From: a virus | Reading direction: 5' to 3' (one strand) | Virus record (IMG/VR): IMGVR_UViG_3300019468_000034 | Length of the DNA: 38,383 nt | In this document: positions 1 to 38,383 of the stretch, piece after piece | How the letters are laid out: every line of letters begins with the position of its first letter | Position numbering within the stretch: position 1 is the first letter of the stretch | Translations under genes and position numbers: made by a program | Notes under the pieces: generated by a model | The model's input: only the letters and a program-made list of their open reading frames with translations | What the model was told of the DNA's origin: nothing | Database searches by the model: none

Positions 1-127
1 CGGAAAACCGTGCAATATAAGAAAGGAAAATAAAAATGGACACATGGACGGTTAATAAGCTAGAACAAATGGGCATAGACCCTAGCACAGCATGTAAGAA
101 ATGCGGCTATGACAACGGAATCGACAA
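1..127. repeat. 127-bp terminal redundancy, exact copy of 38257..38383; indicates circular assembly or a direct terminal repeat (unit length 38,256 bp)
   Basis: Bases 1..127 are identical to 38257..38383 by direct reading. Confidence 0.9.
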
Positions 128-200
128 CGGCTACGGGCAGGGACCGTGCGGACAAGCCCACTGCTGGCTAACTTTATACGACGATGACGAGGAGGTCTAA
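36..200 (+). CDS. small Cys-rich protein (54 aa, CxxC...C....C, zinc-ribbon-like), hypothetical; first gene downstream of cro across the wrap
   Basis: ATG at 36 preceded by AAAGGAAAA. ORF reads MDTWTVNKLEQMGIDPSTACKKCGYDNGIDNGYGQGPCGQAHCWLTLYDDDEEV. It is below the ORF-track length cutoff. Confidence 0.35.
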   Translation: MDTWTVNKLEQMGIDPSTACKKCGYDNGIDNGYGQGPCGQAHCWLTLYDDDEEV

Positions 201-225
201 TAATGTGAAAACAAAGAAGGACGTC

Positions 226-501
226 ATGTCTGTAAAAGACGTGGCGGAATACTACGGAGTATCTCAATCAGCCGTATATAGGCTAAGAGACGAAAATAAA
301 CTCCACCAATTACCGCTACCTGGCGTAAAGTTCGGCCGTCAAGAAGTAGAAGCCCTGGCCGGTATTGAACGGGAATACTCGGCGACAGGGTATAGGCGAC
401 TAAAAGAAGAAAACAGCCGCCTGGAAGCGGAGAACGAAAACCTTAAAAAGAAAATTAAAAAAATCACCAGCGAGCTACTGGTGATAAGCGGAGAGATTTA
501 G
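226..501 (+). CDS. MerR/AlpA-type helix-turn-helix DNA-binding protein (excisionase-like or regulator) with a C-terminal coiled coil; alternative starts at GTG 205 or ATG 184
   Basis: SVKDVAEYYGVSQSAVYRLRDEN is an HTH-like motif. AAGGA lies 5 nt upstream of ATG 226. GAGGAGG lies upstream of GTG 205. Confidence 0.55.
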   Translation: MSVKDVAEYYGVSQSAVYRLRDENKLHQLPLPGVKFGRQEVEALAGIEREYSATGYRRLKEENSRLEAENENLKKKIKKITSELLVISGEI

Positions 502-515
502 GAGGGATATAAAAA

Positions 516-764
516 ATGATGCCCGAAGAAAAAGAAATGATGCGGCTTGTCGTAGAGCAAGACCAAAAACAAAAGGCAATCATAGTAGCGGCCTTTGAGC
601 GGATCCTTTGTATGGCTGGTGAAGAATGCACACTGACCTACAATCCGAAAGACTGGACCGTCACTATTAAATGGCCGTCAGGGTACGAGAAGGACGTAAA
701 CATCGCCGCCGACAGCCATACAGCTATGCTATACGACATATTAAAACAGGGATTTTTTAAATAG
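516..764 (+). CDS. hypothetical protein
   Basis: GGAGGG RBS; 82-aa ORF in the same-strand operon. Confidence 0.5.
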   Translation: MMPEEKEMMRLVVEQDQKQKAIIVAAFERILCMAGEECTLTYNPKDWTVTIKWPSGYEKDVNIAADSHTAMLYDILKQGFFK

Positions 765-773
765 GAGGCAACC

Positions 774-1223
774 ATGGAACCCTTAAAAATCAAAATTAAA
801 AAGACGCATCCCGAAGCACAAATCCCCCTAATTACACAAGGAAACGCATGTTTCGACTTCTACGCCATTGAAGACACGGCGGTAAAATCGATGCACCTTT
901 CTACGGCAACTTTCGTCCGAACGGGGCTTTCATTTGAAATCCCGGAAGGATACCATATGAAACTCTTCATGAGAAGCTCCCAGGGAGCAAAGACAAAATT
1001 CTACTTAGCCAATTGCGTTGGCATCGTAGATAGCAGTTACCGGGGTGAAGTCATGGGAATATTTAAAATCACCGCCGGAAGACGAATTAAAAAATACATT
1101 CATAAAGGCGAACGATTCATGCAGGGGCTTATTGAAAAGAATATTCCCGTAGAGTTCGAAGAAACGGATGAATTAAGCCAAACCGATCGCGGCGAAGGCG
1201 GATTTGGAAGCACGGGTAAATGA
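774..1223 (+). CDS. dut: dUTP diphosphatase (dUTPase)
   Basis: Motifs GIVDSSYRGEV and RGEGGFGSTG are typical of trimeric dUTPases. TAGGAGG RBS. Confidence 0.9.
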   Translation: MEPLKIKIKKTHPEAQIPLITQGNACFDFYAIEDTAVKSMHLSTATFVRTGLSFEIPEGYHMKLFMRSSQGAKTKFYLANCVGIVDSSYRGEVMGIFKITAGRRIKKYIHKGERFMQGLIEKNIPVEFEETDELSQTDRGEGGFGSTGK

Positions 1224-1682
1224 TGACGAAGGGAATGTACACCAGTAACAGTGAAGAATGGGGTACGCCTCAAGAACTCTTTAACAGGCTAAACAAAGAG
1301 TTTAACTTCACCCTCGATATATGCGCAAGTAAAGAAAACGCCAAATGCCCTAAATACTACACCAAAGAAGAAGACGCCCTAAAACAAGAATGGGGGGGGC
1401 GTCATATGGATGAACCCTCCGTACGGAAGACAAATAGGAATTTGGGTAAAAAAGGCAAGAGATGCGGCAAGGCAAGGAAAAGCAACAGTCGTTTGCCTAC
1501 TGCCGGCACGAACGGATACCGCCTGGTGGCACGATTACGTTATGAAAGCTAACGAAATAAGACTTATAAGAGGCCGCCTAAAATTCGGAGACGGCAAAGG
1601 AAGCGCTCCGTTTCCGTCAGCAGTAGTAATTTTTAAAAAAGGCTCAACGTCCCCGATCCGAATAAACTCATACGAAAGGTAA
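1220..1682 (+). CDS. DNA N6-adenine methyltransferase, phage Dam family, split into two ORFs (1220..1552 and 1410..1682) by a frameshift inside a G8 tract at 1392..1399
   Basis: N-terminal part reads EWGTPQELF...FTLDICAS..NAKCPKYY...QEWGG. C-terminal part reads (VIW)MNPPYG...VVCLLPARTDTAWWHD. Removing one G restores ...QEWGGVIWMNPPYG..., the canonical arrangement. Confidence 0.75.
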
Positions 1683-1688
1683 CCACTG

Positions 1689-1949
1689 ATGAACAGAGTA
1701 GAAGTCATACAGGTTTTTGAAGACGCTATTAAAAATAGCAATAAGTTTATAGGACTCATGCTCGAAAAAGAAGGAGCAGGACCTGAAATAAGCATCATAC
1801 CCAGCCAAAACTTCATAAGAAAGAAACGCTACCTTCTAAAGGCCTATGATAACAACATGAAAAATAACAGAGATGAAGGATTAAAAATCACACACGCCTG
1901 GCCCATTAATTCAGAAGACGTATACGGAGTATTGCCGAGCGGAGGTTAA
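1689..1949 (+). CDS. hypothetical protein
   Basis: GAAAGGT RBS; 86-aa ORF. Confidence 0.45.
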   Translation: MNRVEVIQVFEDAIKNSNKFIGLMLEKEGAGPEISIIPSQNFIRKKRYLLKAYDNNMKNNRDEGLKITHAWPINSEDVYGVLPSGG

Positions 1950-1952
1950 ATT

Positions 1953-2225
1953 ATGAAAATCACATTACCGGAATGGATCAACGCCAAGAAGAACAACGAG
2001 GAAGAAAAAAGTTATAAAGACATAGAGCTGCAGCTTGAAGGAATAAAAATTATAAACAAACGGCTAACGGAAGATAACCTTGAGTTACTGACAGAAAACC
2101 GTCGTCTTAAAGAAGAAAACAAAGATATTAAATTCTATGCTACGTGTGGCGGTATTTTCATAGGTGCATTGGTTTTAGTGGATCTCATAACCTCTATAAG
2201 CCTGGTCGATTTAATTACCCGATGA
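1953..2225 (+). CDS. hypothetical coiled-coil protein with a hydrophobic C-terminus
   Basis: GGAGGT RBS; 90-aa ORF. Confidence 0.45.
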   Translation: MKITLPEWINAKKNNEEEKSYKDIELQLEGIKIINKRLTEDNLELLTENRRLKEENKDIKFYATCGGIFIGALVLVDLITSISLVDLITR

Positions 2226-2437
2226 GTAAGTCATTTATCCACTGCCCGGTAGACGGATTAATTCCCGACACCGTTTGCCCTAACTGTAAATATTTTGAAG
2301 GCCATAGGACCTGGGCGTGTCTATATAGAGTTAGACACAAAATAAAAGAGGAGGACTCTAGGGCTAAACAACTAGTAGAAGATATGAGAAACCGAATAGA
2401 AAAAGTCAATAAAAAAAGACGCCACAAGGGCGTCTAA
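2222..2437 (+). CDS. small Cys-containing protein (HCP..CPNC), hypothetical
   Basis: ATG at 2222 within the longer ORF 2144..2437; no clear RBS. Confidence 0.3.
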   Translation: MSKSFIHCPVDGLIPDTVCPNCKYFEGHRTWACLYRVRHKIKEEDSRAKQLVEDMRNRIEKVNKKRRHKGV

Positions 2438-2510
2438 AGCAAAAAGCAGACCGGAGCCGGCAAGCTCCGTAAATGGTCTATATATATTATACATTATATA
2501 GCGAGAAAAT

Positions 2511-2530
2511 AACAGGGCTTCGGCCCTGTT
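2511..2530. terminator. perfect hairpin AACAGGGC-TTCG-GCCCTGTT in the intergenic region upstream of the Rep gene; terminator or origin-associated structure
   Basis: 8-bp perfect stem with a TTCG tetraloop. No strong T-run on the + strand. ATTTT follows on the - strand. Confidence 0.3.
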
Positions 2531-2586
2531 ATCGCTAGATTAAGTCTATTAAATATACGACCAAATAAAAACCAAGAGGTCGAAAT

Positions 2587-3393
2587 ATGTATGTACAAAA
2601 AACGGTAAAAGCAGGACCCGTAATTGAAATCTGCAAATACCACACATCGAGATATAACACGCCGACGATGCCGAGATCCCCAAACAGTAAAAACACATCG
2701 GCCGAGCAATGGAAAGTAAACGAGAAAAATTCAATTCAAAATCTCTATTACCTGATTCTCGAAAATTTCAAAGAGGAAGACATTCGAATCGACCTTACAT
2801 ACAAGGAACCGGAGCCTGGAAAGGAGGAAGCCAAAAATAGGCTAGACAATTTTCTCCGTAAGCTCCGTAGGCTATATCACCGGCTAGGCGAACAATTAAA
2901 ATGGATTGCCACCACAGAATGTAAGGGACACCGAATTCATCATCACCTGCTGATAAATAACATTGGGCTGTCACGAGCCGATTACAAAAAGCTATGGCCA
3001 CACGGAGAAATCCCCTATAAGGCCTTTCGGTTTTATGACGGAAAGCCGGATGATGCAAGAAGGGTTGCCGAATACTTTGTGAAAGAAACAAGAGAAACGT
3101 TTTGCGAAGAAGACGCGATACAAAAATCAAGATACCGGGCAAGTAGGAATCTAAAAAAGCCGGAAATAAAAAAAGAAGTGATAAAAAGTAAGACCTGGAA
3201 AGAGCCGAAAGCTCCGAAAGGATACTACATACAAAAACCGGTGCAGTACGGATACACCGCCTTTGGCTTTCCGTACATGTTCTACCGGATGATAAGGACG
3301 GGTGACGATGACGATCAGATATCTAATCAGAAAAAACCGAGCAGAATATGCTGCCATCGAAGAAGGACGGGAAAATACCCTTTGGGTACATGA
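2587..3393 (+). CDS. candidate rolling-circle replication initiator (HUH endonuclease, Rep-like)
   Basis: Motif-1-like IDLTYK, HUH-like RIHHHLLIN and YxxK-like EYFVKE occur in the expected order. AGAGGT RBS. The C-terminal 40 aa look out of frame. Confidence 0.5.
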   Translation: MYVQKTVKAGPVIEICKYHTSRYNTPTMPRSPNSKNTSAEQWKVNEKNSIQNLYYLILENFKEEDIRIDLTYKEPEPGKEEAKNRLDNFLRKLRRLYHRLGEQLKWIATTECKGHRIHHHLLINNIGLSRADYKKLWPHGEIPYKAFRFYDGKPDDARRVAEYFVKETRETFCEEDAIQKSRYRASRNLKKPEIKKEVIKSKTWKEPKAPKGYYIQKPVQYGYTAFGFPYMFYRMIRTGDDDDQISNQKKPSRICCHRRRTGKYPLGT

Positions 3394-3583
3394 CGATAAA
3401 CGCTGCTTTAAGCCTGACGAGAAAATCCATTTCGTCGAAATGATAAATGGCAAACGAACCCATAAAGGCTGCTGGGCAAACATTGAACGAGTCTATGAAG
3501 GTAGATTAATCAAATACAGGGTGGTAAAACACGATGAACTTACTAAAGACAAAAAGAGTGAAATTAAAAGGAAAGGCCGCTAA
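3302..3583 (+). CDS. hypothetical protein overlapping the 3' end of the Rep ORF in the +1 frame
   Basis: AAGGA upstream of ATG 3302; the protein-like sequence continues. Confidence 0.35.
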   Translation: MTMTIRYLIRKNRAEYAAIEEGRENTLWVHDDKRCFKPDEKIHFVEMINGKRTHKGCWANIERVYEGRLIKYRVVKHDELTKDKKSEIKRKGR

Positions 3584-3833
3584 AGAATTTTACAATGCCA
3601 TATATGAGCGTGACGGCGGTACATGTATTTGGTGCGGAGCTCCCATTGAATACGGCGTAAAACATCATCACGAGCCTTGCGGAATTTACAAATCAGACGA
3701 AATAGAAAAAGCGGTTATGCTTTGCCCTAGCTGCCATCATAGACGGCACTTCCAAGATGCGGCCGAAGGGGAAGCGGTATGCCGCGAATACCTTCAAAAC
3801 CTATACGGAGAAAAGGGGGCAAAGAGAGAATGA
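3534..3833 (+). CDS. HNH endonuclease
   Basis: CIWCG....HHHEP......K.....LCPSCHHRRH is a C-x2-C...HH...C-x2-C-H HNH signature. Confidence 0.8.
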   Translation: MNLLKTKRVKLKGKAAKEFYNAIYERDGGTCIWCGAPIEYGVKHHHEPCGIYKSDEIEKAVMLCPSCHHRRHFQDAAEGEAVCREYLQNLYGEKGAKRE

Positions 3834-4153
3834 AGTTCATAGATTTTTTCGCCGGTATCGGGGGCTTTCATTCAGGCTTAGAGAAAGCGGGCATGGAATG
3901 TATCGGTTGGTGTGAGTTCGATAAATTCGCTCAAAAAAGTTATAGGGCTATGTATGATACGGAGAGGTTGTGGTTTGCAGATGATATCAGAAAAGTCAGA
4001 GGTTGGGACGTGCCGAAAGCCGACTTATGGACATTCGGATTCCCTTGCCAAGACGTTAGTATCGCCGGGAAGCAAAAAGGAATTAAACGAGGAACAAGGT
4101 CCGGACTTTTTTATGAAAAACATAAAGAAATGGAGTGTATAAAATGGCGATGA
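3830..4153 (+). pseudogene. DNA cytosine-5 methyltransferase N-terminal fragment (motifs I and IV only); truncated remnant
   Basis: MKFIDFFAGIGGFHSGLEKAGMECIGWCEFDKFA...DIRKV...DLWTFGFPCQDVSIAGKQKG..RGTRSGLFYE, then a stop. No ENV motif or target-recognition domain in any downstream frame. Confidence 0.7.
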
Positions 4154-4344
4154 AAGGAAACGCAGATATGACACCTCGCGCAGCTTTAAAGAAGGTCATC
4201 AATATTGAACTTAGTGCGGACGAACTGAATATATTGCTGAACGCAATATGCTGGCGAGATAGAGAAATGATGCCGCGTACGACGCAGATAGGACGGCTGT
4301 ATCGTAAATTGTACAAAGCACGAAAGCTAGCACGAGGGGAGTAA
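4144..4344 (+). CDS. hypothetical protein
   Basis: GGAG 9 nt upstream of ATG 4144. Confidence 0.35.
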   Translation: MAMKGNADMTPRAALKKVINIELSADELNILLNAICWRDREMMPRTTQIGRLYRKLYKARKLARGE

Positions 4345-4350
4345 ATAATC

Positions 4351-4656
4351 ATGTGTACATTGAAGAAATATAGAGAATACGACCCTAATACAATTGAAGC
4401 CGTTCAATTTACGGGAGAAAACGGGGACGAGATACTAACCCTTTTAAACGTTAGGGGCGGTGTTTGGACTACACTTAAGCGAGAATTTGATGAAGATACA
4501 GGCGAAGAGTTTCATAAGCGTGTACTAACACTGGAAATTATTGATGGTAGCAAGAGATGTAGGGCGTTTCAAGGCGACTATGTTCTTAAAACTGTACATG
4601 GCGAGATATACACACTTGACGAAGAGTCGTTTTTAACTAGTTTTGAAGAGATTTAA
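4351..4656 (+). CDS. hypothetical protein
   Basis: GAGGGGAG RBS. Confidence 0.5.
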   Translation: MCTLKKYREYDPNTIEAVQFTGENGDEILTLLNVRGGVWTTLKREFDEDTGEEFHKRVLTLEIIDGSKRCRAFQGDYVLKTVHGEIYTLDEESFLTSFEEI

Positions 4657-4691
4657 TGAACAGGTGGGAGCATTAAAAAGGAGAAAAGCAA

Positions 4692-5015
4692 ATGTCAATC
4701 ATAAAATTCGGTAAGTATGAACCCCGACGAGAGATTGTAGTTTTCGACCGAAAAAGCGGAAATTCAATTCAACATATATACGAGTTCACAAATGGGTATG
4801 GGGCAAACGTAATTCAGAACGAATACAGCAAGGGTGGTGAAGATGGGCTTTATGAACTAGGGGTACTGAAAGACGGGGTATTGTGCTACAGCACTACAAT
4901 TACAAGCGATGTTATCGGCTATCTGACAGCCGATGAAGTAGCCGAGCATTTAAGCCGGATAGAAAAATTGCCGGATTTACAAAAGGAGAAATTTACATGG
5001 AACAAATCGGAATAG
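4692..5015 (+). CDS. hypothetical protein
   Basis: AAAGGAG RBS. Confidence 0.5.
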   Translation: MSIIKFGKYEPRREIVVFDRKSGNSIQHIYEFTNGYGANVIQNEYSKGGEDGLYELGVLKDGVLCYSTTITSDVIGYLTADEVAEHLSRIEKLPDLQKEKFTWNKSE

Positions 5016-5161
5016 GCATGATTTTAACAGGCTTAGCAGGAATGCTGGGAGTAACAGGAAAGATAATTTACAAAGCATTTGGTATTAATGAGTTGATAAT
5101 TGCCGTATGTTGGATGATTATCGTCATAGGGATAGTATTAACTTCAATTGCCGCTGGATAA
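4997..5161 (+). CDS. small membrane protein (54 aa, two predicted TM helices), hypothetical
   Basis: AAAGGAG lies 8 nt upstream of ATG 4997. ORF reads MEQIGIGMILTGLAGMLGVTGKIIYKAFGINELIIAVCWMIIVIGIVLTSIAAG. It is below the ORF-track cutoff. Confidence 0.45.
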   Translation: MEQIGIGMILTGLAGMLGVTGKIIYKAFGINELIIAVCWMIIVIGIVLTSIAAG

Positions 5162-5185
5162 TAAACCACATGAAAGGAGAACATT

Positions 5186-5656
5186 ATGTTAGACAGGAAA
5201 ATAAAAAGTTTCGAAATCGGCAAGCACCAAATTTTTAAAATCACATTTGAAAGAGAAAACGAAAACACCGGGGCGTATGACACATACCAAATAAAATGTG
5301 CAGAATATCCGAGACCGGAATTAATCGAAGCGGTAAAAAGACTTTCGCCTTATATCACCGAGATTTTAGAATTGCCGGACGATTGTAAAGATCGCCTAAT
5401 AACAAAGAAGCTTACCTACACATACAACGAGAAGACGGCAGAGACAAGCGTCACCATAACAGCCAAATTTTATATACCCAATGACGGAACGTTCATCGAA
5501 GTAAAGGTGCCGAAGAGAGTCATAAATTACGAAACACCGACTAGCGAAATTCCGTTTACACCCGAATATAGCAAAATAATCGAACGATTAACAACGGAAA
5601 TATTCCGATATATAGACGGCGACAGAGCCCAGGACAAATTAAATTTCGATGACTAA
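5186..5656 (+). CDS. hypothetical protein
   Basis: AAAGGAG RBS; 156 aa. Confidence 0.55.
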   Translation: MLDRKIKSFEIGKHQIFKITFERENENTGAYDTYQIKCAEYPRPELIEAVKRLSPYITEILELPDDCKDRLITKKLTYTYNEKTAETSVTITAKFYIPNDGTFIEVKVPKRVINYETPTSEIPFTPEYSKIIERLTTEIFRYIDGDRAQDKLNFDD

Positions 5657-5672
5657 AAAAGGAGGAATTTAA

Positions 5673-5891
5673 ATGGACTATACGCTAATAGCGATGATAA
5701 TCGCGTTATTATCGTCGGGACTTATGGCTGCCGCCGCAATGGGATATTTAATACACATAACCCTCACAGGAATGAGAGACATACAAATAAGGCGAACACA
5801 ATTAATAATCATGCTGGCGAAAAATATAATTGAGCAAGCAAAACAAAAATCCATAAGAGACAGCCAAAACGGGCAAATAAGAGAGGACTAA
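5673..5891 (+). CDS. hypothetical protein with an N-terminal TM helix
   Basis: AAAGGAGG RBS. Confidence 0.5.
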   Translation: MDYTLIAMIIALLSSGLMAAAAMGYLIHITLTGMRDIQIRRTQLIIMLAKNIIEQAKQKSIRDSQNGQIRED

Positions 5892-5893
5892 CC

Positions 5894-6151
5894 ATGAGAA
5901 TAAGAGACCTAAAAGACACCGTAAACCTTATGACAAGCAACGACTATAAAGATCGACTTCTTGCCGAATACTGGCAGCTAAAAATTAGGCACCAAAAACT
6001 ACAAATAGCCATAGCGAGAAAAAGCCAACGACTAGACCGAGATACAAAAACCCCAATAGACGCGCTCCAGGCACAGGCACATGTAATGGAGCGGTATTTA
6101 AATCTGCTAAGACTAAGAGCTAGAGAAGAAGATATATTACTGGAGGACTAA
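5894..6151 (+). CDS. hypothetical protein
   Basis: AGAGAGGA RBS. Confidence 0.5.
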   Translation: MRIRDLKDTVNLMTSNDYKDRLLAEYWQLKIRHQKLQIAIARKSQRLDRDTKTPIDALQAQAHVMERYLNLLRLRAREEDILLED

Positions 6152-6153
6152 TT

Positions 6154-6345
6154 ATGAATTATGAGGCAGTCACAGCAGCCGGAGGAATATTCCTGCTTAT
6201 AAGCGTATTCGTCACATTCGGACTCGTAGGTGCGCTAGCGTTCGAAATGATAAAAATGCGTCGATTAAATCGCGTGCTAAAGGCGCGCATAACAGCAGCA
6301 AGTAGAAAGACGATCGTCGTAATCATAAAAGAGGTGTTGCGATGA
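6154..6345 (+). CDS. small membrane protein, hypothetical
   Basis: GGAGGA RBS; hydrophobic N-terminal half. Confidence 0.45.
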   Translation: MNYEAVTAAGGIFLLISVFVTFGLVGALAFEMIKMRRLNRVLKARITAASRKTIVVIIKEVLR

Positions 6346-6770
6346 ACGCCAAAGAATATCTTCAATCCATCCGAACATTAGACATTAAGTTGAAAACCCT
6401 GGAAACAAGAATCTCAAGATATAGAGAAGATATCTGCACATTAAAAGGAACGGATTACTCATCAGATAAAGTTTCCGGAACACCTGGAAGCGGTATGGCA
6501 GATAAAGTAGCACGTCTAGTGGATATGATTATGGATGCGGATAAAGAATGGGACAAACTTATCGAAAAAAGAGAAGAAGCGCGGCTCTTAATCGAAAAGC
6601 TGGAAAACCCTAAACATCAAAGCATCCTTTCAAGAAGATACCTTTACGGCGAAAAGTGGGAAAACATATGTAAGGCCCTGGGCTGTACATGGCCGAATAT
6701 TTTTAGAACACAGCGGCGAGCCCTAAAAAGTTTCGATATAATCCTAAAAAAATCAAAAGAGGGTACTTAA
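6342..6770 (+). CDS. late-gene transcriptional activator, ArpU/RinA/DUF1492-like (sigma-70 region-4-like C-terminus)
   Basis: C-terminal SILSRRYLYGEKWENICKALGCTWPNIFRTQRRALKSF. Position is immediately upstream of the terminase genes and followed by a terminator. Confidence 0.5.
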   Translation: MNAKEYLQSIRTLDIKLKTLETRISRYREDICTLKGTDYSSDKVSGTPGSGMADKVARLVDMIMDADKEWDKLIEKREEARLLIEKLENPKHQSILSRRYLYGEKWENICKALGCTWPNIFRTQRRALKSFDIILKKSKEGT

Positions 6771-6818
6771 AGTTACATATCACTCTGTGCTATCATGTAA
6801 GCTAGAAAAATAAGACAA

Positions 6819-6854
6819 GGAAGACCTGTATAGTGCAGGCCTTCCCTTTTTGTT
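6819..6854 (+). terminator. rho-independent terminator separating the early and late regions
   Basis: Stem GGAAGACCTG and CAGGCCTTCC (10 bp, one mismatch), loop TATAGTG, then CTTTTTGTT. Confidence 0.55.
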
Positions 6855-6873
6855 GCCGTAAAGCGAGGGTAGC

Positions 6874-7062
6874 ATGATCCGATGTGACAACCAAAGATGC
6901 AAACACAATCACCGCGAAATATGCGTGAACATGCACCTACAGATAGAATCGGAACGGTGTATATGCTTTGAACCAAAGTGGCAAAAGAAGCGAAAAACAA
7001 ACGAAACGGATATAAACCATACGCCCGTTTATCACTCAACTAGAAGGCGTACGTTTAGGTAG
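6874..7062 (+). CDS. small Cys-rich protein (C-x-N-x2-C-x-H-N...C...C-x-C; DUF1540-like pattern), hypothetical
   Basis: IRCDNQRCKHNHREICVNMHLQIESERCICF; weak GAGGGT RBS. Confidence 0.35.
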   Translation: MIRCDNQRCKHNHREICVNMHLQIESERCICFEPKWQKKRKTNETDINHTPVYHSTRRRTFR

Positions 7063-7068
7063 GAGAAT

Positions 7069-7692
7069 ATGACAAAAAATAAGGTACGAGGCGAACCTAT
7101 TCACCGCGAGAAGATATATATCAAAGACACAGATACGCGCACAAAAGACGCGCGAGGAAAAAACATTAATATAAGGCGTCGTTCAACAACGTGGAAAAAG
7201 TTCCACACCACCCAAAACCTGGAAGTCATTAAAAGCTTATGCCGTAAAGGATGGCATAACGATGAGATTGCCGCCTACATCGGAATTTCTGAATCAACAC
7301 TTTATGAGTGGACCAAGAAACATCCGGAGTTTTCGGAGGCGCTTTCCATTGGTAAAGACTACTGCGTAGCCCAGGTTGAAAACGCCTTATTCCAAAGGGC
7401 TGTAGGCATTGAAAAAAAGATGCCAAAGAAAGAACAAACCGTCACAACAGACATCATAAAAGACGGCAAGGTAGTAGGAAAACAAGTCACTAAAAAGATA
7501 GAAAACGAACTTGTATTCGTACCGCCGGAAACGAAGGCGGCTACTTTCATTCTCACCAATTTAGCCCCGAACGATTGGAAGCAAAAACAGCAAACGGAAT
7601 TAACCGGAAGCGTTGAAATAAACGCCAACATGGACCTGTCAGAACGCTTGCAACAGGCATTATTAAAGAAAGGGGAAGCGGCTGGTGAATAA
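7069..7692 (+). CDS. terS: terminase small subunit (HTH-containing)
   Basis: IGISESTLYEWTKKHPEFSEAL HTH typical of TerS. Lies directly upstream of the large terminase. GGTAGGAG RBS. Confidence 0.7.
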   Translation: MTKNKVRGEPIHREKIYIKDTDTRTKDARGKNINIRRRSTTWKKFHTTQNLEVIKSLCRKGWHNDEIAAYIGISESTLYEWTKKHPEFSEALSIGKDYCVAQVENALFQRAVGIEKKMPKKEQTVTTDIIKDGKVVGKQVTKKIENELVFVPPETKAATFILTNLAPNDWKQKQQTELTGSVEINANMDLSERLQQALLKKGEAAGE

Positions 7693-9127
7693 AGACGAAG
7701 CATACAAGCTTATGGACTGCCTGGGCCGCTTAACTCACGATCCGGTAGCCTGGGTATATTTTGCGTTCGACTGGGATAACGACCCGGAATTAAAAGGCCA
7801 AAAGCCGCAAAAATGGCAGCTGGAACAGCTAGAAAGAATTGCCAAAGGATTGGAAACTCCGGACACGGTAATTCGTCAAGCCGTATCATCAGGCCACGGC
7901 ATAGGAAAAAGTACGACCGTAGCCTGGCTTATTCTATGGGCTATTTCAACTCATCCGGACACAAGAGGCGTCGTAACCGCCAACACCGAAGCTCAATTAA
8001 GAACCAAAACCTGGGCAGAACTTGCTAAATGGCACAGAAAGTTCATCGGTAAAGAGCTATTCACCTACACGGCAACGGCGATATTTTCCATTGAAGCGGA
8101 GCATGAAAGAACCTGGAGAATTGACGCCATTCCCTGGTCCGTCACAAACACCGAAGCATTTGCCGGCCTTCATAACCAAGGAAGGCGAATTCTCATCATA
8201 TTCGATGAAGCCTCCGCTATAGACGATCGCATCTGGGAAGTCGCTGAAGGCGCCCTAACAGATAAGAATACCGAAATTATTTGGTGCTGCTACGGTAACC
8301 CTACAAGAAACGTAGGACGGTTCCATGCTTGTTTCACCAAATATAGAAACTACTGGGACACCAGGAAGATAGACTCTAGGGACGTAGCCATTTCTAACAA
8401 AGCCCAAATCGAACAGTGGAAAAACCAATACGGCGAAGATTCGGACTTTTTTAAAGTCCGTGTACGCGGTGAATTTCCGTCGTCTTCTGACGCTCAATAT
8501 ATCGGAGTAGATATAGTGGAAGCGGCCACAAAAAGAACACTCCGGCCGGCTGAATATAACTTTGCACCCGTTATTATTGGAGTAGACCCGGCATGGACGG
8601 GAAGCGACCAATTCGTAATTATCATGCGCCAAGGCCTTTACAGCGAAGTCTTAGGCGAATACCAGAAAAATGACAACGACGGAGCTATGGCAGCTATATT
8701 AGCAGGATTCGAAGATGAATATAAAGCGGATGCGATCTTTATCGACCAAGGCTACGGGACAGGGCTTTATTCGTTCGGCGTAACCATGGGAAGAAACTGG
8801 AAGCTGGTTGCTTTTGGCGGAAAGTCCGGAACAAAAGGATTTGCTAATAAACGCGCTGAAATATGGGGGAAAATGAAGGATTGGCTTATAAACGGCGGCG
8901 TGTTGCCGGATGACGACGTTTTAAGAGATGACCTCATAGGTCCCGAAGCATCCGTCAATGAAAAAGGTGAAATCATATTGGAAAGTAAAGACCATATGAA
9001 AGCCCGTGGCGTACCGTCGCCAAATAAAGCAGACGCCCTGGCCTTAACATTTTCGCTGCCGGTGTTAAAAAGCCAAAAGCAGCGACAGGCAGCACAAACA
9101 AAATACAATCCGTTTAGAAAGGGGTAA
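7685..9127 (+). CDS. terL: terminase large subunit (ATPase and nuclease)
   Basis: Walker A GHGIGKST and Walker B ILIIFDEASAI. GTG start overlaps the terS end. 480 aa. Confidence 0.9.
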   Translation: MNKDEAYKLMDCLGRLTHDPVAWVYFAFDWDNDPELKGQKPQKWQLEQLERIAKGLETPDTVIRQAVSSGHGIGKSTTVAWLILWAISTHPDTRGVVTANTEAQLRTKTWAELAKWHRKFIGKELFTYTATAIFSIEAEHERTWRIDAIPWSVTNTEAFAGLHNQGRRILIIFDEASAIDDRIWEVAEGALTDKNTEIIWCCYGNPTRNVGRFHACFTKYRNYWDTRKIDSRDVAISNKAQIEQWKNQYGEDSDFFKVRVRGEFPSSSDAQYIGVDIVEAATKRTLRPAEYNFAPVIIGVDPAWTGSDQFVIIMRQGLYSEVLGEYQKNDNDGAMAAILAGFEDEYKADAIFIDQGYGTGLYSFGVTMGRNWKLVAFGGKSGTKGFANKRAEIWGKMKDWLINGGVLPDDDVLRDDLIGPEASVNEKGEIILESKDHMKARGVPSPNKADALALTFSLPVLKSQKQRQAAQTKYNPFRKG

Positions 9128-9133
9128 TACCGA

Positions 9134-9337
9134 ATGTGTGGATTAAAAGGACTGTTCGGAAGTAGTTCATCTCCCGAATTTAAAACGCCGGATCCTACGG
9201 TGCAGGCCGTAAATAACGGCGACCAAGGAACAGCCGATAGCGTTGAAAAACAGCGTAAAAAACGCGGTTTCCAAAGTACGCGCACAGCTGTAGATACGGC
9301 ATTAGGAACAACAAATGGCAAAAACACGCTGGGATAA
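9134..9337 (+). CDS. hypothetical small protein between terminase and portal
   Basis: AAAGGGG RBS. Confidence 0.4.
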   Translation: MCGLKGLFGSSSSPEFKTPDPTVQAVNNGDQGTADSVEKQRKKRGFQSTRTAVDTALGTTNGKNTLG

Positions 9338-9347
9338 GGAGAAAAAT

Positions 9348-11084
9348 ATGCGTAAAGAAGTAGAAACGGCATTAGCTAGAAGCCCGACGAAAAATAAAAA
9401 GACGGTAAAACCGAACACGTGTAAAGATAAAAGAAAACTCGTGCAACGCTTTAACGCCTTGTTTCAAGCTCGTAGGCCCTGGGAAAGGGTATGGAAGTTA
9501 ATCCGTGATTATGAACTTCCCTATGACGGCTTATTCGACGACGACACGGCAGGAAAACCCGTCATACACGATGAAGAAATCTTTACAGGCGTTATTCAAG
9601 AAGCCCGCGATACCTTTGCAGCAGGCGTCCAATCGGGGCTCACACCGCCGTCTAGGCGTTGGTTTAGGTTTGGTATTGGAAATAAAGACCTGGCCGACGA
9701 CACAGGCGTACAGCGGTTCCTAGATACAAGAGCCGATATTATGGAATCGGTCCTTTCGGGCTCAAACTTCTACAATGCCATTCATCAGTGCTACTCGGAA
9801 CTTCCCTTTGGCCAAGCGGCTTTAGGGATTTTTTCACAAGGCGGCACGGTGACATTTGTTCCGTACACCATAGGTACCTATGCCCTGGCGTGTGACGCGA
9901 CAGGGAGAGTCTCAACCTTTGCTAGAAGAGCCAAAATGACCGTAAACCAAATCGTAAAGCAATTTGGATATGACAATTGCCCGATGACCGTTAAGCAGTC
10001 ATACGATAACGGAAGCGGCCACCAAAACTACCATACGGTATGCTGGCTAGTCGAAAAAAACGAGGATAACGACCCAAACAAGCTTAATAACAAAAAGATG
10101 CCGTTTACATCGACATACTGGGTAGAAGACTCAAACGAAGATGAATGCCTGGCGGTTACGGGCTTTGAAGAATGGCCCGTACCCATTGCCCGTTATACCG
10201 TAAAAGGAACAGAAGCCTACGCAACAGGTCCTGGCTGGAACGCTTTGCCGGACGCCAAGATGCTACAACAAATGGAACTTGACGCCATTACGGCCATTGA
10301 AATGGGGGTTAAACCTCCCTTGCAGGTCCCGCCGTCACAAGTGGGGAATATAAACCTCTTCCCCGGAGGTACAACGGCCATAAATGATCCGAATGAAGTT
10401 ATTCGTCCTATCTTCCAAGGACAATTAGCAATCGGAGAACTTGAAGGAAAAATCAAACGTGTGGAAGATAGAGTAAAACGCACGTATTCATCAGACCTCT
10501 TCTTAATGTTAGACCAACTGGATAAAGGCCGCATGACGGCCCAGGAAGTAATGGCAAGAAACCAGGAAAAATTGCAGCAACTAGGACCCGTGGTAGAACG
10601 CCTTCAATACGAGTTCTTAAACCGAATCCTTGAAAGGGTCTACAACATCTTAGATAGAAGCGGTATTTTCCCGGATATCCCGGAAGAGCTGCAAGACATT
10701 GTAGGCGAAGAGTTTAGGATCGAATACATCTCACCGCTTGCCCAAGCTCAAAAGATGAGTGGTCTTACATCGATTGAACAAGGCATCGGCTTTATCGGAC
10801 AAGCCGCACAATTCGACCAGACGGTCCTCGATAAGGTTAACCTTACAGAAGCGGTTGCTAACTACTTAGCACAAGTAGGCGTGCCGGCAGCTATGATCCG
10901 TTCAGATGAAGAAGTTGAGGAAATCCAAAAACAGCGTCAAGAAGCCCAAGCCGCAGCAGAAGCCCAAGCACAGCAACAAGCAGCTATTGCACAAGCTCCT
11001 GACCTTGCAGCCGCTGCTAAAAACGCAACAGAAGCGGCAAATGACGGCAATCCCGCTATGCAAGAATGGCTGGGAATGAGGTAA
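9348..11084 (+). CDS. portal (head-to-tail connector) protein, T7 gp8-like, with an A/Q-rich C-terminus
   Basis: TAAGGAGA lies 7 nt upstream of ATG 9348. Size, position and low-complexity QEAQAAAEAQAQQQAAIAQ tail resemble T7 gp8. Confidence 0.75.
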   Translation: MRKEVETALARSPTKNKKTVKPNTCKDKRKLVQRFNALFQARRPWERVWKLIRDYELPYDGLFDDDTAGKPVIHDEEIFTGVIQEARDTFAAGVQSGLTPPSRRWFRFGIGNKDLADDTGVQRFLDTRADIMESVLSGSNFYNAIHQCYSELPFGQAALGIFSQGGTVTFVPYTIGTYALACDATGRVSTFARRAKMTVNQIVKQFGYDNCPMTVKQSYDNGSGHQNYHTVCWLVEKNEDNDPNKLNNKKMPFTSTYWVEDSNEDECLAVTGFEEWPVPIARYTVKGTEAYATGPGWNALPDAKMLQQMELDAITAIEMGVKPPLQVPPSQVGNINLFPGGTTAINDPNEVIRPIFQGQLAIGELEGKIKRVEDRVKRTYSSDLFLMLDQLDKGRMTAQEVMARNQEKLQQLGPVVERLQYEFLNRILERVYNILDRSGIFPDIPEELQDIVGEEFRIEYISPLAQAQKMSGLTSIEQGIGFIGQAAQFDQTVLDKVNLTEAVANYLAQVGVPAAMIRSDEEVEEIQKQRQEAQAAAEAQAQQQAAIAQAPDLAAAAKNATEAANDGNPAMQEWLGMR

Positions 11085-11086
11085 AA

Positions 11087-11407
11087 ATGCACGAAAAAGA
11101 ACGAAAGACCGCACAACTTATGGAAGAAACCATACGAAGCCAAGACATGGAAGCCTTACGGTACGTTATGGAAAGTCCGTTAGGACGACATTTTATGGCT
11201 CGCCTTTTGGACGCAACAAGAATCTATAGCCCGCTATCGAACGAAACCACACTCTTAGACGAAGGACGAAGGCGTGTAGGCCTTGAATACTTAAAGCTCA
11301 TTCAATCCATGGGCCTTGAAGGAATGAAACTACTTCACCAAATGGAAGAAGAATACGCCGAAAAAAGAATTGAACTTGAAAGGATGAAAACAACATGGAC
11401 CAATTGA
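11087..11407 (+). CDS. hypothetical protein
   Basis: GAGGT upstream of ATG 11087. Confidence 0.45.
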   Translation: MHEKERKTAQLMEETIRSQDMEALRYVMESPLGRHFMARLLDATRIYSPLSNETTLLDEGRRRVGLEYLKLIQSMGLEGMKLLHQMEEEYAEKRIELERMKTTWTN

Positions 11408-12060
11408 AATTAAAATTTGACCTGCAACGATTCGCCGAAGGCCCGGAAAGCCAAGAGGCCGAAGGAACACAAGAACAAGCGACTGATACGAGCGCTAACC
11501 AAGAAGGTAGCGACTCATTTATCGGTAAGGAAACCCAGACCGCCTTAGGTGGTGACGGCGAAAGCACTGCTCCGCAAGTGCCGGAATCGTACGACTTTAC
11601 GACCGTATTAAAAGAAGCGGGCCTTGAAGCGGACGAAAAAATCACCGAAGAATTTACAACGCTCTTAAAGGGCATGGGTGCAACGCAAGAACAGGCAGCC
11701 GGCATGGCAACGTACGGCATTCAGTATGCCCAAGGCGTAGCCGAAGCGGTCGCCAAAAACCTCCAGGAACAATATGTAAGCGAAGTAAAGTCCTGGGGTG
11801 ATGCGGCAAAAGAAGAATTAGGCGGGGCTTATCAAGAAACGCTCGGCAAGGCCGCAATTACAAGAGATTACATTGAACAAAAGATTCCCGGCTTTACACA
11901 GATGTTAAATCTGACAGGGGCCGGCAATCATATAGCTATGATAAAAACCATGGCAGCCTTTGCCGATTTAATCGGTGAAGACCCCGGCAAGATGGGTGGC
12001 GCAGGTACCGCCGCAACCAGTACCGATATGTATCCTCATACGGATTTTTCAAAGTATTAA
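11395..12060 (+). CDS. scaffolding protein (acidic, between portal and capsid)
   Basis: Highly acidic and E/A/Q-rich; in the position of T7 gp9. Confidence 0.55.
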   Translation: MDQLKLKFDLQRFAEGPESQEAEGTQEQATDTSANQEGSDSFIGKETQTALGGDGESTAPQVPESYDFTTVLKEAGLEADEKITEEFTTLLKGMGATQEQAAGMATYGIQYAQGVAEAVAKNLQEQYVSEVKSWGDAAKEELGGAYQETLGKAAITRDYIEQKIPGFTQMLNLTGAGNHIAMIKTMAAFADLIGEDPGKMGGAGTAATSTDMYPHTDFSKY

Positions 12061-12081
12061 TTTTAAAGGAGAACAAAAAAT

Positions 12082-13080
12082 ATGATTGGAAGCACAGCAT
12101 TAACTTTCTCGGATTTAAGAAAGCGCTTAAATCCCCAGGGCCAATTGGACACGATTATGGAAGTCATGGCCCAGAGCAACCCTATTATGGAAGATATTCC
12201 CTGGATGGAAGGAAACCTTCCCACAGGCAACCAAACAACCGTACGCACGTCATACCCTCATCCGGAATTACGGCGCATTAATGCCGGCGTAAAGCCCGGA
12301 AAATCGACGACAAAGCAAATCATCGACACGTGCTGCTTAATGGAAGCACGCTCGGAAGTCGATGTGAAGCTCGTAAAACTGGCCCCGGATAAACAAGCCT
12401 TCCGCATGTCCGAAGACAAAGCCTATGTCCAGGGCTTTACGGATGATCTCGCTAAGTACATGTTCTACGGCGACACCGACGCAAACCCGGACCAGTTTAA
12501 CGGGTTAAGCATCCGCTACAACACGTTTAAAGGCGACCTCGGCGAAGAAGGCTACCAAGTCGTAAACGCCGGTGGTAAGACAGCCAATAAACAAACCTCC
12601 GCATACATCGTAGACTGGGGCGAAGATGCGGTTGTGGGCATTTATCCGAAAGGCTCTAAAGCAGGCCTTGATATCCAGGACCTCGGAGAAATCGACGCCA
12701 TCGATGCAAACGGCGGTAAATACCGGGCCCTTGCAACACTGTTCGATTGGGATGCGGGACTCGCAGTAAAGAACATCCGTAAAGTTGCAGCCGTCCGCAA
12801 CATCGATTGCAAGGCAGCAGCCGAAGACACAACCTCTGATGCACGCAAGGCATTAGCCGAAAGAATTGTAGTCGCCAAAAACAAAATCATAAACCCGAAA
12901 CGCCCGATTCTGTATGTATCGCCTATGGCATACACAATGCTCGAACTGCATATCGCAGATAAAAACAATGTATATGTAACGCAACAGCAACTCATGCAGG
13001 GTGTTCCGACGCTCTATGTATCGGGCCTTATTGTTAAGAAAAACGACGCATTAACAGAAACTGAACCCGTTATCGCCTAG
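12082..13080 (+). CDS. major capsid protein
   Basis: AAAGGAGAA RBS; 332 aa; follows the scaffold as T7 gp10 does. Confidence 0.7.
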   Translation: MIGSTALTFSDLRKRLNPQGQLDTIMEVMAQSNPIMEDIPWMEGNLPTGNQTTVRTSYPHPELRRINAGVKPGKSTTKQIIDTCCLMEARSEVDVKLVKLAPDKQAFRMSEDKAYVQGFTDDLAKYMFYGDTDANPDQFNGLSIRYNTFKGDLGEEGYQVVNAGGKTANKQTSAYIVDWGEDAVVGIYPKGSKAGLDIQDLGEIDAIDANGGKYRALATLFDWDAGLAVKNIRKVAAVRNIDCKAAAEDTTSDARKALAERIVVAKNKIINPKRPILYVSPMAYTMLELHIADKNNVYVTQQQLMQGVPTLYVSGLIVKKNDALTETEPVIA

Positions 13081-13092
13081 AAAGGAGAAACT

Positions 13093-13443
13093 ATGATATA
13101 CGATGCAGAAAATACGTTCTTCTGGAACGTGAAATTATCCGGTACGTCCGGTACAGGCGAAGTTATTAAAACAGGTAAAGGTGACGCAGGAAGTCCCTTA
13201 ACCTTAGTTGTTAAATTACCCGGCGCCTCGGCAGATTGCACGGTAACGCTTGAAACAGCGGACAACGATAAGATGACAGGGGCTAAAACCTTAGGTACGT
13301 ATACGGCTGAAAAGGGTAAAACCTTAGCTGTTAAGGTACCTTACGGTGACCTCGGCTACCTCCGCTTAAAATGGACGGCAGCCGCAGCTCAATCGGCGGG
13401 CACCATTTCGGCGTCACTTGTAATGGATGCAGACGTACGATAA
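13093..13443 (+). CDS. capsid-associated protein (possible decoration or minor capsid protein)
   Basis: AAAGGAGAA RBS; predicted beta-rich, 116 aa. Confidence 0.5.
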   Translation: MIYDAENTFFWNVKLSGTSGTGEVIKTGKGDAGSPLTLVVKLPGASADCTVTLETADNDKMTGAKTLGTYTAEKGKTLAVKVPYGDLGYLRLKWTAAAAQSAGTISASLVMDADVR

Positions 13444-13600
13444 GCCGGGGATCCCTTTTAAGGATTGCCATAAAGGAAGAAGTTTAAATCAGTTACACGC
13501 AAACGAGTTACGAGCTAAGCTAATTCAAGCCGGTATTGAATACACCGGCAACGAAACCAAAGAGGAACTTGTAAACCTCATTAAAAAACACAAGTTATAA
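13427..13600 (+). CDS. +1-frame ORF carrying a HeH/SAP (Rho_N-like) motif; independent small gene or frameshift extension of 13093..13443
   Basis: SLNQLHANELRAKLIQAGIEYTGNETKEELVNLIKKHKL. No RBS before ATG 13427. Confidence 0.3.
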   Translation: MQTYDKPGIPFKDCHKGRSLNQLHANELRAKLIQAGIEYTGNETKEELVNLIKKHKL

Positions 13601-13607
13601 AGGAAAA

Positions 13608-13638
13608 GGGGACGGTGTTACCGTCCCCGACTTTATTT
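13608..13638 (+). terminator. rho-independent terminator after the capsid module (analogous in position to T7 Tphi)
   Basis: GGGGACGG-TGTTA-CCGTCCCC followed by GACTTTATTT. Confidence 0.6.
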
Positions 13639-13652
13639 AAAAAGGAGAAACC

Positions 13653-14243
13653 ATGACAGACACGGATATTTGCAACATGGCGCTATCGGATTTAGGAAAA
13701 GGCACCATTACCTCAATGAACGATAAAGAAGAAAACGCAAGGGCTTGTAAGCTCTATTACGACCAAACAAGAGAAACGGTACTCCGGGCGTATCCGTGGA
13801 GTTTTGCTCATAGAATTGAAAAGTTAGCCCTTCTTGATAAAGAAGTACCCGGATATGATTTTTGTTACGCATATCCGAAGAATTGCTTAAAAATTAATAA
13901 CATTCGAAATAAACAGATAAACGTACAAGAACACGTCCCGTACGTTATCGTAAATATAGATACAGCCACAAAGGCCATTGCTTGTAATTTACAAGACGCT
14001 TACACCGACTACACTGTGGACGAAAAAGACGTACAGGTTATGGATACCTTGTTTATAAGCGCCTTTACACGTCTACTTGCAGCCAATATGGCTATGCGCC
14101 TTACGGGAAATCCGCAAGCTTATCAAATGCAATATCAGTTATTCCAGGCTATTATTCACGACGCACAATTAAACGACGCAAGAGAAGGCCAAAGGGATGC
14201 GGTATATCATAGTAATTACGCCAACACTCGGAGGGTACGATGA
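13653..14243 (+). CDS. tail tubular protein A (T7 gp11-like adaptor)
   Basis: 196 aa, the same length as T7 gp11. N-terminal pattern ALSDLGKGTITSM...ENARAC...RAYPWSF parallels gp11 ILASIGEPPVSTL...ANARRI...QSRGWTF. Confidence 0.7.
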   Translation: MTDTDICNMALSDLGKGTITSMNDKEENARACKLYYDQTRETVLRAYPWSFAHRIEKLALLDKEVPGYDFCYAYPKNCLKINNIRNKQINVQEHVPYVIVNIDTATKAIACNLQDAYTDYTVDEKDVQVMDTLFISAFTRLLAANMAMRLTGNPQAYQMQYQLFQAIIHDAQLNDAREGQRDAVYHSNYANTRRVR

Positions 14244-17044
14244 ACATATATCTCATACAACCGTCGTTTGCAGCCGGCGAAATATCGCCGTACGTCGCAA
14301 ACCGTGTGGATTTAGATAAATACAAATCAGCCCTTCTAACAGCCCAAAACCTCGCCATTCGTCCGTTCGGCGGGTGCTATCGTAGACAAGGCTCGGAATT
14401 TATAGGACAGGTTAAATACGACGATAGGCCGACAGCCCTTGTCGCCTTTAATGCCGGAATAGATGATGCCTATCTATTAGAAGTAGGCTATCGGTATATC
14501 CGTATCTGGGAAGACGGGAAATACACGGAAACAGAGTTATCCACACCGTACGATAATGTGGATAACTTACAATTCACCCAATCCGCCGATACTATGTTTA
14601 TTTGTTCCGGAAATTATCCGATCCAATGCCTTCAAAGAACGGCTATGGGCTGGGCGTTTAAAGAGTACGAGATAACAGAACCTTATTACGATTCAGCGAC
14701 ACAAGCGGCAAATAAAGAAACGTCGTTTGTAGCACCTGGAACATACACTTTTACGCCGCAAGTAACGGGTAAATACACCGTAGAAATCATAGGGGCCGGT
14801 GGAGGTGGTGCCGGCACTGGAGTACAACATTACTCATATACACATGGGGGCGATGGACAAGAAGGCCAAGGGACCATAGAATTACAAGGCGGGAATGGTG
14901 GATCCGGCGAAAAGAAAATAACAATAGACACGCTAACCGCAGGACAAACATATTCCGTAACAGTAGGCGCTGGCGGAAAAGGCGGCAAATCCCAATATTC
15001 CCGGCGAGGCGACGCACACCCGACAGACGGAACGGGCGGAGGAAAATCATCCTTTAATAACACCGAAGCCAAAGGTGGCGGCGGTGGAATTGCAAGTAAG
15101 CCCAATGGAAAAAACCAAAGAATAGAAGGAAAAGACGGAATCTCGCATCAAGGAGGAGCCAAAGGCGGTGCTGCCGGCATATGTAAAGATGTTCAAAAGA
15201 ATCCCTCCCAAATAACAGACGGGAAAGACGGCCAAAATGGATACGTAAGAATCACCTTCTCCGGAAACAACGAATTAAAGCCCTCGACCACATCGGGTAA
15301 TGACGTTACCATTACGGCCACGAAAGACACGTTCACGCCGGGCATGGTGAACAGTCACATAAAATTAACCCAGCAAGCTGAAAACCAATCAGAACAAATT
15401 GAAATACAGGCCTCTTCCATTACAGAAGAAACCAAGTCTATACGAGTGGGAAAGGCCTGGAAGATTACAACTCACGGCACATGGAAGGGTAAGGTCACCG
15501 TTTATCACTCGGACGATAATAAGACCTGGCAAGAATATAGAAGCTATAAGTCAAACAACGACCAGAACTTCACAGAATCAGGGACCGTAACAACACCTAC
15601 CTGGATGAAAGCAGTAGCTGTAACGGATGCGGATAACGGAAGCGGCAAACTTACCGTAGACTTTTCCAGAAATCCCTATTCAAACGACGGCACCGCTAAA
15701 ATTACAGAAGTCGTTTCATCGACGGAAGTTAAAGCCTCGGTTATTACCGATTTTGCTAACACCGACAAAACCCAGGTATACGCACTAAGTAGCTGGAACG
15801 ACGATAACGGATATCCTAAAATGGCGTGCTTTTTCCAAGATAGATTAGTCTTAGCAGCCACAAAAAAAGAGCCCTACTCTATATGGATGAGTAGAACAGG
15901 GGATTATCCGAACTTTGGAATCGAAAAAGTAGACGGAGGAGTAACGGACGACTCGGCTATTAAAGCAGACCTTATCACTCGTAACGGCTTTGAGATTTTG
16001 CACCTGGTGCCGGCAAAAGACCTGGTTATATTAACAACAGGTAACGAATGGATTATAGAAGGCGCAAGCGTCATCACACCGGCTAAAATTAATCCCAGGC
16101 CGCAAACCATGCGCGGATCTAATTCATGCCCTCCGCAGCACATCGGTAATCGTATAGTACATGTACAGCGAAGTGGAAAGACCGTAAGAGACCTTGGCTA
16201 TCAATATGATGCGGATAATTATAACGGCGACAACTTAACGCTTTTGGCGACGCATTTAACAGAAGGCCATAAGCTGGTATCCTCGGCATACATTCAAGAG
16301 CCCAATAGCACCTTGTATTACGTCCGTGACGACGGAGCGCTGCTTTCACTGGCCTTTATTAAAGAGCAAAATGTATTTGCCTGGTCGCATCAAAAGACAG
16401 ACGGTAAATACAAAAAGGTAGCGTCCATTCCCAACGGCTCAAACGACGTGTTATACGTAACCGTAGAAAGAAACGGTAAAACCTATATAGAACGGTTTAA
16501 TCCCGATATAGAGGCGGCCGTATACATGGATTCGTACATTATAGGAAGCGGTAGTAGCATAGAAATACCACACCTTATAGGAAAAACGGTACAAGTCTTG
16601 GCCGACGGAACAAGGATGCAAGATGCGGTAGTACCAGAAAATGGCTTAGTGGCCTTTGGCCAGTCGTTTTCAGATATTACAATTGGCCTTGCCTACGAAA
16701 CAAGAATTAAGCAGCCGGGCCCTGATATAGGATTAAAAGAAGGCACTATGCAGGCTAGAATCTCAAAGATTAATACCGTCGTGTTAAGAGTAGAAAAATC
16801 CTACGGTGGCCATATCGGATACACATTTAAAGATAAGGATATGAACGAGCTCCGATACGAAGATTACGAAACGCTGGAAACAGGCGACATCGTGCAGCAA
16901 ATGCCGATAGCCGATATCGGCAGTAATACCAAAAACCATATCTGCATCAAGCACGACGAACCCTTCCCGTTTGAATTAAACGCAATCATAAGAGAGGTAA
17001 GTATTGATGGCGGCATTGTCAAAAGTTACAACGGAGAAATTTAA
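14240..17044 (+). CDS. tail tubular protein B / nozzle (gp12-like) with a roughly 160-aa glycine-rich insertion
   Basis: Position after the gp11-like gene, 934 aa, N-terminal AGEISPY...RRQG resembles the gp12 N-terminus. Gly-rich block at nt 14789..15270. Confidence 0.6.
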   Translation: MNIYLIQPSFAAGEISPYVANRVDLDKYKSALLTAQNLAIRPFGGCYRRQGSEFIGQVKYDDRPTALVAFNAGIDDAYLLEVGYRYIRIWEDGKYTETELSTPYDNVDNLQFTQSADTMFICSGNYPIQCLQRTAMGWAFKEYEITEPYYDSATQAANKETSFVAPGTYTFTPQVTGKYTVEIIGAGGGGAGTGVQHYSYTHGGDGQEGQGTIELQGGNGGSGEKKITIDTLTAGQTYSVTVGAGGKGGKSQYSRRGDAHPTDGTGGGKSSFNNTEAKGGGGGIASKPNGKNQRIEGKDGISHQGGAKGGAAGICKDVQKNPSQITDGKDGQNGYVRITFSGNNELKPSTTSGNDVTITATKDTFTPGMVNSHIKLTQQAENQSEQIEIQASSITEETKSIRVGKAWKITTHGTWKGKVTVYHSDDNKTWQEYRSYKSNNDQNFTESGTVTTPTWMKAVAVTDADNGSGKLTVDFSRNPYSNDGTAKITEVVSSTEVKASVITDFANTDKTQVYALSSWNDDNGYPKMACFFQDRLVLAATKKEPYSIWMSRTGDYPNFGIEKVDGGVTDDSAIKADLITRNGFEILHLVPAKDLVILTTGNEWIIEGASVITPAKINPRPQTMRGSNSCPPQHIGNRIVHVQRSGKTVRDLGYQYDADNYNGDNLTLLATHLTEGHKLVSSAYIQEPNSTLYYVRDDGALLSLAFIKEQNVFAWSHQKTDGKYKKVASIPNGSNDVLYVTVERNGKTYIERFNPDIEAAVYMDSYIIGSGSSIEIPHLIGKTVQVLADGTRMQDAVVPENGLVAFGQSFSDITIGLAYETRIKQPGPDIGLKEGTMQARISKINTVVLRVEKSYGGHIGYTFKDKDMNELRYEDYETLETGDIVQQMPIADIGSNTKNHICIKHDEPFPFELNAIIREVSIDGGIVKSYNGEI

Positions 17045-17483
17045 CAAGAAAGATAAAAAGCACCTCCAGGCCGTAAGGTACATAGAAGAACATTTACGGC
17101 CGATTGATAAAAAAGAACTACAAGGGGCTTGTACATCCGTTACCAAATGCGCCATACATGAATTTTGCGACAACTTTTTGGCGTTCGGCGAAAAGGGAGA
17201 ACCTATTGCCATATATGGGATCGTAAAATATCCGATAGACGGCCGTCACGCCGTGTGGATGGTAGGAACAACGGAAATCAAAAACTACAAAAAAGAATTA
17301 ATCACCATGGGATTTGAAGAAATCAGTAGATTCATCAAGGAATACGGACCTATAACAAACTATATAAGCATAGATAACAACGAATCACGGCGTTGGCTAC
17401 TAAAAGCCGGCGCCGGTTTTGGTACGCCGTTTAATGAAAACGGTATAACGTGGCAACAATTCGTAATAGGGAGGAATGAATAA
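17007..17483 (+). CDS. internal virion protein, gp13-position, hypothetical
   Basis: GAGGT lies 8 nt upstream of ATG 17007. Confidence 0.4.
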   Translation: MAALSKVTTEKFNKKDKKHLQAVRYIEEHLRPIDKKELQGACTSVTKCAIHEFCDNFLAFGEKGEPIAIYGIVKYPIDGRHAVWMVGTTEIKNYKKELITMGFEEISRFIKEYGPITNYISIDNNESRRWLLKAGAGFGTPFNENGITWQQFVIGRNE

Positions 17484-29700: not shown

Positions 29701-29810
29701 TCCAAGAACTTATTACCACAACGATATTTGATAAGCGCTACAAGACACACGAAGAACGGGTACGCCAAGACAAGAAAAAGGCTAATGAACAAAAAAAGAA
29801 AGGAAAATAA
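20757..29810 (+). CDS. giant virion protein (3,017 aa) in the gp16 position; internally duplicated module plus an HExxH zincin motif; candidate polyvalent ejected effector
   Basis: AAAGGAG RBS; uninterrupted 9,054-nt ORF. Two QRAWHG...HGWGxY modules at aa 1085 and 1364. HEAAH at aa 1636. Confidence 0.7.
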   Translation: MAEYRFDNFKIDANNPTGETPSSDVLNLNNDNLGSQEGMAQANAELQEKYNSINQQVASGQIKQKPQMNYQHQESNWTPQQEENDGIGTKIYNGLLAIGNWEVNSAMDVYRNLFNPNARAMNQAKTYADTLGLSAQFLMDNPDAYNTAEEIYNKKMAARFLGGVKFSTAALDDMYPELAEIRQKDPVSAAMALQDYEDVKNTRSIFEVVKDAFNSGSDMVKLSDAQMRAYNGESIDSVRPDVDKLTDELRAYQEPNKYERTLYDTIQQLTIMGTQAVRATKRAAQGAALGMATSAAAAGGAAATVIGAEAAPIILLAGATTGAAYGMRVGMFEQFEQQSAAARYWELMNNRKGEYSRNHALVDSTVTGVVNGAIELGLMEVGYKPITKAWGGQAAKSILNNAAARMAIIDAGKESIAKLSAQAAMKQFGRSTAAELAEEGAQQASEDLMDNAEYYLYKKGAPHTTTEIIGNAVDAMVQAVPAVVGMGAMGAITHGVGNYRSMRAIAAIKNEDWKQEYRRTVEQQTIEALMANKAQNKTAQKNPEVYKNVVQEQARLAGVQNMYVDAQELSKTDKGVDVLNDMVNRGIITGEQVDKSISTGADIVIPTGTFAQLADESVDTDTLMRATTMAKNGVHRAALEEKAKRVEAIREELANLAQNKKDVLSKELMEEHFSNADDITRTAAESVIYKNPYDLNKSYKEALADARKEYEDALGFDAYWNYKPQGVGIMYTDEESRQTGRGIRVSNNDYWYQDMYKKLGRKATREEMLDIAYEDQMKELQTLAPEAADEFAQNANSLKAKYESLQGLKDKFEELAKSDYAVKQSLTKEGYEVYNEVVNRLQDGSEKSKLAANENAFIYARMAESWARIRNEYGDTAYTAKDFMAEHAVNIGYENIKNTYTQAMFDVRRVGVNNLEDFLKRVKARRSAGEVANKIMFTGKFGVIYTEAQVVHAMTEHNGHILTTEQMEDIEKHIGIMHHVAISRKKELTNFNGVPVLASINGEKGDYYVVLEFNKDGKIWFKTGMPVSTDSAKSIIKQKIEEGSAYRLTHNTQGRTGLNTSSIRIDTVAEKLKSVNNKEKDTFDQRAWHGSGMDFNEFNLEKALTGAGDMVHGWGIYTAKNKKTAQAYKKHAQSKGLPSYLYEVDIPKDENLLVEEKRYQEQTPKIQEKLARTISDLPDSQQKIFWEKLLRNEMRRLPEETEALSDLDKAKDKVKQLEVASKGLENTDKPKLKEKIAIKHLKALGYIDKQIKDRNFMQTEKEKEEKVLAAVKKEAEKAKASIQERKDSILEAAIQNPKDALKRSVGTGKEIYRYLSASLDSMEEASQQLNKNGIEGISYYDSKDGDCVVVFSDKAVNIIDQYKQRAWHGTPYDFDTFDLSGIGSGEGNQAHGWGLYFAQNREVSEAYKEILGDKGSTVELNGEVWTVNESGDWETTGKTAKYGEAIGYALDALEEHGTKDAAINILQKDLKEGRFRGAYIAEAQKAVNILRQGEAKGHKGGRLLEAEIPDTDVLLDEQKLFKEQPEKVKNALSKLISNTGEGQLSRRAFKNATGKSIYEMLSNLYGDDKKASLKLNEFGVKGITYKGTQDERCYVVFDDKAIEIRNKYDQEIKASYNSATGAIHLFDGADQSSFVHEAAHMYLTEMSKMAVDEAAPKGLMEDWNTIQNWAAYKPEDIKDYEGTAREKEFKSYAKAIEDARKSGDVIAIRAAEERWMQERFARGFERYIAEGKAPTQALQSAFRKFKSWLISIYRDLKKLGKEPPEDVKRVMDRMIATDDEIEAWAKAKELNAWDKKGFSGDLTGSEGDMIKRWAEDAKEKAKERVLKELMRQEENQWRTDLENSLEKERIDYEKHLVDENPIYGQELVYRETGEQFKEDYLRTIGYDSKESFESAIEKAGGPLEERSKAFMENRRKEYEEMMPTSEDFKNAADAELASTNAQMRLSQLEAYAIKRKVNGYVAEAVKAMRELDALDGKSEEEITAGIKEILGVDDEAAKKGRQVALVLAKNEEIQKLKERLKDAKEKDKEYRALAREELASAKAALKEAMRGLNTARDITAGSYTKTLQVAREELSKMTVAEATIWRHWEIKAKQEGNNADKLMAAGAFEEAATAKGNSLKYYCMSRAAKDNQEYVRTKLEGSTGRVDMQQEAMDGIKGMVKRISRRENPVRLDPNSRYMIQHLAYITGITEKDGIKPLNEKGESVGINWEKVYGDLNPDYAMDKETAPNPDKIVAPWLRILAESKERKDYNEMQMDQFQDMVEAMNVLYKASRRDYEATTIKDRNGKVISQEEAALKLVQAIGVDNSFNPLQDSNNQTDAKSKAKSLAKDALLYLTKAETIFDRFGGDWMQLVYEPINQGANKELTMRQEACKTFSKIYNMYSLEEWQAMRSDRVFTIGLTTNFTREQLICMALNWGNKEGRKRVLATINKSAKNEADVIDEYTMQSVLESSLTEKDWNFIEAVWEQLDSYWAERNKVQENLYGQGLGKVQALPFNINGRQIKGGYYPIVYDPKLSIRASDLAADDIVKQALSGSSTFGIGMGSTKSRVSEVKGQQLALRLDVWPQAVTEAIHHIAMREAATDVYKLITHPAVQQAVQQKYGMETYNIIRQWSKDVWKTDVQKADIINRTLEQMRKNSAFAVMAMRTGTAILNVLNVFPMMHQIGKINTLKAITGFGLGFYKGTDTYARNRQFVFDKSPMMRDRMNTIDRDMQQDMKLEVGQDTSLIRERATHAKEKFNRFGYWFITETDLMFSMALWKHGYDESMRKQIEAGMTDVKQMEQNAISDADTNVRAVFGSGQVKDQVAMQRKNTLVGQLTPFYSYSSTVLNALIKAGYRVKDHGDYMALINATLYWVVLQTLAETVYRSAVAGELDDPDKMLRRLGITTVRNVDQGIPVVRDALEGVMNHFLLGSDSNNSPLAITAIDELVKAAQAAGNEKKDFTDVGRSLSRVGNRTWKFSDTLSDGFWNLVRFSLVDTDRSVQELITTTIFDKRYKTHEERVRQDKKKANEQKKKGK

Positions 29811-29813
29811 GAG

Positions 29814-31427
29814 ATGATAAGTAAAGACAAAACCACAATCACGTATAAGGGGGACGGGGTTACAACCTCGTTCCCCTTCCCTTATCAGTACAGAGCAGGC
29901 GAAGATATTAAAGGGTATTTATTAGTAAACGGTAAAGAAATGCCGATTGTAGCCAACTACCGTTTCGACGAAGTAGAGAATAAATTCATCTATCCCGTAA
30001 ACGGCGTACCGTTATTTACAACCGACACCCTTGTTATTAAGCGACAAACGCCGATTGAACAAAACGCCGATCTTCCTAATAAGTATCCGTATAACGCCGT
30101 TGAGACGGTAGCCGACAATCTCACTCTCATTGTTCAGGAACAGGAAGCAAAAATTAAAGGAATAGAAAATATCCGCGATGAATTAACCGAAACAACGGAA
30201 CACACCGCTAGAATGGCCGATAGGGTTTTAAATGCCATATCAAACGGGTACAATGTGGCACAGAATCAGTGGGCTCCGTTCGAATACATAAATCCCGCCG
30301 AAAAAACCGTAAAAGAATTAAAAAAAGAAATAGACGAGTTCAAACTGGCAGCACAGCGCATGGGAGCCGAAAATGGAACTAGAGTCATCGCTAAAGCTTG
30401 GTTTGACGTCGAAGATTTCATTAAAAACGCCAAAAACGAGGCATATGTTATTAACTACGGGCCACAAGTAGACCTTGTAATGGGCGTAGAAAGAAACGCA
30501 GTTATCATACAGACCGAAGAAAAAACCTACCGATTAATAGATGAATCAGTAGGATACAAGGTTCAAGAAGTCATAGAAGCGGCCGTCAATAATAAGGGTA
30601 CTACCATGGACGCTAATACAACCGGCTCCGCTAAAACGATAAGTATAGAACCCGTAACAAACGTAAATGAAGCGGTGACGCCCGGAAGGTACATTGGAGA
30701 AAGCATTGCAATTAATAACGAAACATTCCAGGGATATGTATTAGACGTCCTAACACTGGAAGATATAATCTTCCAAACGCTCACAACATTAGACGGCAGA
30801 GTATTCGTAAGAAAAAGCGATACAAAACCCATCACAACGTCTTGGACAGAACCCTATAAAAAAGACGTATTAGTAGAAGAAAATACCGCTCAATTCGGGA
30901 AGGCAAAGATAGAATTAACCAATAACGGAAGTCTTAGTGTAAAGGATATAACCGCTCCCGATAAAGGGGGTGAACTGGCATTAAGGAGCGAATTAAACAA
31001 AGTATCAGATTCAATAAGCGGACGCAAAGCACCGGTCATGACACCGCTTATAGATTGGGAGGCGATGAAGCGGCAAAACTCTAACAACGACGTAAGAAAT
31101 ATCAATAATACAGGCACCGGCATTGTAGGGACCAATACAAATAACCCGATTATACTAAAAGAGTCATACAAAAACCATGATAAAGTCGTAATTATCGCGA
31201 CAGATACCCAGGGCAGATACAGACTTCCGGTAACATACGAAACATGGTTGCTTGCCTTTTTATTCGACCAAAAGAATGGGTTTTCTTTATTTGACGTATA
31301 TAGTTTTATGTGGAAATTAACGTCAACAACCAACACGTCGAACCCGTCAACAGATACGCAATGGAGACAGTACGAAAAAAATTGCGGCATCATCGAAATA
31401 TACGGGATTAAATACGAAAGGACGTAA
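29814..31427 (+). CDS. tail fibre / receptor-binding protein
   Basis: Position after the internal virion proteins. N-terminal TTITYKGDGVTTSFPFPYQY is a fibre-like motif. 537 aa. Confidence 0.6.
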   Translation: MISKDKTTITYKGDGVTTSFPFPYQYRAGEDIKGYLLVNGKEMPIVANYRFDEVENKFIYPVNGVPLFTTDTLVIKRQTPIEQNADLPNKYPYNAVETVADNLTLIVQEQEAKIKGIENIRDELTETTEHTARMADRVLNAISNGYNVAQNQWAPFEYINPAEKTVKELKKEIDEFKLAAQRMGAENGTRVIAKAWFDVEDFIKNAKNEAYVINYGPQVDLVMGVERNAVIIQTEEKTYRLIDESVGYKVQEVIEAAVNNKGTTMDANTTGSAKTISIEPVTNVNEAVTPGRYIGESIAINNETFQGYVLDVLTLEDIIFQTLTTLDGRVFVRKSDTKPITTSWTEPYKKDVLVEENTAQFGKAKIELTNNGSLSVKDITAPDKGGELALRSELNKVSDSISGRKAPVMTPLIDWEAMKRQNSNNDVRNINNTGTGIVGTNTNNPIILKESYKNHDKVVIIATDTQGRYRLPVTYETWLLAFLFDQKNGFSLFDVYSFMWKLTSTTNTSNPSTDTQWRQYEKNCGIIEIYGIKYERT

Positions 31428-31500
31428 ACGCAATGTTCTACGAACTATTGGAAAAATTCCAATAGTTGAATTAATGAAAGGTCGTAAAAACAATGTTCTA
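31416..31500 (+). repeat. two 25-bp direct repeats exactly 60 bp apart (GAAAGGaCGTAAAcgCAATGTTCTA and GAAAGGtCGTAAAaaCAATGTTCTA) duplicating the RBS and start region of the next gene
   Basis: 31416..31440 and 31476..31500 match at 22 of 25 positions. The first copy starts a 10-codon mini-ORF. Confidence 0.5.
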
Positions 31501-31774
31501 TCTAATTAAAGACAACAAGGTGCAAAGTATGTGCATGAATAAGGAACCGCTCATAGGACTGGACGGAGAAATTCTTGAAGGAGACGCGCTGGACCCGTCA
31601 ACAGTCGCCATAAAGGACGGCAAGGTAATCCAAAAAATCGATATTCCTGAAACGGAGCCGGAAGAAGAAGTAAAGCTAGATGCCGTAACCGTCCTGGAAG
31701 CTATTGTAGATATTCAAGAAGAAGTAATGAATAATTCATTAACATTAGAGTCGCTTAAAAATAAGGAGGAATAA
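31493..31774 (+). CDS. hypothetical acidic protein
   Basis: 93-aa ORF; AAAGG 12 nt upstream. Confidence 0.45.
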   Translation: MFYLIKDNKVQSMCMNKEPLIGLDGEILEGDALDPSTVAIKDGKVIQKIDIPETEPEEEVKLDAVTVLEAIVDIQEEVMNNSLTLESLKNKEE

Positions 31775-31776
31775 TC

Positions 31777-31935
31777 ATGGTATTAAAAAAATATATGATA
31801 AGCGCATATGGAAAATTAGTATTAGCTGGGGTCTATACATTAGACGAAAACGAGACGGGAAAGAAGTTAGTACCTGAAGCGTACCAGGAAGCGGTTGCAG
31901 AATGGTTAGCAGAAAGAGAAGAAAAAAAGGAGTAG
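31777..31935 (+). CDS. small hypothetical protein (53 aa)
   Basis: AAGGAGG lies 7 nt upstream of ATG 31777. ORF reads MVLKKYMISAYGKLVLAGVYTLDENETGKKLVPEAYQEAVAEWLAEREEKKE. Confidence 0.4.
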   Translation: MVLKKYMISAYGKLVLAGVYTLDENETGKKLVPEAYQEAVAEWLAEREEKKE

Positions 31936-31938
31936 GAC

Positions 31939-32466
31939 GTGGAATTCATGGACGAGCTGGTTACAAGGATACTATTAAACGTATCTCATGAACATGTCTT
32001 AGATATCTGTAACGTCATCCTACTGGTACTAATTCTCTTGGTGGCCGATGCTTTCTTGCGCATTATTGCGGAAGTATTCCAGTATAATAAAGACCACAAC
32101 CGCAAGAACACAACTAAAACTTTTATCACAACGCTTATATGGTATGGCTGGGGGCAGGGCGACTACATCGACGCCAACACAGGGAAAATCAAACGCTATC
32201 TCATGAGTGAGAAATTAAGAAGCAGCATGTTAAAAAAGATATGCATATTCTACCCGGCATGGTTTTTCTTATCGATCGCATGTGTCTCTCTTCCGGACAC
32301 CGTATTTATCGGAGTCCGTGGAGACGAACTATTGGCCAATGTTTTTATGTGGTGGCCCGTCGCCTCGGAACTTTCGTCAATTATTGAAAACCTAAGAGAA
32401 ATTGATACTTACCATTTCGTAAGAATCAAAAACATGTTCATGGAAATTAACAAAATGAGGAAGTGA
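31939..32466 (+). CDS. holin-like multi-pass membrane protein
   Basis: GTG start 6 nt after AAAGGAG; four hydrophobic segments; adjacent to the endolysin. Confidence 0.45.
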   Translation: MEFMDELVTRILLNVSHEHVLDICNVILLVLILLVADAFLRIIAEVFQYNKDHNRKNTTKTFITTLIWYGWGQGDYIDANTGKIKRYLMSEKLRSSMLKKICIFYPAWFFLSIACVSLPDTVFIGVRGDELLANVFMWWPVASELSSIIENLREIDTYHFVRIKNMFMEINKMRK

Positions 32467-32471
32467 AAAAA

Positions 32472-32648
32472 GTGATAGACAAAATTAATATCGCAGACCT
32501 GGTAGTCATTACAGGCCTCGTAACGGGGCTTGTAATGGCTATTTTGTTTAGCTTGAATGAATTGGCTATGTCTATCGCCTCCGGCCTCTTGGGATATATC
32601 GGAGGCTCGAAACTTTCACCGCACAAAGAAAGGAGTGATGAAAAATGA
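32472..32648 (+). CDS. small membrane protein (possible second holin component)
   Basis: GTG 32472 is 8 nt after GAGGAAG (alternative GTG at 32463). Two hydrophobic segments. Confidence 0.4.
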   Translation: MIDKINIADLVVITGLVTGLVMAILFSLNELAMSIASGLLGYIGGSKLSPHKERSDEK

Positions 32649-33223
32649 GAGAAGTAACACTAGAAGAAATCAAAAACCTGGCACGGGAAGCCTATTGGGA
32701 TTTATGGAATGGAGCCCGGAGTATGGGCCGTGACGTCAAACTATATATCCACTGGACGGGTGGCCGTTACAACCAGACTTTTAGCGACTACCACATTAGC
32801 ATTACAGGCGAAGGCCACTGCTTTATCTCAACGGATAATTTCGCCGAAGTCAAAAACGCAACATATATGAGAAATACCGGTAGCATCGCTATTACGCTTT
32901 GTTGTGCCCTGGATGCTATAGGTCCGGACAACTTAGGACCGTACCCGCCGACAGAAGCACAGATTAACGCCATTTCACAGGTTGTATGCGTCCTAGCCGA
33001 TGCGCTGGATCTTACGATTGATGCGAACCGGGTCATGACACACGCCGAAGCGGCCGATAATCTCGACGGGCTTTATACCCATGATGATTACGGCCCGGAT
33101 TCAACATGTGAACGCTGGGACCTTTGGGTACTTAGAGAGGGTGAAGAACCCGGCACCGGCGGGCAACAAATTAGAGGAAATGCCAATTATTATAGACACC
33201 ACAAATTATTAAGTGACGTGTAA
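32645..33223 (+). CDS. endolysin, N-acetylmuramoyl-L-alanine amidase (Amidase_2/PGRP family)
   Basis: YIHWTGG...GSIAITLC...VMTHAEAAD is an Amidase_2 pattern (T7 lysozyme family). AAAGGAG RBS. Confidence 0.8.
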   Translation: MREVTLEEIKNLAREAYWDLWNGARSMGRDVKLYIHWTGGRYNQTFSDYHISITGEGHCFISTDNFAEVKNATYMRNTGSIAITLCCALDAIGPDNLGPYPPTEAQINAISQVVCVLADALDLTIDANRVMTHAEAADNLDGLYTHDDYGPDSTCERWDLWVLREGEEPGTGGQQIRGNANYYRHHKLLSDV

Positions 33224-33236
33224 AGGAGAAACCATT

Positions 33237-33518
33237 ATGAATAAGAACGAAATTATGAACATGCTCGCAAAAGAAGCCGCACAAATTGCAAAAGAACAAG
33301 CAACGGCAGCCCTTAGCTCATTGTCAGCAAACGACCTTCGGCCGATTGTAGAAGAACAATTAAAGACCATTACAGGCCCTCTACAACAGGAAGCGGAAAC
33401 CACAAGCTCCGTATGGGTCAAGATCAGAAACCGTTTCTACATTCGCATTATTAACAACGCGATCGACAACATCATCAAAACAATCCAGGACGGCCTGGAC
33501 GGACTTAGTAAGAAATAA
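33237..33518 (+). CDS. hypothetical protein, last gene of the late operon
   Basis: AAAGGAGAAACC RBS at ATG 33237. Confidence 0.45.
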   Translation: MNKNEIMNMLAKEAAQIAKEQATAALSSLSANDLRPIVEEQLKTITGPLQQEAETTSSVWVKIRNRFYIRIINNAIDNIIKTIQDGLDGLSKK

Positions 33519-33625
33519 GTTGTTGCATAATTTACAACAACTTATTTAAGCAAAACAACTTTTATTAAACTAAAAACAAAAGTTGTTTAACAAATTGGCA
33601 TTCCGTAAACAACTCAATAAGAACC

Positions 33626-33682
33626 AAAAAGACGGATTCTTGGAACTTAACCTACGTTAAGACCCGGAATCCGTCTTTTTTT
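33626..33682. terminator. strong bidirectional rho-independent terminator (14-bp perfect stem with a nested inner hairpin)
   Basis: AAAAAGACGGATTC ... GAATCCGTCTTTTTTT flanked by an A-run and a T-run. Inner CTTAAC-CTAC-GTTAAG. Confidence 0.6.
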
Positions 33683-33934
33683 GATACTTAGTCATATTAA
33701 AAAAGGAAAAAAAACGTCATAAAAACCAGGGGAAATACAGCAAAACAGCTACATTTCCCACAGAAAAGAGTAAATCTCCAAAATAAGCCCTATTTCAAGC
33801 CACAGATAGATTTATAAAACGACGCATAAAAGAACATGAATAAGAACATAAAACGCCTTACAAGCGATTCTGTAAAGCCGTTTTCGAAGAAAAAATAAAT
33901 AAAAAAATACATTAATAAATTTTAGAGAAAATAT

Positions 33935-33963
33935 TTGACAATGCACGCAATGCGTGATATACT
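33935..33963 (+). promoter_or_regulatory. near-consensus sigma-70-type promoter with a palindrome in the spacer
   Basis: -35 TTGACA (33935..33940), 17-nt spacer, TGn plus -10 TATACT (33958..33963). The spacer contains CACGCA-a-TGCGTG. Confidence 0.6.
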
Positions 33964-34014
33964 TTACTCAAGATAAAGATATGAATTGCCTATCAGCGAA
34001 AGGAGAATGAAAAA

Positions 34015-34278
34015 ATGGAAGAGAGAAAATATCAAGTATCGGTAGAATATCCGTTCGACAACGCAGACGCATGGGATTTTGCAACGAAGGAAGAGGCCTT
34101 AAAGGAGTTCGACGAACTCAAGAAGGAAGTGAACGACAGGGACGTAGCCGCAATGCTCAAGATTACAGACCGGGAGAACAATTACAAGGTTGTTGAGTTT
34201 TACGTCAACAGACGAGAAATGTTCAGTATCGACGAATTGAACGACTATGAGAACACTCTCATAGCGTGGGATGAATAA
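34015..34278 (+). CDS. hypothetical acidic protein (moron cassette gene 1)
   Basis: AAAGGAGAA RBS; 87 aa. Confidence 0.5.
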   Translation: MEERKYQVSVEYPFDNADAWDFATKEEALKEFDELKKEVNDRDVAAMLKITDRENNYKVVEFYVNRREMFSIDELNDYENTLIAWDE

Positions 34279-34645
34279 AATAAAAGCGGCACGAGAAGCC
34301 GCAGGACTTACGCAAGCCGAAGTCTTTGAAGTGCTCCGTATACCCATGCGGACACTTCAAGACTGGGAGAACGGCAGAAGAACGCCGCCTGAATGGGCCG
34401 AACGGTTAATAACAGAAAAACTAAGCTTAATAGCTAGAAGGACGAAAGGGGATATAAGAATGGCAGAATACATGGTAGTATACGAAGATGAAGACGGGAT
34501 TAGCGAAGTCCCGTTCGATGATTACGAAGAAGCTGGGCAATACTTTGATGACCTCGAAGATGATTGCACATGGGCAGAGCTTAGAAGATATAACGACATG
34601 ACCGATTACGATGTTATCGGAGCAATCGGACGAAGAGGAAGATAA
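34271..34645 (+). CDS. HTH (XRE/antitoxin-like) domain protein with an acidic C-terminal region (moron cassette gene 2)
   Basis: AAREAAGLTQAEVFEVLRIPMRTLQDWENGRRTP is an HTH-like motif. Confidence 0.5.
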   Translation: MNKIKAAREAAGLTQAEVFEVLRIPMRTLQDWENGRRTPPEWAERLITEKLSLIARRTKGDIRMAEYMVVYEDEDGISEVPFDDYEEAGQYFDDLEDDCTWAELRRYNDMTDYDVIGAIGRRGR

Positions 34646-34650
34646 ACAAC

Positions 34651-34686
34651 AAAGACCCCTCACAACGAGGGGCCTTTGTATTTTCG
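34651..34686 (+). terminator. rho-independent terminator after the moron cassette
   Basis: AAAGACCCCTC-ACAAC-GAGGGGCCTTT (one mismatch) followed by GTATTTTCG. Confidence 0.55.
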
Positions 34687-34898
34687 ACAAAAATTCGTCA
34701 AAAAACCATGGTGAATAATGGTAAATATGGTGAAAAATAAAATAATGCGAAACTTGGCCAAAGCGGTGATTAACGCAGTTTAATAAATATGGGAAAATAG
34801 AAAGGCATAAAAAAGCCTTCATATAGGAATGGCAACAACACATGCAATTGTGATAAATACCCATTTATTAAACATTCGACAATAAAATCGTCAAAAAC
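34683..34898. other. candidate attP region: two near-identical 23/24-bp direct repeats flanking about 170 bp with further short repeats, abutting the integrase 3' end
   Basis: TTCGACAAAAATTCGTCAAAAAA (34683..34705) versus TTCGACAATAAAATCGTCAAAAAC (34875..34898). ATGGTGAA occurs twice at 34708..34734. Confidence 0.35.
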
Positions 34899-35960
34899 TC
34901 ATTTAAAAATATTTGCGACCCTGTCCGCTGCCCGAAGTCGCATCTCGTCCGTAAAATGAATGTATGTGTTAATAACGGTATTTACGTCATCGCCTAAAAG
35001 ACTTGCAACGGTTTTTACGTCAAGGCCGTTCGCTAAAAGCGTAGTCGCGTATGTGTGTCTCATATCGTGAATCGATTTTCCACTTACAACCGTCCATATA
35101 ACATTATTAACCCGGCTGGAATGATTACCTTTAGCAGGAAACAATACAAGGCCGTCGCATTGCTTTTTATAGTCCTTTAATATCTTCAACAACACCGGCG
35201 GGACGGGAAGTATACGATAACTGTTTTTAGTCTTTAGTTGATTAAACCCAAACTTATTTTGCCCGGAACGAACAAACTGCTTATTAATATTAATGGTAGA
35301 CACTGAAAAATCAATATCATCCCATGTTAAGCCTAGAATTTCACTATAGCGACAGCCGGTATATCTGGCAACAGAAACCAAAGCGTAGTAATACGAAGAA
35401 TAGCCTTTTAGAAAATCCATCAACCTGTCCAGATCATCCTCGGTAAACACCCTAATTTTTCTCCGTTCGCTTTTCGCCTTTTCAACCAAATCGCACGGGT
35501 TAAGGGCAATAGCACCATAGGGTCTTTTTGCGTAATTAAAAATAGTCTTTAGGCGTTGGAGATATAAATTTCTTGTTCCGGGAGAAAGGCAACCGGAGTT
35601 AAAAACCGAAACGATTTGAGAATACGAAATGTTGCGGATAGGAAGCGGTGCTAATTCCTGGAAGAATCGCAAAGAGTGCTCGTAAGTAAGACGGGTATTA
35701 TAGGTGAGATTCGACTTCTCGCGAAGGTATAAAGAATAGAAGTCACCAAGCGTGGCATCGCGGAGATCCTCGGAGGTGAAAACGGAAACTGTTTCTTTTA
35801 ACTCGGCGATAATATCCTGGCCATATTCTTTAGCCGCTCTTTGCGTTTTAAAGCCTTGCTTTGACTTTTGACGCCACTTACGACCGTCTTTATAACTAAC
35901 AATAACCTGATAGCCGTTATCCTTTTTTCGTATTGTAATATTTGCCTGCATTTTTAACAC
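34899..35960 (-). CDS. int: tyrosine site-specific integrase
   Basis: HDMRHTYAT and the C-terminal catalytic Tyr region VINTYIHF. N-terminal arm-binding-like domain. 353 aa. Confidence 0.9.
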   Translation of the reverse strand: MLKMQANITIRKKDNGYQVIVSYKDGRKWRQKSKQGFKTQRAAKEYGQDIIAELKETVSVFTSEDLRDATLGDFYSLYLREKSNLTYNTRLTYEHSLRFFQELAPLPIRNISYSQIVSVFNSGCLSPGTRNLYLQRLKTIFNYAKRPYGAIALNPCDLVEKAKSERRKIRVFTEDDLDRLMDFLKGYSSYYYALVSVARYTGCRYSEILGLTWDDIDFSVSTININKQFVRSGQNKFGFNQLKTKNSYRILPVPPVLLKILKDYKKQCDGLVLFPAKGNHSSRVNNVIWTVVSGKSIHDMRHTYATTLLANGLDVKTVASLLGDDVNTVINTYIHFTDEMRLRAADRVANIFK

Positions 35961-36036
35961 CGTATAACAAAAAAAGAGTCACCGATAGGTAACCCCTGAA
36001 AATAAAAATAGGAGCGATACCTTTCGATACCGCTCC

Positions 36037-36063
36037 AGTAAAAAGAGTCGAACTCTTTTTACT
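36037..36063 (-). terminator. perfect 12-bp hairpin (AGTAAAAAGAGT-CGA-ACTCTTTTTACT) between the upstream membrane-protein gene and int
   Basis: Perfect inverted repeat with A- and T-runs in the arms. Confidence 0.45.
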
Positions 36064-36115
36064 CTGTAGCAATATCTTAACTTACGCTAAACAATTTGTC
36101 AAAATAAACGATTGA

Positions 36116-36478
36116 TTAAAATCCGTAGTTAATATATCTCACAATTTTATTAATACGACTTGCAATATCAGAAATTTCATAATTAATAGATTGAATATCT
36201 GTATTAATAGACTGGATATCCATAGAATTTTTATTAACATCACTAACAAGCCCTTGCAACGAAGTAGAATTAGACAACACATCAGCCTCATTGGAAGAGA
36301 TTCGGCTATCCAAGTCATCAATGCGACGGTCTATTTCGTTTATATCGCTAGAAAAACGAAGTGACGAAACCGTATCAGATAGCGAGTTAATCTGTTGCGA
36401 AAGTTGATAAATATAGAACCCTTGAATAGCAATAATAACAAACATAACAATAAATAAGGCCATAATTTTCTTGCTCAT
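36116..36478 (-). CDS. membrane-anchored coiled-coil protein, hypothetical (lysogen orientation)
   Basis: AGGTG lies 6 nt upstream of ATG (MSKKIMALFIVMFVIIAIQ...). N-terminal TM then heptad-like repeats. Confidence 0.5.
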   Translation of the reverse strand: MSKKIMALFIVMFVIIAIQGFYIYQLSQQINSLSDTVSSLRFSSDINEIDRRIDDLDSRISSNEADVLSNSTSLQGLVSDVNKNSMDIQSINTDIQSINYEISDIASRINKIVRYINYGF

Positions 36479-36540
36479 GAGCACCACCTATAGCTATTCA
36501 TCCTCACCAAAGCATCCGTCACTGTTTAATACAATGGATT

Positions 36541-37044
36541 TTATTTATAAAGAGAGCGCTGGAAATCAGCATTTAATTTTTTATTAAAGTACATGTGATA
36601 ACACTCAAAAAAGAAAAGTTCGCCTACCATTGTACGGAGGGAAAATTTAGCTATTGCAGGGGAATAAACAACTTTTGCGGATTTATCAGCATCCATATCA
36701 AACAAAAAAGCACCGTTTTCGTCGTAAGCGCCACCTTGACGTCTTAATAACTGCATGGTTTGGGAGTCAAAATCATAATAGAAAATACAGGAATACTTAA
36801 CCAACACAGGACCATCACTGTCGTAAAGTTCCGTCCAATAATCGCCAATAATTGTATAAAACGGAGGATCATAACGGACGGGGCATATAGAGGCGGTATC
36901 AATATAATATGTGGCTCGCATAGTAGAATGGAATTTTCTGTAGCGACCACCGGAAGCAGCCCCATCGGAAAGAAACGAAGCCGAAACAGGAAGGATACAA
37001 ATAAAGAACGCAATAAAAAGTAAGAATGTGCGCTTGATTAACAT
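36541..37044 (-). CDS. secreted protein with a Sec signal peptide, hypothetical (lysogen orientation)
   Basis: MLIKRTFLLFIAFFICILPVSA|SF is a signal-peptide-like N-terminus. A GTG start at 37053 is an alternative. Confidence 0.5.
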   Translation of the reverse strand: MLIKRTFLLFIAFFICILPVSASFLSDGAASGGRYRKFHSTMRATYYIDTASICPVRYDPPFYTIIGDYWTELYDSDGPVLVKYSCIFYYDFDSQTMQLLRRQGGAYDENGAFLFDMDADKSAKVVYSPAIAKFSLRTMVGELFFFECYHMYFNKKLNADFQRSLYK

Positions 37045-37063
37045 AAAATACACCGCCTTATTT

Positions 37064-37531
37064 TCAATTTATGTAACACGACGTACCCGCAAAAACCTTT
37101 AGCAATTCCAATACTCGTTCAGTAGTAAGCAATTTCTCTTCCCGTATCCCGTCTATCATATCGGCATTATTCCGTAAACACGTATGAGCAATTAGAAGAA
37201 ACGCAAACTTATTTGCTTCAAGCTCTTGCCGACCCACTCTCTCCGGACTCTCCTTGCGAGGAACAACATCGAAACCCAAAACCCTGTGCTGTACATGACC
37301 AAGGACGGCATGGCCAAGCTCGTGGGCTATAACAACGTTTTGAGCGTTAAAATCAAGATGCTTATTAACATAAATAACATTATACCCAAACACACAAAGA
37401 GACAAGCCTTTCGGCATATCGGGGATTACCACCTTCTTTACACTTATTTTTAAGTGCTGACACAATTCGGAGGGGTCGTTCGTGCCGTATTCACGAATTA
37501 AATCCAACACAACCGGCAGCATACGTTTCAC
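37064..37531 (-). CDS. immA: ImmA/IrrE-family metallopeptidase (anti-repressor protease)
   Basis: HELGHAVLGH HExxH motif. GTG start overlaps the repressor TGA stop as GTGA. GGAGG RBS. Confidence 0.85.
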   Translation of the reverse strand: MKRMLPVVLDLIREYGTNDPSELCQHLKISVKKVVIPDMPKGLSLCVFGYNVIYVNKHLDFNAQNVVIAHELGHAVLGHVQHRVLGFDVVPRKESPERVGRQELEANKFAFLLIAHTCLRNNADMIDGIREEKLLTTERVLELLKVFAGTSCYIN

Positions 37532-37866
37532 AACTCATCCTCCAAGGCTGCTTGAATTAGCCGTTCAAGCAATTCTTTTTTAATGGGCTTACCGCCGTAA
37601 GTACAATAAGAAGCGGACCTTAACACATCTTTAAGATCGGTTTGTACTGAAAAGCCGCTGCCCTCAAAATCATAACCAAGCAGCCACGCCGGGCTTACCG
37701 ACAAAGCACCAGCAATTAGAGCTACCTTATCCTGTTTAGGGACATACTTACCAGTTAAATAATCAGAAATAGATGAAGTCCTTAGGCCCGTAAGTCTCGA
37801 TAAGTCAGCCTGACTAATAGACCGCTCGGACATAATTTGCCGCAATCGCTCGATAAATGTATTCAT
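37528..37866 (-). CDS. immR: XRE-family HTH repressor (ImmR/cI-like)
   Basis: ISQADLSRLTGLRTSSISDYLTG is an HTH motif. GGAAGG lies 7 nt upstream of ATG 37866 (MNTFIERL...). Confidence 0.8.
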   Translation of the reverse strand: MNTFIERLRQIMSERSISQADLSRLTGLRTSSISDYLTGKYVPKQDKVALIAGALSVSPAWLLGYDFEGSGFSVQTDLKDVLRSASYCTYGGKPIKKELLERLIQAALEDEL

Positions 37867-37908
37867 AAAAAAACCTTCCAATCCGCGAACAAACTATATA
37901 AGTAGTAT

Positions 37909-37924
37909 ATACGGAAAAGCGTAT
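37909..37924. promoter_or_regulatory. operator-like dyad ATACGGAAAAGCGTAT (imperfect copy)
   Basis: Member of the ACGGAAAA(C/G)CGT family. Confidence 0.45.
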
Positions 37925-37949
37925 CACATCAATATAAAATAAAAAAGAT

Positions 37950-37965
37950 TATACGGAAAACCGTT
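37950..37965. promoter_or_regulatory. operator-like dyad ACGGAAAACCGT overlapping the -35 of the rightward promoter and a leftward TATAAT
   Basis: Core at 37953..37964. Confidence 0.5.
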
Positions 37966-37992
37966 TACAAAAATACATATGTGTGATATATT
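37964..37992 (+). promoter_or_regulatory. rightward promoter for cro (-35 TTTACA, 17-nt spacer, TGn plus -10 TATATT)
   Basis: Hexamers and spacing as read from the sequence. Confidence 0.5.
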
Positions 37993-38000
37993 TGTAACAA

Positions 38001-38014
38001 CACGGAAAACCGTG
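38001..38014. promoter_or_regulatory. operator dyad CACGGAAAACCGTG (perfect arms) just downstream of the rightward promoter
   Basis: Arms CACGG/CCGTG around an AAAA spacer. Confidence 0.5.
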
Positions 38015-38031
38015 CAAAAGGGGTGAGAAAA

Positions 38032-38253
38032 ATGGAAAAATTCAATTATGCAAAATTAAGAGGTTTTATTGCAGAACACTTTGTAACCCATAGCAATTTT
38101 GCCAAATTCTTAGGAATCGGCACCACAGCTCTGTCCGAAAGAATGCAAAACAAAGTCCCTTTCACACAAAGGGAGATTGCAAAAGTGGCTAGAGAAGCAA
38201 CCGGCAAGAAACTTTCAGCCGAAGAAGTAGAGACTCTTTTTTTTACATATTAA
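38032..38253 (+). CDS. cro: Cro-like HTH regulator, divergent from the repressor
   Basis: FAKFLGIGTTALSERMQNKVPFTQREI is an HTH-like motif. GGGGTGAG RBS before ATG 38032. Confidence 0.6.
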   Translation: MEKFNYAKLRGFIAEHFVTHSNFAKFLGIGTTALSERMQNKVPFTQREIAKVAREATGKKLSAEEVETLFFTY

Positions 38254-38269
38254 GCACGGAAAACCGTGC
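38254..38269. promoter_or_regulatory. fourth operator-like dyad GCACGGAAAACCGTGC immediately after the cro stop codon (continues into window position 1)
   Basis: Perfect 6-bp arms; the same motif as 38001..38014. Confidence 0.45.
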
Positions 38270-38383
38270 AATATAAGAAAGGAAAATAAAAATGGACACA
38301 TGGACGGTTAATAAGCTAGAACAAATGGGCATAGACCCTAGCACAGCATGTAAGAAATGCGGCTATGACAACGGAATCGACAA
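38257..38383. repeat. second copy of the 127-bp terminal redundancy (equals 1..127)
   Basis: Exact identity to the window start. Confidence 0.9.

What the first reader, a model, noticed from the sequence alone, without database searches (positions are those of the whole stretch)
13424..13600. A HeH/SAP (Rho_N-like) motif is encoded in the +1 frame overlapping the end of the capsid-associated gene
The frame-2 ORF that overlaps the last 20 nt of 13093..13443 encodes ...SLNQLHANELRAKLIQAGIEYTGNETKEELVNLIKKHKL, a typical about 35-aa helix-extension-helix DNA or peptidoglycan-binding motif common at the C-termini of phage capsid-module proteins. ATG 13427 has no RBS. Expression could therefore occur by a +1 programmed frameshift that adds a HeH tail to a fraction of the 116-aa protein (compare T7 10A/10B), or by coupled reinitiation. 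A terminator follows at 13608..13638.
Basis: partly seen in the sequence, partly recalled or inferred. Interest (0 to 1): 0.55.

Follow-up and report, generated by a model that had tools for sequence, protein, structure and literature searches.

The report
Separate small HeH gene, not frameshift
The helix-extension-helix motif is real, but it belongs to a conserved stand-alone 57-residue gene whose start codon sits inside the end of the capsid cement gene; it is probably translated by ribosomes restarting after they finish that gene, not by a programmed frameshift, so this is an ordinary gene arrangement.

Summary
An ORF at 13427..13600 (open from 13424) encodes a 57-aa protein with a HeH/SAP-type motif. 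It overlaps the end of the 116-aa gene 13093..13443, has no Shine-Dalgarno sequence, and is followed by a strong hairpin terminator at 13608..13638.

The frameshift interpretation does not hold:
- The 20-nt overlap has no slippery site and no stimulatory structure.
- None of about 150 family representatives or 65 distinct junctions carries a genuine fusion. The one apparent fusion is a false intron in a eukaryotic gene model.
- In relatives the HeH ORF is always a separate 43-57-aa gene. Its start lies from 16 nt before the end of the upstream stop codon to 7 nt after it (ATGA, TAATG, GTGA, TTGA and others).
- Its frame relative to the upstream gene varies (+2, +1 or 0).

The window's layout, an ATG 14 nt before the stop in the +1 frame, recurs in two distant Veillonellaceae lineages and arose at least twice.

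The ORF is under purifying selection (pN/pS 0.20).

Function is only inferred: a small accessory head-module protein, possibly a partner of the Bbp16-type cement protein. Small HeH/LEM proteins next to capsid genes are already seen in other phages. Interest is low.

The parts
13093..13443 (+). Gene for a 116-aa capsid cement protein of the Bbp16 family. It is the upstream partner of the coupled pair. It has a strong SD (AAAGGAG) and ends ...VMDADVR-TAA.
   Evidence: hhalign of the family alignment A1 against phiV10 p11 (itself Pfam Bbp16, 2.5e-48) gives 95.5% probability and E 1.6e-8. phrog_427 scores 5.9e-11. The direct Pfam Bbp16 match is weak, E 0.045. The gene lies directly after the GP7-type major capsid gene 12082..13080.
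13427..13600 (+). Stand-alone gene for a 57-aa HeH/SAP-fold microprotein. It starts at ATG 13427 and stops at TAA 13598-13600, in the +1 frame relative to the cement gene.
   Evidence: Supported by ORF and translation, Pfam, purifying selection with pN/pS 0.19-0.20 and conservation as a separate gene in relatives. Public gene callers already list it as a 57-aa protein.
13427..13443 (+). The 17-nt start/stop overlap, which is the coupling junction. ATG 13427 is formed by the conserved Asp-Ala codons GAT-G of the cement gene. The cement stop TAA lies at 13441-13443. There is no SD upstream.
   Evidence: SD analysis is. The same ATG-14 nt-stop layout occurs in L091 and L095. No polymorphism was seen here in 23 unique variants. 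No significant RNA structure was found.
13484..13591 (+). The HeH/SAP motif, residues 20-55, with invariant R18, N26, E27, R29, G36 and L48 across the family. The preceding residues 1-19 form a low-confidence, probably flexible N-terminal arm that carries a conserved GIPF-K-D...GR(K/R)L pattern.
   Evidence: The Pfam stretch covers residues 20-55. The 10 lineages are aligned in A2. The AF2 model has helices at 25-35 and 45-54, with pLDDT 80-84 in the motif and 50-56 in the N-terminus. Foldseek returns SAP-type hits at rmsd 1.1-1.9 A over 33-38 residues.
13608..13638 (+). Intrinsic-terminator-like hairpin (13608-13628) plus a T-rich tail. It closes the head-gene block before the tail genes.
   Evidence: Found by the pattern scan and by folding: -20.9 kcal/mol, z -3.8, 0 of 200 shuffles as stable. 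A hairpin is kept at this place in relatives with different stem sequences (alignment; judged by eye, not counted).
13642..13655 (+). SD (AAGGAG) and ATG 13653 of the next gene, a 196-aa tail or adaptor protein. It shows that ordinary genes in this operon carry their own RBS.
   Evidence: SD duplex energy is -8.9 kcal/mol. phrog_394 'tail protein' scores 2.8e-46.

Best explanation
Region 13427..13600 is an independent late gene of a temperate, epsilon15/BPP-1-like short-tailed phage, probably of Veillonellaceae. It encodes a 57-aa (about 6.5 kDa) protein with a flexible N-terminal arm and a C-terminal helix-extension-helix (SAP/LEM/Rho_N-like) motif.

How it is expressed. The gene has no Shine-Dalgarno sequence, and its start codon lies inside the last codons of the Bbp16-type cement gene. 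Translation is therefore most likely coupled. A ribosome that terminates at UAA 13441-13443 restarts at the nearest AUG, 14 nt upstream at 13427. The output would then be a fixed, probably sub-stoichiometric fraction of the abundant cement protein.

How the layout arose. The nearest outgroup and most relatives use the classic 1-nt (TAATG) or 4-nt (ATGA) overlaps. Compared with the nearest outgroup, the window clade differs by one base in length at the junction. That puts the ORF in frame with a latent ATG supplied by the conserved GAT-G (Asp-Ala/Val) codons.

What is shown and what is inferred:
- Shown: the gene, its conservation and selection, the HeH-type motif, the absence of an SD, the variable frame, and tight start-stop proximity in all lineages.
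- Inferred: reinitiation as the mechanism.
- Inferred with low confidence: the function. The protein may be an accessory head-module protein that acts with the capsid or cement protein through its N-terminal arm, while its HeH motif binds nucleic acid or another partner.
For: Separate gene:
- In 65 distinct junctions the HeH ORF is always separate.
- Its start lies from 16 nt before the end of the upstream stop codon to 7 nt after it: ATGA, GTGA, TTGA, TAATG, TGATG, TAA-A-ATG, TAA|ATG, or an ATG 14 nt before the stop.
- The relative frame is +2, +1 or 0, so only proximity is conserved.
- Close pairs switch layout: L088 TAATG against L089 GTGA at 98% identity, and L066 against L090 at 83%.
- The window's layout recurs in L091 and L095, whose upstream proteins are 46% and 37% identical to the window's. 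It arose at least twice.

Selection: pN/pS is 0.19-0.20 with pS 0.22, similar to the cement gene's pS of 0.27.

No SD: -1.7 kcal/mol, against -7 to -11 for most genes in the window. A second SD-less long overlap exists at 11066/11084.

Precedent:
- Coupling by termination-reinitiation is typical of -4 and -1 overlaps and falls off steeply with distance.
- Such pairs are enriched for subunits of heteromeric complexes.
- Restart at an upstream AUG after termination was shown for the 34-nt coat/lysis overlap of phage fr. All three points are from PMC10666635.

HeH fold.

Capsid context of HeH motifs elsewhere:
- The Lj771 major head protein ends in a HeH-like motif after an acidic linker.
- S. 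agalactiae phage vB_Sags-UPM1 has an 84-aa HeH/LEM protein between the capsid and connector genes (PMC10221047).
- FluMu gp35 (PDB 2OUT) has a matching C-terminal motif, E 0.01.
Against: - There are no expression data of any kind, so the start codon and the coupling are inferred from sequence.
- A 17-nt overlap is longer than the common -1, -4 and -8 classes. Experiments show coupling drops 40-80% at about 14 nt of separation, measured for downstream spacing (PMC10666635), so restart here may be inefficient.
- Four related lineages lack the gene altogether (L076, L078, L082/83), so it is dispensable.
- Nothing ties the protein physically to the capsid. The HeH motif could instead act on host or phage nucleic acid in the cell.
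- The HeH, SAP and Rho_N Pfam models score below their cut-offs, and the Foldseek E-values are not significant for this 57-residue model.
Confidence: 0.8

Rival explanations
1. Programmed +1 (or -2) ribosomal frameshift within 13424-13443 makes a fraction of cement protein with a C-terminal HeH tail of about 19 kDa, as with T7 10A/10B.
For: - The ORF has no SD, and the +1 frame opens 20 nt before the cement stop.
- In BPP-1 the C-terminus of the cement protein is exposed on the capsid surface (PMC3863775), so a tail could be tolerated sterically.
- A HeH-like motif is fused in frame to a capsid protein in Lj771.
Against: - The overlap A-ATG-GAT-GCA-GAC-GTA-CGA-TAA-G has no homopolymeric or re-pairing site. 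A P-site CGA cannot re-pair on GAU. There is no SD-like stimulator upstream (read directly).
- There is no downstream structure (z -0.1).
- The three lineages with the +1 layout share the ATG but no slippery sequence: ATGCAGACGTACGATAAG, ATGTCGACGTCAGATAAG and ATGTTGTACTCAAATAAA.
- Most relatives place the ORF in the +2 or 0 frame with its own start at the stop codon.
- The family search found no genuine fusion. P0062 is a false intron, and the P0108 extension is not HeH.
Confidence: 0.03
2. The gene is separate, but it is translated by independent, SD-less de novo initiation at AUG 13427. For example, an S1-dependent or unstructured-region start, helped only by upstream ribosomes melting the mRNA. 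True termination-reinitiation would not be involved.
For: - The region around the start is not significantly structured.
- Some genes in the window also lack a clear SD: 184, 11066, 33213 and 34271.
- Coupling efficiency falls steeply with distance in native pairs (PMC10666635).
Against: - In every lineage the start stays from 16 nt before the end of the upstream stop codon to 7 nt after it, despite repeated rearrangement of the junction. Selection for proximity is hard to explain without dependence on the terminating ribosome.
- Most genes of this phage use strong SDs.
Confidence: 0.13
3. In the window clade the ORF is a decaying remnant. The ancestral start at the TAATG junction is no longer present, and the ORF is not expressed.
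For: - The nearest outgroup (L031, 80-81% identical) starts at TAATG, and that ATG is absent from the window clade.
- The gene is absent from four related lineages.
- L094 has a damaged C-terminus.
Against: - The ORF is intact in all close variants that cover it: 23 unique sequences, and more.
- There are 41 polymorphic sites, mostly at codon positions 1 and 3, with conservative replacements.
- pN/pS is 0.20 in frame, against 0.63 and 1.82 out of frame.
- The same upstream-ATG layout is kept in two distant lineages.
Confidence: 0.03

Closest known systems
Translationally coupled overlapping gene pairs (termination-reinitiation): ATGA/TAATG pairs, trpB-trpA, and the coat/lysis overlap of RNA phage fr
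   Same: The genes are co-directional and the downstream start lacks an SD and lies next to or inside the end of the upstream gene. Relatives use the canonical -4 and -1 overlaps. Restart at an AUG upstream of the stop has precedent in phage fr, with a 34-nt overlap (PMC10666635).
   Different: The window's overlap is 17 nt, outside the common -1, -4 and -8 classes. Coupling has not been measured here.
Small HeH/LEM/SAP (Rho_N-like) proteins or tails in phage head modules: the 84-aa HeH/LEM protein of S. agalactiae phage vB_Sags-UPM1, FluMu gp35 (PDB 2OUT), and the C-terminus of the Lj771 major head protein
   Same: A motif of about 35 aa of the same type, encoded at or just after the capsid genes and before the connector or tail genes. 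Identity to the Lj771 tail is 50% over 28 residues.
   Different: The phage lineages and neighbouring genes are different. The proteins differ in length and N-terminal part. Matches are motif-level only, E 0.01 to 0.4. None of these proteins has a demonstrated function in the sources I could read.
T7 gene 10A/10B programmed frameshift
   Same: It also involves a capsid-module gene with extra coding capacity in another frame at its 3' end.
   Different: T7 uses a -1 shift at a slippery site to extend the capsid protein (my own knowledge). Here there is no slippery site, the frame relation is not conserved, no fusions occur, and a conserved start codon is present.
BPP-1 Bbp16 cement protein / epsilon15-type head module
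   Same: The upstream gene belongs to the Bbp16 family and follows a GP7-type major capsid gene, and the portal is of the Head-tail_con type. Bbp16 is an essential jellyroll cement protein with an externally exposed C-terminus (PMC3863775).
   Different: Cultured relatives (phiV10, KL4) carry other small genes in the slot between the Bbp16-like gene and the tail genes, namely epsilon15 gp9- and gp10-like genes. Pfam and hhalign detect no HeH gene there.

Membership tests
HeH/SAP/LEM-type helix-extension-helix motif | Sequence match to a curated model of the motif | tested here: met
   Pfam Endonuc-dimeris scores 23.5 bits against a 22-bit cut-off, E 6.1e-5, over residues 20-55. A precomputed PF09124 hit exists on close homolog P0012. 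The HeH, SAP and Rho_N models themselves are below their cut-offs, E 0.014-0.05.
HeH/SAP/LEM-type helix-extension-helix motif | Two short helices joined by an extended linker, superposable on solved SAP or HeH domains | tested here: inconclusive
   The AF2 model has helices at 25-35 and 45-54 with pLDDT about 80. The top PDB matches are the T4 endonuclease VII C-terminal domain, CDNF/MANF SAP, Rho N-terminus, Tho1 SAP and FAN1 SAP, at rmsd 1.1-1.9 A over 33-38 residues. All E-values are 0.2 or higher.
HeH/SAP/LEM-type helix-extension-helix motif | Binds nucleic acid or a defined partner | not testable with these tools
   This needs EMSA or pull-down experiments.
Programmed ribosomal frameshift product (T7 10A/10B, prfB type) | Slippery or re-pairing site in the overlap, with a stimulator | tested here: not met
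   Sequence 13424-13443 has no such site. There is no significant structure and no SD-like element upstream.
Programmed ribosomal frameshift product (T7 10A/10B, prfB type) | Frame relation and shift site conserved among homologs | tested here: not met
   The frames +2, +1 and 0 all occur. The +1 lineages share no shift sequence.
Programmed ribosomal frameshift product (T7 10A/10B, prfB type) | Homologs with the two parts fused in frame | tested here: not met
   Of the 150 best of 231 family representatives, nearly all are 97-151 aa long and match end to end. P0062 is an artefact and the P0108 tail is not HeH. There are 0 fusions among 65 junctions.
Translationally coupled (termination-reinitiation) gene pair | Co-directional genes with the start codon overlapping or within a few nt of the upstream stop | tested here: met
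   The window has a 17-nt overlap. Relatives range from -4 and -1 overlaps to a +6 gap.
Translationally coupled (termination-reinitiation) gene pair | Downstream gene lacks its own ribosome-binding site | tested here: met
   The anti-SD duplex energy is -1.7 kcal/mol, against -7 to -11 for most genes. By eye, the junctions of relatives show no SD, except weak GGTG(A) in L091 and L095.
Translationally coupled (termination-reinitiation) gene pair | Downstream translation depends on upstream translation and termination | not testable with these tools
   This needs reporter constructs with premature or moved stop codons.
Bbp16 cement-protein family (upstream gene) | Homology to Bbp16 and position directly after a GP7-type major capsid gene | tested here: met
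   hhalign gives 95.5% probability and E 1.6e-8 against phiV10 p11, a strong Pfam Bbp16 member. The direct Pfam hit is below its cut-off, E 0.045. The major capsid protein matches Pfam GP7 at 1.4e-100.
Intrinsic (Rho-independent) terminator | G+C-rich hairpin followed by a T-rich run, more stable than chance | tested here: met
   The T run is interrupted (GACTTTATTT), and termination activity was not tested.

The most novel reading that the evidence does not exclude
The HeH microprotein is a capsid-surface accessory subunit. It would be made in fixed proportion to the cement protein by coupling, and would dock through its conserved N-terminal arm next to the cement protein, whose C-terminus is external in BPP-1. 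That would display a SAP/HeH nucleic-acid- or polymer-binding motif on the outside of the head. The same function would be supplied in other phages by a HeH tail fused to the major head protein (Lj771) or by separate HeH/LEM genes after the capsid gene. If so, these would form a widespread and unrecognised class of capsid-displayed binding modules.
Probability: 0.15. Interest if true: 0.5.

Novelty: new member of a known kind. Interest (0 to 1): 0.2.

Why it matters
Practically, it matters for annotation. The 57-aa ORF should be called as a gene, with ATG 13427 as its start, and the cement gene should not be annotated with a frameshift.

Two smaller points have some general interest:
- The junction shows how start-stop coupling is kept while the actual layout turns over quickly. 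The ATGA, TAATG and upstream-ATG layouts interconvert, and the conserved Asp codon GAT followed by G offers a ready-made start in the +1 frame.
- HeH/LEM-type motifs recur at or just after capsid genes in unrelated phages without a known role. A single experiment on any of them would inform many genomes.

Tried and rejected
- DNA search of the head region against 50,697 phage records found no match. tblastn with the 57-aa protein found only the weak Lj771 motif hit.
- The word-indexed protein search with the 57-aa protein returned only close 57-aa homologs, so distant homologs had to be read from loci.
- P0062, 147 aa, looked like a true cement-HeH fusion. It is a singleton from a nematode genome assembly (Cylicocyclus nassatus). 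The gene model is 498 nt long for a 147-aa product, and the DNA shows a stop codon, a 6-nt spacer and a separate ATG. The fusion is therefore a false GT..AG intron on a contaminating phage contig.
- P0108, 196 aa, has a C-terminal extension that is acidic and proline-rich, not HeH.
- By eye, the C-terminus of phiV10 p12 (epsilon15 gp9-like) resembled a HeH motif. Pfam and hhalign against the family alignment gave nothing, so I dropped it.
- Folding of 13390-13510 showed no structure beyond chance, so there is no frameshift stimulator and no start-masking hairpin.
- A literature search for HI1506 (FluMu gp35) found nothing in the library. General searches on HeH and capsid gave only the S. agalactiae phage table.
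- tRNA and Rfam scans of the window found nothing.
- In one search my slice of the capsid gene was out of frame, so I discarded that line.

Full report
**Setting.** The window is a complete, circularly assembled phage genome of about 38.3 kb; bases 1-127 repeat at 38257-38383. It carries a tyrosine integrase at 34899-35960 on the minus strand. The morphogenesis block is of the epsilon15/BPP-1 type:
- portal, 9315-11084, Pfam Head-tail_con, 5e-139;
- a small protein, 11066-11407, matching phrog_528 (unknown function); the syntenic gene in relatives carries Pfam Phage_Bbp19;
- a scaffold/protease-like protein, 11395-12060;
- major capsid protein, 12082-13080, Pfam GP7, 1.4e-100;
- the 116-aa gene, 13093-13443;
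- the ORF in question;
- tail and adaptor genes from 13653 onward.

Relatives sit in contigs of Megasphaera, Dialister, Negativicoccus and other Veillonellaceae genomes and in human-gut metagenomes. The host is therefore probably a member of the Negativicutes; this is an inference.

- The +1 frame opens at 13424 and closes at TAA 13598-13600.
- The motif is of the HeH/SAP type. Pfam Endonuc-dimeris (the C-terminal domain of T4 endonuclease VII) scores above its cut-off at E 6.1e-5, and HeH, SAP and Rho_N score just below theirs.
- PHROG hits all fall on the C-terminal motif of unrelated proteins.
- A profile of ten lineages finds the C-terminal motif of FluMu gp35, PDB 2OUT, at E 0.01.
- The AlphaFold2 model shows helices 25-35 and 45-54 with an extended linker and a low-confidence N-terminal arm. 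Its nearest solved folds are SAP-type domains, at non-significant E-values.
- ATG 13427 has no SD: -1.7 kcal/mol, against -7 to -11 for most genes here.
- The terminator-like hairpin at 13608-13628 with a T-rich tail is real and far more stable than shuffled sequence.

**The upstream gene is a cement protein.** The direct Pfam match to Bbp16 is weak (E 0.045). However, the family profile aligns end to end with phiV10 p11, a strong Bbp16 member, at 95.5% probability. Bbp16 is the essential jellyroll cement protein of BPP-1, and its C-terminus is exposed on the outside of the head (PMC3863775).

**The ORF is a real, selected gene.**
- It is intact in all close relatives that cover it, whose cement proteins are 95-99% identical to the window's.
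- There are 41 polymorphic sites, with 16, 5 and 20 at codon positions 1, 2 and 3.
- Amino-acid replacements are conservative.
- pN/pS is 0.20 in frame, against 0.63 and 1.82 in the other two frames.
- Its synonymous diversity (0.22) matches that of the cement gene (0.27, pN/pS 0.07), so it evolves with its neighbour under somewhat weaker constraint.

**Comparative anatomy decides the mechanism.** I read the junction in 65 distinct sequences, from IMG/VR, metagenomes, genomes and Logan/ENA contigs. The HeH ORF is always a separate gene of 43-57 codons. Its start sits at the end of the cement gene in one of these layouts:

| Layout | Loci |
|---|---|
| ATGA, GTGA or TTGA (4-nt overlap) | L033/34, L069-75, L081, L084, L089, L122, L125 |
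| TAATG or TGATG (1-nt overlap) | L031, L032, L079/80, L088, L090 |
| Start 0-6 nt after the stop | L066-68, L077, L085, L094 |
| ATG 14 nt before the stop (17-nt overlap) | window clade, L091, L095 |

- The frame of the HeH ORF relative to the cement gene is accordingly +2, +1 or 0.
- Four lineages lack the gene (L076, L078, L082/83).
- Layouts switch between close relatives: L088 against L089 at 98% identity, and L066 against L090 at 83%.
- The window's layout arose at least twice. The window clade nests among TAATG and ATGA types, and its nearest outgroup L031 (80-81% identical) uses TAATG. L091 and L095 lie in a different clade.
- In all three 17-nt-overlap lineages the ATG is supplied by the conserved Asp codon GAT followed by G (Ala or Val) of the cement protein's C-terminal ...(V/L)xD(A/V)D... 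motif.
- Compared with L031, the window clade differs by one base in length just after the stop and lacks the TAATG start. That brings the ORF into frame with this latent ATG and adds five residues, MQTYDKP in place of MD.

**Why not a frameshift.**
- The overlap (A-ATG-GAT-GCA-GAC-GTA-CGA-TAA-G) has no slippery or re-pairing site and no SD-like stimulator.
- The surrounding RNA is no more structured than shuffles.
- The three +1 lineages share the ATG but not the intervening sequence.
- A profile search of 1.84 billion representatives found 231 family members. The best 150 are almost all 97-151 aa long and match end to end.
- The only apparent cement-HeH fusion, P0062, is a eukaryotic gene model with a false intron across the stop codon, on a phage contig in a nematode assembly.

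**Most likely mechanism.** What evolution keeps is not a frame but the nearness of an SD-less start to the upstream stop. That is the signature of coupling by termination-reinitiation.
- In native E. coli and Haloferax pairs, this coupling is efficient at -4 and -1 overlaps and drops 40-80% at about 14 nt. Such pairs are 4.5- to 8-fold enriched for subunits of heteromeric complexes.
- Restart at an AUG upstream of the stop was shown for the 34-nt coat/lysis overlap of phage fr (PMC10666635).
- I therefore infer that ribosomes finishing the abundant cement protein restart at 13427, giving a lower but proportional amount of the HeH protein.
- The same genome has a second SD-less long overlap, with ATG 11066 lying 19 nt inside the portal gene.
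- De novo SD-less initiation cannot be excluded without experiments.

**Function (inferred, low confidence).** The following points bear on it:
- The gene is the last one of the head block, before a terminator.
- It is coupled to the cement gene.
- It is dispensable in some lineages.
- It has a conserved N-terminal arm (GIPF-K-D...GR-K/R-L) ahead of the motif.
- HeH-type motifs occur in the same place in unrelated phages, either as separate genes or fused to a capsid protein.

Together these suggest an accessory, head-associated role, with the arm docking on a capsid component and the HeH motif binding nucleic acid or another partner. Nothing here shows that the protein is in the virion.

**Verdict.** The frameshift reading is rejected and the coupled-reinitiation reading is supported. 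This is a new member of known kinds: a small HeH/SAP protein in a translationally coupled overlapping pair. The protein is already listed in public databases as a 57-aa hypothetical protein with automated names such as 'Thymopoietin protein'. Interest is low.

Noticed in passing
window 1-127 and 38257-38383: A perfect 127-nt direct repeat at the two ends of the window. This is the usual sign of a circular contig from a k=127 assembly, so the unique genome is 38,256 bp and complete.
   Followed up: partly
window 11066-11084: A second long, SD-less start/stop overlap. ATG 11066 of the 113-aa gene (phrog_528; the syntenic gene in relatives carries Pfam Phage_Bbp19) lies 19 nt inside the end of the portal gene (9315-11084). 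Its anti-SD energy is only -1.7 kcal/mol, the same type of junction as at 13427.
   Followed up: partly
window 20757-29810: A single 3017-aa ORF covers about 24% of the genome, after T7 gp14-like (17483-18118) and other internal-virion-type genes. It has a sub-threshold Pfam match to ART-PolyVal (ADP-ribosyltransferase of polyvalent proteins) at residues 1367-1419, E 9.9e-6, 26.8 bits against a 31.2-bit cut-off. It is possibly an injected polyvalent protein.
   Followed up: no
L085 4001-4498 (GCA_958299035.1, contig CATQJL010000265.1): A 17.7-kb contig with a related phage-type Bbp16-like/HeH gene pair sits in the genome assembly of the nematode Cylicocyclus nassatus. A eukaryotic gene model spliced a false GT..AG intron across the cement gene's stop codon, creating a spurious cement-HeH fusion protein in NCBI and UniRef (P0062).
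   Followed up: yes
window 34899-35960 (-); loci L088-L095, L099, L115, L123: The window carries a tyrosine integrase with an Arm-DNA-binding domain. Relatives lie in long (100-490 kb) bacterial contigs and in Megasphaera, Dialister, Negativicoccus and other Veillonellaceae MAGs. This is a temperate phage group of gut and oral Negativicutes with no close cultured relative; blastn against 50,697 phage records found nothing.
   Followed up: partly
window 13608-13628 and the same place in L001, L008, L017, L031: The terminator stem differs in sequence between relatives while a hairpin is kept. For example, L001 has a longer G-rich stem and L031 a different stem. This looks like compensatory change, but it was judged by eye only and not counted.
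   Followed up: no
window 14240-17044: The 934-aa tail protein (phrog_376) carries an inserted glycine-rich segment at about residues 166-344 (Pfam Gly_rich_2, below its cut-off), between its N-terminal part and the conserved tail-protein body.
   Followed up: no
L076, L078, L082, L083 (about 2840-3020): Four related lineages have no HeH gene after the cement gene. Instead, a short non-coding stretch leads to the next gene. L094 has a HeH ORF with a scrambled C-terminus, from either decay or an assembly indel.
   Followed up: partly

What the first reader, a model, noticed from the sequence alone, without database searches (positions are those of the whole stretch)
34683..34898. A candidate attP carries duplicated 23-bp arm-type repeats abutting the integrase stop codon
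TTCGACAAAAATTCGTCAAAAAA (34683..34705) and TTCGACAATAAAATCGTCAAAAAC (34875..34898) are near-identical direct repeats about 190 bp apart. Each is itself a tandem of TCG(A/T)CAAAAA half-sites, and the second ends one base before the int stop codon. The interval also contains ATGGTGAA twice and a short AAGGC/GCCTT hairpin. Direct-repeat arm sites next to a tyrosine integrase are the typical architecture of attP. The core (crossover) sequence cannot be identified without the host attB.
Basis: partly seen in the sequence, partly recalled or inferred. Interest (0 to 1): 0.55.

Follow-up and report, generated by a model that had tools for sequence, protein, structure and literature searches.

The report
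Phage attachment site with mapped crossover

Summary
The observation and its interpretation both hold.

- **Repeats:** They sit at the stated coordinates. The half-site TCGWCAAWAA occurs 5 times in the window against 0.57 expected, and 4 of the 5 lie in 34684-34897.
- **Phage form:** The window is a circular phage assembly with a 127-bp terminal overlap.
- **Junctions:** The same phage occurs integrated in metagenome contigs and in one NCBI genome assembly, between host jag and mnmE near oriC. Both junctions fall between the two repeat blocks.
- **Core:** The junctions define a 14-bp common core, window 34816-34829 (CCTTCATATAGGAA).
- **Empty attB:** An unoccupied site with exactly this 14-bp identity exists in Megasphaera micronuciformis F0359.
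- **Integrase:** Int has an N-terminal Arm-DNA-bind_4 domain.
- **Conservation:** In relatives with 38-96% identical Int, a TTGACGA doublet follows the int stop codon wherever downstream sequence is available. A second doublet lies about 200 nt further on in every attP-form contig. Core and spacers diverge.
- **Excisionase:** Three tandem ATGGTRAA repeats next to the distal doublet co-vary with a candidate excisionase (window 184-501).

The layout matches phage mv4 attP: 215 bp with two pairs of adjacent 11-bp direct arm sites at the ends. This is a new member of a known kind. Arm binding itself is inferred, not shown.

The parts
34649..34679 (.). Strong terminator hairpin ending the rightward late/HTH operon. 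It is called terminator-like on both strands and marks the outer edge of the P arm.
   Evidence: terminator-like on both strands. (-18.4 kcal/mol, z -5.9).
34683..34704 (-). P-arm (int-distal) pair of arm-type half-sites, TTCGACAAAAA and TTCGTCAAAAA, 11 bp apart. On the int strand they read TTTTTGACGAATTTTTGTCGAA.
   Evidence: Recovered about 199-208 nt after the int stop in relatives (four by the pattern scan, the rest read directly). In the aligned set it is 78-96% identical while spacers are about 31-40%, and the block TTTGACGAAT.TTTG.CG is invariant in all 8 aligned attP sites.
34708..34738 (.). Three tandem ATGGTRAA repeats with a 9-10 bp period, directly next to the P-arm doublet. Candidate excisionase (RDF) binding sites.
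   Evidence: TRF, 10-bp x3.2. They are 87-100% conserved in phages whose candidate Xis is 92-96% identical although Int is only 62-64% identical. They are 61% conserved where Xis is 45-59% identical. The function is inferred.
34801..34820 (-). Weak terminator-like hairpin on the int strand (GAAGGC-loop-GCCTTT plus a T-rich tail), 79-98 nt after the int stop. It straddles the edge of the core and is split by integration.
   Evidence: (-8.1 kcal/mol, z -2.4 in attP; no hairpin in the attL form, L004).
34816..34829 (.). Common core (crossover region), CCTTCATATAGGAA, which reads TTCCTATATGAAGG on the int strand. It contains the 12-bp near-palindrome TTCaTA|TAgGAA (34818-34829). The 6-8 bp overlap region is predicted to be centred on 34823|34824.
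   Evidence: Identity from the int side ends at 34816 (A1). Identity from the HTH side ends at 34829 (A2). The empty attB shares exactly these 14 bp. The core occurs as a direct repeat flanking the prophage on two contigs.
34875..34897 (-). P'-arm (int-proximal) pair of arm-type half-sites, TTCGACAATAA and ATCGTCAAAAA, 12 bp apart. On the int strand they read TTTTTGACGATTTTATTGTCGAA.
   Evidence: A TTGACGA doublet lies within about 15 nt of the int stop in every relative of 38-96% Int identity that has downstream sequence (7-13 nt in the 13 caught by the pattern scan; L024's was read). None was found in relatives at 32% identity or below.
34899..35951 (-). Tyrosine integrase, 350 aa from the ATG at 35951, with an N-terminal arm-binding domain.
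   Evidence: Phage_integrase 9.3e-21; Arm-DNA-bind_4 9.1e-08, 32 bits against a cut-off of 22.3. (phrog_1 integrase). (best solved relative is Tn1549 Int). (R201, H295, R298, Y330 motifs).
184..501 (+). Candidate excisionase / recombination directionality factor, 105 aa.
   Evidence: phrog_7735 excisionase, 2.9e-17. (Pfam HTH_17, 4e-07).

Best explanation
Window 34683-34898 is the attP site of a temperate phage of Megasphaera. The phage genome is 38,256 bp and circular, and it is assembled here in its excised form.

**What is shown.**
- The phage integrates by recombination within a 14-bp sequence, CCTTCATATAGGAA (34816-34829).
- That sequence is also present in the 54-bp spacer between host jag (khpB) and mnmE (trmE), next to the rpmH-rnpA-yidC-jag/dnaA origin region.
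- In the prophage, int lies 92 bp upstream of mnmE and reads in the same direction. The mnmE ribosome-binding site, GAAGGAG, is rebuilt from core plus host DNA.

**What is inferred about the mechanism.**
- Int is a heterobivalent tyrosine recombinase.
- Its C-terminal core-binding and catalytic domains act on the imperfect dyad TTCaTA|TAgGAA. They probably exchange strands across a 6-8 bp overlap centred on 34823|34824.
- Its N-terminal Arm-DNA-bind_4 domain binds the four direct TTTTGACGA-type half-sites. These are arranged as one adjacent pair at each end of attP: the P pair at about -140..-120 and the P' pair at about +52..+74.
- Bridging arm and core sites folds the roughly 216-bp attP into an intasome that captures the naked attB.
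- The three tandem ATGGTRAA repeats beside the P pair are probably binding sites for the excisionase candidate (window 184-501), which would bend the P arm and direct excision.
For: **Junction mapping.**
- Six int-side contigs read P'-core-mnmE. Further examples appear.
- Five HTH-side contigs read P-core-jag.
- Two contigs carry both junctions, 37.7 and 38.5 kb apart, with the 14-bp core as a direct repeat.
- Several circular or phage-form contigs have the intact attP. The window itself has a 127-bp terminal overlap.
- An empty attB in M. micronuciformis F0359 shares exactly 14 bp with attP, with mismatches immediately on both sides.

**Arm sites.**
- The half-sites are clustered far beyond chance.
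- Int has an arm-binding domain above the Pfam cut-off.
- In relatives with 38-96% identical Int, both doublets keep their positions: P' just after the stop, P about 200 nt after it. Spacers fall to about 31-40% identity, and three lineages have different cores.
- The N-terminal 60 residues of Int are much better conserved than the core-binding domain: 88% against 61-63% in one lineage and 62% against 28-30% in another. This parallels conserved arms with divergent cores.
- The neighbouring gene on the P side differs among relatives while the doublet stays.

**Architecture.** It equals the experimentally defined mv4 attP: 215 bp, with two pairs of adjacent 11-bp arm sites in direct repeat at the two ends (bioRxiv 10.1101/2023.11.06.565760).

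**Excisionase candidate and repeat co-variation.**
Against: - There is no binding or recombination experiment, so arm binding, the overlap position and the Xis sites are inferences from sequence and comparison.
- The core dyad is imperfect (10 of 12 positions), and the cleavage points are not mapped.
- The half-sites contain TTGAC, a -35-like hexamer, so a promoter role for the P' pair cannot be strictly excluded.
- One contig (L099) joins the P arm to a different flank at a core with two mismatches. The site is therefore either not absolutely specific or that contig is chimeric.
- The P arm is nearly identical among the closest relatives, so much of its conservation there reflects recent shared ancestry. 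The footprint argument rests mainly on the more distant L022, L030 and L024 lineages.
Confidence: 0.87

Rival explanations
1. The region is attP, but the repeated TTGACGA doublets are transcription signals rather than integrase arm sites. They could be -35 boxes or operators. For example, the P' pair could act as a promoter that drives the host mnmE operon once the prophage has cut it off from its upstream DNA.
For: - Each half-site contains TTGAC.
- A similar single copy at 36090-36104 is the -35 of a promoter-like site upstream of int.
- After integration the P' arm lies directly upstream of mnmE, and the weak hairpin behind the core is removed.
Against: - The promoter scan calls no promoter at either doublet.
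- No conserved -10 element follows the doublets in relatives.
- The P doublet would fire straight into a strong terminator hairpin.
- The same doublet is kept at both ends of attP in lineages that integrate at other sites.
- The copy upstream of int is not conserved in relatives.
Confidence: 0.05
2. The region is attP, but the doublets are bound by an accessory protein (the excisionase or a host architectural protein). Int arm sites would then be other sequences, for example the ATGGTRAA repeats.
For: - No binding data exist.
- RDF sites are typically direct repeats about one helical turn apart (186 Apl preprint 10.1101/784983, abstract listed).
- The ATGGTRAA array is also a tandem direct repeat.
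Against: - The doublets occur on both arms, as expected for Int arm sites. The ATGGTRAA array occurs only on the P arm, as Xis sites do in lambda.
- The doublets stay nearly constant while the candidate Xis drops to 45-59% identity. The ATGGTRAA array changes along with Xis.
- Doublet conservation parallels conservation of the Int N-terminal domain.
- The layout matches the tested mv4 arm pairs.
Confidence: 0.07
3. The repeats are a chance feature of an A+T-rich intergenic spacer and have no role. Recombination would need only the core.
For: The spacer is A+T-rich, and short A-rich words recur in it.
Against: - 0 of 100 shuffles reach the observed count.
- The blocks are invariant across lineages whose spacers have diverged to near-random identity.
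- Int carries a dedicated arm-binding domain.
Confidence: 0.01

Closest known systems
Lactobacillus phage mv4 Int/attP (heterobivalent tyrosine recombinase of the Tn916 group)
   Same: - mv4 attP was experimentally redefined as 215 bp, with two pairs of adjacent 11-bp arm sites, all in direct repeat. One pair sits at the end of each arm, around a COC' core with a 7-bp overlap.
- Here the site is 216 bp, with two adjacent pairs of about 11-bp direct half-sites at the two ends and the core in between.
- The best solved relative of this Int is Tn1549 Int, which belongs to the same group.
   Different: - The arm sequence differs: TTTTGACGA here against an AACTAG-containing site in mv4.
- mv4 targets the 3' end of a tRNA-Ser gene, whereas this phage targets the jag-mnmE spacer.
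- No close sequence relationship was established.
- Nothing here has been tested biochemically.
Bacteriophage lambda attP (POP')
   Same: - Int is heterobivalent, with an N-terminal arm-binding domain.
- Arm-type sites lie on both arms, far from a short core that is shared with attB.
- int lies next to the P' arm.
- Tandem Xis sites lie on the P arm next to an arm site.
- The overall size is about 240 bp.
   Different: - Lambda has five arm sites (2 + 3) interspersed with IHF and Fis sites. Here there are 2 + 2 adjacent half-sites, and no host-factor sites could be identified.
- The Pfam arm-domain family differs (Arm-DNA-bind_4).
- The identity with attB is 14 bp here. From memory, lambda's is 15 bp.
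Tn916/Tn1549 integrases
   Same: Tn1549 Int is the best match among solved structures (6EMY, E 8.8e-12). The domain order is the same.
   Different: - Similarity is weak, with E-values of about 1e-11 over partial alignments.
- Those are conjugative transposon integrases with relaxed target choice and heterologous overlap regions.
- This phage uses a defined attB with a 14-bp identity.
- Int has Asp (D321) where Tn1549 Int has His.

Membership tests
attP of a heterobivalent (lambda-type) tyrosine integrase | An adjacent tyrosine recombinase with the catalytic R...H-x-x-R...Y signature | tested here: met
   Pfam Phage_integrase, 9.3e-21. R201, H295, R298 and Y330 motifs are present. The second His/Trp position is Asp.
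attP of a heterobivalent (lambda-type) tyrosine integrase | A separate N-terminal arm-DNA-binding domain in Int | tested here: met
   Pfam Arm-DNA-bind_4 on residues 17-57, 32 bits against a cut-off of 22.3.
attP of a heterobivalent (lambda-type) tyrosine integrase | A short core identical in attP and attB, present as a direct repeat at both prophage ends | tested here: met
   The 14-bp core is found in attP, attL, attR and an empty attB.
attP of a heterobivalent (lambda-type) tyrosine integrase | Arm-type repeats on both arms, unrelated in sequence to the core | tested here: met
   Four TCGWCAAWAA half-sites lie at -140..-120 and +52..+74. They are conserved in relatives.
attP of a heterobivalent (lambda-type) tyrosine integrase | Int binds the arm sites and needs them for recombination | not testable with these tools
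   This needs EMSA or footprinting and attP deletion assays.
attP of a heterobivalent (lambda-type) tyrosine integrase | Inverted core-type sites flanking a 6-8 bp overlap region | tested here: inconclusive
   - 34818-34829 is self-complementary at 10 of 12 positions (read).
- The L099 junction first departs from attP at 34822. If it is a real integration event, one exchange point lies at or left of 34822.
- The junction of the 62-64% Int lineage, mapped onto the window by alignment, suggests an exchange point at or right of 34818.
- Both constraints fit the predicted overlap, but the cleavage sites are not mapped.
attP of a heterobivalent (lambda-type) tyrosine integrase | A phage-encoded excisionase with sites on one arm | tested here: inconclusive
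   A candidate gene is at 184-501 (phrog_7735, 2.9e-17). The ATGGTRAA x3 array co-varies with it. No binding data exist.
mv4/Tn916-group attP layout | Two pairs of adjacent ~11-bp arm sites in direct repeat at the two ends of a ~215-bp attP | tested here: met
   The pairs are at 34683-34704 (11-bp spacing) and 34875-34897 (12-bp spacing). All are in one orientation and the span is 216 bp, against mv4 as described.
mv4/Tn916-group attP layout | The Tn916-group structural hallmark: extra beta-strands before the catalytic Lys | not tested
   Only sequence similarity to Tn1549 Int was obtained. No structure was predicted.

The most novel reading that the evidence does not exclude
The arm sites and the Int arm-binding domain may form a fixed scaffold shared by a whole clade of phage integrases from human-associated metagenomes, while core specificity is swapped.

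At least three core and attB specificities were seen: jag-mnmE, upstream of a lysR gene, and an A+T-rich third site.

Phages whose Int is only 62-64% identical carry a 90-100% identical P arm and a 92-96% identical Xis candidate, with the mosaic joint lying at the crossover core itself.

If the P-arm/Xis module and the Int/P'-arm module are truly exchanged at the core, this would be a natural example of modular reprogramming of integration specificity. It would also be a ready-made set of orthogonal integrases that share accessory sites.
Probability: 0.3. Interest if true: 0.4.

Novelty: new member of a known kind. Interest (0 to 1): 0.22.

Why it matters
- **Complete site set.** It gives a sequence-level definition of attP, attB, attL and attR for an uncultured temperate phage of Megasphaera micronuciformis, a bacterium of the class Negativicutes found in human-associated samples. 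No isolated phage in the phage collection searched here has an integrase more than 31% identical.
- **Practical value.** Prophage boundaries for this phage group can now be called exactly. The Int/attP/attB set could serve as an integration tool for Veillonellaceae.
- **Family resource.** The family offers several natural core specificities on a common arm scaffold.
- **Conceptual value.** It adds nothing new to how heterobivalent integrases are understood to work.

Tried and rejected
- **Near-identical phage records.** A megablast of 33500-37000 against the phage collection found nothing.
- **Int start codon.** A look-up of Int from the GTG start found nothing. The ATG start at 35951 is the form on record.
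- **tRNA or known RNA target.** There is no tRNA or tmRNA in the window and no Rfam family. The phage does not use a tRNA-type attP.
- **Third repeat copy as an arm site.** The copy upstream of int (36090-36104) coincides with the -35 of a promoter-like site. It is absent from most relatives, so it was rejected as part of attP.
- **Promoter reading of the doublets.** The scan did not support it.
- **L099 alternative site.** I tried to fetch the int-side junction by looking up the replication protein. That contig was not returned, so the secondary site stays unresolved.
- **Scans with a P'-arm word.** These added only one attP and one attL (mnmE) and no new site.
- **Literature.** A search for Megasphaera prophage attP found nothing relevant.

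Full report
**1. Observation**

Each is a tandem of two half-sites. TRF reports an 11-bp x2 array at 34683-34704, and in the second block the half-sites are 12 bp apart.

The degenerate half-site TCGWCAAWAA occurs 5 times on both strands of the 38-kb window against 0.57 +/- 0.77 expected. None of 100 shuffles reached 5, and four of the five copies lie inside 34684-34897.

The int ORF with its stop codon is 34899-35960 on the minus strand. The second block therefore abuts the stop codon.

ATGGTGAA is present twice, with a third degenerate copy between the two. TRF reports a 10-bp x3.2 array at 34708-34738. The AAGGC/GCCTT hairpin is present at 34802-34819.

**2. Surroundings**

- Int (350 aa from the ATG at 35951) has a Phage_integrase catalytic domain and an N-terminal Arm-DNA-bind_4 domain above the Pfam cut-off.
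- To the left, a rightward operon ends with an HTH gene (34271-34645) and a strong hairpin that is terminator-like on both strands (34649-34679).
- To the right of int lie a lysogeny module with a cI-like repressor and an M78 peptidase, then a divergent cro-like gene.
- The window ends overlap by 127 bp, so it is a circular assembly of 38,256 bp, that is, the excised form.
- There is no tRNA and no Rfam family.

**3. Prophage junctions**

Exact-protein look-ups of Int and of the HTH protein returned the same phage in two states.

- In circular or phage-form contigs of about 38 kb, the int-HTH spacer is identical to the window.
- In longer contigs and in one NCBI genome assembly (GCA_046946615.1), int is followed 92 bp later by host mnmE-mnmG-rsmG. 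The HTH gene is followed by host jag-yidC-(yidD)-rnpA-rpmH and dnaA-dnaN. The phage therefore sits between jag and mnmE, next to the origin region.

Alignment of six int-side junctions with attP shows identity from int down to window 34816 and divergence beyond it (A1). Alignment of five HTH-side junctions shows identity up to 34829 and divergence beyond it (A2). The overlap of the two is the common core, 34816-34829: CCTTCATATAGGAA, or TTCCTATATGAAGG on the int strand.

Two contigs carry both junctions, with the core as a direct repeat 37.7 and 38.5 kb apart. A scan of the metagenome contig collection with a P'-arm word found one more attP and one more mnmE junction and nothing else.

**4. 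Empty attB**

A pattern spanning the predicted unoccupied site hit one genome in the species-representative collection, Megasphaera micronuciformis F0359.

There, jag (2367-3086) and mnmE (3141-4520) are 54 bp apart. The spacer reads ...CCCGGTGCATTGCACCGGGTTCTT-TTCCTATATGAAGG-AGAAGTTCTATG.

attP and attB share exactly 14 bp, with mismatches immediately on both sides. The core overlaps the T-rich tail of a hairpin behind jag and the mnmE Shine-Dalgarno sequence (GAAGGAG), which integration rebuilds.

**5. Are the repeats arm-type sites?**

Relative to the dyad centre 34823|34824, the distal pair lies at -140..-120 and the int-proximal pair at +52..+74. All four half-sites have one orientation.

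Relatives of Int were collected from viral contigs. I examined those at 38-96% identity whose contigs extend beyond int.

| Finding | Detail |
|---|---|
| Proximal doublet | A TTGACGA doublet follows the int stop in every examined relative that has downstream sequence. It starts 7-13 nt after the stop in the 13 caught by the pattern scan. L024's more degenerate copy was read directly. |
| Distal doublet | Every contig in the attP form has a second doublet about 200 nt after the stop (199-208 nt in the four caught by the scan). In L012, L013 and L018 its second half-site is more degenerate and was read directly. |
| Distant relatives | Relatives at 32% identity or below have none. |
| Invariant blocks | In an alignment of eight attP sites the doublets are the invariant blocks. 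|
| Footprint in distant lineages | In L022 and L030 the doublets are 78-83% identical while spacers are 31-34% and the core 43%. |
| Protein parallel | Int residues 1-60 are 87-88% identical where the rest is 55-63%. In another lineage they are 62% identical where the core-binding domain is 28-30%. |
| Neighbouring gene | The gene beyond the P arm differs among relatives while the doublet stays. |

Three lineages have different cores at the same relative position.

- The 62-64% lineage recombines at ...TTCTCTTATGAA and sits upstream of a lysR gene.
- The 48-50% lineage recombines in ...ATCAATATATTATA.

Constant arms with a constant arm domain, alongside variable cores with variable core-binding domains, is the pattern expected of a heterobivalent integrase. 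Binding itself is not shown.

**6. Other elements**

- **ATGGTRAA array.** The three repeats lie directly beside the P pair, where lambda has its three Xis sites. A 105-aa protein at 184-501 matches an excisionase PHROG (2.9e-17) and Pfam HTH_17. It is 92-96% identical in the phages that share the array although their Int is only 62-64% identical. It is 45-59% identical in the lineage where the array differs. This supports, but does not prove, an RDF-site assignment.
- **Weak hairpin.** On the int strand the hairpin is weak (-8.1 kcal/mol, z -2.4) and is followed by a T-rich run. Integration splits it, and the attL form has no such fold. It may end int transcripts only in the phage form. That is speculative.
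- **Core dyad.** The core contains a 12-bp near-palindrome, TTCaTA|TAgGAA (34818-34829). The L099 junction and the shorter identity in the 62-64% lineage both suggest one exchange point between 34818 and 34822. This is consistent with a 6-8 bp overlap centred on 34823|34824. It is inferred, not mapped.

**7. Rivals**

- **Promoter or operator role for the doublets.** No promoter is called at either doublet. No -10 element is conserved. The P pair faces a strong terminator.
- **Doublets as Xis or host-factor sites.** This fits poorly. They lie on both arms and stay constant while Xis diverges.
- **Chance.** This is excluded.
- **Third copy.** The copy at 36090-36104 is the -35 of a promoter-like site upstream of int and is not conserved.

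**8. Comparison with known systems**

The layout equals that established experimentally for phage mv4. Its attP is 215 bp, with two pairs of adjacent 11-bp arm sites in direct repeat at the two ends around a COC' core (bioRxiv 10.1101/2023.11.06.565760). It also follows the general lambda plan (PMC4880445).

The best solved relative of Int is Tn1549 Int (6EMY, E 8.8e-12), from the group in which mv4 Int is placed.

The arm sequence, the target (jag-mnmE spacer) and the host are different. No phage in the phage record collection has an Int more than 31% identical or similar DNA.

**9. Verdict**

This is a new member of a well-understood kind, useful for annotation and possibly as a tool, but not surprising. 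Interest is low.

Noticed in passing
window 1-127 and 38257-38383: The two ends of the window are identical over 127 bp. It is therefore a circular assembly of a 38,256-bp genome, that is, the excised or replicating form of the phage.
   Followed up: yes
L099 10546-10570 (ENA ERZ27319893 k141_173672): The same P arm is joined at the core to a different flank: CCTTCAaATAGaAATaaC, followed by a 195-aa ORF, a XerC-like gene, lexA and leuBDCA. This is a possible secondary attachment site with two mismatches in the core, or a chimeric contig. The int-side junction of that contig could not be retrieved.
   Followed up: partly
L003/L004/L092 (ENA ERZ28635091 scaffold_93): One 128-kb contig has an mnmE junction at about 51,179 and an attP-type joint at 89,606-89,619, and it ends one phage length later. 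This is either a tandem double lysogen or an assembly running through the circular form. The joint carries a G-to-A change one base left of the core.
   Followed up: partly
window 35974-36102, minus strand: A promoter-like site (TTGACA-17-TAAGAT, 36102 to 36074) lies between the gene upstream of int and the int ATG. It is followed by three hairpins (36063-36037, 36036-36011, 35997-35974). Two of them are terminator-like and together fold at -30.8 kcal/mol, z -6.2. This could be a regulatory leader controlling int expression. There is no Rfam match.
   Followed up: partly
L013, L016, L018, L112, L114 compared with window 34683-34829 and 184-501: Phages whose Int is only 62-64% identical, with a different core and a different attB (upstream of a lysR gene), share a 90-100% identical P arm and a 92-96% identical Xis candidate. 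The mosaic joint coincides with the crossover core.
   Followed up: partly
window 34938-34940 (Int residue D321): Int and most of its relatives have Asp in the LLGD motif, at the position where Tn1549 Int has His (MGH). One 40% relative, L026, has LLGH. This is the second His/Trp position of the tyrosine recombinase signature.
   Followed up: no
L101 3090-3145 (M. micronuciformis F0359) and the attL loci L001, L004, L005: In the empty site a hairpin with a T-rich tail lies between jag and the mnmE ribosome-binding site. After integration mnmE-mnmG-rsmG lie 92 bp behind int, reading in the same direction, and 38 kb away from jag. Their expression in lysogens may therefore depend on transcription coming out of the prophage.
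   Followed up: no
window 20757-29810 (+): There is a single 3017-aa ORF in the late region. Versions of it in related contigs carry MuF_C, PBECR3 or AcrIF11-type ADP-ribosyltransferase Pfam hits, which suggests a variable polyvalent protein.
   Followed up: no

What the first reader, a model, noticed from the sequence alone, without database searches (positions are those of the whole stretch)
37867..38031. The immunity switch has three ACGGAAAA(C/G)CGT dyad operators between divergent immR and cro, plus a fourth after cro
The 14-16-bp dyad CACGG-AAAA-CCGTG occurs at 37909..37924 (imperfect), 37950..37965, 38001..38014 and 38254..38269 (perfect, GCACGGAAAACCGTGC). Copy 2 overlaps the -35 (TTTACA) of a well-formed rightward promoter (TGn plus -10 TATATT at 37987..37992) and a leftward perfect TATAAT (rc of 37948..37953) that has a poor -35, reminiscent of an activator-dependent PRM. 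Copy 1 lies in the spacer of a second leftward promoter candidate (TTGATG, 17 nt, TATACT on the - strand). Copy 4 sits between cro and the next early gene. The ImmR stop and ImmA start overlap as GTGA, implying translational coupling. This is a compact, experimentally tractable genetic switch.
Basis: seen in the sequence. Interest (0 to 1): 0.6.

Follow-up and report, generated by a model that had tools for sequence, protein, structure and literature searches.

The report
Phage dormancy switch: four repressor sites
Four copies of a 12-base near-palindrome mark where a gut phage's repressor most likely binds to keep the virus dormant. The sites are real and conserved, but the switch is a new member of the known TP901-1 type, and the gene called 'cro' is most likely an anti-repressor rather than a rival DNA binder.

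Summary
ACGGAAAA(C/G)CGT occurs at 37911-22, 37953-64, 38002-13 and 38256-67, and nowhere else in the 38-kb circular phage genome (three exact copies against 0.01 expected).

The four-site layout recurs in at least 15 divergent phage lineages. It tracks one feature only: a repressor recognition helix reading SSISD[Y/W].
- Site 1 fills the spacer of the repressor promoter and is always imperfect.
- Site 2 abuts the -35 of the lytic promoter.
- Site 3 lies at the lytic transcription start.
- Site 4 lies 2 nt after the stop codon of the first lytic gene.

The interpretation needs correcting. The best solved-structure relative of the repressor N-terminal domain is TP901-1 CI. 'Cro' is a DUF739/MOR homologue that keeps MOR's CI-binding aromatic residues, while its HTH-like segment does not track operator type. 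Sites 2, 3 and 4 correspond to TP901-1 OR, OL and OD.

The repressor C-terminal tail and the overlapping M78 gene resemble the phi105 and ICEBs1 ImmR/ImmA induction module.

The proposed PRM-like TATAAT is not conserved.

Verdict: a well-formed, tractable switch that is a new member of a known kind, with a new operator specificity.

The parts
37911..37922 (.). Site 1: imperfect operator ACGGAAAAGCGT (extended dyad 37909-37924). It fills the 17-nt spacer of the leftward repressor promoter and is the predicted weak, autoregulatory site.
   Evidence: It is at the same position and always imperfect in the half-site distal to the -10 in all 12 lineages that have it.
37953..37964 (.). Site 2: operator ACGGAAAACCGT. 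Its last T is the first base of the lytic -35. It is the positional equivalent of TP901-1 OR.
   Evidence: The ccgT-TGACA junction is conserved across lineages. It lies 41-42 bp from site 1 in 8 lineages.
38002..38013 (.). Site 3: operator ACGGAAAACCGT (14-bp dyad 38001-38014), about +3 to +14 of the predicted lytic transcript. It is the positional equivalent of TP901-1 OL.
   Evidence: Compared with TP901-1.
38256..38267 (.). Site 4: operator ACGGAAAACCGT (16-bp dyad 38254-38269), 2 nt after the mor stop codon and 254 bp from site 3. It is the positional equivalent of TP901-1 OD.
   Evidence: A perfect 12-mer in all 15 lineages, 249-277 bp from site 3. TP901-1 OL-OD is 248 bp.
37964..37992 (+). 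Predicted lytic promoter: -35 TTTACA, 17 nt, extended -10 TGnTATATT.
   Evidence: Conserved as TTGACA ... TATAAT-like in other lineages. Consensus match only; no transcription start data.
37904..37932 (-). Predicted repressor promoter: -35 TTGATG (37932-27), 17 nt, -10 TATACT (37909-04).
   Evidence: TTGnnn/TATAAT with site 1 in the spacer is conserved in L016, L017, L053, L055, L057, L058, L071, L107 and L118.
37528..37866 (-). Repressor, 112 aa. N-terminal HTH domain (about residues 1-67, recognition helix RTSSISDY, invariant KYxPKQDK) plus a 45-aa C-terminal tail.
   Evidence: Pfam HTH_3. Best PDB hits are the TP901-1 CI N-terminal domain, 5A7L/6TRI, E 1e-7. 63% identical to the 80alpha/phiETA CI N-terminal domain. 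The tail aligns with the phi105 repressor.
37064..37531 (-). ImmA-like M78/COG2856 metallopeptidase (HELGH motif). Its GTG start overlaps the repressor stop (GTGA).
   Evidence: Pfam Peptidase_M78, E 4e-9. PHROG metallo-protease, 1e-16. 30% identical to phi105 ORF2. The overlap is conserved.
38032..38253 (+). MOR-like (DUF739) protein, 73 aa, first gene of the lytic operon.
   Evidence: Pfam DUF739, 1.2e-8. TP901-1 MOR is DUF739 at 1.6e-42. The only PDB hit is MOR 6TO6/6TRI. Interface aromatic residues are conserved.

Best explanation
This is the lysis/lysogeny switch of a complete, circular 38.3-kb temperate phage. It is of the TP901-1 CI/MOR design.

The 112-aa repressor most likely binds as a dimer, through its N-terminal HTH domain, to 12-14-bp sites of the form tACGG-AAAA-CCGTa. 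The ACGG/CCGT half-sites would be read directly. The A/T centre would be read indirectly.

Proposed role of each site:
- Sites 3 and 4 are perfect and probably high affinity. Site 3 covers the transcription start of the lytic promoter.
- Site 2 overlaps the lytic -35. Together sites 2 and 3 shut off the lytic operon.
- Site 4, just after the first lytic gene, helps repression by long-range cooperative binding or looping to sites 2/3, or by acting as a roadblock.
- Site 1 is a deliberately weak site in the spacer of the repressor's own promoter. It limits repressor synthesis at high concentration.

Two routes would release repression:
- The DUF739 protein made from the lytic promoter acts as a MOR-type anti-repressor. 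It binds the repressor's N-terminal domain rather than competing for the operators.
- The translationally coupled M78 protein (ImmA-like) inactivates the repressor through its C-terminal tail on induction, either by cleavage or by blocking oligomerisation.

Shown here: the sites, their positions relative to consensus promoters, their conservation, their co-occurrence with one recognition helix, and the homologies.
Inferred: binding itself, affinities, looping, the Mor-repressor interaction, and ImmA action.
For: 1. Enrichment and clustering of the motif.
2. Forward test. All 12 lineages with recognition helix SSISD[YW] carry the motif at the same 3-4 positions. None of about 16 lineages with other helices has a match with two mismatches or fewer in the 520 bp upstream.
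3. Reverse test. A collection-wide search for two copies of the 12-mer returned three new loci with intact repressors, and all three read SSISDY and have a mor-like neighbour.
4. Lineages with altered helices (L016 SLISGY, 80alpha/phiETA NSISDY) use the symmetric variant ACAG-AAAA-CTGT at the same positions.
5. The heteroimmune mosaic L018 swaps the N-terminal domain, the operators and cro together, but keeps the C-terminal tail and the ImmA gene.
6. Promoter geometry is conserved around the sites.
7. Homology to TP901-1 CI and MOR, with matching OR/OL/OD positions. CI binding to OR, OL and OD was shown experimentally in TP901-1 and phi13 (PMC7250872, PMC8516035).
8. The MOR interface residues Y3, Y5, W43 and F67 appear here as F4, Y6, F44 and F71, and are invariant or aromatic across the family. 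CI Q55 corresponds to Q45 in the invariant KQDK (PMC11149083).
9. The C-terminal tail and the M78 gene are similar to the phi105 repressor and ORF2. ImmA cleaves ImmR in ICEBs1 (PMC8960796, PMC6868357).
10. The predicted affinity order (sites 4 and 3 perfect, site 2 variable, site 1 always imperfect) parallels phi13, where OL and OD bind at 15-22 nM and OR at 310 nM (PMC8516035).
Against: - There is no binding, footprint or transcription start data. The promoters are consensus matches only, and the count in this region is not above shuffles.
- The half-site centres are only 8-9 bp apart, shorter than in TP901-1 operators (about 11 bp), so the dimer geometry must differ.
- The repressor lacks the TP901-1 CTD2 hexamerisation region, so looping to site 4 is uncertain. 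The site 3 to site 4 distance (249-277 bp) is not helically phased.
- The match to MOR in the PDB is weak on its own (E 0.013).
- MOR residues implicated in DNA contact are not conserved (R31 becomes T). No OM-like TCAACAAAA motifs flank site 2.
- CI interface residues Y59 and E69 are not conserved (A and P).
- Among 15 near-identical relatives the operator cores are not less variable than the rest of the intergenic DNA.
Confidence: 0.75

Rival explanations
1. Lambda-like competition. The DUF739 protein is a true Cro that binds the same four dyads with the opposite affinity order and shuts off the repressor promoter.
For: - The protein has an HTH-like segment and weak matches to repressor PHROGs.
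- Homologues are annotated 'Cro-like repressor' in S. thermophilus phages.
- Site 1 in the repressor promoter would be an obvious Cro target.
- A DNA-binding role for MOR within a CI:MOR complex is proposed for TP901-1 (PMC7250872).
Against: - TP901-1 MOR does not bind DNA efficiently on its own. It binds the CI N-terminal domain (PMC7250872, PMC11149083).
- The HTH-like segment differs widely among lineages that share the identical operator. It is identical between the window and L016, whose sites 3 and 4 are ACAG-type.
- The invariant residues of the family are the CI-interface aromatics, not the putative recognition helix.
Confidence: 0.15
2. The dyads act as RNA hairpins. Site 3 would be a stabilising 5' stem-loop on the lytic mRNA. 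Site 4 would be an attenuator or processing signal between mor and the early genes.
For: Sites 3 and 4 are transcribed. They fold at -6.6 and -11.6 kcal/mol, with z-scores of -2.3 and -4.9.
Against: - Sites 1 and 2 lie in promoter DNA outside any predicted transcript.
- No U-tract follows site 4, and there is no Rfam match.
- The extended stem at site 4 is not conserved.
- The A4 centre is inverted at site 4 in L053 and L071, and the half-sites rather than stem length are conserved.
- The motif tracks a protein recognition helix.
Confidence: 0.04
3. The sites are bound by a host transcription factor rather than by the phage repressor.
For: None specific. Short dyads can be host regulator sites.
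Against: - The motif changes with the phage-encoded N-terminal domain. The same flanks with a different N-terminal domain carry different dyads in L018.
- Distant hosts (staphylococcal 80alpha) carry a sister motif along with a sister N-terminal domain.
Confidence: 0.02
4. The M78 partner works without proteolysis. Like Rir of S. thermophilus phage TP-J34, it would bind the repressor and block its oligomerisation. This is a rival only for the induction step.
For: Rir/Crh is a COG2856/XRE pair in the same gene order, and induction there occurs without cleavage (PMC6868357). The window protein aligns weakly to Rir around HELGH.
Against: The window protein is more similar to phi105 ORF2 (30% identity, E 3e-10) than to Rir (E 1e-4). 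The repressor tail resembles the phi105 repressor tail. I recall that phi105 ORF2 is described as an ImmA-type anti-repressor; I did not retrieve that paper.
Confidence: 0.3

Closest known systems
Lactococcus phage TP901-1 CI/MOR switch (also S. aureus phi13)
   Same: - Gene order int ... M78 ORF - cI / mor, with a 4-bp stop/start overlap of cI and the M78 ORF.
- The CI N-terminal domain is the best solved relative of the window repressor.
- MOR is DUF739, like the window protein.
- Operators sit upstream of the lytic -35 (OR), at the lytic start (OL) and at the end of mor (OD). OL-OD is 248 bp against 254 bp here.
   Different: - Operator sequence: AGTTCAYR half-sites in a 19-bp site there, ACGG-A4-CCGT in 12-14 bp here.
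- OR is 6 bp upstream of the -35 there and overlaps it here.
- TP901-1 has no operator in the spacer of its cI promoter. Site 1 here is extra.
- CI is 180 aa with a hexamerisation domain. The window repressor is 112 aa with an unrelated tail.
- No OM-like motifs are found here.
S. aureus phages 80alpha / phiETA / phiPVL108 CI plus DUF739
   Same: - Closest annotated relatives of the N-terminal domain (63% identity over residues 1-67).
- Divergent DUF739 gene.
- Three sites at the same positions with the sister motif GTACAG-AAAA-CTGTAC.
   Different: - The C-terminal domain is LexA-like and there is no M78 partner.
- The half-site is ACAG rather than ACGG.
- No site-1 equivalent was noted.
- I found no description of their operators in the searchable literature.
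B. subtilis phage phi105 repressor / ORF2 and ICEBs1 ImmR/ImmA
   Same: - An XRE repressor followed by a co-oriented M78/COG2856 gene.
- The window M78 protein is 30% identical to phi105 ORF2, and the repressor tail aligns with the phi105 repressor.
- phi105 also has three intergenic operators plus one in the 3' end of the first rightward gene.
   Different: - phi105 operators are asymmetric 14-mers in direct repeat (GACGGAAATACAAG).
- Its first rightward gene is not DUF739.
- ICEBs1 ImmR did not appear among the PDB matches at E<=0.01.
S. thermophilus phage TP-J34 (Sfi21-type) Crh/Rir/Coh
   Same: Module order int - lipoprotein - M78-like - repressor / cro-like, with an operator immediately after the cro-like gene.
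   Different: - Crh is only 20% identical.
- Coh is a conventional HTH protein, not DUF739.
- Rir acts without cleavage (PMC6868357).
Phage lambda OR/PRM/PR
   Same: Divergent promoters, graded operator affinities, and a weak autoregulatory site analogous to OR3.
   Different: - No homology of the second regulator to Cro.
- No evidence for a PRM-like activated promoter.
- A distal operator lies after the first lytic gene.

Membership tests
TP901-1-type CI/MOR genetic switch | Repressor with a CI-type N-terminal HTH domain | tested here: met
   Top PDB sequence matches are TP901-1 CI N-terminal domain entries 5A7L, 6TRI, 3ZHM and 3ZHI, E 1e-7 to 4e-6, over residues 6-67.
TP901-1-type CI/MOR genetic switch | Divergently transcribed MOR (DUF739) gene as the first lytic gene | tested here: met
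   DUF739 at E 1.2e-8, 35.4 bits against a cut-off of 27. TP901-1 MOR scores 1.6e-42 against the same model. The only PDB hit is MOR.
TP901-1-type CI/MOR genetic switch | Three related palindromic CI operators at OR, OL and OD positions | tested here: met
   Sites 2, 3 and 4 occupy the equivalent positions. The sequence differs from AGTTCAYR.
TP901-1-type CI/MOR genetic switch | Direct CI N-terminal domain:MOR complex (anti-repression) | not testable with these tools
   Indirect only. MOR Y3/Y5/W43/F67 equivalents are conserved as F4/Y6/F44/F71. CI Q55 is conserved, M73 becomes L and F75 becomes Y, but Y59 becomes A and E69 becomes P (PMC11149083).
TP901-1-type CI/MOR genetic switch | OM1-OM2-OR-OM3 composite operator (TCAACAnAA / TCAAnAAAA motifs flanking OR) | tested here: not met
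   Only A-rich tracts lie left of site 2. There is one 1-mismatch TCAATATAA 14 nt too far away, and no consistent motif across lineages. This feature is itself only proposed for close TP901-1 relatives (PMC7250872).
TP901-1-type CI/MOR genetic switch | Hexameric CI (CTD1 hook plus CTD2) | tested here: not met
   The repressor is 112 aa. The alignment to CI ends at residue 67, and the tail matches the phi105 repressor instead. The oligomeric state is unknown.
ImmR/ImmA (COG2856/XRE) anti-repressor pairs | XRE-family repressor with an adjacent co-transcribed COG2856/M78 protein carrying HEXXH | tested here: met
   HTH_3 and Peptidase_M78 with HELGH. PHROG metallo-protease. A 4-nt stop/start overlap is conserved in L001, L017 and L018.
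ImmR/ImmA (COG2856/XRE) anti-repressor pairs | The repressor tail co-inherits with the protease | tested here: met
   L018 keeps the same tail (…SYCTYGGKPIKKELLERLIQAALEDE) and the M78 gene with a different N-terminal domain. Lineages with the same N-terminal domain but other tails lack this M78 gene.
ImmR/ImmA (COG2856/XRE) anti-repressor pairs | Site-specific cleavage of the repressor by the protease on induction | not testable with these tools
   Known for ICEBs1 at F95-M96 (PMC8960796). A non-proteolytic mode is known for Rir/Crh (PMC6868357).
Lambda-type CI/Cro switch | Second regulator is a Cro that binds the same operators | tested here: inconclusive
   No sequence relation to Cro families beyond a generic HTH. 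The HTH-like segment does not track operator type. Binding was not testable.

The most novel reading that the evidence does not exclude
One small repressor integrates two separate anti-repression inputs through two exchangeable modules. A MOR-type protein acts on the N-terminal domain for the infection-time decision. An ImmA-type M78 protein acts on the C-terminal tail for prophage induction.

TP901-1 carries the same overlapping M78 ORF (ORF3) downstream of cI. The same logic could therefore explain its still unexplained RecA-dependent induction, which occurs without CI self-cleavage.

A side reading concerns L003 and L013. Each has hits in both site 2 and site 3, and both share the Mor change E64K. 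They may be natural immunity-escape (vir-like) variants circulating in gut communities.
Probability: 0.3. Interest if true: 0.5.

Novelty: new member of a known kind. Interest (0 to 1): 0.3.

Why it matters
It gives a compact, sequence-defined immunity switch for a family of uncultured human-gut phages.
- The operator, 5'-tACGGAAAACCGTa-3', is not found as an operator in the searchable literature.
- There is a clear protein-DNA pairing: helix SSISD[Y/W] goes with ACGG, and NSISDY or SLISGY goes with ACAG. This could serve as a specificity code and as a marker for predicting immunity groups from metagenomes.
- It corrects the routine 'cro' label for DUF739 genes.
- It shows how the N-terminal domain/operator/mor cassette and the tail/ImmA cassette are shuffled independently.

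It does not reveal a new regulatory principle.

Tried and rejected
- **Fifth site at 2091-2102 (ACAGAAAACCGT).** It lies inside a coding sequence (LLTENRR). Its last base varies at the wobble position in homoimmune relatives, and it is equally present in the heteroimmune L018. Rejected.
- **Other matches with two mismatches or fewer** (3038, 19313, 26487). Their number equals chance.
- **PRM-like TATAAT at 37953-48.** Not conserved outside near-identical genomes.
- **Intrinsic terminator at site 4.** No U-tract, and not called by the scan.
- **Rfam.** No family matched.
- **DNA-level search of INPHARED phages.** No match.
- **OM-type MOR sites.** No consistent motif.
- **Helical phasing of sites 3 and 4.** Distances of 249-277 bp are not phased.
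- **phi105 lead from memory.** The operator GACGGAAATACAAG was confirmed in the sequence. The shared ACGGAAA is probably coincidence, because the recognition helices differ and the phi105 sites are asymmetric.
- **TP-J34.** Only distantly related.
- **Purifying selection on operator cores among the 15 close relatives.** Not detectable, because the intergenic regions are nearly identical.
- **Structure prediction.** Not run. Sequence-level PDB matches already identify both folds, and a complex could not be submitted.

Full report
**1. The observation**

Reading 36600-38383 confirms every coordinate.
- Site 1, 37909-24: ATACGGAAAAGCGTAT.
- Site 2, 37950-65: TATACGGAAAACCGTT.
- Site 3, 38001-14: CACGGAAAACCGTG.
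- Site 4, 38254-69: GCACGGAAAACCGTGC.

The exact 12-mer ACGGAAAACCGT occurs three times against 0.01 expected. With the C/G degeneracy and one mismatch there are five matches against 0.58 expected. One of those five is a coding-region near-match, rejected in section 9. Matches with two mismatches or fewer outside the switch equal chance.

The consensus scan finds two promoters:
- rightward, TTTACA-17-TGnTATATT at 37964-37992;
- leftward, TTGATG-17-TATACT at 37932-37904.

Site centres are 42, 49 and 254 bp apart.

**2. Context**

Window 1-127 is identical to 38257-38383. Relatives read straight through the junction. The window is therefore a complete circular 38,256-bp phage genome, and the lytic operon continues from site 4 into position 1.

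Left of the switch, on the minus strand, lie:
- an integrase (34899-35960);
- two small membrane or secreted proteins;
- an M78 metallopeptidase (37064-37531);
- an HTH_3 repressor (37528-37866).

Rightward lie:
- a DUF739 protein (38032-38253);
- a small Cys-rich ORF;
- an excisionase (184-501);
- a dUTPase;
- a methyltransferase;
- a rolling-circle-type initiator.

**3. Conservation and who binds**

I fetched loci encoding relatives of the repressor. These showed three things.

*Co-occurrence with the recognition helix.* The four sites recur at the same positions in many lineages whose repressor N-terminal domains are only 44-70% identical. Every lineage whose recognition helix reads SSISD[Y/W] has the motif. 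None of about 16 lineages with another helix has a match with two mismatches or fewer in the 520 bp upstream.

*Reverse test.* I scanned the viral collection for two copies of the 12-mer 30-60 bp apart. This returned three further loci with intact repressors. All three read SSISDY, have a mor-like neighbour and show the four-site layout.

*Altered helices and mosaics.*
- L016 (SLISGY) and staphylococcal 80alpha/phiETA (NSISDY, 63% identical N-terminal domain) use the symmetric variant ACAG-AAAA-CTGT at the same positions.
- L018 is a mosaic. Its flanks, M78 gene and repressor tail match the window at 87%. Its N-terminal domain, operators (AACGAATAAATTCGTT) and cro are replaced together.

This is the behaviour expected of operators read by the repressor N-terminal domain. 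Pooling 46 sites gives tACGGAAAACCGTa, with C2, A6 and G11 invariant and an A/T-only centre.

**4. Anatomy**

Across lineages:
- Site 1 exactly fills the spacer between TTGnnn and TATAAT of the leftward promoter. It is always imperfect, in the half-site distal to the -10.
- The last T of site 2 is the first T of the rightward -35 (ccgT-TGACA).
- Site 3 begins about 6 nt after the -10.
- Site 4 lies within 0-15 nt of the end of the DUF739 gene and is a perfect 12-mer in every lineage.

Spacing:
- Sites 1-2 are 41-42 bp apart in eight lineages. That is four helical turns, and it puts site 2 at about -61.5 of the leftward start.
- Sites 2-3 are 44-52 bp apart.
- Sites 3-4 are 249-277 bp apart and are not phased.

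**5. What the proteins are**

*Repressor.* The best solved relatives are TP901-1 CI N-terminal domain entries.

*DUF739 protein.* Its only solved relative is TP901-1 MOR, and MOR is the archetype of DUF739.

*TP901-1 layout.* TP901-1 has the same order, including an M78 ORF (ORF3) overlapping the cI stop by 4 bp. Its operators OR, OL and OD sit upstream of the lytic -35, at the lytic start and over the mor stop. OL-OD is 248 bp (PMC7250872).

*What is known about MOR.* In TP901-1 and phi13, CI binds these three sites. MOR binds the CI N-terminal domain as an anti-repressor and does not bind DNA efficiently alone (PMC7250872, PMC8516035, PMC11149083).

*Alignment of eleven DUF739 proteins.*
- The invariant or aromatic positions are F/Y4, Y6, F/W44 and F70-F71. 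These are the equivalents of the MOR interface residues Y3, Y5, W43 and F67.
- The HTH-like segment is variable. It is identical between the window and L016 despite different operators.
- CI Q55, which inserts into the MOR pocket, corresponds to Q45 in the invariant KYxPKQDK motif.

I therefore read 'cro' as a MOR-type anti-repressor. This is an inference from homology.

**6. Induction module**

- The repressor tail (residues 68-112) aligns with the phi105 repressor (E 4e-9).
- The M78 protein is 30% identical to phi105 ORF2.
- The same N-terminal domain type is found fused to LexA-like S24 domains (L023, L029, L055, L058, L059) or to other short tails. The SYCTYGGKP tail always travels with the M78 gene.
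- The GTGA overlap is conserved. In L017 the start is TTG with no ATG alternative.
- ImmA cleaves ImmR in ICEBs1 (PMC8960796). Rir of TP-J34 inhibits Crh without cleavage (PMC6868357). Either mode is possible here.

**7. Rivals**

- A lambda-like Cro model is not excluded but is disfavoured (section 5).
- An RNA-hairpin role fails to explain sites 1 and 2, the flipped centres and the link to the protein helix. There is also no Rfam hit and no terminator.
- A host-factor model contradicts the cassette-like co-replacement seen in L018.

**8. Comparison and novelty**

An operator placed after the first lytic gene is common in Gram-positive phages. I confirmed it in TP901-1, 80alpha, phi105 and TP-J34.

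What is specific here:
- the operator sequence, which no searchable paper holds as an operator;
- a fourth, weak site inside the repressor promoter;
- the combination of a TP901-1-type N-terminal domain/MOR cassette with a phi105-type tail/ImmA cassette.

This makes it a new member of a known kind. It is well suited to experiment, but it would not surprise a specialist.

**9. Things tried that led nowhere or were rejected**

- The near-site at 2091 is coding and not conserved at wobble positions.
- There was no DNA match in annotated phages.
- No OM motifs were found.
- No excess conservation of operator cores is detectable among the 15 near-identical relatives.

In that set the only operator-core changes are in two genomes. 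L003 has site 2 C>A and an extra A in site 3. L013 has site 2 G>A and site 3 C>T. Both also share Mor E64K. This post hoc pattern is suggestive of immunity-escape variants. L003 also carries other indels, so sequencing error or decay cannot be excluded.

Noticed in passing
window 1-127 and 38257-38383: The two ends are identical (127 bp) and relatives read through the junction. The window is a circularly closed 38,256-bp phage genome, and site 4 sits 1 nt before the repeat.
   Followed up: yes
L003 (sites at window-equivalent 37962 and after 38005) and L013 (37963, 38003); both at 38221: Among 15 near-identical relatives the only operator-core changes are in these two genomes. Each has one hit in site 2 and one in site 3, the two sites that bracket the lytic promoter. 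Both share the Mor substitution E64K. They may be natural vir-like escape variants. L003 also has a 15-bp in-frame insertion in the M78 gene and several indels.
   Followed up: partly
L018 (IMGVR_UViG_3300007314_000016): Heteroimmune mosaic. It has the same M78 gene, repressor tail and early genes (about 87% identity). The repressor N-terminal domain, the operators (AACGAATAAATTCGTT, also three positions including the end of cro) and a conventional HTH cro are swapped in as one cassette.
   Followed up: yes
L033 (TP901-1) 2212-2649: TP901-1 ORF3 overlaps the cI stop by 4 bp, matches Peptidase_M78 (25.7 bits, cut-off 22) and has HELGH. The TP901-1 papers I read say RecA-dependent induction without CI self-cleavage is unexplained, and they do not mention ORF3. 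An ImmA/Rir-type role would be testable.
   Followed up: partly
L034 (80alpha) and L035 (phiETA) switch regions: Staphylococcal 80alpha-type phages have GTACAGAAAA(A/C)(T/C)GTAC at OR-, OL- and OD-like positions next to a DUF739 gene. I found no description of these operators in the searchable papers.
   Followed up: partly
window about 1388-1395 (ORFs 1220-1552 and 1410-1682): A G8 run splits a Dam-like N6-adenine methyltransferase. L001 and L003 have G7, and removing one G gives one ORF with the NPPY motif. This is either an assembly error or a phase-variable homopolymer.
   Followed up: partly
L114 3466-3544 (IMGVR_UViG_3300027805_001049): An unrelated contig carries five tandem ACGGAAAACCGT copies at a 22-23-bp period inside a 254-aa replisome-organiser-like ORF. 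It looks like an iteron-type origin using the same 12-mer. This may be coincidence, or conceivably a repressor-titrating array.
   Followed up: partly
L102 (phi105) 3969-4044 and 4361-4374: The phi105 operators GACGGAAATACAAG share ACGGAAA with the window motif, and one lies in the 3' end of the first rightward gene. The topology is the same, but the sites are asymmetric direct repeats and the recognition helix differs.
   Followed up: yes
window 2091-2102: ACAGAAAACCGT lies inside an early gene and encodes TENR. The same peptide, TENR, is encoded by site 4 where it falls inside the extended mor ORFs of L019-L023 and L029.
   Followed up: yes
window 20757-29810: A single 3017-aa ORF in the tail region. 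This is unusually long for a 38-kb phage.
   Followed up: no
window 34015-34645: Two overlapping + strand ORFs (87 aa of unknown function, and 124 aa with an N-terminal HTH_3) lie between the late genes and the integrase. They may be a moron or an antitoxin-like pair.
   Followed up: no
window 37936-37949 and the equivalent position in other lineages: A conserved A6-A8 tract lies between the leftward -35 and site 2. It could be a shared UP element or part of a Mor-dependent composite site.
   Followed up: no
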